Origin: Tubiluchus corallicola | Taxonomy: Eukaryota; Animalia; Priapulida | Length of the DNA stretch: 64,000 bases | NCBI GenBank assembly: GCA_030141605.1 | Contig: JAQGDQ010000803.1 | Span: 1 to 64,000 of the forward strand | Direction of reading: 5' to 3' | Shown: positions 1 to 64,000 of the stretch, piece after piece | Numbering within the stretch: the stretch's first letter is position 1 | Layout: the number at the start of each line of letters is the position of its first letter | Notes under the pieces: generated by a model | Databases searched by the model: none | What the model saw: only the letters and a program-made list of their open reading frames with translations | Told to the model about the DNA's origin: nothing | Program-made: the position numbers and the translations under genes

Positions 1-99
1 TTTAACATTAACAGTTAACATACATGAGTCACATATATATGATTTTACAGGAAAGCAAAATGATTTTTCGTATACTACCCCCCCCCCCCCCACATTGAA

Positions 100-878
100 G
101 TACTGTAAAAATTATACACTTTAACACATATCATACTGGCAAAGTGATTCTGATAATTAAATAATGGGTTAAAAGATTAACTAAAAAAACGTGAAACCAA
201 TGGGAGAGTCACACATAATAATTCACACGATATGTTAGCGCATGTTTTGCTACTTCTGCAACACTTATGTGACAAAACGAATGTTGAACGACATCGGTGC
301 GACTATATGGAATAATGGTGATCATTTCACGATCATTCAACAGGATTTTCAATATTGCCAAAATATTAAAAACTAGTCGCAAAGTTCTTGCAGCATTGTC
401 AAAATTGTCTCAACATGTTTTCCAAGTTTTCGCAAATTTTGAAATTGTTGACAAACATCGCAAATAATTGGAAACACATTTACAAATTTTTGGTGCAGGT
501 TCAGACAACTTTACAACAGTTCGGAGAAGTTTGGCAAGGTGGCGAGTGTCGCGACTTCTGCGGCATACTTTAAACACTTTAAATTTTTTGCCGAAGCCAG
601 CGACCGATTTCACCACAAATGTGTGCTACGTCACAAATGAACTGAAAGGTACGATGCCTGTTTTTATGCAATCTGGTTCTGAGTTGCAGGCACTGTGTCC
701 ATCTAACTAACAAATGGCGAAGTGCACGCAACAGAACACGAATGTGAACTTAAATTTCCCTGGTAATAATTCTTTCACGTTACTCTCCCTTAAAAAACAA
801 TTATGTTCTCTTTCAATATTTTACACATTATAGATTATTTTGAGCTTCAGTTAAAAATTGGGTCCTGTTCCCCTTTAA
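100..878. mobile_element. Dispersed non-autonomous DNA element (TTAA-GG end, Kolobok-like); related copies at 1640-2265, 12400-13245, 13770-14335
   Basis: Shared blocks GATGACATCACAAACTAACATAATTTTCAACAGC and GGTAATAATTCTTTCACGT; end GTTCCCCTTTAA. Confidence 0.55.
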
Positions 879-971
879 ACTGCCATATTTATACTGAACA
901 TAATCACGTAAGTCTACTAAAACTAATCACATTTTAAGACAAAAACTACCATTACAGACTGGTATTCTTAC

Positions 972-1067
972 TTTGCTGCCGTAAGCATGTCCAACATGGC
1001 CGGAACTAACTGACCACCGAGTGATAATCCCTGCATCACTAGGCAAATTATAACAACCCACAACTGC
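972..1067 (-). CDS. SLC18B1: SLC18B1 exon (TM10)
   Basis: QLWVVIICLVMQGLSLGGQLVPAMLDMLTAA, 96 nt, phase 2-2. Confidence 0.85.
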
Positions 1068-4000
1068 CTGGAAGGAAATAAGAAGAAAGATTTTTAACAA
1101 ATTTGCATTTATTATTATTAAAGTAACATCAGTAAGGTAATATAATCGCATAAGTTACAACAGGGGTGTGCAGACTGCGGCCCGCGAAGAGGTTTGTCAA
1201 CGTAATGAAAGTGCGGCCCACGCGATCCAGCTGAAGTCCGCGCCAATATCGCAAAGATAGTGCAGGTAGTTTTTTCCTCTAGATCGGATGGCATTAACCC
1301 TTACAAGACCGTTGTCACTTAATGTCACTGTCGGACCTGACGAAATATTTGGTTTTTAATATGAATTTTAATAATTTCTAAAATAGTTTTTTGAGTGTAG
1401 TATGCAGTAGTAATGATGTGCGCAAATCAGATGCAGAAAAATCGTTATAAGGTCCTACTGTACTTGGCTCCTTGATCTAACTGCATGCGGCCCACAGAAA
1501 TTGCGGGAATGTTTAATGTGGCCCGGTTAGTCAGATAATTTGCACACCCCTGAGTTACAAGATCAGATAGCCAATGCAGCTTCAAAAATATTTTTCCATG
1601 CCCATAATGAAGCTGTTATATTCTTCTCTGACATCCTCTTAACAATGTTGTGCCTGATCTTTTTTCATATTTTAACCCATTTTGTAGTATGATAAAATTG
1701 TACATTTCAAGATGTATAATACAATGTGGAAGCATTTCTTGTAATTAAAAACAGGTTAACTTAATTAATCTTAGGCGAGGCCAACTGGTGACGACATCAC
1801 AAACTAACATAATTTTCAACAGCAGAAACATTCCATGAGCGGGTTGCGTGAGTTTGTGAAAGCGAAAATTGAAGTACAGTGTTACTGCAAACCATTCAGT
1901 GTGATATATAAAAATTTGGAAAATTTTATGTTTAAAAACACTTAATTTAGAGTTTACCGCTGTGTTCACTGCGAGCTTTCAAACATTTGCACAACGTCAC
2001 AACTGAACACGTCTGAACAGAAAGGTACAGCACCCATTTTTTGTGCAATGAATTTGGAGATGCAAACGCTAGTACCCATCTAACTAACAAATGGTGAAAT
2101 GTATGTAACAGCAACAAGCTAACAACGCGAACGTGCTTATTGCCATATTGTGGTAATAATTCCTTCACGTAAGTCATTCTTGAAAAAACTAGTATGTTCC
2201 CTTTAAATATTTTATAGGATAGATTGTTTTGAGCTCTAGTTAAAGATTGGGTCCAGTTTTCCTTCAGAGAATGCAATTAATGCGCTGTAGAGATGGCGCT
2301 GTCATACTGTAAAAAAACTTAAATTTCCTCTGCTGGTGCAATGTCTTATTTCAGAAGATTATTTCCGATAACAAACTAGATACTGGTCTTACCACTACCA
2401 TTTAGCGCTACTACTAGGCCTGGCCATTGAGTGCTGGATGCTGCCTTGCACAGTGTAGAACTGTAGAAAACATACTAAAACGCGGTCAACGTGCAGAATC
2501 GGACTTTCAGAATTACGTCCAGATGGTGTGGATAAATGTCCACTTTCATGGTATTAAATCATTGGTATCAAAAAACAGCTTCCAAAGAAACTTAAAATAA
2601 CGATACTTGTATCTATTCCAAACTCATTAAAAGAGTCCAGACCTTGATATGAACTGGACTACATATCAAAAAGGGCGCCGCAAATCGCAACACAATTTCA
2701 CCGAGTACAAAGAATTTCTCACATGGCAAGAATCACACGAAGTTTTAAGAATATTGACTGAAAAACGATTTTCCGTTTAAGGAGTTAGTTCTTAAAATGC
2801 TTACTGTCCATCGATGTTGAAGATCGGCGAAGGACCAATGAAAACAAATGCCAGCATGTTGAATGTTGTGGCTATTGCCATGAGAACTTTGCACCGGCCC
2901 TGGCAAATACAAAAATACAAACAAAATTATTGCAAAATCATTCAAGAAGCAAATTACTGTGCTATAATGATTCTACACCAACACTAATTATAATATCTGC
3001 TACATTAAAACACTTTAACAAAACGCATAACAAACATTTTGCTTAATTGAATCTGGAAAACATCCGAAGCGTTCCTTGTATGTTTTGTCAGAAGATTAAG
3101 ATGCGTTCACATGTAGAGAGTTCTCTTGCAACTGGTTGCACGCGTTGTCAGAAGATTAAGATGCGTTCACATGTAGAGAGCTCTCTTGCAACTGGTTGCA
3201 CGTGTTGTCAGAAGATTAAGATGCGTTCACATGTAGAGAGCTCTCTTGCAACTGGTTGCACGCGTTGTCAGAAGATTAAGATGCGTTCACATGTAGAGAG
3301 CTCTCTTGCAACTGGTTGCACGTGTTGTCAGAAGATTAAGATGCGTTCACATGTAGAGAGCTCTCTTGCAACTGGTTGCACGCGTTGTCAGAAGATTAAG
3401 ATGCGTTCACATGTAGAGAGCTCTCTTGCAACTGGTTGCACGTGTTGTCAGAAGATTAAGATGCGTTCACATGTAGAGAGCTCTCTTGCAACTGGTTGCA
3501 CGCGTTGTCAGAGATTAAGATGCGTTCACATGTAGAGAGCTCTCTTGCAACTCGTTGCACGAGTTGTCAGAAGATTAAGATGCGTTCACATGTAGAGAGC
3601 TCTCTTGCAACTGGTTGCACAAGTTGTCAGAAGATTAAGATGCGTTCACATGTAGAGAGCTCTCTTGCAACTCGTTGCACGAGTTGTCAGAAGATTAAGA
3701 TGCGTTCACATGTAGAGAGCTCTCTTGCACCTGGTTGCACGAGTTGTCAGAAGATTAAGATGCGTTCACATGTAGAGAGCTCTCTTGCACCTGGTTGCAC
3801 GAGTTGTCAGAAGATTAAGATGCGTTCACATGTAGAAAGCTCTCTTGCAACTGGTTGCACGAGTTGTCAGAAGATTAAGATGCGTTCACACGTAGAGAGC
3901 TCTCTTGCAACTGGTTGCACAAGTTGTCAGAAGATTAAGATGCGTTCACATGTAGAGAGCTCTCTTGCAACTCGTTGCACGAGTTGTCAGAAGATTAAGA

Positions 4001-7000
4001 TGCGTTCACATGTAGAGAGCTCTCTTGCAACTGGTTGCACAAGTTGTCAGAAGATTAAGATGCGTTCACATGTAGAGAGCTCTCTTGCAACTGGTTGCAC
4101 GAGTTGTCAGAAGATTAAGATGCGTTCACATGTAGAGAGCTCTCTTGCAACTGGTTGCACGCCCTCTACATTTGAATGCGCCATCAGTCTTATAATGCAT
4201 TTATAAACGTAATATTTACCTTAGTATCGCCCACCCAGCCAAACGCAGGGGCTAACCCAGCATACAACGCTGATGGAACCAAGAAAATAAACCCAATTGT
4301 AGTAAAGGACAATCCAAACTGCAAAAATTGAAATTCAGTGTAAAAATGATTTTGTAAAGAAAACAAAATGTCATTTCACTAGGTGAAAACAAAAATCAAA
4401 ACGGCATAATTTTGATTTTTGAAAGAATACGTTCAAGACGTATTTGAAAAATTAAAACTTTTACAGTTAAAAAAACCACATAACTTTATTAAAATGTTTA
4501 CATTAAAAAGTTAAAATCATGGCAAATGTTTCGACAGGCTGTTGTTGTCATCATCAGCGGTAAATTTACAAACATACAACCAATTTATATATGCAGAGCC
4601 TATTATGCACTAATTAAGTAATTAACAGAAATCAAACAGGAAATGAATAAGCACACCAGTAAAGAAATTGATACAGTAACTTATGCACTAATTATGTATT
4701 TACAAAAGCCAAATAGGTAATGATTAAACAGACCTGAAGAAAAGAAATTGATATAGTAACAAATAGCTAAGTGTTGGAAAATAAAGTTTATGGAATTGAA
4801 TAGTTTTGTACATTAATAGGAAGGCTTATTACAAGTACAGTTTTTAACTAAAAATGTTTTTAAACGCCTTAAATTGACTTAAAAGATGGTTTGGAATGCA
4901 AGTCGGATGGTCAAATGGTGTGCCCGTTCACATAAATATTTTATTTATTTATTTATTAAATATATCCACAATGATCATTACAGCATTGTACATAAAAGTA
5001 TTTAATAACATATTTATTATTATGTGTACAAGATGCCAAGCCGCAAATGACCCGTGGGGTACTCAAGAAGTAATTACTTGTTTAGAGCACCCCAAATGAA
5101 TGTGGACTGAGTGTAATAGAAAAGAGCAGTAAAGGAGTAGAAAGAAAGGTTAATAGAAAATAGAAAGAAGAAGAAAGGTGTGATGGTATCTGTATGAAGT
5201 AACATGAACTATAGAAATGTAAAAATTGACATAACCAGCAACACAATGGATTACGACAGGGACAGCAGTGTAATTAATCAAATTGATTTATTCTGTATAA
5301 TTAGAAAATATTTCACTTTTAAAATTTCTTTTGAAGTTTGTGTACGAACACTAAGTATTATGATACCTAAGTGGGAATTTTTTACAAAAACAGATAGAGA
5401 TTTAAAATTAATTCGCTTTAAAGAATATGAATTATAACTAGTTTCATATAATTAATTAATTAAGTTATAGTCGGGTGGTAAAATTGAGCAGTTATAAATT
5501 GCATAGATTTTAGGTCGATGATTACCTACAATAACAAAACCAGATTAGCAGCATTAGCCCAATTCAAGAACTTATCAAGAACTCATTCTCTGATGAGTTT
5601 CAATTTGAAACTAACCACAGAATAGCTAGAAAACTGTAGAAATGTGAAGAAACATAGTCCTTTACTTGACTTTTTCATGCTGCAAATTTACGAAAGCGCA
5701 AATTTAGAAAATATTGTACGATTACCGCATTTTACGAAAACCACAATTGAAAGCTAAAGGCAAAAAGTGAACTGTCAATAAATGGGAAATTTTCTAGGCA
5801 TCGTAACGAAACCTGTAATAATTATTCCAGGTATTGTGTCTTGTTTCTCTTGGAAGGCTCGTAGAGAAAACCAGAAAAACTAGTTTATTAAGCGAGAATT
5901 CTACAACAGAAAAGTATGAAGGAACGCGAAATGATTACACTAAACGTGAAAATCTGGAAAACGTTTAAGTGTATCTGAAAATACAAGTATATAAGAGAAT
6001 GTGTAAGTGGCGTCAGCGTGAATAAGCGTGCATCTCTCTCAGTGGCCTGCTTTGCCTTATATAGCATGCCCGAGAAGCTTCCGGAAGTTTTGTTCCAGAA
6101 CATTCTACACGGTAAGATGATTATTTTAACGGAACATTCTACAATGTTCTATGCAATTCTAATAGACGCCAGCGACCTCCACAACACCAGGAAAAGTTAG
6201 GAAAGTGATGCACGGTTAGCTAAACTGCACACACAGACAGTAAATTAACTAAAATTAAAAATAATTGATACCATGGCAAGATAGAGAGCTAATGTCGCCT
6301 CGAGAAAACCCAGTGACAGAGCTCCTCCTACGACATTGGAAGTCGCAATCAAAACCGACGGGATCAGCAACATACTTATGAAATTCTGGGAGCCGCTTGA
6401 TTGAGCGTCTACAAAACACGGACAAGATCAATGACATTTTTGTGAAATTTTGGAAAACGTGGCTCGACTGGACATTTATAAAACACAGGATTAGTGACAT
6501 CTCCGTGAAATTTCTCCACTGAGCGCTTACAGAACATATTGATTATGACAAAAAGTATTAACAGAAAAATTTAAAAGTTGAATTAGCAACAGTACAATTT
6601 AAAGTAAGCAATTTAAGTACAAATTAACCATGAAAAGTACACGTGAGAAATTTGCACAGGTGTGTGCAATACAGGTACAGGTACTGTACACACGTTTAAA
6701 CTATAGAGTCCCACAAAAAGTATCAAAAAGTATATGCATTAATGGCAAAATCACATGTCTTAAACTGCCTGCATCTGCCTGATTATAAATGTAACTTTTA
6801 TTGCTTGTAAATTACAAGTACAGTTAAAATTGCATTAATTTCAAATGTATTTATTAGATGATAGTACAATTTGCTCCGTCTAGCTTAAGGTCAGATATTG
6901 TAGTTTTGCTAATCACAATTTGGCAGTAAGAACTTCTGTTACAAAAAAAAGCATATAAAGCATCACTCTTACCTAACCTATTAGGTAAACACACATAGTT

Positions 7001-10000
7001 GAAGAACGCACCGACGAACAGGAAAAAACCCATAACAGCGAACGGTAACACAAACCCACCAACCTGCAAAACACACGAGTAGCACAGAATGCTAACAAAA
7101 CCTGTAAGACACAAACTACTAAATCATAGCCACTACGGCAGCAGCAAGTACCGCACATCTGCGCATATTTCATGCCAGGAGGACACATTTTTTGCATCTG
7201 TTTGATATAGTTTATGTTTGCTATCCAAACTACAATTTTTCTTTTTCTACATTTTTTCCTCATTCTTTATAAACCAAATTTAACTTTTAACTTTGTGAAA
7301 ATATAGCAACTTAAAAACACAAAAATATGATACGAGATGTTGATGTGATTTGTTTTCGTTTACAGACAGGCTGAAAACTTCTTAGCTGCAAAATCGCGCG
7401 AAGAAAAGCGTAGACAAGAAGTACAAAGAAACAGAAAACGAAGAATTCGGAAATGTTACGGATGCAGAATCGAATACATGTAAAAAAGAACAGGAAAAAA
7501 GACACAGGAAAGCAGTAACAGGAAGAAAGAAACAACCCTAACCCTAACATTTTGAACAAACCGCGATTCTTTTACACATACATGTAACGCCATCATGTGT
7601 AAATAGTGTTGTCAATATATACTAGTCACGTACTGCCAATTATTAACTGATCTAAAATATCTTCTGTTTGATTACTTTAATTGTTTATGGTACTTAAATA
7701 GAATGTGACTGACTTGAATATTTTTATTTGATTACATGACTTTCTTTCCTAGCCAACATTGTGAGTTTTTTCTGTGACTTTTCCCCTGTGACTTCATTGT
7801 GAGTTTTTTCTGTGACTTTTCCCCCGTGACTTCATTGCGAGTTTTTTCTGTGACTTTTCCCCTGTGACTTCATTGTGAGTTTTTTCTGTGACTTTTCCCC
7901 TGTGACTTCATTGCGAGTTTTTTTCTGTGACTTTTCCCCTGTGACTTCATTGAGTTTTTTCTGTGAGTTTTCCCCTGTGACTTCATTGAGTTTTTTCTGT
8001 GAGTTTTCCCCTGTGACTTCATTGAGTTTTTTCTGTGAGTTTTCCCCTGTGACTTCATTGTGTTTTTTCTGTGAGTTTTCCCCTGTGACTTCAATGTGTT
8101 TTTTCTGTGACTTCATTGTGAGTTTTTTCTGTGACTTTTCTCCCCATGACTTCATTGTGAGTTTTTTCTGTGACTTTTCCCCTGTGACTTCATTGTGTTT
8201 TTTCTGTGACTTTTTCCCTGTGACTTCATTGAGTTTTTTCTGTGAGTTTTCCCCTGTGACTTCATTGTGTTTTTTCTGTGAGTTTTCCCCTGTGACTTCA
8301 TTGTGTTTTTTCTATGACTTCATTGTGAGTTTTTTCTGTGACTTTTCCCCCCATGACTTCATTGTGAGTTTTTTCTGTGACTTTTCCCCTGTGACTTCAT
8401 TGTGAGTTTTTTCTGTGACTTTTCCCCTGTGACTTCATTGTGAGTATTTTCTGTGACTTTTCCCCCCATGACTTCATTGTGAGTTTTTTCTGTGACTTTT
8501 CCCCCCACGACTTCATTGTGAGTTTTTTCTGTGACTTCATTACCTTGTCCATATAAACAATGTGTGTGCTTGCAAACCAAAGCCGTCCATAAATCGGCAT
8601 AGTTAAAACTACGTTATGATGGTTCAATGTAGAATGAACCAAAAATTTGCTCAATACAAACACTAAATATATTGGAGTTTTATATTCTAGCATCAAATTG
8701 TCAAGAAAATGTTCAAAAAATACTAAAAATCTAATCCCATACCCATTTCTCTGGGTAGAAACTAATAATGCAATTGTAAAAAAACTTGTATTTTCAATCT
8801 CCGACAGTAGCTCATGGCAGCAGTCATTTTGCTTTGAGTTTTTTCTGTTGCCAAACCCAAATCTTCATCAGGAAGAGCCATCCACTGGATTTAAACAGAA
8901 CTTCAATGTGTTTGCGATTGCCAAGTGTTTTGTAGAAACGGGACAAAAAACAATGGCTAACTTTAATAGTGATTTTCTCAAGGTTATGTTTTTCAGTGCA
9001 CGGCCTGCACCTCAGCTTCAATGTGGATTATCTCAGCTTAGAAATAACATAGAGCGATGAGTTTGGTATCAAAATAATTCTCATGAAATGGAGATTCCGA
9101 ATATGTGAATAACTAGAGAAGCTTGATTACCGACTTATAGATGTTTTTGTTATGCAGGCACACATATATCGCACGCCTCAGATGGGCAATGTAATAAAGT
9201 ACGATCAAACAGTCTGAAATATACAACCCAATCACCACATTAAATTAAGAGCAACGGTAACTGCCACCTCCCGGAGACAACCCGCAAGCAGAAACGGAAA
9301 AATGTTGCAGTCATCAAACCAAATTGACAACTTACCGATTCCGCTAGGCAACATACAATAGTTGACCACAGCAGCAATGAGGAGGCAGACTCCAACAACT
9401 GCAAATGGTACAGTGAAACCCCCTAACTGAAAGTAGGGAAAAGAAAATAGTGAAAGACAGAAAACAGGCAACTACGACAAGTTATTTCAGCTAGAAACCG
9501 GTGTCAGTAAGAACGTTTTTTAAAAGCGTAACACTGATGTCTATTAGTTAGAGCAGAATTCAGGAGTAAGATCTTATTAACGGTTTTCGTGGATTATTTT
9601 CAAGTTAGAAAACAGAAGCGAGAAGCATGCAAATAAAAAACTGCAATTTTTTACCTGATATAATGCTCCGCCAATTGGAGGACCGCACATCATTCCAACT
9701 CCAAAAAATGTCTCTAATATGCCCTGCAAAGTTGGAATAACGCATTAGTATGCGGTTAGAATTCATCGCTGAAAAAAGGAGAGTGATAACAGGTGTACAT
9801 TTATGGTTACATTAGCTGCTGGGCGTGTCCGTAGTTGGAAAAATCAAAACAAAAATGAAAATAAAAATGGAAGAATTTTGGTGTCAAATTGCTGTACCAC
9901 GTGTTTCATTATGATTAGCTAGAACCTTGCCTACTTCATTCTTCTTCTTCTCAAGCAAGATCCTGCTAGTAAATCACTCTACGCACAGACTAAAGCATAA

Positions 10001-13000
10001 TTAAGTAAAGTCCATGTAAAACAACTGAAGTCACTAAACTGACGAGGCAGACGGCTTTGCTTTACCCACATGTCATATGACGACTGTATTGTGATGCATT
10101 GCTGTCGTACTCTTAACCTTTGACCTGCAGCAACTGAGTGTGTGCACAACAAAACTGTGAAGAGGCTAATCGGGTTGGCTCTCTCACCTTGGAAATACAG
10201 TTTTAGAGAAGTTCAGGCACATGTTTATATCAGCCGATAACCAATTTATATGCTGCAAAATGATTACTTTGCAAGAAAACCAAGTGCATGCGAAGAGCTC
10301 ATTTTGACAATGAGCCATTAGGTGTATTCCGCAAGGTGATTTAATGACACTTAATGGCGACTATCCGAAAATTTCTAAGTCCAACACAGTCAATATTTTG
10401 GTAAGTTGGACTGTTTGACCGATGCAAAAGTCTTGGCTCTTTGAAACCCTGGCTTCAGAGGGAGAGCAGCACCTAAAACCCCTAGCTGATCAAGAATCAG
10501 GGATTTAACTGAATTTACGAACCGAAGTCAAAATTTATGAAACATGAAACAGCGAAATGAAACCGAAGCGAAACATTTTTGCAAAACCAACTACTAAAAT
10601 AAGTAAAATATTTTGTTTTTTGATTGTTCATTTTTCTGTGTTTTTTTGGATCAAAAAATTCTAATACAAAAAGCACAAAGAAGTTTTATAGTGTAGAACT
10701 TCAAGTTTGATGGAGTGGCTTCCCTTAGAAAATGTGGTATAATGTTTCTGGATTTAAGTATCCTTAACAATTAATGTTTAACGAACATAATGCTTCCTTA
10801 AAAATAAACAAATTTTATTTTGTAGATACTTTGTTGCCTATATTTCATAACTTCTAAAGCTAAACATGATTTTGCTCAAGGGCCTGGAGATTCTAAAACT
10901 TCACAGTGGTCAGCACTGAAGATACGCCACATTGCCGGTAAAAGCATGTCACGAACTGTTATGTAAACGAAATTTTCGCTTTATTGAACTAATTCAGCCA
11001 AGATTTTTCAGTGGTTTTTGGCATCTAGGAGAATCAAGGTAAATTGGGTAAATACTAGTAAAACGTCGGAAAAAATGAAATTTAATAAATTTGGCCGAAA
11101 TCGAAACTTAACCGAAAAAATTTTGTTTCAGTAACATCCCTGTCAAGAATGTTAACAGAAGTTTCTGAACTAGGAAGAAAAGTTCACACAACGCTGGTAT
11201 AAAACCAAGAGCGACTAGGTACCAACTACTTACGAATATAGTAGACAACTGGGCAGGAAACTCATTTGCAATGATGGCGTACGATGCCGTCGTAAACGCG
11301 TGCATTCCAGCAGCTTGGACAGACCTCACAATGAAGCACCAGGCGACGAAAGGCGTCCCATCAGGTACCAGATTTAACAACCTACAAAGTGCAAAAACCC
11401 TGGCAAAAATTGTCAAAATAAAAAAATTCTTTTTTGCATATTAATAATAAATTAATAAACGTGTACAATATATATATATATATATATAATAATCTTTATT
11501 TGCCATTAAAACATTGATAATCACTGATAAACACTTTACAGAGATAATCAATCAGTGTTAGTTAATAAAAACTTACACTGCTGAAGGCAAATACGTCAGT
11601 GCATCTAAACTACTGTGCAGTAATGACGAATAAAATCAAACATATTTACAACCATACACAAAAAAAAACAAACTAGGATTTAATTAATATGGCCGTGGAT
11701 ATATGAATTCTGAATTAGTGTGTATGTTGTCGTACTGGTGTGATGGTATTTCATATCTGGTTAATATTAGTGATTTTAATTTTGTTTTAAATGCTGATAG
11801 GGACTTGATTTGTTTAACCTGTAATGGTAGAGAATTCCAAAGTAAAATTGCTTGTTTGATTACAGAGTTCGTTCCATAGTGGGTATTTGTCCTAATTTGT
11901 TTTAGATTGCTTGTTCTGGAATTAACGATAGGATTTGGAACAAAGGTAAATCTGTTATTCTGTACGTTGTACAATGTACGTTCAAGTTCAAATTTACTTC
12001 GGCAGAATACATAATCATTACATCATCATAACAATAAATACTGAAAGTAAACAATAACTCTGGAAAAGACATGCATACATGTATTAATTTTTGATATATT
12101 ATATATATTATATTTTGATATATTAATTAATACTTAGTTTGCAGGCTTACCCAAATAAAAACGAACTACATCCACCCACAAAAATTCCTGTTATAAAGAC
12201 AAATTTGCAGCCCAGAAAAGCCATCTGCAACAAGCAAGTCAAGAGTTATAAAGTCACCACAAGATGTCAGGTAACTCGAGGGTCAAATCAAGATAAAATC
12301 TTTCATTTTAACAACTTCAGTGCAACTCTACTCTAACAGGGTAATTTTTCATATCCTGCCTAACTTTGAAGTATGGTAAAAAGTATGTCTTTTAACACCT
12401 ATAATAATGTAGAAACATTTTTGATAATTAAATAATAGGTTAAAAACTTAATGAAGCGTGGGAGAGCCCAACTATTAATGACATCAAACTGCAAATAATT
12501 TTCAACAGCAAAAACATTCCATGAGTGTGAGTTAAAGTTAAAGGAAGAGAGGATGATTTTTCATATACTACCCCATTTCCAAGTCCAATAAAAAGTATAC
12601 ATCTTAACACAGTTAATACTACAAAAGCATTTCTGATAGTAAAATAATAGATGAAAAACTTAATTAACGGCAGGCGATCCCAACTAGTGATGACATCACA
12701 AACTAACATAATTTTCAATAGCAAAAATATTCTGCGAGCGTGTTGCACGCGTTTGCGAAAGCAAAAATTGAAGTACAGTGCTACTGTACAACATTCAGCA
12801 TGGTAGAGAAGAAACTCGGCAGATTATACGATTAAAATTCAAATTTCAAGTTTACCACTTTGTTCATTGATGACATCAACAACTACTGATGAGACATCAC
12901 AACTGAACAGTATTTTCAACAGCACAAACATTTCACGAGTGTGACAAGTTTACTGCTGCGTTCTCGCACGAGCTCTATCGAACGCGTGACTACATCACAA

Positions 13001-14594
13001 TTGAACATGTCCGAACTGAGAGGTGCCGCATCTGTGTTTTGTGCAGTGCATAGTACCCGCCTAACTAAAGAATGACGAAATGCGTGTAATAGTGAAGAAC
13101 TGCTCGCACAAATTCAAAATTATATTTCCGTGGTAATAATTCTTTCACATAAACAATTCTTGAAAAAATATCAAGTTCCCTTTCAATATTTTCTAGATTA
13201 GATTGTTTATAGCTATAGTTGAAAACTGAGTCTAGTTTTCCTCTAAATTCCAATTCTTAAGTTCCTCACTGTTAAATTACACAACACTTGCACACACATA
13301 TAGTTACAATGTGAAAACCCAACGGTCAAAATAAAGAACTATGCACTCACATATTTTCCTAAAAATGGTGATAAAATAAAACCAACTAATTGAAAGCTGC
13401 CTATAATAAAGCCCACTTCTGTTTTTGTTGCTCCTTTTGTAATGCCCTATTAAAAAAGAAATTAAACTTATATTAGTTCATGCTACTCGGTGTAAATCAT
13501 TAGCGCATTGAGATCTAACAGATTTAGAACAAAAACAAAACAGAATCCTCCAAAACAACAGTCCATTTACAGCCCGAGTTTTTGAGGAGATTCTGGCTGT
13601 AACTATTCACTTACAGTAATATAGCACATTACAATCCAAAGAGTCTTCCCAATTCCCATTCTCCTAAACTTAGTCAGTTAAACATCTTTATGAAGAAGTT
13701 CTAAAGGTAATTGCTAAGACACTAGATCAAGTAGAATACAGGTGAGCTTTATTTTATAATGTAAAATGTAAGCATACATTTTAACACAGGTAATACTGCA
13801 AAAGCGTTTCTGACAGTTAAATAATAGATTAAAAACTTAATTAACGGCAGGCGAGCCCAACTATTGATGACATCACAAACTAACATAATTTTCAACAGCA
13901 AAAATATTCCACGAGCGTGTTGAACGTGTTTGCGAAAGAGAAAATTGAAGTACAGTGCCACTGTAAGATATTCAGTGTGTTGTACTGAAACTAGGCAAAT
14001 TTTAAAATAATAATTTAAGTTTCAAATTTACTGTTGTGCTCACACATGAGCTGTCGAACATGTGCAGTTTGTCACAAACAAGCACATTTGAACTAAGAGC
14101 TACAGCACCTGTTTTTGTGCAATGCGTTTCCAAAATGTAGGCACTAGTGCCCGTCTAACTAGCGAATGGGGTAATGCACGTAACAGCGAACAGCTAGTGG
14201 TGCGAACGCGAAACTGTGTTTGAGTGGTAATAATTCTTTCATGTAAGTCATTTAAAATAAAACAGTATGTTTCCTTTCATTATTTTAATGAGTAGATTGT
14301 TTTGACCTACAATTTAAGATTGGATGCGGTTTTGCTTTATATTACTCGAAGACGTACCTCATCGGGAAAGAATGGAGCAATAAGAGAGTAACTAGCACCA
14401 CTGAAGAAGTCTGCTACGGCAATGGCAAGAATGGTAAGCTTCGCTCTTGTCGAGAGGTCAAAAAAGCTTCCCTGGGGCGGTTCGTACACGACGCTAGGTT
14501 CGCCGAGCGACTCCGTGCGCCGTCGCTCGCTTTCCGTAAAACTTCCGCTAGGATGGTGGAATCGTTCCAAAGATGTCATTCGTTGGAAAGACAT
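972..14594 (-). CDS. SLC18B1: MFS-type transporter SLC18B1-like, multi-exon, 3' end beyond left edge. Coding exons: 14594-14358, 13446-13351, 12224-12151, 11381-11234, 9723-9655, [9426-9336 or 7063-6973], 6408-6272, 4318-4220, 2899-2805, 1067-972
   Basis: All introns GT..AG with compatible phases. The spliced product reads ...SYSLIAPFFPDE|GITKGATKTEVGFIIGSFQLVGFILSPFLGKY|MAFLGCKFVFITGIF...|...IIANEFPAQLSTIF|GILETFFGVGMMCGPPIGGALYQ|LGGFTVPF...|...LGFLEATLALYL|FGLSFTTIGFIFL...|...FIGPSPIFNI|QLWVVIICLVMQGLSLG..., collinear with SLC18B1 motifs. Confidence 0.88.
1161..1552 (+). mobile_element. hAT MITE family A, copy 1
   Basis: TIR CAGGGGTGTGCA, TSD AGTTACAA. Confidence 0.85.
2805..2899 (-). CDS. 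SLC18B1: SLC18B1 exon (TM9)
   Basis: GRCKVLMAIATTFNMLAFVFIGPSPIFNIDG, 95 nt, CAG/GTAAG. Confidence 0.85.
3085..4160. repeat. 60-bp tandem array, about 18 copies
   Basis: Unit TGTCAGAAGATTAAGATGCGTTCACATGTAGAGAGCTCTCTTGCAACTGGTTGCACNNGT. Confidence 0.95.
4220..4318 (-). CDS. SLC18B1: SLC18B1 exon (TM8)
   Basis: FGLSFTTIGFIFLVPSALYAGLAPAFGWVGDTK, 99 nt. Confidence 0.85.
4480..4760 (-). mobile_element. Penelope-like terminal remnant
   Basis: Minus strand CTGATGATGACA...TGTCGAAAC; similar to 33395-33590. Confidence 0.5.
5835..6190 (+). repeat. Dispersed repeat; second copy at 59565-59930
   Basis: Near-identical blocks CTAGTTTATTAAGCGAGAATTCTACAAC...ATTCTAATAGACGCCAGCGA. Confidence 0.75.
6272..6408 (-). 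CDS. SLC18B1: SLC18B1 exon (central loop and TM7)
   Basis: TAG|DAQSSGSQNFISMLLIPSVLIATSNVVGGALSLGFLEATLALYLAM|GTATC, 137 nt, phase 1-0. Confidence 0.8.
6973..7063 (-). CDS. SLC18B1: SLC18B1 alternative exon B (TM6 paralogue)
   Basis: CAG|VGGFVLPFAVMGFFLFVGAFFNYVCLPNRL+1nt|GTAAG, 91 nt, phase 0-1. Confidence 0.85.
7757..8540. repeat. Compound minisatellite of about 36-38 bp (TGTGACTT submotif)
   Basis: CATTGTGAGTTTTTTCTGTGACTTTTCCCCTGTGACTT variants. Confidence 0.9.
8555..9170. mobile_element. Dispersed TIR-type element; fragments at 42850-42915 and tandemly duplicated at 44205-44598 (minus)
   Basis: Imperfect inverted ends (TGTGTGCTTGCAAACCAAA / TTTTGTTATGCAGGCACACA) and shared internal sequence. 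Confidence 0.5.
9336..9426 (-). CDS. SLC18B1: SLC18B1 alternative exon A (TM6)
   Basis: CAG|LGGFTVPFAVVGVCLLIAAVVNYCMLPSGI+1nt|GTAAG, 91 nt, phase 0-1. Confidence 0.85.
9655..9723 (-). CDS. SLC18B1: SLC18B1 exon (TM5, GxxxGPxIGG motif C)
   Basis: GILETFFGVGMMCGPPIGGALYQ, 69 nt, CAG/GTAAA flanks. Confidence 0.88.
9950..10160 (+). repeat. Dispersed repeat; second copy at 56345-56570
   Basis: Shared ATCCTGCTAGTAAATCACTCTACGCACAGACT...TTAACCTTTGACCT. Confidence 0.7.
10498..11142 (+). mobile_element. hAT MITE family B, copy 1
   Basis: CAGGGAT...ATCCCTG termini, TSD TCAAGAAT. Confidence 0.8.
11234..11381 (-). CDS. SLC18B1: SLC18B1 exon (TM4)
   Basis: LLNLVPDGTPFVAWCFIVRSVQAAGMHAFTTASYAIIANEFPAQLSTIF|GTAAGT, 148 nt. 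Confidence 0.88.
11480..11974 (-). mobile_element. 3' end of a LINE (L2/CR1 group)
   Basis: RTNTHYGTNSVIKQAILLWNSLPLQVKQIKSLSAFKTKLKSLI, then 3' UTR ending AATAAAG(ATT)/(TA)n. Confidence 0.75.
12151..12224 (-). CDS. SLC18B1: SLC18B1 exon (TM3)
   Basis: CAG|MAFLGCKFVFITGIFVGGCSSFLFG|GTAAG, 74 nt. Confidence 0.85.
13351..13446 (-). CDS. SLC18B1: SLC18B1 exon (TM2)
   Basis: AG|GITKGATKTEVGFIIGSFQLVGFILSPFLGKY|GTGAGT, 96 nt, phase 0-0. Confidence 0.85.
14358..14594 (-). CDS. SLC18B1: SLC18B1 first coding exon (N-terminal tail and TM1)
   Basis: ATG at 14594; acceptor near 14638; ends APFFPDE|GTACGT. Confidence 0.85.
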
Positions 14595-14734
14595 TGTGAT
14601 GTTTCTCAGCGACGTCTCTGAACTTACAACTAAGTAATCTGTAATCAGTTAATAAAAAAATGAATGAAATCAATACAAAAGTTGCAGTAAATAAATGCCC
14701 CTGTATGAAATTCAAGGCGTGACCAGAAGCCAAC

Positions 14735-15116
14735 CAGGGGCGTATTAACCAAGAGGGTGATAACCTGGGTTGCCAAAGTTTGCGGGGCCTCCTAGGAAAA
14801 TGTGTATACTTTCATATTCCTGTAAAGAGCGCATTTTATGACACACCACAGGCAGTTACTGAGGGCAGCTTTATATAAGTGCCACATAATGAACAGTCAC
14901 AAGGTATTACACAAGCAGTTGCGCAGCCTGCTTGAATATAAGCGCTATGCAATTACATGCAATTAATAATGACCACATCAAAACTAGGTTAATAGTGTTT
15001 CTAATACATCACGGGTAATTGTTTAATCTGCTCATTACATAACCATAAATTCACAATAGAGAAGGACGGGACAGAACTATCGGCCTAGGGCGTCCTAAAG
15101 TGTTGATACGCCCCTG
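14735..15116. mobile_element. hAT-like MITE
   Basis: TIR CAGGGGCGTAT, TSD AAGCCAAC/CAGCCAAC. Confidence 0.75.
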
Positions 15117-15469
15117 CAGCCAACATGTCACACCAGGCTTTGGGGTGGCAGGAAAACTGGTATTATAATATCCCAGCAGCCAAATTTCTAGAGGATTGTT
15201 CATTCCACCACATGCTCATTCACAGCGTTCAGGTTACCATGACTACCGATGCCCACATGCCTTTTTAACTCAAACATTTGTAGAACCAAAATCCATGTAA
15301 ACTTGAATGTAAAATAAAACATATTAGATGCCAGTTACGACTCCTTCACAAGTTCAACATCAAAAAGTTGCAAGTAATTATAGGAATGCGTATGGTACAA
15401 TGTATAATCCATCCACAATATCTATAGATTTCTGCAATTTGATTCATAATTACTTAATTTCTTCTAAGT

Positions 15470-15670
<201 letters not shown>

Positions 15671-17680
15671 CGAGGAAAAGCCATTTTTGCATGGGGACAA
15701 GTTCTATAATTAGCAGTTACAATTAGCATAAAAAACACCAATTGACCGCTAGCGCCAAGCATTTTGTTCGTGTGCAGTTGAATCTTAACAGTTAACACTT
15801 ACCAATCTCTATAAACAAATCGCTGAGACGAGTTGCCTCAACTTACCAGTCTTATAAGAATTTGCTTCACATTCGGCATTCTGTCGTTCTTTATCCGTCA
15901 CTTTTGTGCAAATATTTGATGTGCCCATCGCAAAGTGTTAACAATTCACGAATCAAAGAACTACATTGTAAATACAAATTTGCAGTTCAAGCAGCTGATG
16001 CATTGGTAACCAACGGTCTGATGATAAATTTCACAATAAAATCGGACGTCCTAGTGAAAGGTCAACTTACAAAGTATCCAACATGTATAAATCAACGTTG
16101 CTGTCAGACAATGCAGTCAGACAATGTTGCAGTCACACACACCTCAGACAAGCAGAGACGTTCTACTGTATAAGCTGTTCCACATCGTGGCAGAAGCGTA
16201 CGTACATTAATCTAAGTCAGCATAGTTATTTGTTAACTCTTGCTATTGAGAGCATACATTAACGCAAACACTGTAGAAATGGAAAGTGTCTTTAACCTGG
16301 CCGAACCAGTTCAAAAACTAGTCGTGTAAGAAAGTGAAACGCGTGCTCGATAGACAGCTGCTGCTTGCCTGGCCAGCCGGCCGGCGTCAGACGAGCCATT
16401 GACATTCCACACGAGTGGACCGATGTCATACAAACTAAAGCTTCATACTGCAGTTGGAACAAATAGCAGTGTGTCATAATATAAAGAGGACAAGGTCAGA
16501 GCGTGACCTACGTGCTAATAGAACTACGATTGCAGAAAGGCTCAACGCAGGAAGATTGGACTAGTAACTACACTCTGGTAGTGTGAATATTGGGGTTATT
16601 GTGCTGCGCTAGCACGTTGTGCATAATTTGTTGCTGTTGTAACGAACAACTAAAGTTCAACAACTTCGGCAGCAAAAAGTCAGTTTAAATTGAATTTGGC
16701 ACGGTTACTAAGAAAAACTATTTTTGTGGGTAAATGGTGACGTCACGACTCGACAAGTTAAACTCATTTGCACAGAATTGGCGAATTTTTGTTGCTCTGG
16801 TCGCCAATCCTGTTTCAAATCCAAAACAAAACAACTCCAATTTAAATGAAATTTGGTACGGCTATGGACTTGCATACAAAGCACGCAATGGAGAGCGGTT
16901 CAAGAAATTTGCTGCAATGGAATTAAAATAAAATAAATTTGATTTAATTTGTGAACTCACCAAGTTTGGTCTAAGTTGAATAAAAAATGTGTAATCTTGG
17001 GACAAAATGGTCAAGGATCAAGCCAAGAGACTCGTCTGTTGACTAACTGAAACCCTAGCAATACATTACAAAATATCACAATTGTATCTGAACTTGAAAT
17101 GGCAATATCTTTGTTCACATGTTGCATGTATCATTGTAGTGATAACCTAAATGACCTCTAGAAGAACATGGCGGTGACCCGAGTCATGATGTAGGCCAAA
17201 AGCGTCAGAAGCCGAAACGTTCTAGAGTCACAACTGAAGCTTAATTGGGAAAAATAGTGAGGATGGGAAATTTTATATCCAGTAATAAAGTCACAGGAAG
17301 AAAAGTCACAATTTTGGCAAGGAGAAAACCTACAGGAAAACCTAAACAATTAAAGTAATAAAACAGAAAATATTTTAAATCAGTTATTAACTGGCAACTT
17401 ATACATATTGACTAAGCTGTTTATATATGACATCATTACGTGCATGTGAGAAAAACACGAATAGTTCAATATCTTAGGAATAGGGGTTAAGGTTAGGGTT
17501 ATTTTTTCTCTGCGACTTCATGTGACATTTTTCTGTGTTTTTTTTTACCTGTGACTTTATTACCTGGATTTGGGAAATTGATATGAAATTGTGGAAGTTA
17601 CCATCAAATTGTGAATAAGTAAAATAACAGAAAATCCGTTTGTGTGAGAACAGAACCCTCTCCTCGTCGAAAGGCCTAAC

Positions 17681-18813
17681 GAACACATTTAAGAATACGT
17701 TTTAAAAACAATAGAACAGCTCAAGTTTATCTGCACACATTACTTAGGAACACATTTTAAGAATACGTTTAAAAACAATAGAACAGCTTAAGTTTGTCTG
17801 CACACATTACTTAGGAACACATTTTAAGAATACGTTTAAAAACAATAGAACAGCTTAAGTTTATCTGCACACATTACTTAGGAACACATTTTAAGAATAC
17901 GTTTAAAAACAATAGAACAGCTTAAGTTTATCTGCACACATTACTTAGGAACACATTTTAAGAATACGTTTAAAAACAATAGAACAGCTTAAGTTTATCT
18001 GCACACATTACTTAGGAACACATTTTAAGAATACGTTTAAAAACAATAGAACAGCTTAAGTTTATTTGCACACATTACTTAGGAACACATTTTAAGAATA
18101 CGTTTAAAAACAATAGAACAGCTTAAGTTTATTTGCACACATTACTTAGGAACACATTTTAAGAATACGTTTAAAAACAATAGAACAGCTTAAGTTTATC
18201 TGCACACATTACTTAGGAACACATTTTAAGAATACGTTTAAAAACAATAGAACAGCTTAAGTTTATCTGCACACATTACTTAGGAACACATTTTAAGAAT
18301 ACGTTTAAAAACAATAGAACAGCTTAAGTTTATTTGCACACATTACTTAGGAACACATTTTAAGAATACGTTTAAAAACAATAGAACAGCTTAAGTTTAT
18401 CTGCACACATTACTTAGGAACACATTTTAAGAATACGTTTAAAAACAATAGAACAGCTTAAGTTTATCTGCACACATTACTTAGGAACACATTTTAAGAA
18501 TACGTTTAAAAACAATAGAACAGCTTAAGTTTATTTGCACACATTACTGGAACTTTTAAGAATACGTTTAAAAACAATAGAACAGCTTAAGTTTGTCTGC
18601 ACACATTACTTAGGAACACATTTTAAGAATACGTTTAAAAACAATAGAACAGCTTAAGTTTATCTGCACACATTACTTAGGAACACATTTTAAGAATACG
18701 TTTAAAAACAATAGAACAGCTTACGTTTATCTGCACACATTACTTAGGAACACATTTTAAGAATACGTTTAAAAACAATAGAACAGCTTAAGTTTATCTG
18801 CACACATTACTTA
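17681..18813. repeat. 67-bp tandem array, about 17 copies
   Basis: GAACACATTTTAAGAATACGTTTAAAAACAATAGAACAGCTTAAGTTTATCTGCACACATTACTTAG. Confidence 0.95.
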
Positions 18814-19931
18814 GGGTTAATCAAAGAGGAAACCAAAAAGTAGAAAATTAAAAGAGATTAGAAATCAGGACTAAAGGGACTGGATGTTGCAAAGCTAGTC
18901 TCAAAATCCATAATATGCAATTTCTTGCACCAGGTTACCTATCATTTCAATACGCCTATATGCATGACGGCTACTAATATGCATGATGGCAAACATATTA
19001 GTTGTATGATTTGTATGGCTTCTGAAAATTTGCTACAACTGAGTTATGCCCAAACAATATTTGTAATCTTTATTGTTTAAGCCACACTACTAACACGCTA
19101 CCACTAATACTACACTGTACTCAAAAATTTATATTTCAGATAAACTTGCAAGCAAAAAAAGGTAAATATGCTAGATATAGAAACTGAAAGCCAGGAAGTA
19201 GACAGCAAAAATGCAAGTGTCTATAAAGACAGAGGCAAAGCACATAATGTCTAGGAATACTTTCAAATAAATGAGCAAATCTCAGCAAAATGCAAAACAG
19301 TAATGGAAACAGAAATGTATCTCTGTACTAAAGTCAAACTTCTTTATAGTACCTACTTTGGGACAGTTGGTGTTAAGCGAGTTTGGCATGATAACGAGTT
19401 ACATTAATATATTTGTCTATACAAATTCAGACATTTTGTTTTGCCAAAAATGAGGGAGCCAGGCGAAGTTGGCATTACAAGAAAGGAGGAAGTATGACCC
19501 CCGTACATCGAGTTAGCTACACTTAACTGATCGCTAAATATCTACGGTGCACTAGGATTTTCTTGCACGGTGATCAGCAAAATTTTTAAAGGATACCATA
19601 CGTTTCATTTTCAAATTCTTTTAAATTCCACATGCGTGCGTAAGGATTTGTTACCGTACTCTATAGTCTATAGTTGCAGTTGTTGCAAATTCCAGCGTAT
19701 GCTACCGTTTTAGACAAACAACAGAAATGCTTTAGTACAACATCCAGCACGCCTGAAGATTTCCAATGCATGAAAAAATATCTTCCTTCAACTGACATGT
19801 AGAATTACAAGCGGTATTGTCTGCGACTCATCTGTAAGGATCTCATTCCTACCCAGCTTCCTTAGCATACAAGTATACAGCAACAAGATTTGCTAGCACC
19901 TTATATAATGGAAGACATTCAATGATATGAA

Positions 19932-20022
19932 CAGGGCCTATTTCAAGGGGGGGGGGGGATTTGCGGATTTTTCCCGGGGCCTCGCGCGAAAGTAACATTT
20001 TTTTGCTTTATGTTTCCTCCCC

Positions 20023-20121
<99 letters not shown>

Positions 20122-20392
20122 TATATCTCTCTCTTTTTCTTGCAGCACACGCGCTGTTTGCCAGTATTGACAAGTATGAAGGACTGGTCTTGAGAATAAA
20201 GCAGTTTTTCTTACAATTGTTCTTTCCTTTAACAACTGTATAACTCCATATTTTCTCTTCGAAAATGCTTCTCCGGCATTCTAGCAGTTCAAAAATTTTC
20301 TGGGCGCCAACCATGGTAGCGACTGACCCCCCCCCTATGGGGTCTCACACGCCCCACTTCCCCAGGCCTCGCCTAGGCTGAAATAGGCCCTG
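19932..20392. mobile_element. hAT-like MITE carrying an internal (CT)n tract
   Basis: TIR CAGGGCCTATTTCA, TSD GATATGAA. Confidence 0.85.
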
Positions 20393-22475
20393 GATATGAA
20401 CACTTTTTAATTTGCTCACTAAAATAAGTCAAATAATACGTATGTTATGCAGACACAAGAGAGACGAAGGCATCAATATGGTGAAATCTAATGATCTCCT
20501 AAGCAGTAATGCAAATGTTTAAGTTATTCTATGTGAAATCTCCGTGTTTCTGCAAACTGCAGACCGCACCGCACCTCCACAAAAGTACCTCCACATTAAA
20601 ACTCAAAAATAAACATCATTATCCATCGTCTGCCAACACCACCACAAAAGTACCTCCACATTAAAACTCAAAAATAAACATCATTATCTGTCGTCTGCCA
20701 ACAGAATCACACCAGTTTTCACTTCTACAGCAAAAATTTGTTTTGATCGAATAAATTATTTCAAATTTATATTCAGTAGCAATCTCAATAATAATTGAAA
20801 TAAAAGCAGGTTAATTTTACTCACCTGCCTGAATTGGAACGAAATTACAATCAAGTTTTTCCGACAATAATACCTCATATCATCGTACACGTGTTCTGCA
20901 ATGCCTGCCTTGTCACATGTATGCATCTCTACAAGTATATGTAGCAATTAGTGTCCTTTGAACTGCACTGTCCACCATATCTATAAAATAAACAGCAAGT
21001 GTGACTGGCTAACAAATTTGTCAATGTATTTCTTATTATCAGTTCTAGCTGAGCATTACCAGAGCTGTGCATTATGTACACATGGGACTTTCGGTTGTAT
21101 AATTTGTAGCTACCTACACAAATTAATATCTCATTTTATTTATTGACTGGTTCCTAGTCTTTTCTGTGCACTACATGCAAGAAATATTTAAATTTTTGAT
21201 AACCATTCAATGGTTACTAACACATAAAACAAGAATAAATGATAAAATTTATCAAAATAATTGATACTTTGTGGCTTTCCCTGAAATTCCCCTATCTTCT
21301 TTCCCGTTAGAGCATGTAGCGGCTGTAGCCAGTGCGGGAAACCGAGCAACGAGAACACCTAAACAGTCACAGTATTCGCACAGTGATGAAAGTTAAGCAG
21401 CACTGGCCCAGCCAGTAAATGTGTGGGTGGCTATACTGTCTTCAACTATTTCTCTCATTAAGGGACAATGTATGTGTGCACCTAAGACAGGACGGGACTA
21501 CGACACCTGTGCCAGTTCAGTTTCTAATCTAATCATTGACATCTATGAATAAACAAATTTGAAACAAAGATGCTAAATTACATTACTAGTAATTGCCCTT
21601 TATAACATACTGAACTTTTAAAGCTCAAGTAAATTTGGCTACTGTGATATAGTTTACTTTCTGTCCTGTAGGAGGCAACAGTTACATGACATATAGTTTA
21701 GTTTCTGTGCTGTAGGAGGCAACACTTACATGATGTATAGTTTAGTTTAGTCCTGTAAGAGGCAGCCGAAGACACAAACCATAAAAAAAAAAACTAATCC
21801 TGTGAGGCAAAATTCATTATCCCGGACCAGATTTAAACCTTTGGTGGGATATTTCAGGTTCTGGGGCCTTAACATAGAAACAAAATTATTAGACAAATAA
21901 AAATAAAATGATAAACTGCATTTGCTCAGAAAATATGTTAGATTTTGAAGAAGTCTGAGGCGAAGAGCTGTATTAAATTACAGTAATTATAAAGATAGTC
22001 TTCGTTTATAAACATCGGGGCTTCTCAAGAAGGGGGGTAGATAATTGCTCCCTTAAAAATCCAGCCTTGTTTTTATTGATGACTACTGAGTCATGACTGG
22101 TACCGGCTAAAAGTTGAGAAAGTGCATCTAATGATAAAACTAGTGAAATAGGTGAAGTACTCATTAATTCTAAATATTATATTTAGAGCTAGCTAGTATC
22201 ACAACCCACAAGCTTTCAGTTTTAATATTAGTAATTCAAACATTTGCGTACTTACATAGTAGTGGTTAAGTTTACTCACCCTAATTCGAGACCATTAATG
22301 ATGTGCTGATCTAGTTTTGATAGTAATTCAGCAGGTAAGTCCAATTATAACCTCGGTGCACAGACAGAACAGCATCCAACAGTTAGATAATTTATTTACT
22401 TCCTACTCGAATATTTCATGCTGCAGAGAATAAGTGTTATTACTTATGATAAAAACACGCTGCTACATATCTGCA

Positions 22476-23337
<862 letters not shown>

Positions 23338-24727
23338 TTGAGATCCGTGTATTTACAGGCAGATGTATTTATAGTTTCAGCTAAAATTAAGTAACTAGTA
23401 CGTTTAACACTGCCTGCAGTTCTGACCTTCATACAGCACCAATTTCAATAATTGTTACCTCACACAAAGACTTGACATCAACATATAATTACCAGTAAAA
23501 GCTTAAGTTATGAATTTGTGATAGCGTAGAATTTGATAGCTTATAATCGTACATACAGACATTTAATAAAATTAATAGTGAAAAAAGCGAGTCTCAGAAA
23601 AACTCAAGTTTCTTTATGAATTTTAATCCTATAACACGCATCCTAATCTTTTCACATACGCTGCTTGCTTGTCTGACTAGCTCACACTTTGCTAAAAACG
23701 GAACGTCAACGACGAATAACCGCGAATAAATTCTAGTGACACGCAAAAAGAAAAAACTGGCATATACATTTTAGCCACAACTTGATAAATTTATTGGACA
23801 ATTTTTCACTTAGTTTGACTTCAAAAAATAGCTACATAGTAAATTACATTTTCAAAAAAACCACAACAAAAATGAAAGCTTTTGTTAGACTAACATGAGT
23901 AGTGCCTATTACAGGCCTACATGAGTCACGTTTTACTGTAATGACAGTTATTTTTAATACCTCTAAATAAATGCAACTTAAGACTTGCGCATAAACTAAA
24001 AAGAATTTAAAAATTACTAGTGATTATGAGCATTTAAATTTGCACAAATACAATATTGAATTTCACACTTGAACTATTCAAACTTATAAATCTTCAAATT
24101 TACGAAAGTATATTAATTACATTTTGCTGATTAGCATAATTTATATCTTAACATACCATTTAGCATACCGTAGGTTTGTTATTGCAATATCAAGACACAC
24201 AATTATCAAGATATTACGACGATCTCAGTTCGGTGACTGCATTATAGGTTCATGGCTATTTATATGTGAAAATGAAATCACAATTGTTTGTGGTGTATTA
24301 GAAGTATAGCTATGTGGTTACAGTAAATTACATAAATTTGATTGGCAGAGCAGGCTGCGCGACTGCTTGTAGTGTACTACTTTTTATAAAATGTATTTGT
24401 TTGCTATTAGCGGTTATATAAAAGTAGATAAGCTAACTGCTTGTGATGTGTTATAAAATATGGGTTTTAGATGAAAGGGATACACATTTACAAGGAAAAT
24501 AAGAATTTTTTAACACTGGGTGTTTTTTTTTAAATTTGGCACCCCTCAAAATTTAACACCCTAGGTTGTAGCCTATTCGTAGATAAGCCCTCGGTAATAT
24601 CATACACAATTCTCCAATGAACCTTGTTCTGTACCTTACAACCAGTGGAACATTAAAAAAAATACTGCTAAATTAACTACAGCAAAGTCATGGTATACTG
24701 TATGCTTTCAAGTCACGTTTTCTCAGT

Positions 24728-26791
24728 TCATTTTTTGCTTTTCTTTCGTGCAGGTCCGGCATTCCACAATGCATCCATCATATGCCGTTCGGAGTTTTGC
24801 ATCATCACGTCACGGTCATCAAACATCATATCCTGATGACCGTTCATATTTGACATGTGCGGTGCTAAATCAGAACCCCCGATAATGCACGGTAACGATC
24901 TGTCACTGTTCGTCTTAACTTTTCTAAAATTTTTGAAATTTTTTATTGAGGACACTGTGTCCAATGCAACATGGGTGCCTTTCTTAGGCGCATTTTGCGA
25001 CTTTCTCAAAAGAGGTACAATTTTAAACTGCACGAGACCGGCAGGTAAACTCGATAACATATCATTGGTTTCACCACCGGGTACAGAATTTTTTACCTTC
25101 GACTGAAGTAAATCTTTCGAACCAGAAGGTGCAGCTTGGAGGTCGTCAACTTCTTCCGAGACATTACTTGTATCACCATTTTCAGTAAATAAATACTTAT
25201 GCACATTTCTATTGTCGCCGAAAACTTCCGACTCCAAACCGTTACCGTCTGTTCCTTCTGGTTCTGTGTTTTTTAGCCTAGAACTAGTGACAGCAGCATC
25301 ACTGCAAACAGGTGATGCTTTCCCAACCGGAAACAAATGCGGGTCACCATCAGGTTTTTGAGATACGGTTTTCGTCCAGAAATGCGAGGGTTTCTTAAAG
25401 ACGTCATTTGCCGACGTATCTTGATGTTCTGTTTTTATTCGCTTTACTGGCATTGTGTCGACATTACCATTCATCACCTCCACGTCACTTTGTTCAGTAG
25501 CTACAGAAAGGCTTGTCTGTTCGGTTTTGACACAAGGTTCTTCCGTAGCAACGGAAACCCGATTTACCTCGTTAATGTCACAGGTGCGCTGAAATGAAGT
25601 CTCAACAAATGAATTGTTGTTCAAAGGCGTTTCTAATTTGTTTGTCGATAAAGAGGAAGTTGCCTCTACAGGACAAGTTTCTCTAATAACAGATACGTCA
25701 CCCACTACACTCTTGTTCTTATGCACATTTACTTGTGATAGCTGTGTATCCTGTACAAATTGTGATAAGGACTGCGAAGGCATGGGTCGTGTCACACTAT
25801 GCAACATTGCATGTGAATCATCCGGATTGCAGTAATGTTCAGTGGAGCAGTGAAGCACGGCCATTCCGATTTCCGAATCTTGTATTAATCTCTTACCACA
25901 TTTTCGCACGAGGGCAGTGACGTGTGAGATCCAGTGACGGGCATTTTCCGACATAAACTTTTGCGATTCTTCAGTGGGACTGCAGCACATAACGCAAGAA
26001 CCAGGCGCCGTGAGGATGCTGTCATCGTTGTCATCCGTTCCCTCTTCCAGTAATATTGGCTTCCCGCCGCCTAGGCTGATAGCGACTGATAATTTTTTAA
26101 AATGCTTAGGAGAGAGGAACACAAACGTTTTGCCTTCGAACAGTTTTGATCTTTTTGCATTTACGGAAAAGCTAAATTCGCCACTTTTTATAGATTTTTC
26201 AGTAACAGGAGGAACATAGTCTACCTCACGTGGTTTAGCACAATTCGACCGCACCGCCTCACATAAGTCTACTAAATACCGAGGAGTAACAATTGGATTG
26301 AGAGTACTGAGAGCACAAACCACCTTTATAGTCACAGTTATTTCCTGCATTATCAGGTGAGTGCATTCTTTCCGCCACTCTGCAACAAGATGGCCGCCAA
26401 GTTTCAACAACAATTGTTTGACATTTGCTTTTGCTGATGCATCCAGACAAGATGCGCAAGCAACAAAAGGCTGATAAGTCACCTTAAATACGCTCGCCAG
26501 AGTTCCAAACCTGATAAGATCGTTTGTTTTTAAGTAAGTTGCTGAAGAAATTTTCTCTTTGTTAACAAACGTACCGTACTTTGACAAATCTGTAACTTTT
26601 AACGTTGGCATTTTAAACGGGTATGACAAATTTGCTTCGGCATGTTCCGATATCAAATTAGCATGATTACGACTTACAGACGCATCATTTGCCAGTAAGA
26701 TATCACCAGACTTCCTACCGACAGTGTACTCCTTGCCAGTTAATATCTCTAGTACAATTTGGTCATCTGGCACACTTTTTACAATCCACAT
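24728..26791 (-). CDS. NBN: Nibrin (NBS1), MRN complex subunit; CDS without introns, 687 aa
   Basis: N-terminal FHA (EYTVGRK...DASVSRNHA...DLSKYGTFVN), BRCT (LGGHLVAEWRKECTHLIM...TIKVVCAL), BRCT2 (LFEGKTFVFL), SQ cluster PSQSLSQ, MRE11-binding KNFKNFRKV followed by IIGGSDL. Confidence 0.95.
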   Translation of the reverse strand: MWIVKSVPDDQIVLEILTGKEYTVGRKSGDILLANDASVSRNHANLISEHAEANLSYPFKMPTLKVTDLSKYGTFVNKEKISSATYLKTNDLIRFGTLASVFKVTYQPFVACASCLDASAKANVKQLLLKLGGHLVAEWRKECTHLIMQEITVTIKVVCALSTLNPIVTPRYLVDLCEAVRSNCAKPREVDYVPPVTEKSIKSGEFSFSVNAKRSKLFEGKTFVFLSPKHFKKLSVAISLGGGKPILLEEGTDDNDDSILTAPGSCVMCCSPTEESQKFMSENARHWISHVTALVRKCGKRLIQDSEIGMAVLHCSTEHYCNPDDSHAMLHSVTRPMPSQSLSQFVQDTQLSQVNVHKNKSVVGDVSVIRETCPVEATSSLSTNKLETPLNNNSFVETSFQRTCDINEVNRVSVATEEPCVKTEQTSLSVATEQSDVEVMNGNVDTMPVKRIKTEHQDTSANDVFKKPSHFWTKTVSQKPDGDPHLFPVGKASPVCSDAAVTSSRLKNTEPEGTDGNGLESEVFGDNRNVHKYLFTENGDTSNVSEEVDDLQAAPSGSKDLLQSKVKNSVPGGETNDMLSSLPAGLVQFKIVPLLRKSQNAPKKGTHVALDTVSSIKNFKNFRKVKTNSDRSLPCIIGGSDLAPHMSNMNGHQDMMFDDRDVMMQNSERHMMDALWNAGPARKKSKK

Positions 26792-28158
26792 TGTTGCAGT
26801 AAGTTTAACGTGCCCAGCATGACAGACATATGGGGTTAGTCACCAGTGCGGTTCAGTTACTGCCAGTTGAGAAAACTTAAAAAAATAACATACCATTATG
26901 ATTATTGAGCATAAGCTGGAAGACATATTTAAAAAAGTCTAACATTTTTAAACTAACAGATTACTACCCGTAATTAGGCCAAAAGAACAGGCCTATTTAA
27001 ACTTAAGAAATATGTAATATTAAAAAAGATTAGTAATTGAAAGCAAATTGGCTCCCAATGGCTCAAATTGATAATTAAGGTAACCTATATAATTATATTA
27101 ATTTCGGCGGTATATATTTATAACCGACGGGGCTACAGCTCCGACGACAGCACCATTCTCAGAGATGTGTACATCAAAACGAAAGGTCGGCATTATCAAT
27201 TATTTTATTAAACTTTAAATTTCAATAATTTTCTTTATTAAATTTTAATATTGGTTGTTATCAAATAAAAAGGAAGACTATGTACAATTAAAGCTCAACA
27301 TGCTTTAAAAGCTTTTAATTCAGCTGGTCCAAGTATTGCACTCAATGGTATATGGGCTAGTGCACCAAGTGCCAACCACAGATAGATAGATAAGCCTAGG
27401 TAAAGCTCAATTAAGTGAAAAAAATTATATCAAGCGACGATTACTATATCGACACCTTTTTCATAAACGTACTCCTGGATAAACAAAGCACTTGTCTATT
27501 CATTCTGTTTAATAGTGCACTTTTGCCTACATTAACGCCTTTTTAGTAGTTACTGCAAGATAATTAACTTCTTCACAAAGTTACAGTTAACTAGTTGACA
27601 TAATTCTTAATCAACACAAGCTGTTTCATTATGGAATACTCTACTGTAAAAATTAACGATACAAGTTTATCTAACTTTAAAATCAAATTAAAATAACACA
27701 AGTTTGAATACCCTACTACCAACATAACAATATTTATTTGCGAAGCAGTATGGTATAGTATAGGTTATATAGTAACTACCCATACACTTATATACGCCCA
27801 TAATTGTAAAAATCAATTTTTTACTTGATAACTCATTTAACAGTAATAACTCTCGCATAATTTTAATTGCATAATTGTGTAAAAATTTACCTGTTATAAA
27901 TGTACATACATATAATACAAATATAAAATGATTTGATTACTATCTGTATGGAATGCCTAATGGCACATTGTTTGCAGTGTTACCTTCGTACCTGGCTCAT
28001 TTGTCTTTTTTAGAGTATTTTATGCACTAATATGTATATTTTCAACATTTGTGGTGTTCAAATTATTATAACACAAATAAACATTTTTATATAAAACGAG
28101 ACACTCTTACTAATCTTCATGCTTTTAACAAACCTAGGCAACGAACGACTGTCTATCA

Positions 28159-28173
28159 TTTGGCGCGCGCAAA
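28159..28173. promoter_or_regulatory. Near-palindromic E2F-type site in a putative bidirectional promoter
   Basis: TTTGGCGCGCGCAAA between divergent genes; candidate first-exon donors on the minus strand (GTAAGA, about 28110) and plus strand (GTAAGT, 28400). Confidence 0.55.
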
Positions 28174-29199
28174 CTGATGTAACTTCTGCTTTTTGAGGAA
28201 AATAGCCGAAAATGATTGCGTTCAAAGGTGTCTGATATTGCTGAGCATCGCAAAGTGAAAAATGAAAATTTAGGCAGAAAATAATGTCAAAATTTAAAAT
28301 TCGCTCTCACAGTCGGTCTTTTATTTTAGCTGTTGATTTATAGAATAGAAAAGGCAATGATATGTATTAATGGATATTTTGCTTTATACTCAATTGATTG
28401 TAAGTGCCTGATTTTTAGTCGTGGTAGACACCTTAAAGAAGCAAATTAGCTTTTTGTCGTGGTAGCTCAGTTGCTATAATGCACGATCTATATCAGTGTT
28501 ATCATGATAAATCAGCTTATGATATGCTTAAGCTTAACATTTATCCTTTGACAGTAACGGTGTAATTCATAAATTGCTTACTATAACGGTGATCACGTTG
28601 TGATATTTGTCGTATAGCAAGACAGTTAATTATCTTCACATAAATAATGGGCAATGTATTGTGCTTTTTGTGGGTCGATATCTTCAAAAAACATACCTCA
28701 AAGGTATTAATATAGGAGACATTTTAATGTATAAATATTTGTCTAGTCCATTTTTGAAACCATCGATCGTTTGAAGTTCTGTGACTTCTTCCGATAGGGA
28801 ATTCCATAGATCAATTTCGGAATTAGAAAACCTGTGCTTGTATTGCTCGGTATTAGGTCTGTGCTTGTGAAGTTTGAGAGAGTGACCTGCAAGCTTCTCT
28901 AATTAATAGCACATAATAGCTATAGAGTAATGAAGCAAACTGCAAAGTAAAATTATCATATGTTGGAGTGGATAATAAAGTACCAAATTGTTCCAAAGAA
29001 ATCTGCACAGCATTTGTCCATAAGCTGTTTTTAATGTCAAAAAGGGGCAGTAAACCAAAAAAAGCATTAGCAGTGCAATTGTTTATTTAGTGTTGCAATG
29101 TTGTGTTTTTGAATTTCAATATCTGTATGAAAACTTTCAACAATCAGTTTTCATCTCTATGAACTGATAACTTTTTTAACTTTCTTTCATTCCATTTAT

Positions 29200-29750
29200 A
29201 TTCCATTCTTAAAACAATTTCCTCTGCTATTCGTTCCGTGCTTTAAGAACTTACTTACTGACGACCACCAACTTCATCTAAATGGAAATGTAATCGATGC
29301 CGATAGTAGCCGTAGTTGTAAGCTTGAACAACCTTGTACTGTCCCCCAACCCCATTCTTTTTCAAAAACTCCTCCAAGTGGCTCTACATTGGCAGAGTTC
29401 ACTGCTTTCTCCCTAAACTGGTTCCAAATATTAATAACCCTTTAACTGAAACTGTATGTTCTAAGACCAAGTCTATACTTTCTCTTCATTAAGTTTTGGA
29501 GTGACTTCTTCTTGTTCTAGTGTTATCACTAACGGTAGAAAAGTTCATTACATTTCAGACGCGTCGAGTTCATTCACAATTCCAAAAAACTTCAATCAGA
29601 TCCGCTCTCAGTTGATGGTACTCTGTGGTATATTAATCTTCATATGTTAATTATGCAAAACTAGGACACTCAATCAAGTTTATAGCTGTCTTTTGTACTC
29701 TAATATCTTTAGCATGTATGGTCTCCATGCCTGCATGCAGTAATTCAAGC
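29200..29750 (-). mobile_element. Degraded CR1-like ORF2 C-terminal fragment
   Basis: Frameshifted RTYSFS..RVINIWN-like motif on the minus strand. Confidence 0.5.
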
Positions 29751-29952
29751 GTAAAATCTGATTGGAATGAGGAACGAGCACCGTTTTCATTGCAAGAGTT
29801 TAAGCAAAATTTTTCTCTTGTTATGTTTGTGCAGTATACGTTTGTTTGTAAATAAACTGTTATTCTTTCTCAGTCTGTTTTAATGCCTTTAGAAGCTGAA
29901 TCAATAAAGTGCGCACGACTGATTAAAAACCGCAAAGCTGGAAAGATACAGA

Positions 29953-50083
<20,131 letters not shown>

Positions 50084-50192
50084 GTACGTGATTATTACTT
50101 ATTTGTTGTTTAAATTCTACAGTTTACTAGTGTTTGACACGATAATGCATTGTTTTTGACACGGTAAAATTTTTCACTATTTGTACTTAAAT

Positions 50193-50667
50193 CAAGGGTG
50201 TGCAAATTATCTGACTAGCCGGGCCACATTAAACTTTCCCGCAATTCCTACGGGCAGTTTGATCAAGGAGCCAAGTACAGAAAGGCCTAATAACGATTTT
50301 TTTGCATCCGACCTGCGTACATCATTACTACTACACTCAAGAAACTATCTTAGAAGTTATTAAAATTTATATTACAAACCATATATTTCTACTTTCAGGA
50401 CAGATAGTGGCAATTTCATTACAATGCATATTAGTAATGTGTATCACACAGTCTGTGTAGTACAGTGACATTAAGCTACAACCGTCTTGTAAGGGTTAAT
50501 GGCATCCGATCTAGTAGAAAAAACTACCCGCACTATCTTTGGGATCGTGGCACGGGCTTCAGCTGGATACACTCAATTAATCGCCCGGGTTGCACTTTCA
50601 TTAGGTTGACAAACCTCTTTGCGGGCCGCACAAATTCTCTCGGCGGGCCGCAATTTGCACACCTCTG
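50193..50667 (-). mobile_element. hAT MITE family A, copy 4
   Basis: Reverse orientation; TSD ACTTAAAT. Confidence 0.85.
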
Positions 50668-51190
50668 ACTTAAATTATACACCAAAGGGAGGCATTTTCA
50701 TCAGCAATTCTTTATCAGCAGCAAATTGATGTGGCCAAAATCTTAATGTAACAAGATGAAGTCGGAACCATAAAAAATTTGATACCGGTCTAACTAGGTC
50801 TGATGTAACTCTAGTTTTCTGTGTAATTTATTCAGTAGTTTTTATACAAAATTCCACAGGTGCGGCACGGGCAAGTTGTTTAGCTCCGAGTAGCTACCCG
50901 GCACTACGCTTCAGCTGTACCAGTAGGTTAGTTTACGGCGGGGTAACCTTTATAGCTTATATGCTGTGGAGTAGGACATTCCAAAACTGATTTGCAGTCA
51001 TCTTCGAACCGTTTTATTACTTCAGATTTTATTGGAACAGTTTAGACTTAGTGTGGAGCTCAGCAACTAATTGAATACTGTATAACTGAGTCTGTTTTAC
51101 AAATGCTATGTGTCTTTAGTGGAACGAATTCTAGTAAACAAAAACTAGTAAACAATAACATGATTTCAGCTCTTAATGGTATTTTTACAG

Positions 51191-54100
51191 TCATAAACAA
51201 CACTATCAGAGTAAATTGTTTCCCGAATGGGTGCCCACAAGGAAGAGTTTTGCACCGGTGCCATCAAATCAGATGGAGTCTTATCTTCCAGAAGAAAGTG
51301 AATCGCCATGGATACAGTTCAGATCAGGAGAGGAGGATGCTCCTCAGAGGCCGTTTCGCATGCCCGTATTTCAGGTGTGTTCAGTGGCAACTCGTAGCTA
51401 CATTTAGTGGTGTTGTGCTTCAGAAAATTTGTAGCTATGGTTTTAATACCGTATAAAATGAAACAAACACATGTAATTTTAATGTTGTAATTTGTAATTG
51501 TAATTTTAAACAAACAAACGTACGAAAGTTTATACATAAACTGATAAAATGCTAAACAAAAAACATTTTTTCGCTTACTAATAGCCTAAATTGTCACAGT
51601 TCAAGCTTGATCGTTCATTCACGTGACAACTGACAACAAACTGTGTGAGCGACATTACTTTTTCTATCTGGGCACCGAGTTGCAGTGAGCGTAGTGTACT
51701 GGGCTATGAAGCAAACAGCACTGCTGTCACATGCTCTGGACCGTACAAGTATAACGAAAGAAAAAAGACTTATCATATTGAATATTATCGATAATATCAA
51801 GTGAAAATAGGCGATGCTGCAGTTCCACAGTACCTAGACACGAGCACCACTCGGGGTGTTCAGATTTAACAGCAATTTTGTAGCACCTCAAGTACCTGTT
51901 AGTGAATACTAACACTAAGTACTAATAGTGAATTGTGCAGAGAAGTTGTAGCAGTATAATGTTGGTTACGTGATGGTAAATTCTCAGTTGTTTCTAAATT
52001 TTATAATTCTCCTTTCTTCCTACTTTTCATTTCACATTGTACTTCTCTATAAAGATTCATTCTTTATATCGACTGTCTGTGAGTGAACTTAGCTAAAGGA
52101 GCAGGGGTGGAACTAGGACAAATAATTTTTTTTGCAGTGAAAATTGCAGTTCGCATGTAATCATTTTCAATATGAATTAGAATTAGGTAAAAAAATGTTT
52201 GGTAGCTTCAGTGTATTATTTTCTTAAAACTTGTGTGTGATAAATTTCTGTAAATAATTTAGTTAGAGGCACATTAATAACATTTGGTTAACTAAGAGTT
52301 AATTTTCTCATTATTGCTCTGTCCGCTACGCCTTCCTACACACATGCTAATTATAGGCCTGCATGCAGTATAAAAGGGGTTAAAATTGGCTTAACTATTA
52401 TTTAACCACTTCGGATACCCCCCAGAAAATTTTTGCGCCCCCCCTGCTTGCCACATCTAGTTCCGGCCCTGTAAAGGAGGATGTGGTAACGTCCCCATCA
52501 CTTCCCCATTTTCAGGCATTCTCTGCCGCACTCCGAAGATAGATACTGGTACTCCACTGCCGATACCGGTGCAGGGGGCAGCACCCCTGCCACGAGTTGC
52601 TCCGGCACCTACTGTCTTCGCATTCATTTTTAACAGTCATCTTTTTCTCAGATGCCTTATTTTCATATGTCCTTTACCTTGCTAAAACTGTCATTGTTAG
52701 TATTTGTTTTGTAGCATGCGCACCAGGGGAATAGCCAGGTTCTAAAGTTGGGGGGGAGCAAGAGCTTAAAGAAGTGCTATGACATAGGTGATACATGCCA
52801 AATAATTTTAACGCATTGATTATACAAGTTACTTTTGTGTTTAAGGAAGTACATAATTGTTATTTTGTATAATAAAAACTTGCAAAACAGACTCTGAAAC
52901 TTGCCTTTGCAATAAATAATTGACTGTAGGCCTACTCATACACAATCGTGCTACACAATGGTGCATACACAATGGTGCTACACAATGGTGCAACAACAAT
53001 GGTGCTACACAATGGTGCAACAACAATGGTGCATACACAATGGTGCAACAACAATATATTATAATAACTAGATTTTGGAGCAATCTGATCCTTAGTTCAA
53101 TCATTCAACGTTGACAAATGAGTTTCGTAAATGCGCGCTCCTCTTTTCTTTCTGTTTCTAGGCGGAGGTAGATGTTGTTTCTGGAAGTGTTATGATGTAC
53201 GCTGGTGGTCCCATTTGGGGCGCTGCCTGGTGTCCGATTCCGTACGACGTCTCTCGTTGCCAGTACATTGCCGTGTCTTGTCATCGAAGCTACGACGAAA
53301 AGCACAGCCTGATGCAGGCCTCCGATGGCAAGGGTCTGATACAGATATGGGGCACCGGTCAGATCGAAAAGGATCTGTAAGTTGTTTACTTTTTTTATTT
53401 GGCAAATAAAATTTGGTCGTTTTGTCACAGCAGAGAAAATAGACTACGGCCAAATTACGTTGAAAACACCGGTTCTCGTCTGATCACCGAAGTTAAGCAA
53501 CGTTGAGCCTGGTTAGTACTTGGATGGGTGACCGCCTAGGAATACCAGGTGCTGTAGGCTTGCGGGATGCCCACACTGTATCTTGACACTAGGCGGAGGA
53601 GCTGCACAAGCAGCCAATGGCTAGAGGGCGGAGGAGGTCAAGTGACTCAACGGCCATGTGTAGAGGAGTAAACCTTCCAAATTAGGAGTGGAGTCCCGAA
53701 GGCGGACCAGTGCAGCATGGTCACTGACTCCGGCAGCTCCTGCAGCCAACCTGATGCCAAACGTATCGCTCTGTTTTCCTTTGGACCACACCAGGGAGGA
53801 AGAGAAGGGGGTTCCTGCTGTCTGGGCAACTCAGGATCTCCATACACCTTGCCCAGGCGTGCGCCCTGGCGATGTTCAAGGATTGCACTGCTCAGCCTCA
53901 GTTGATGCTGCAGCTCCATCAATGTGATCAATAACTGACTCTCTTGGCGCACATTCCATTGTCTTCCGAGACAGAAGGATGCCACCAGAGAAAATAGATG
54001 CAATTGAACTTTTTCATACTTGTCAACTGCATTATTGTCATTTGCTTTTATGTTCAGTGATGCACCTTCTAAAGCGGTGGTTCCCAACCTGAGGCACGAG

Positions 54101-57100
54101 TACCCGTTGGCGGTACGGAACAGCTAACCCAGGGGTACACGAAAATTGCGTCATGTAAAACGTCAGGAATTTTTGTTGTACTGAGTACAGAACATGACTT
54201 ATACGGGAGGAAAGAGTGTGCTACAAGATTTAAATCCTTAAACTTCATGATTGTTTGCATTTTAAAAGGTCGTTGTTTTTGCAACAGAGTAGCGTTTTTT
54301 GTGTAATTCACTGTGCACTGCCTGGACTTATAACTGGGTTCATTTATTATGCAAAATAGACGGTTGGCACAGCAAATACGTTGGCAGATGGCAGTAGGCG
54401 AATTGGCGGTTTTCGGAAAAGCCCGCGTCAACGAGGTGGCCAAGAGGCTGCTTCACAGTTTGACAGCAAGTTCGTCTTCTGGTTTGACATCCGATCGTCT
54501 TTTCTGTTGCATTTTGTTTTTGAATTTGGAAATGTGTAAACTGAAAATAAGGGCTTTTAAGAAGGACTATAAGTAGAGAGAATACTGCAAATGAATGAAC
54601 TTGTAAATTGAAAATTAGGGCTTTTTTCGTATTTTTTAAATTAAATTAAAGCCTATTAAAACTGCACAATGGTAGAAAAAATGTTTTTACTTGTGCACAC
54701 TTTTACAAGTGTTTTCTTGAAACTAGTATTGCTAAAAATGTTAATGGGTATCCGGTATCACTGAATTTGAAGAATATGTAAAGGTTGCTTGACTAGTAAC
54801 AGGTTAGCAACCATTGTTCTAAAACCTATAGTACATAAAGACGTCCAGCGTCTGGCTTCTAGCATCTGGCTAGTTATTGACCGACAAAGCCACTGACCTC
54901 TAATCTTTATGTTCTTCATGGACGATATTAAATCCATTTTTCTATGTTTTTTACGTTACTTTTTCGTATAGCAGTTTGCAGGCCCAGTCATAAATGACCG
55001 ATTGGCGACTGGACACCGGACACTAAAAAACAGGAAAAGCTTCCAGCATCCACTGTCCAATCTCTCATTCATCACCAGGGCCGGATTATGACATTTGGAT
55101 CCCCAAGGCTAATGTTATTCTAACTCGCACACTCCATCCTGGATATATTTTACATGTGATTTTATTCTATTTACAGTAACCTTTGCAAATTATTTAAATA
55201 ACCTAGAATAGCTATCATTTGTTTGTCGATAAAAATAGCCTTTAACGAATACCACTATTAATGAAATTATCGAGTATTTCAACACAACCATAGTGAAAAA
55301 ACAGTTGTTTACCAAATGTTACCAAAGCTTGCTGTCCTCTGGCTACAGCATATGCTAACTATAGGATAACCCAGCCCTGTTCATCACTCATTAACATTAT
55401 ATACCAAATATTTTACCTTAATCAAGTTATTTTAATTTTACATACTATTAACAAATAATAGTCTTTCTATCTTTTATATCATCCCATATATGAGCTTCAT
55501 TCATTACATCATTCCATTTTAAGCACTAAATGTTTTTTTATCACGATTCACTTTAAATTTTCAGATTATCTCCATTACTTTTTTTCTATCACTGTGTGGG
55601 ACAATCTAACAACAAGCCCTGCTTTTTGATTGCCCGCAACACATTTACCTTCGTATATAAGTGAACAGTGTTTGAGGCTTTTCCTGTGCATTATTTCTTA
55701 TTTGTATTATGTTCATTGTAGGCCCTTTCACTAGATATTGTACATGAAACTAATGTAAATGTGTAATGTGAAATAAATGACTTATGACTAAATGACTTAT
55801 ATACATTTTTGCTCACTTCCAGATGCTGTACGTGGACGCCGGCCGGTAAACGCTTTGGTGTGTCATAGACTTAATGTAAATTTGTTTTTTTGTGCAATGA
55901 AATAGTGAATAAGTTTCATTTGTATGAATGTCGTAGGTCGAGACACGAAGTAGCATTAGAACTAGTAATAGCACATGATTGGGGTGGCATTGTACATCTA
56001 CAGTGGTGTCCCAGTGGATGCTACGATGAATATACGAACGGGACCACGGAATCGTATCCACGTTTGGGATTGTTAGCAGCCGCTTGTACAGATGGTAAAA
56101 TCAGAATCATTAGGTATGTTTTCATAACATCAAATATAATACTGTAGGTGCAAGCTAAAATCTTTAACTGCACTTTTAATTTAATAAGCGTTTTCACAGT
56201 TCAGCGATTGATGATGATCGTGAAAAGGTCAAAGGTTAAGTGAATCAGACATTTGTGTACACTTAAAAATGCCTCACAGCCCATGCTATTGTAATAGTAA
56301 CAGTTTTAACAGCCAGGCTAACCTTACGTAGTTCATTTTTTCTTGTTCCCAAGCAAAATCCTGCTAGTAAATCACTCTACGCACAGACTGATGCATAATT
56401 AAGTAAAGTCCATGTTCAGACAACATTGTTCAAATATGTTAAAACAACTGAAGTTACTGAACAAATGTTTTGTGTCACCCACATGCCACGTGATGATTGT
56501 AGTTAAGACGCGCTGCTGTGGTACACTTAACCTTTGACCTACAGCAACTGCGCGTGCGCACAATGAAATTATAGAAAGGGATATTATTATTTTGAAATTA
56601 TATTCTTATCATTACTTGTTTTAATTTATTGTTTATTCGTTATTAATTTCTAATGAAGCTAAATGGAAGCATCAATTAGTTGATTATTTCAAGCCTGTTT
56701 TGCAATGATTCTAATACGTATGCAACTATGGTATAGCAGAGTTTCATTTGACAGCGTGACTATTACTGATGGGCGATTTTGAAATTTTCTAATCCAATTA
56801 CAATCTTATCCTTGTAATTCGATATCGTGATTAATCTTTTGCGGTTTTTTAGTCATATTTTTCAAACGCTGAAATATAGACTATAAACTTCTTCATGGCT
56901 TTCGTCGCTGTCGGCCATTTTCGTACCTGCAAACTATTTTTATAAACGCGCACATTCATTAACTAACTCTACTACTACGTCAACTACGTACGTCACGTGA
57001 AAGAGGATTTGAAGCTCCAATTTGCCACACCGTAATTTGCAATTTGTGCATTGTGCAAAGTGAAAGAAAAACAAAGAAAAAAATGAAGAATTCTGTTTAT

Positions 57101-60100
57101 TTGTGCTAAAATGCCCATTTAGTCAGTGTGTAATACGTATATTTTACTCTCGTTTAACTGAATTACTGTTCTATAGCCGGTTATAACGATTTATACATGG
57201 GTGTAATCTCAATTAATTCTGCTGATATGCTATATATATATATTGATATATGTATAAGATTCAAGGTTACACCTTCAATGGCGGCACCATTAACGGCGAT
57301 CTATACATGAAACAAAAGGTCTTGATCTAGTGTCATGCCATTGGGGGTTTATTTTTCGAATCGGACCCACCACGACGAATGAGGGGCAAAAAACCTCCAA
57401 AAACGGCCATTTTTCGGCCGTTTTTTGCAAAACTTATACCTCTTATTTCTGAAGAACGGGAACAGGCCAGGGGCCTATGTCTATGACTATGACTACACCA
57501 GTGACTATGAAAGCTACACAAATACTTTTCCATAAAATTTACTTTTAAATATCATATGTTGTACTAACATTGTCTTAAAACTTGATATTTGATGTTTGTG
57601 TGACATGTTTAGCTTTCTTTAGCGCAGAATCATGAAAATATTCTTCGGATTTAGTGAACTTTTTCAGTTTTTCTACATTATGATTGTATATTCTGTTGAA
57701 TTAAGAAAAAACACATTCAGTAAATCTGATAGGATACTGACGTTAAGTCCAGTATGATTTTGTTGGTATAGTCTACTAATTAGAAATGCCGTTGCGTGTG
57801 CAAGAAAGCGCGCACATCAGTCAATCATAGACATGTGTCAGGATTGTTCTTTTTGCCTCACACTAGATTGCCAGTTTTGCTCAAGGCATCCATTGTTTGT
57901 GTAAAAGTAGACTGCTGTTTTTGACTAACAACATGGCGTACATTGTTTCCCTAACGAATATGTCCAGGTTTCTCTCTTATACACATCCACAGGCACTTAA
58001 ACATACTATTTGCTATTGTGTCTACTTTTGGCTACATATTAAACATACTATTAGCTATTGTGTCTACTTTTGGCTACATATTAAACATACTATTAGCTAT
58101 TGTGTCTACTTTTGGCTACATATTAAACATACTATTTGCTATTGTGTCTACTTTTGGCTACATATTAAACATACTATTAGCCATTGTGTCTACTTTTGGC
58201 TACATATTAAACATACTATTAGCTATTGTGTCTACTTTTGGCTACATATTAAACATACTGTTAGCTATTGTGTCTACTTTTGGCTACATATTAAACACTA
58301 TTTGCTATTGTGTCTACTTTTGGCTACATATTAAACATACTATTTGCTATTGTGTCTACTTTTGGCTACATATTAAACATACTATTAGCTATTGTGTCTA
58401 CTTTTGGCTACATATTAAACATACTATTAGCTATTGTGTCTACTTTTGGCTACATATTAAACATACTATTAGCTATTGTGTCTACTTTTGGCTACATATT
58501 AAACATACTATTTGCTATTGTGTCTACTTTTGGCTACATATTAAACATACTATTAGCTATTGTGTCTACTTTTGGCTACATATTAAACATACTATTAGCT
58601 ATTGTGTCTACTTTTGGCTACATATTAAACATACTATTTGCTATTGTGTCTACTTTTGGCTACATATTAAACATACTATTTGCTATTGTGTTTACTTTTG
58701 GCTACATATTAAACATACTATTTGCTATTGTGTCTACTTTTGGCTACATATTAAACATACTATTTGCTATTGTGTCTACTTTTGGCTACATATTAAACAT
58801 ACTATTTGCTATTGTGTCTACTTTTGGCTACATATTAAACATACTATGTGCTATAGTGTCTACTTTTGGCTACATATTAAATATATGAGTGGTTAACTGG
58901 GTATATTTATTGCACTAGTATCATTATTTTTATCAATTAATTGCACAAATGCAACAATTAACCTACTTAGGCGGTTTTCATTAGAAAGTTAGTGCTTTTT
59001 ATGACAATGCTTGATACCTAGTTCATTCTAGATATAGATTACAAATAGAGGATGGACTTAAAATTTATGTTTTTATAGCATTCCACATCCGAGATGTTTA
59101 TCGGCAGATTTTCCCGATGCTCAGCTGTTTAAGTCGCTATCCCATATAACACTGAGTCAAAATAAATGTCGTGTCCTACTTCATTCTCCGAGCCCGAGCT
59201 TGTGTATGCAATGGCTACCCGGATTTCAACATGACAAAGTTGCAGTCGGATATGCCGATGGTAATATTTTTATGCTAGAATTAATAAATAACTGATTTGC
59301 AAAATGACGTGCTGTGTTAGTTTGATTGGTTGTTGTATTTTGGTTGGCTAGTGGGTACGGCCGATTTGATTGTCCAGCTGGCTGGCTGGTTGGTTGGTTG
59401 GTTGTACTTTATTGCGTTTTTTTCTGTATTAAAAACTTCCTTTCTTCTATTGAATGTTTAATTTTTTGTACGTGATTTTGTAATTGTATTTAATTTTACA
59501 CACCCCCGTTAAAAACAAAACACAAAATGGATTGCTAGAGACATAGTAACAGTGCTTGGTTGTGTTGTGTTTTGTCTCTCTCGGAAGCCTCGTAGAGAAA
59601 ACCAGAAAACACTTTGTCAAATTAAACTAGTTTATTAAGCGAGAATTCTACAACACAGAAGTATGAAGGAACGCGAAATGATTACACTAAACGTGAAAAT
59701 CTGGAAAACGTTTTAAGTGTATCTGAATATACAAGTATACAAGAGAATGTGTAAGTGGCGTCCGTGTGAATCCCTGTGTCTGTTAGCAGCCTGCTTCGCC
59801 TTATATAGGGTGCCAAAGAAGTTTCTAGAAGTTACTTTCCAGAACATTCAATACGGTAAGACAATTATTCTAATGGAACATTCTACAATGTTCCATGTAA
59901 TTCTAATAGACGCCAGCGATCTCCACAACAGGTTTATACAAATCAGCTGACAGAAAAATGCAATTATTCTTAAAGCACAAGAAACCCGTTTACTTATGTG
60001 AGGCTTAAATAATCGTTTTGAAAGTTTAGATCACTTATTTACTTGTTTATTGTGCACAGAGCTTGTATTAGCGCAAATGATGAATAAAACTTGTAAATTT

Positions 60101-61666
60101 AATCTTCCCCGGTGACCGTTAGCTGCGGCCATTTTGATGGCTGGTCGTTTGAAACAAGTTTAGGCAACCATGTGTAAACTTTGAAAAAATAATCACAGCA
60201 TTCGTGGCACACACTTCAGTGACTCAGCAAAAGTATAAATTACTGCATCTTGTCAATAAGATCAATAATGCATTTTATGAGGAATGAATGGTGCGCACTG
60301 GGAAGGTTAGTCAGTGGTGCACACAGGGAAGGTTAGTCAGTGGTGTACACTGGGAAGGTTAGTCAGTGGTGCACACTGGGAAGGTTAGTCAGTGGTGTAC
60401 ACTGGGAAGGTTAGTCAGTGGTGCACACAGGGAAGGTTAGTCAGTGGTGTACACTGGGAAGGTTAGTCAGTGGTGCACACTGGGAAGGTTAGTCAGTGGT
60501 GTACACTGGGAAGGTTAGTCAGTGGTGCACACAGGGAAGGTTAGTCAGTGGTGTACACTGGGAAGGTTAGTCAGTGGTGCACACTGGGAAGGTTAGTCAG
60601 TGGTGTACACTGGGAAGGTTAGTCAGTGGTGCACACAGGGAAGGTTAGTCAGTGGTGTACACTGGGAAGGTTAGTCAGTGGTGCACACTGGGAAGGTTAG
60701 TCAGTGGTGCACACTGGGAAGGTTAGTCAGTGGTGCACACTGGGAAGGTGAGTCAGTGGTGCACACTGGGAAGGTTAGTCAGTGGTGCACACTGGGAAGG
60801 TGAGTCAGTGGTGCACACTGGGAAGGTTAGTCAGTGGTGCACACTGGGAAGGTTAGTCAGTAACATTTTGCAAGTTGGAGCAAATATTTTAAATTACTAA
60901 GAATTTCTTTTCTAGTTACATAAAACTTTTAACAGGTAAGCATAATAGGAAGCAACAATTTTGTGTGGCATATTTTTGGGATGCAATTTAAAATCACCTT
61001 TTCTTCCCCTCCAAGTATTCTCCATATATTAATTCTACTGGTATATATATATATATATATATATATATAAGATTCCAGGCTACAGCTCGGACGGCGGCAC
61101 CATTTGCGGCGATCTATATATCAAACGAAAGGTCTCGATTTAGTGTCGTGCCATTGGGGGTTTATTTTTCGAATCAGGCCCACTGCGAGGATGGGGGGGG
61201 GGTGTGAAAAACCTGAAAAAATGGCCATTTTTCGGCCGTTTTTTGCAAAACTTATACCTCTTATTTCTGAAGAATGGGAACGGGCCATGGGTGCCAGCTA
61301 TGGATAGATAGCCCGTTCAGTGGTGGGTGTCATAGGCGTATATAGAATTATACTCTATCTATAACCTTATAACTTTAATTCAGTAAAAGCTGCTGCTGCG
61401 GCTTTGCGTTAGGTAAATAAACGAACACTAGGTAGAACGTTCACGTATTATTGTTTTTACGCAAAATTTTTTGCGGGGCCTTTGCTAGTTTTTTACTAAT
61501 TATATTGTGTTTCTTACTGCAGGCAGAATAGCATTGTTCAACCTCGTCACCGACTCGCCATTGCTGAAAGTTGCTCAGGACGATGCACAAATCACTCTCT
61601 ATCCTTACTGCACGTTTCTTGCCGTTACCGGATGCGTGAAAAGTTTAGCTTGGTGTCCAGCTACAG
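51191..61666 (+). CDS. GTF3C2: GTF3C2 (TFIIIC110/beta)-like WD40 part of the same gene. Exons 51191-51374, 53162-53376, 55937-56113, 59079-59260, 61523-61666; continues past the window
   Basis: FPEWVP...YLPEESESP, YAGGPIWGAAWCPIP...QYIAV...GKGLIQIW, LQWCPSGCYD...PRLGLLAAACTDGKIRIISIPHP, VAVGYADGRIALFNLVTDSPLL...LYPYCTFLA...VKSLAWCP: collinear with GTF3C2 motifs. Confidence 0.88.
52102..52471. mobile_element. hAT-like MITE
   Basis: CAGGGGTGGAACTAG / CTAGTTCCGGCCCTG termini, TSD TAAAGGAG. Confidence 0.75.
53162..53376 (+). CDS. GTF3C2: GTF3C2 exon
   Basis: AGGPIWGAAWCPIP...QYIAVS...GKGLIQIW. Confidence 0.88.
53442..53561 (+). rRNA. Full-length 5S rRNA-like sequence (head of a SINE, no T-run terminator)
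   Basis: GACTACGGCC...TGATCACCGAAGTTAAGC...CTGGTTAGTACTTGGATGGGTGACCGCCTAGGAATACCAGGTGCTGTAGGCTT, 120 nt, internal control region boxes intact. Confidence 0.8.
53444..53985 (+). mobile_element. 5S rRNA-derived SINE (SINE3) with RTE-like body
   Basis: 13-bp TSD CAGAGAAAATAGA at 53431-53443 and 53986-53998; 5S head followed by a GC-rich body. Confidence 0.8.
54075..54816. mobile_element. hAT-Charlie-like MITE
   Basis: CGGTGGTTCCCAACCTG / CAGGTTAGCAACCATTG termini, TSD TTCTAAAG/TTCTAAAA. Confidence 0.7.
55076..55379. mobile_element. hAT-like MITE
   Basis: CAGGGCCGGATTA / TAACCCAGCCCTG termini, TSD TTCATCAC. Confidence 0.75.
55937..56113 (+). CDS. GTF3C2: GTF3C2 exon
   Basis: HLQWCPSGCYD...PRLGLLAAACTDGKIRII. 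Confidence 0.9.
57997..58882. repeat. 42-bp tandem array, about 21 copies
   Basis: TTAAACATACTATTWGCTATTGTGTCTACTTTTGGCTACATA. Confidence 0.95.
59079..59260 (+). CDS. GTF3C2: GTF3C2 exon
   Basis: IPHP...LCMQWLPGFQHDKVAVGYADG. Confidence 0.85.
60289..60861. repeat. 26-bp tandem array, about 22 copies
   Basis: CAGTGGTGYACACWGGGAAGGTTAGT. Confidence 0.95.
61043..61488 (+). mobile_element. Non-autonomous Helitron-like element
   Basis: Starts in (TA)n; subterminal hairpin CGCAAA..TTTGCG about 10 nt before terminal CTAG|T; partial copies at 57230-57480, 27110-27190 and 43292-43420 (minus strand 3' end). Confidence 0.6.
61523..61666 (+). CDS. GTF3C2: GTF3C2 exon
   Basis: RIALFNLVTDSPLLKV...LYPYCTFLAVTGCVKSLAWCPAT. 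Confidence 0.85.
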
Positions 61667-63278
61667 GTAACTATAATTGTAGTTTTGTCTTGCCGTTACC
61701 GGATGCGTGAAAAGTTTAGCTTGGTGTCCAGCTACAGGTAACTACAGTTGTAGTTTTGTCTTGCCGTTACCGGATGCGTGAAAAGTTTAGCTTGGTGTCC
61801 AGTTACAGGTAACTATAGCTGTAGTTTTATCTTGCCGTTACCGGATGCGTGAAAAGTTTAGTTTGGTGTCCAGCTACAGGTGACTATAGTTGTAGTTTTG
61901 TCTTGCCGTTACCGGATGCGTGAAAAGTTTAGCTTGGTGTCCAGCTACAGGTAACTACAGTTGTAGTTTTGTCTTGCCGTTACCGGATGCGTGAAAAGTT
62001 TAGCTTGGTGTCCAGCTACGGGTAACTACAGTTGTAGTTTTGTCTTGCCGTTACCGGATGCGTGAAAAATTTAGCTTGATGTCCTGCTACAGGTAACTAT
62101 AGCTGTAGTTTTATCTTGCCGTTACCGGATGCATGAAAAGTTTAGCTTGGTGTCCAGCTACAGGTAACTATAGTTGTAGTTTTGTCTTGCCGTTACCGGA
62201 TGTGTGAAAAGTTTAGCTTGGTGTCCAGTTACAGGTAACTATAGCTGTAGTTTTATCTTGCCGTTACCGGATGCGTGAAAAGTTTAGTTTGGTGTCCAGC
62301 TACAGGTGACTATAGTTGTAGTTTTGTCTTGCCGTTACCGGATGCGTGAAAAGTTTAGCTTGGTGTCCAGCTATAGGTAACTACAGTTGTAGTTTTGTCT
62401 TGCCGTTACCGGATGCGTGAAAAGTTTAGCTTGGTGTCCAGCTACGGGTAACTACAGTTGTAGTTTTGTCTTGCCGTTACCGGATGCGTGAAAAGTTTAG
62501 CTTGATGTCCTGCTACAGGTAACTATAGCTGTAGTTTTATCTTGCCGTTACCGGATGCATGAAAAGTTTAGCTTGGTGTCCAGCTACAGGTAACTATAGT
62601 TGTAGTTTTGTCTTGCCGTTACCGGATGCATGAAAAGTTTAGCTTAATGTCCAGCTACAGGTAACTATAGCTGTAGTTTTATCTTGCCGTTACCGGATGC
62701 GTGAAAAGTGTAGCTTGGTGTCCAGCTACAGGTAACTACAGTTGTAGTTTTGTCTTGCCGTTACCGGATGCGTGAAAAGTTTAGCTTGATGTCCAGCTAC
62801 AGGTAACTATAGTTGTAGTTTTGTCTTGCCGTTACCGGATGCGTGAAAAGTTTAGCTTGGTGTCCAGCTACAGGTAACTACAGTTGTAGTTTTGTCTTGC
62901 CGTTACCGGATGCATGAAAAGTTTAGCTTAATGTCCAGCTACAGGTAACTATAGCTGTAGTTTTATCTTGCCGTTACCGGATGCGTGAAAAGTTTAGCTT
63001 GGTGTCCAGCTACAGGTAACTACAGTTGTAGTTTTGTCTTGCCGTTACCGGATGCGTGAAAAGTTTAGCTTGAGGTCCAGCTACAGGTAACTATAGTTGT
63101 AGTTCTGTCTTGCCGTTACCGGATGCGTGAAAAGTTTAGCTTGGTGTCCAGCTACGGGTAACTACAGTTGTAGTTTTGTCTTGCCGTTACCGGATGCGTG
63201 AAAAGTTTAGCTTGGTGTCCAGCTACGGGTAACTATAGTTGTAGTTTTATCTTGCCGTTACCGGATGCGTGAAAAGTT
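61618..63278 (+). repeat. 71-bp tandem array (23 units plus a partial one) made of the exon 3' end and splice donor
   Basis: Unit CTTGCCGTTACCGGATGCGTGAAAAGTTTAGCTTGGTGTCCAGCTACAG|GTAACTATAGTTGTAGTTTTGT; first unit overlaps the GTF3C2 exon. Confidence 0.95.
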
Positions 63279-64000
63279 GCCACATTGCCATTTGAAGTAG
63301 AATCAAAGTACGGAAGAAATCAAAACTGCAGATTGATAAGGAAGCTGCTGACTCGCAGTTTTTGTTTGATGATTTCCAAAGTAGTGTAATCACCAGTAAT
63401 TTAATAATGAAGCAAGACAAAAACGATAGAACGAAAGTGTGCAATTCCACAAATGAGGTACATTCTAGTGCTGTAGTGGTAAGGTAGATTTACTGTCCAA
63501 AAAGATTTTCTCTTGACGGGAGTTGGAAGCTGGGGGAGGCAACACCGCCACCCCATCCCTCAAAGTTGCTGACTAAATGTATTAGTAGGCCTGGATAATG
63601 TAGCTAGATATGGATTGTCGTGGCGAATCATTATCTGGAAGATTTTGTCTTGGAGAAAATTTTGAAAAATAAACATCACGTTTAAAATGTCAGTAACATT
63701 TGTGAAATACATGTATGTGTTCATTTAAATGTCTTAAATTGCACACTAAATATTAATTGGTATTTATAATATGGTACCCAGACTTGCGTTTTACATTTTT
63801 CATTGCTATGCACTGTGTGTCATTAATGAAGTGAACTCAGTTATATTCACACCACAACACGTTTTAGCGACTGTCTGTTCATCAGAATTTCGTAACTGAA
63901 TTCAGTTAATTTTCTTCCCTGCCATGCCGTGTGTTGCTATAGGATATACATCGCAGTGATACGATAAATTTATACAATCATAAAATGATTAAAAACCAAA

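What the first reader, a model, noticed from the sequence alone, without database searches (positions are those of the whole stretch)
6973..9426. Mutually exclusive duplicated exons encoding TM6 of SLC18B1
Seen: two homologous 91-nt exons (LGGFTVPFAVVGVCLLIAAVVNYCMLPSGI vs VGGFVLPFAVMGFFLFVGAFFNYVCLPNRL) have the same phase (0-1), CAG/GTAAG sites and no stops. Their DNA has diverged a lot, yet GGF-PFAV-G-NY-LP is kept. Including both or neither shifts the frame, so exactly one must be used. Inference: an old, selected pair of mutually exclusive exons giving two transporter isoforms. I do not recall this being described for SLC18B1 (the vesicular polyamine transporter family).
Basis: partly seen in the sequence, partly recalled or inferred. 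Interest (0 to 1): 0.7.

Follow-up and report, generated by a model that had tools for sequence, protein, structure and literature searches.

The report
Swappable helix exon in SLC18B1-like transporter
An invertebrate gene for a relative of the vesicular polyamine transporter SLC18B1 carries two old, intact copies of the exon for its sixth membrane helix, which are likely spliced in one at a time and would give two equally long transporters predicted to differ on the helix's outer surface rather than in the substrate pocket; it is a new case of a well-known kind of splicing, and no RNA covering it was available.

Summary
Observation confirmed. Two 91-nt, phase 0-1 exons (A 9426-9336, B 7063-6973, minus strand) lie between exons 5 and 7 of an SLC18B1-like gene. 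Either alone gives an open 380-codon frame; both or neither give an early stop. They share 51/91 nt and 14/30 residues, with synonymous sites saturated. Both keep the five near-invariant family residues, and the residues they share lie on one helix face that matches family conservation, so both were under protein-level selection. A second DNA data set shows B and its splice sites unchanged among many flanking differences (weak support). No RNA run covered the gene, so splicing of either copy is not shown. The exon encodes TM6, which holds no known substrate residue of human VPAT; B gains five phenylalanines off the shared face. One intronic RNA duplex beat 150 of 150 shuffles but lacks covariation support. 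No database isoform pair swaps this exon; Mercenaria isoforms swap the next (TM7) exon. I found no paper on it. The scan has no earlier SLC18B1 note, but 24 notes in this genome fit 'mutually exclusive exon'. New member of a known kind; interest 0.33.

The parts
14358..14594 (-). First coding exon found (TM1); the ATG at 14594 is a predicted start
   Evidence: Profile hit 30.8 bits; open frame into exon 2
13351..13446 (-). Exon 2 (TM2), 96 nt
12151..12224 (-). Exon 3 (TM3), 74 nt
11234..11381 (-). Exon 4 (TM4), 148 nt, phase 2-0; same length and phase as the matching human SLC18B1 exon
   Evidence: PDB 9d7u hit E 1.4e-6; human exon row in PMC5740500 supplement
9655..9723 (-). Exon 5 (TM5, carries the equivalent of human E171), 69 nt, phase 0-0
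9336..9426 (-). Exon 6A: TM6 copy A, 91 nt, phase 0-1, strong pyrimidine tract (18 of 20)
6973..7063 (-). Exon 6B: TM6 copy B, 91 nt, phase 0-1, eight aromatic residues against three in A
   Evidence: no difference listed in run X1
6944..7251 (-). Block with no listed difference between the window and run X1: exon B, both splice sites and about 190 nt of upstream intron
   Evidence: P 3e-4 if differences are independent, 0.35 if clustered
9455..9482 (-). Predicted RNA arm upstream of A's pyrimidine tract; pairs with 6780-6753 (-27.1 kcal/mol)
   Evidence: 0 of 150 shuffles as good; one X1 allele weakens it. Prediction only
6753..6780 (-). Predicted docking-like RNA arm downstream of B; also pairs weakly (-20.9, 36 of 150 shuffles as good) with the intron just after A
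   Evidence: Prediction only
7135..7166 (-). Predicted RNA arm upstream of B; could pair with 9268-9253 (-24.9, 8 of 150) or 6682-6655 (-25.5, 5 of 150)
   Evidence: Not significant after multiple testing
7762..8537 (.). 36-nt tandem array (21.5 copies) inside the intron between A and B
6272..6408 (-). Exon 7 (loop 6-7 and TM7, E at the place of human D255), 137 nt, phase 1-0, single copy
4220..4318 (-). Exon 8 (TM8), 99 nt
2805..2899 (-). Exon 9 (TM9), 95 nt
972..1067 (-). Exon 10 (TM10), 96 nt; no later exon was found, so the gene likely continues beyond the window start

Best explanation
Exons 6A and 6B are two old, intact tandem copies of the TM6 exon of an SLC18B1-like MFS transporter gene, and they are likely spliced one at a time into two equally long isoforms. 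Shown: either copy alone gives an open frame, while both or neither give a premature stop. Shown: both copies keep the family's invariant residues and one shared helix face. Inferred: mRNAs with both or neither are removed by nonsense-mediated decay, possibly helped by competing intronic RNA pairings (predicted only, low confidence). Inferred: the isoforms keep the same substrate pocket, because no known VPAT substrate residue lies in TM6. They would differ on the other faces of this peripheral helix (five Phe gained in B; SGI vs NRL at the cytosolic end), which would tune membrane fit, partner binding, sorting or turnover rate, probably by tissue or stage.
For: Frame tests. pS 0.79 vs pN 0.33 and second-position identity 24 of 30. 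Both keep G193, P197, F198, G202 and P217 (human numbering), each 91-100% conserved in 61 non-redundant relatives. Identity between A and B correlates with family conservation (r 0.55, P 0.0016) and forms one helical stripe (P 0.011-0.027 over three windows) pointing within 17 degrees of the family's conserved face. A substitution-only neutral-decay simulation keeps frame, splice sites and these five residues in 0.3% of runs at 0.4 changes per site and 0.02% at 0.6. Median identity to the family is the same for A and B (0.36). Run X1 lists 25 differences over 855 nt around B, none in B or its splice signals (P 0.014 if independent). TM6 is H201-221 in the Priapulus homologue model; VPAT substrate residues lie in TM1, 2, 4, 5, 7 and 11 (PMC12049414). 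TM6 is peripheral and binds basigin in MCT1 and TLR3 in UNC93B1, and GLUT1/GLUT4 kinetic differences map to it (PMC8154325 passages). Frame-incompatible exons make up 60% of human MXE clusters (PMC5740500 passage).
Against: No junction read or RNA contig for either exon. B scores lower than A on the family TM6 profile (25.6 vs 38.3 bits; held-out relatives: median 40.7, 10th percentile 31.7). The X1 result loses significance if differences are treated as clusters (P 0.35 for the block, 0.51 for the exon). No database isoform pair swaps this exon, so no second species supports it. Only 1 of 9 intronic duplex tests stands out, the region downstream of B was extended to 330 nt after seeing the first scan, and the X1 allele at 9469 breaks a central G-C pair (-27.9 to -23.1). 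The simulation ignores indels and does not show that both copies are still in use today.
Confidence: 0.75

Rival explanations
1. One copy (more likely B) was selected for a long time but is now silent or only rarely spliced, so the gene makes essentially one protein.
For: B scores below the 10th percentile of relatives on the TM6 profile. A has the stronger pyrimidine tract (18 vs 13 of 20). No RNA evidence for B.
Against: B has an open frame, canonical AG/GTAAGA sites and all invariant residues. Its pyrimidine tract (13 of 20) is like those of constitutive exons 2-10 (12-19). No difference is listed in B or its splice signals in run X1.
Confidence: 0.14
2. The second copy acts mainly as a regulatory (poison) exon: including both A and B stops translation inside B and lowers transporter levels through nonsense-mediated decay.
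For: Joint inclusion gives a stop at codon 266, inside B. Joined reads occur in 22% of frame-incompatible human clusters (PMC5740500 passage).
Against: In a joined transcript B is read out of frame, which would not preserve its in-frame protein motif and helix-face pattern.
Confidence: 0.06
3. A and B are not alternatives in one gene: they come from merged haplotypes, an assembly error, or a stray piece of a paralogue.
For: SLC18B1-like genes are multi-copy in many invertebrates, Priapulus included. No single X1 contig spans both exons, and no whole genome is held.
Against: A and B are only 56% identical with unrelated flanks, far beyond allelic difference. X1 holds both, each in the same flanks as the window, and one contig links A to exon 5. 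No other paralogue exon lies in the 64 kb.
Confidence: 0.03

Closest known systems
Tandem-duplicated, mutually exclusive exons of human transporters: SLC39A14 (two 170-nt exons) and SLC12A1 (three exons) (PMC8373072 and PMC5740500 supplements)
   Same: Homologous same-length exons, not a multiple of three for SLC39A14, swapping a hydrophobic stretch of a solute carrier.
   Different: Different folds and genes; those are validated by cDNA or RNA-seq, this one is not. SLC18B1 is not in the curated human list (0 hits).
Mercenaria mercenaria SLC18B1-like isoforms X1/X2 (XP_045182089.2, XP_045182090.2) and Priapulus caudatus model XP_014668059.1
   Same: Same family. The Mercenaria isoforms are both 505 aa and differ only at residues 230-275, one exon's worth. 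The Priapulus model holds two copies of that exon in tandem.
   Different: They concern the next exon (loop 6-7 and TM7, with the D255 site: E vs D), not TM6. They are database models whose support I could not check. Exon 7 is single in the window.
Human SLC18B1 / VPAT (PDB 9D7U; PMC12049414)
   Same: Family, exon 4 length and phase, and R137, E171, Y51, D296 kept; D255 is E.
   Different: E83 is G and D140 is Q here. The only human MXE candidate listed is for exon 4 and its translation diverges after 17 residues into a low-complexity tail (that the tail is Alu-like is recalled).
Docking/selector and bidirectional RNA pairing in MXE clusters (PMC6071210 abstract; PMC4691838 and ATE1 PMC7797038, search listing only)
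   Same: Predicted intronic arms on both sides of A and B could compete for one partner.
   Different: Those models rest on conservation and mutagenesis; here there is no covariation data and one natural allele weakens the best duplex.

Membership tests
Tandem-duplicated mutually exclusive exons | Adjacent homologous exons of the same length and phase with canonical splice sites | tested here: met
Tandem-duplicated mutually exclusive exons | Each alone gives a full reading frame; joint inclusion or skipping does not | tested here: met
Tandem-duplicated mutually exclusive exons | Both copies under purifying selection | tested here: met
   X1 support is weak
Tandem-duplicated mutually exclusive exons | Both copies seen in mRNA, one at a time | not testable with these tools
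   No RNA holder listed; runs laid were DNA or touched only repeats
Tandem-duplicated mutually exclusive exons | Pair conserved in related species | tested here: inconclusive
   No close relative in the protein sets (best core identity 48%); no TM6-swapping pair found
Docking/selector RNA switch | Competing intronic duplexes stronger than chance | tested here: inconclusive
   1 of 9 tests at 0 of 150 shuffles; controls reached 1 of 40 in 2 of 13 tests
Docking/selector RNA switch | Conserved or covarying pairing across species | not testable with these tools
   No orthologous DNA; one X1 allele breaks a pair
SLC18B1-like MFS transporters | Sequence and exon structure homologous to SLC18B1 | tested here: met
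   tree places it among SLC18B1-like proteins with Priapulus rows (SH-aLRT 98, quick tree of 31 rows, no SLC18A outgroup)
Vesicular polyamine transporter (function) | Membrane charged residues needed for spermine transport (E83, R137, D140, E171, D255) | tested here: not met
   R137 and E171 kept, D255 is E, D140 is Q, E83 is G, and the nearby position where many relatives have E is Q
Vesicular polyamine transporter (function) | Proton-driven polyamine uptake into vesicles | not testable with these tools
   Needs an uptake assay

The most novel reading that the evidence does not exclude
The exon pair is an RNA-structure-controlled switch that replaces the outer, partner-binding face of TM6 while leaving the pocket intact, sending one transporter to different partners or vesicle types. 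SLC18B1-like genes would then have gained such cassettes independently at neighbouring exons (TM6 here, TM7 in a clam and in a Priapulus model, TM1 in a beetle), making the family an unrecognised hotspot for modular splicing.
Probability: 0.17. Interest if true: 0.58.

Novelty: new member of a known kind. Interest (0 to 1): 0.33.

Why it matters
If both exons are used, the pair is a natural helix-swap experiment in the SLC18 fold: same pocket, different TM6 surface. It would test directly what a peripheral MFS helix contributes to sorting, partner binding or turnover. It would also add SLC18B1-like genes to the transporter families with duplicated alternative exons. The class is well known and common in this genome, and TM6 lies away from the substrate site, so the expected effect is tuning rather than a new function.

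Tried and rejected
No whole genome is held. A word search with exon 4 against longer proteins found nothing among 12 candidates. The 30-residue exon peptides hit nothing in PDB and only weak unrelated Pfam models. Sequencing runs: no RNA holder listed (the query was the neighbouring nibrin ORF, not the transporter). X2 covered only repeats and X1 was unspliced DNA; X1 left 6200-6811, including exon 7, uncovered, which proves nothing. Exact inverted repeats: nothing convincing among 179 pairs (25 shown). The first duplex scan timed out. The conserved intron upstream of B has no unusual local fold (z -0.3). Rfam: 0 matches in 6000-12500. A duplicated two-exon unit (TM6+TM7) was rejected: no second exon 7. 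Steric exclusion was rejected: the intron between A and B is 2272 nt. U12-type splice sites were not seen (donors). Dating the duplication by shared rare residues failed: A-B scored 12.5, below the best A-family (15.0) and B-family (14.0) scores among 123 relatives. The careful tree did not finish; the quick tree was used. The supplement held for PMC9741552 was a single 15-kB file with no hit, so its full event tables may not have been seen; bioRxiv supplements were not available.
Full report
The observation. The minus strand carries a multi-exon gene from about 14594 down to 972, of which I traced ten exon positions. Between exon 5 (9723-9655, phase 0-0) and exon 7 (6408-6272, phase 1-0) lie two 91-nt exons, A (9426-9336) and B (7063-6973). 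A alone or B alone gives 380 codons without a stop. Skipping both stops 30 nt into exon 7, and including both stops inside B. Skipping the TM6 exon together with exon 7 stays in frame. A family TM6 profile finds only A (40.0 bits) and B (26.6) among 2805 stop-free stretches of the window, the next best being 6.6, and no other exon is duplicated.

What the gene is. Exon 4 hits human SLC18B1 in PDB 9D7U (E 1.4e-6, the only hit). Of ten relatives looked up, six carry the name 'MFS-type transporter SLC18B1' or 'SLC18B1-like', and so do most named hits. Exon 4 has the length and phase (148 nt, 2-0) of the matching human exon. A quick tree of 31 rows puts the protein in a group (SH-aLRT 98) with two Priapulus paralogues, a tardigrade, arthropods and unnamed rows, on a long branch; four requested rows were absent from the alignment because of a length filter. 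The neighbouring nibrin's best named hit is Priapulus (44%). Earlier scan notes call the genome 'likely priapulid'; my data fit that but do not prove it. Against human VPAT, Y51, R137, E171 and D296 are kept and D255 is E, but D140 is Q and E83 is G. Both of these are needed for spermine transport in human VPAT (PMC12049414, section 7 part 1), so the substrate is open.

Which part is swapped. A and B align to human residues 191-220. The paper assigns E171 to TM5 and F251/D255 to TM7 (passages). In an AlphaFold model of the Priapulus homologue (pLDDT 87), the matching stretch is the sixth membrane helix, H201-221, followed by the long loop. None of the VPAT substrate or coupling residues named in the passages I read lies in TM6; the two structure papers mention TM6 once each, only as the end of the N-domain. 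A review calls TM6 peripheral, reports that it binds basigin in MCT1 and TLR3 in UNC93B1, and maps GLUT1/GLUT4 kinetic differences to it (PMC8154325 passages).

Are both copies selected? They share 51 of 91 nt and 14 of 30 residues; pS is 0.79 (saturated) and pN 0.33. Both keep G193, P197, F198, G202 and P217, which are 91-100% conserved in 61 non-redundant relatives of 123. Shared positions track family conservation (r 0.55, P 0.0016). They also form one helical stripe (F198, G202, L205, A209, N212/Y213, L216; P 0.011-0.027 in three windows) pointing the same way as the family's conserved face. Off that stripe B has Phe at five positions where A has V, C or L (eight aromatic residues vs three). 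That the shared face packs on the protein and the others face lipid is an inference. Neutral decay by substitutions keeps frame, splice sites and those five residues in 4.5% of runs at 0.2 changes per site, 0.3% at 0.4 and 0.02% at 0.6. Against this, B scores 25.6 bits on the TM6 profile, below the 10th percentile (31.7) of 122 held-out relatives, while A scores 38.3; median identity to the family is equal (0.36).

A second data set. The run search listed two runs and no RNA holder. X1 is DNA: its contigs run through exon-intron borders. One contig (9320-9977) links A to exon 5 with 6 differences, of which 5 are listed and none falls in an exon. Another (6835-7689) has 22 substitutions (20 listed) and 5 indels, with none listed between 6944 and 7251, which covers B, its splice sites and 190 nt of upstream intron. 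This gap has P 3e-4 if the 25 listed events are independent but 0.35 if they are merged into 6 clusters; for the exon alone P is 0.057 or 0.51. It is weak support, and X1 may not be independent of the assembly's source.

How exclusion might work. The intron between A and B is 2272 nt, too long for steric exclusion, and all sites are ordinary GT-AG. Decay of frameshifted products is sufficient in principle; 377 human MXE clusters (60%) are frame-incompatible (PMC5740500 passage). A scan of 15 region pairs found three duplexes better than 20 of 20 shuffles. On retesting 9 pairs with 150 shuffles, only one held: 9482-9455 (upstream of A's pyrimidine tract) with 6780-6753 (downstream of B), -27.1 kcal/mol, 0 of 150. 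The others reached 8 and 5 of 150, and 2 of 13 control pairs from constitutive introns reached 1 of 40. A two-state reading is possible: the arm after B masks A's acceptor region (B used) or pairs with the intron after A and loops B out (A used; -20.9, 36 of 150, not significant). That resembles the competing-structure model (PMC6071210, abstract). But the region was sized after the first scan, an X1 allele breaks a central pair (-27.9 to -23.1), and no covariation test was possible. I give this switch about one chance in four.

Other species. Among 272 proteins, 625 pairs at 85% identity or more were scanned for block differences, and 1005 pairs at 80% or more were screened at TM6 where the anchoring motif was present. 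One pair was flagged, and it is an exon-skipping misalignment, not a swap. None of 234 proteins with a TM6 hit has two in tandem (375 scanned). Large clusters were listed only in part (15 of up to 116), and no close relative of this gene was found (best core identity 48%), so this is limited evidence that the pair is lineage-specific. The family does show swaps elsewhere. Mercenaria X1/X2 differ only at 230-275, the TM7 exon. A Priapulus model has two TM7 copies (1 of 229). Dendroctonus isoforms differ only at TM1, which may be alternative first exons.

What is known. Five full-text searches (listings and abstract starts only) showed no paper on this event. The curated human list of tandem exon substitutions has SLC12A1 and SLC39A14 but no SLC18 gene (PMC8373072 supplement). 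The human MXE screen lists an SLC18B1 candidate for exon 4, a different exon (PMC5740500 supplement). Such events are enriched in membrane proteins and arise convergently (PMC9741552 passages). The scan holds no SLC18B1 note, but 24 of 33 notes in this genome fit 'mutually exclusive exon'.

Verdict. The feature is real and most likely a functional mutually exclusive pair (0.75), with splicing unproven. It is a new member of a known kind, in a helix away from the pocket. Interest 0.33.

Noticed in passing
P0304 / P0413 (Mercenaria mercenaria XP_045182089.2, XP_045182090.2), residues 230-275: Two 505-aa SLC18B1-like isoforms differ only in the loop 6-7/TM7 exon, with E vs D at the place of the spermine-binding D255 of human VPAT; a candidate substrate-tuning exon swap, arguably more interesting than the one in this window.
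   Followed up: partly
P0033 (Priapulus caudatus XP_014668059.1), residues 240-280 and 300-337: The gene model holds two tandem copies of the TM7 exon, probably an alternative pair annotated as both included.
   Followed up: partly
P0458 vs P0461/P0351 (Dendroctonus ponderosae X2 vs X1), residues 5-37: SLC18B1 isoforms differ only in a homologous TM1 stretch; duplicated alternative first or internal exons.
   Followed up: no
window 26791-24731 (-): Nibrin (NBN/NBS1) encoded as one intronless 686-codon ORF, about 10 kb upstream on the same strand; an unnamed protein is 76% identical over the full length. That nibrin genes are usually multi-exon is recalled.
   Followed up: partly
window 53162-53377 (+) and probably other exons on + between about 29 and 63 kb: Exon of general transcription factor 3C polypeptide 2 (PDB 8CLI chain C, E 1.5e-12).
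   Followed up: partly
window exons 2 and 4 (13446-13351, 11381-11234): This transporter has no acidic residue at human E83/A80 or D140, where most relatives have E or D (Q at D140 in 1 of 123); substrate or proton coupling may differ.
   Followed up: partly
window 9631 and 7175 (-): UGCAUG in intron 5 and GCAUG in the unchanged block upstream of B; that these are Rbfox-type sites is recalled, and short motifs occur by chance.
   Followed up: no
window 7530-7385 (-): A long pyrimidine-rich tract ending in TTTTGCAG about 320 nt upstream of B; could be an unused acceptor or distant branch region. Its 5' part overlaps a dispersed repeat (7476-7687).
   Followed up: no
window 3085-4161, 7762-8537, 17681-18815, 22476-23334: Tandem arrays with 60-, 36-, 67- and 4-nt units; the first two lie in introns of the transporter gene.
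   Followed up: no
P0022 (Biomphalaria glabrata XP_055872055.1): Isoform X2 lacks the TM6 and TM7 stretch together, the in-frame double skip that is also possible in the window gene.
   Followed up: no
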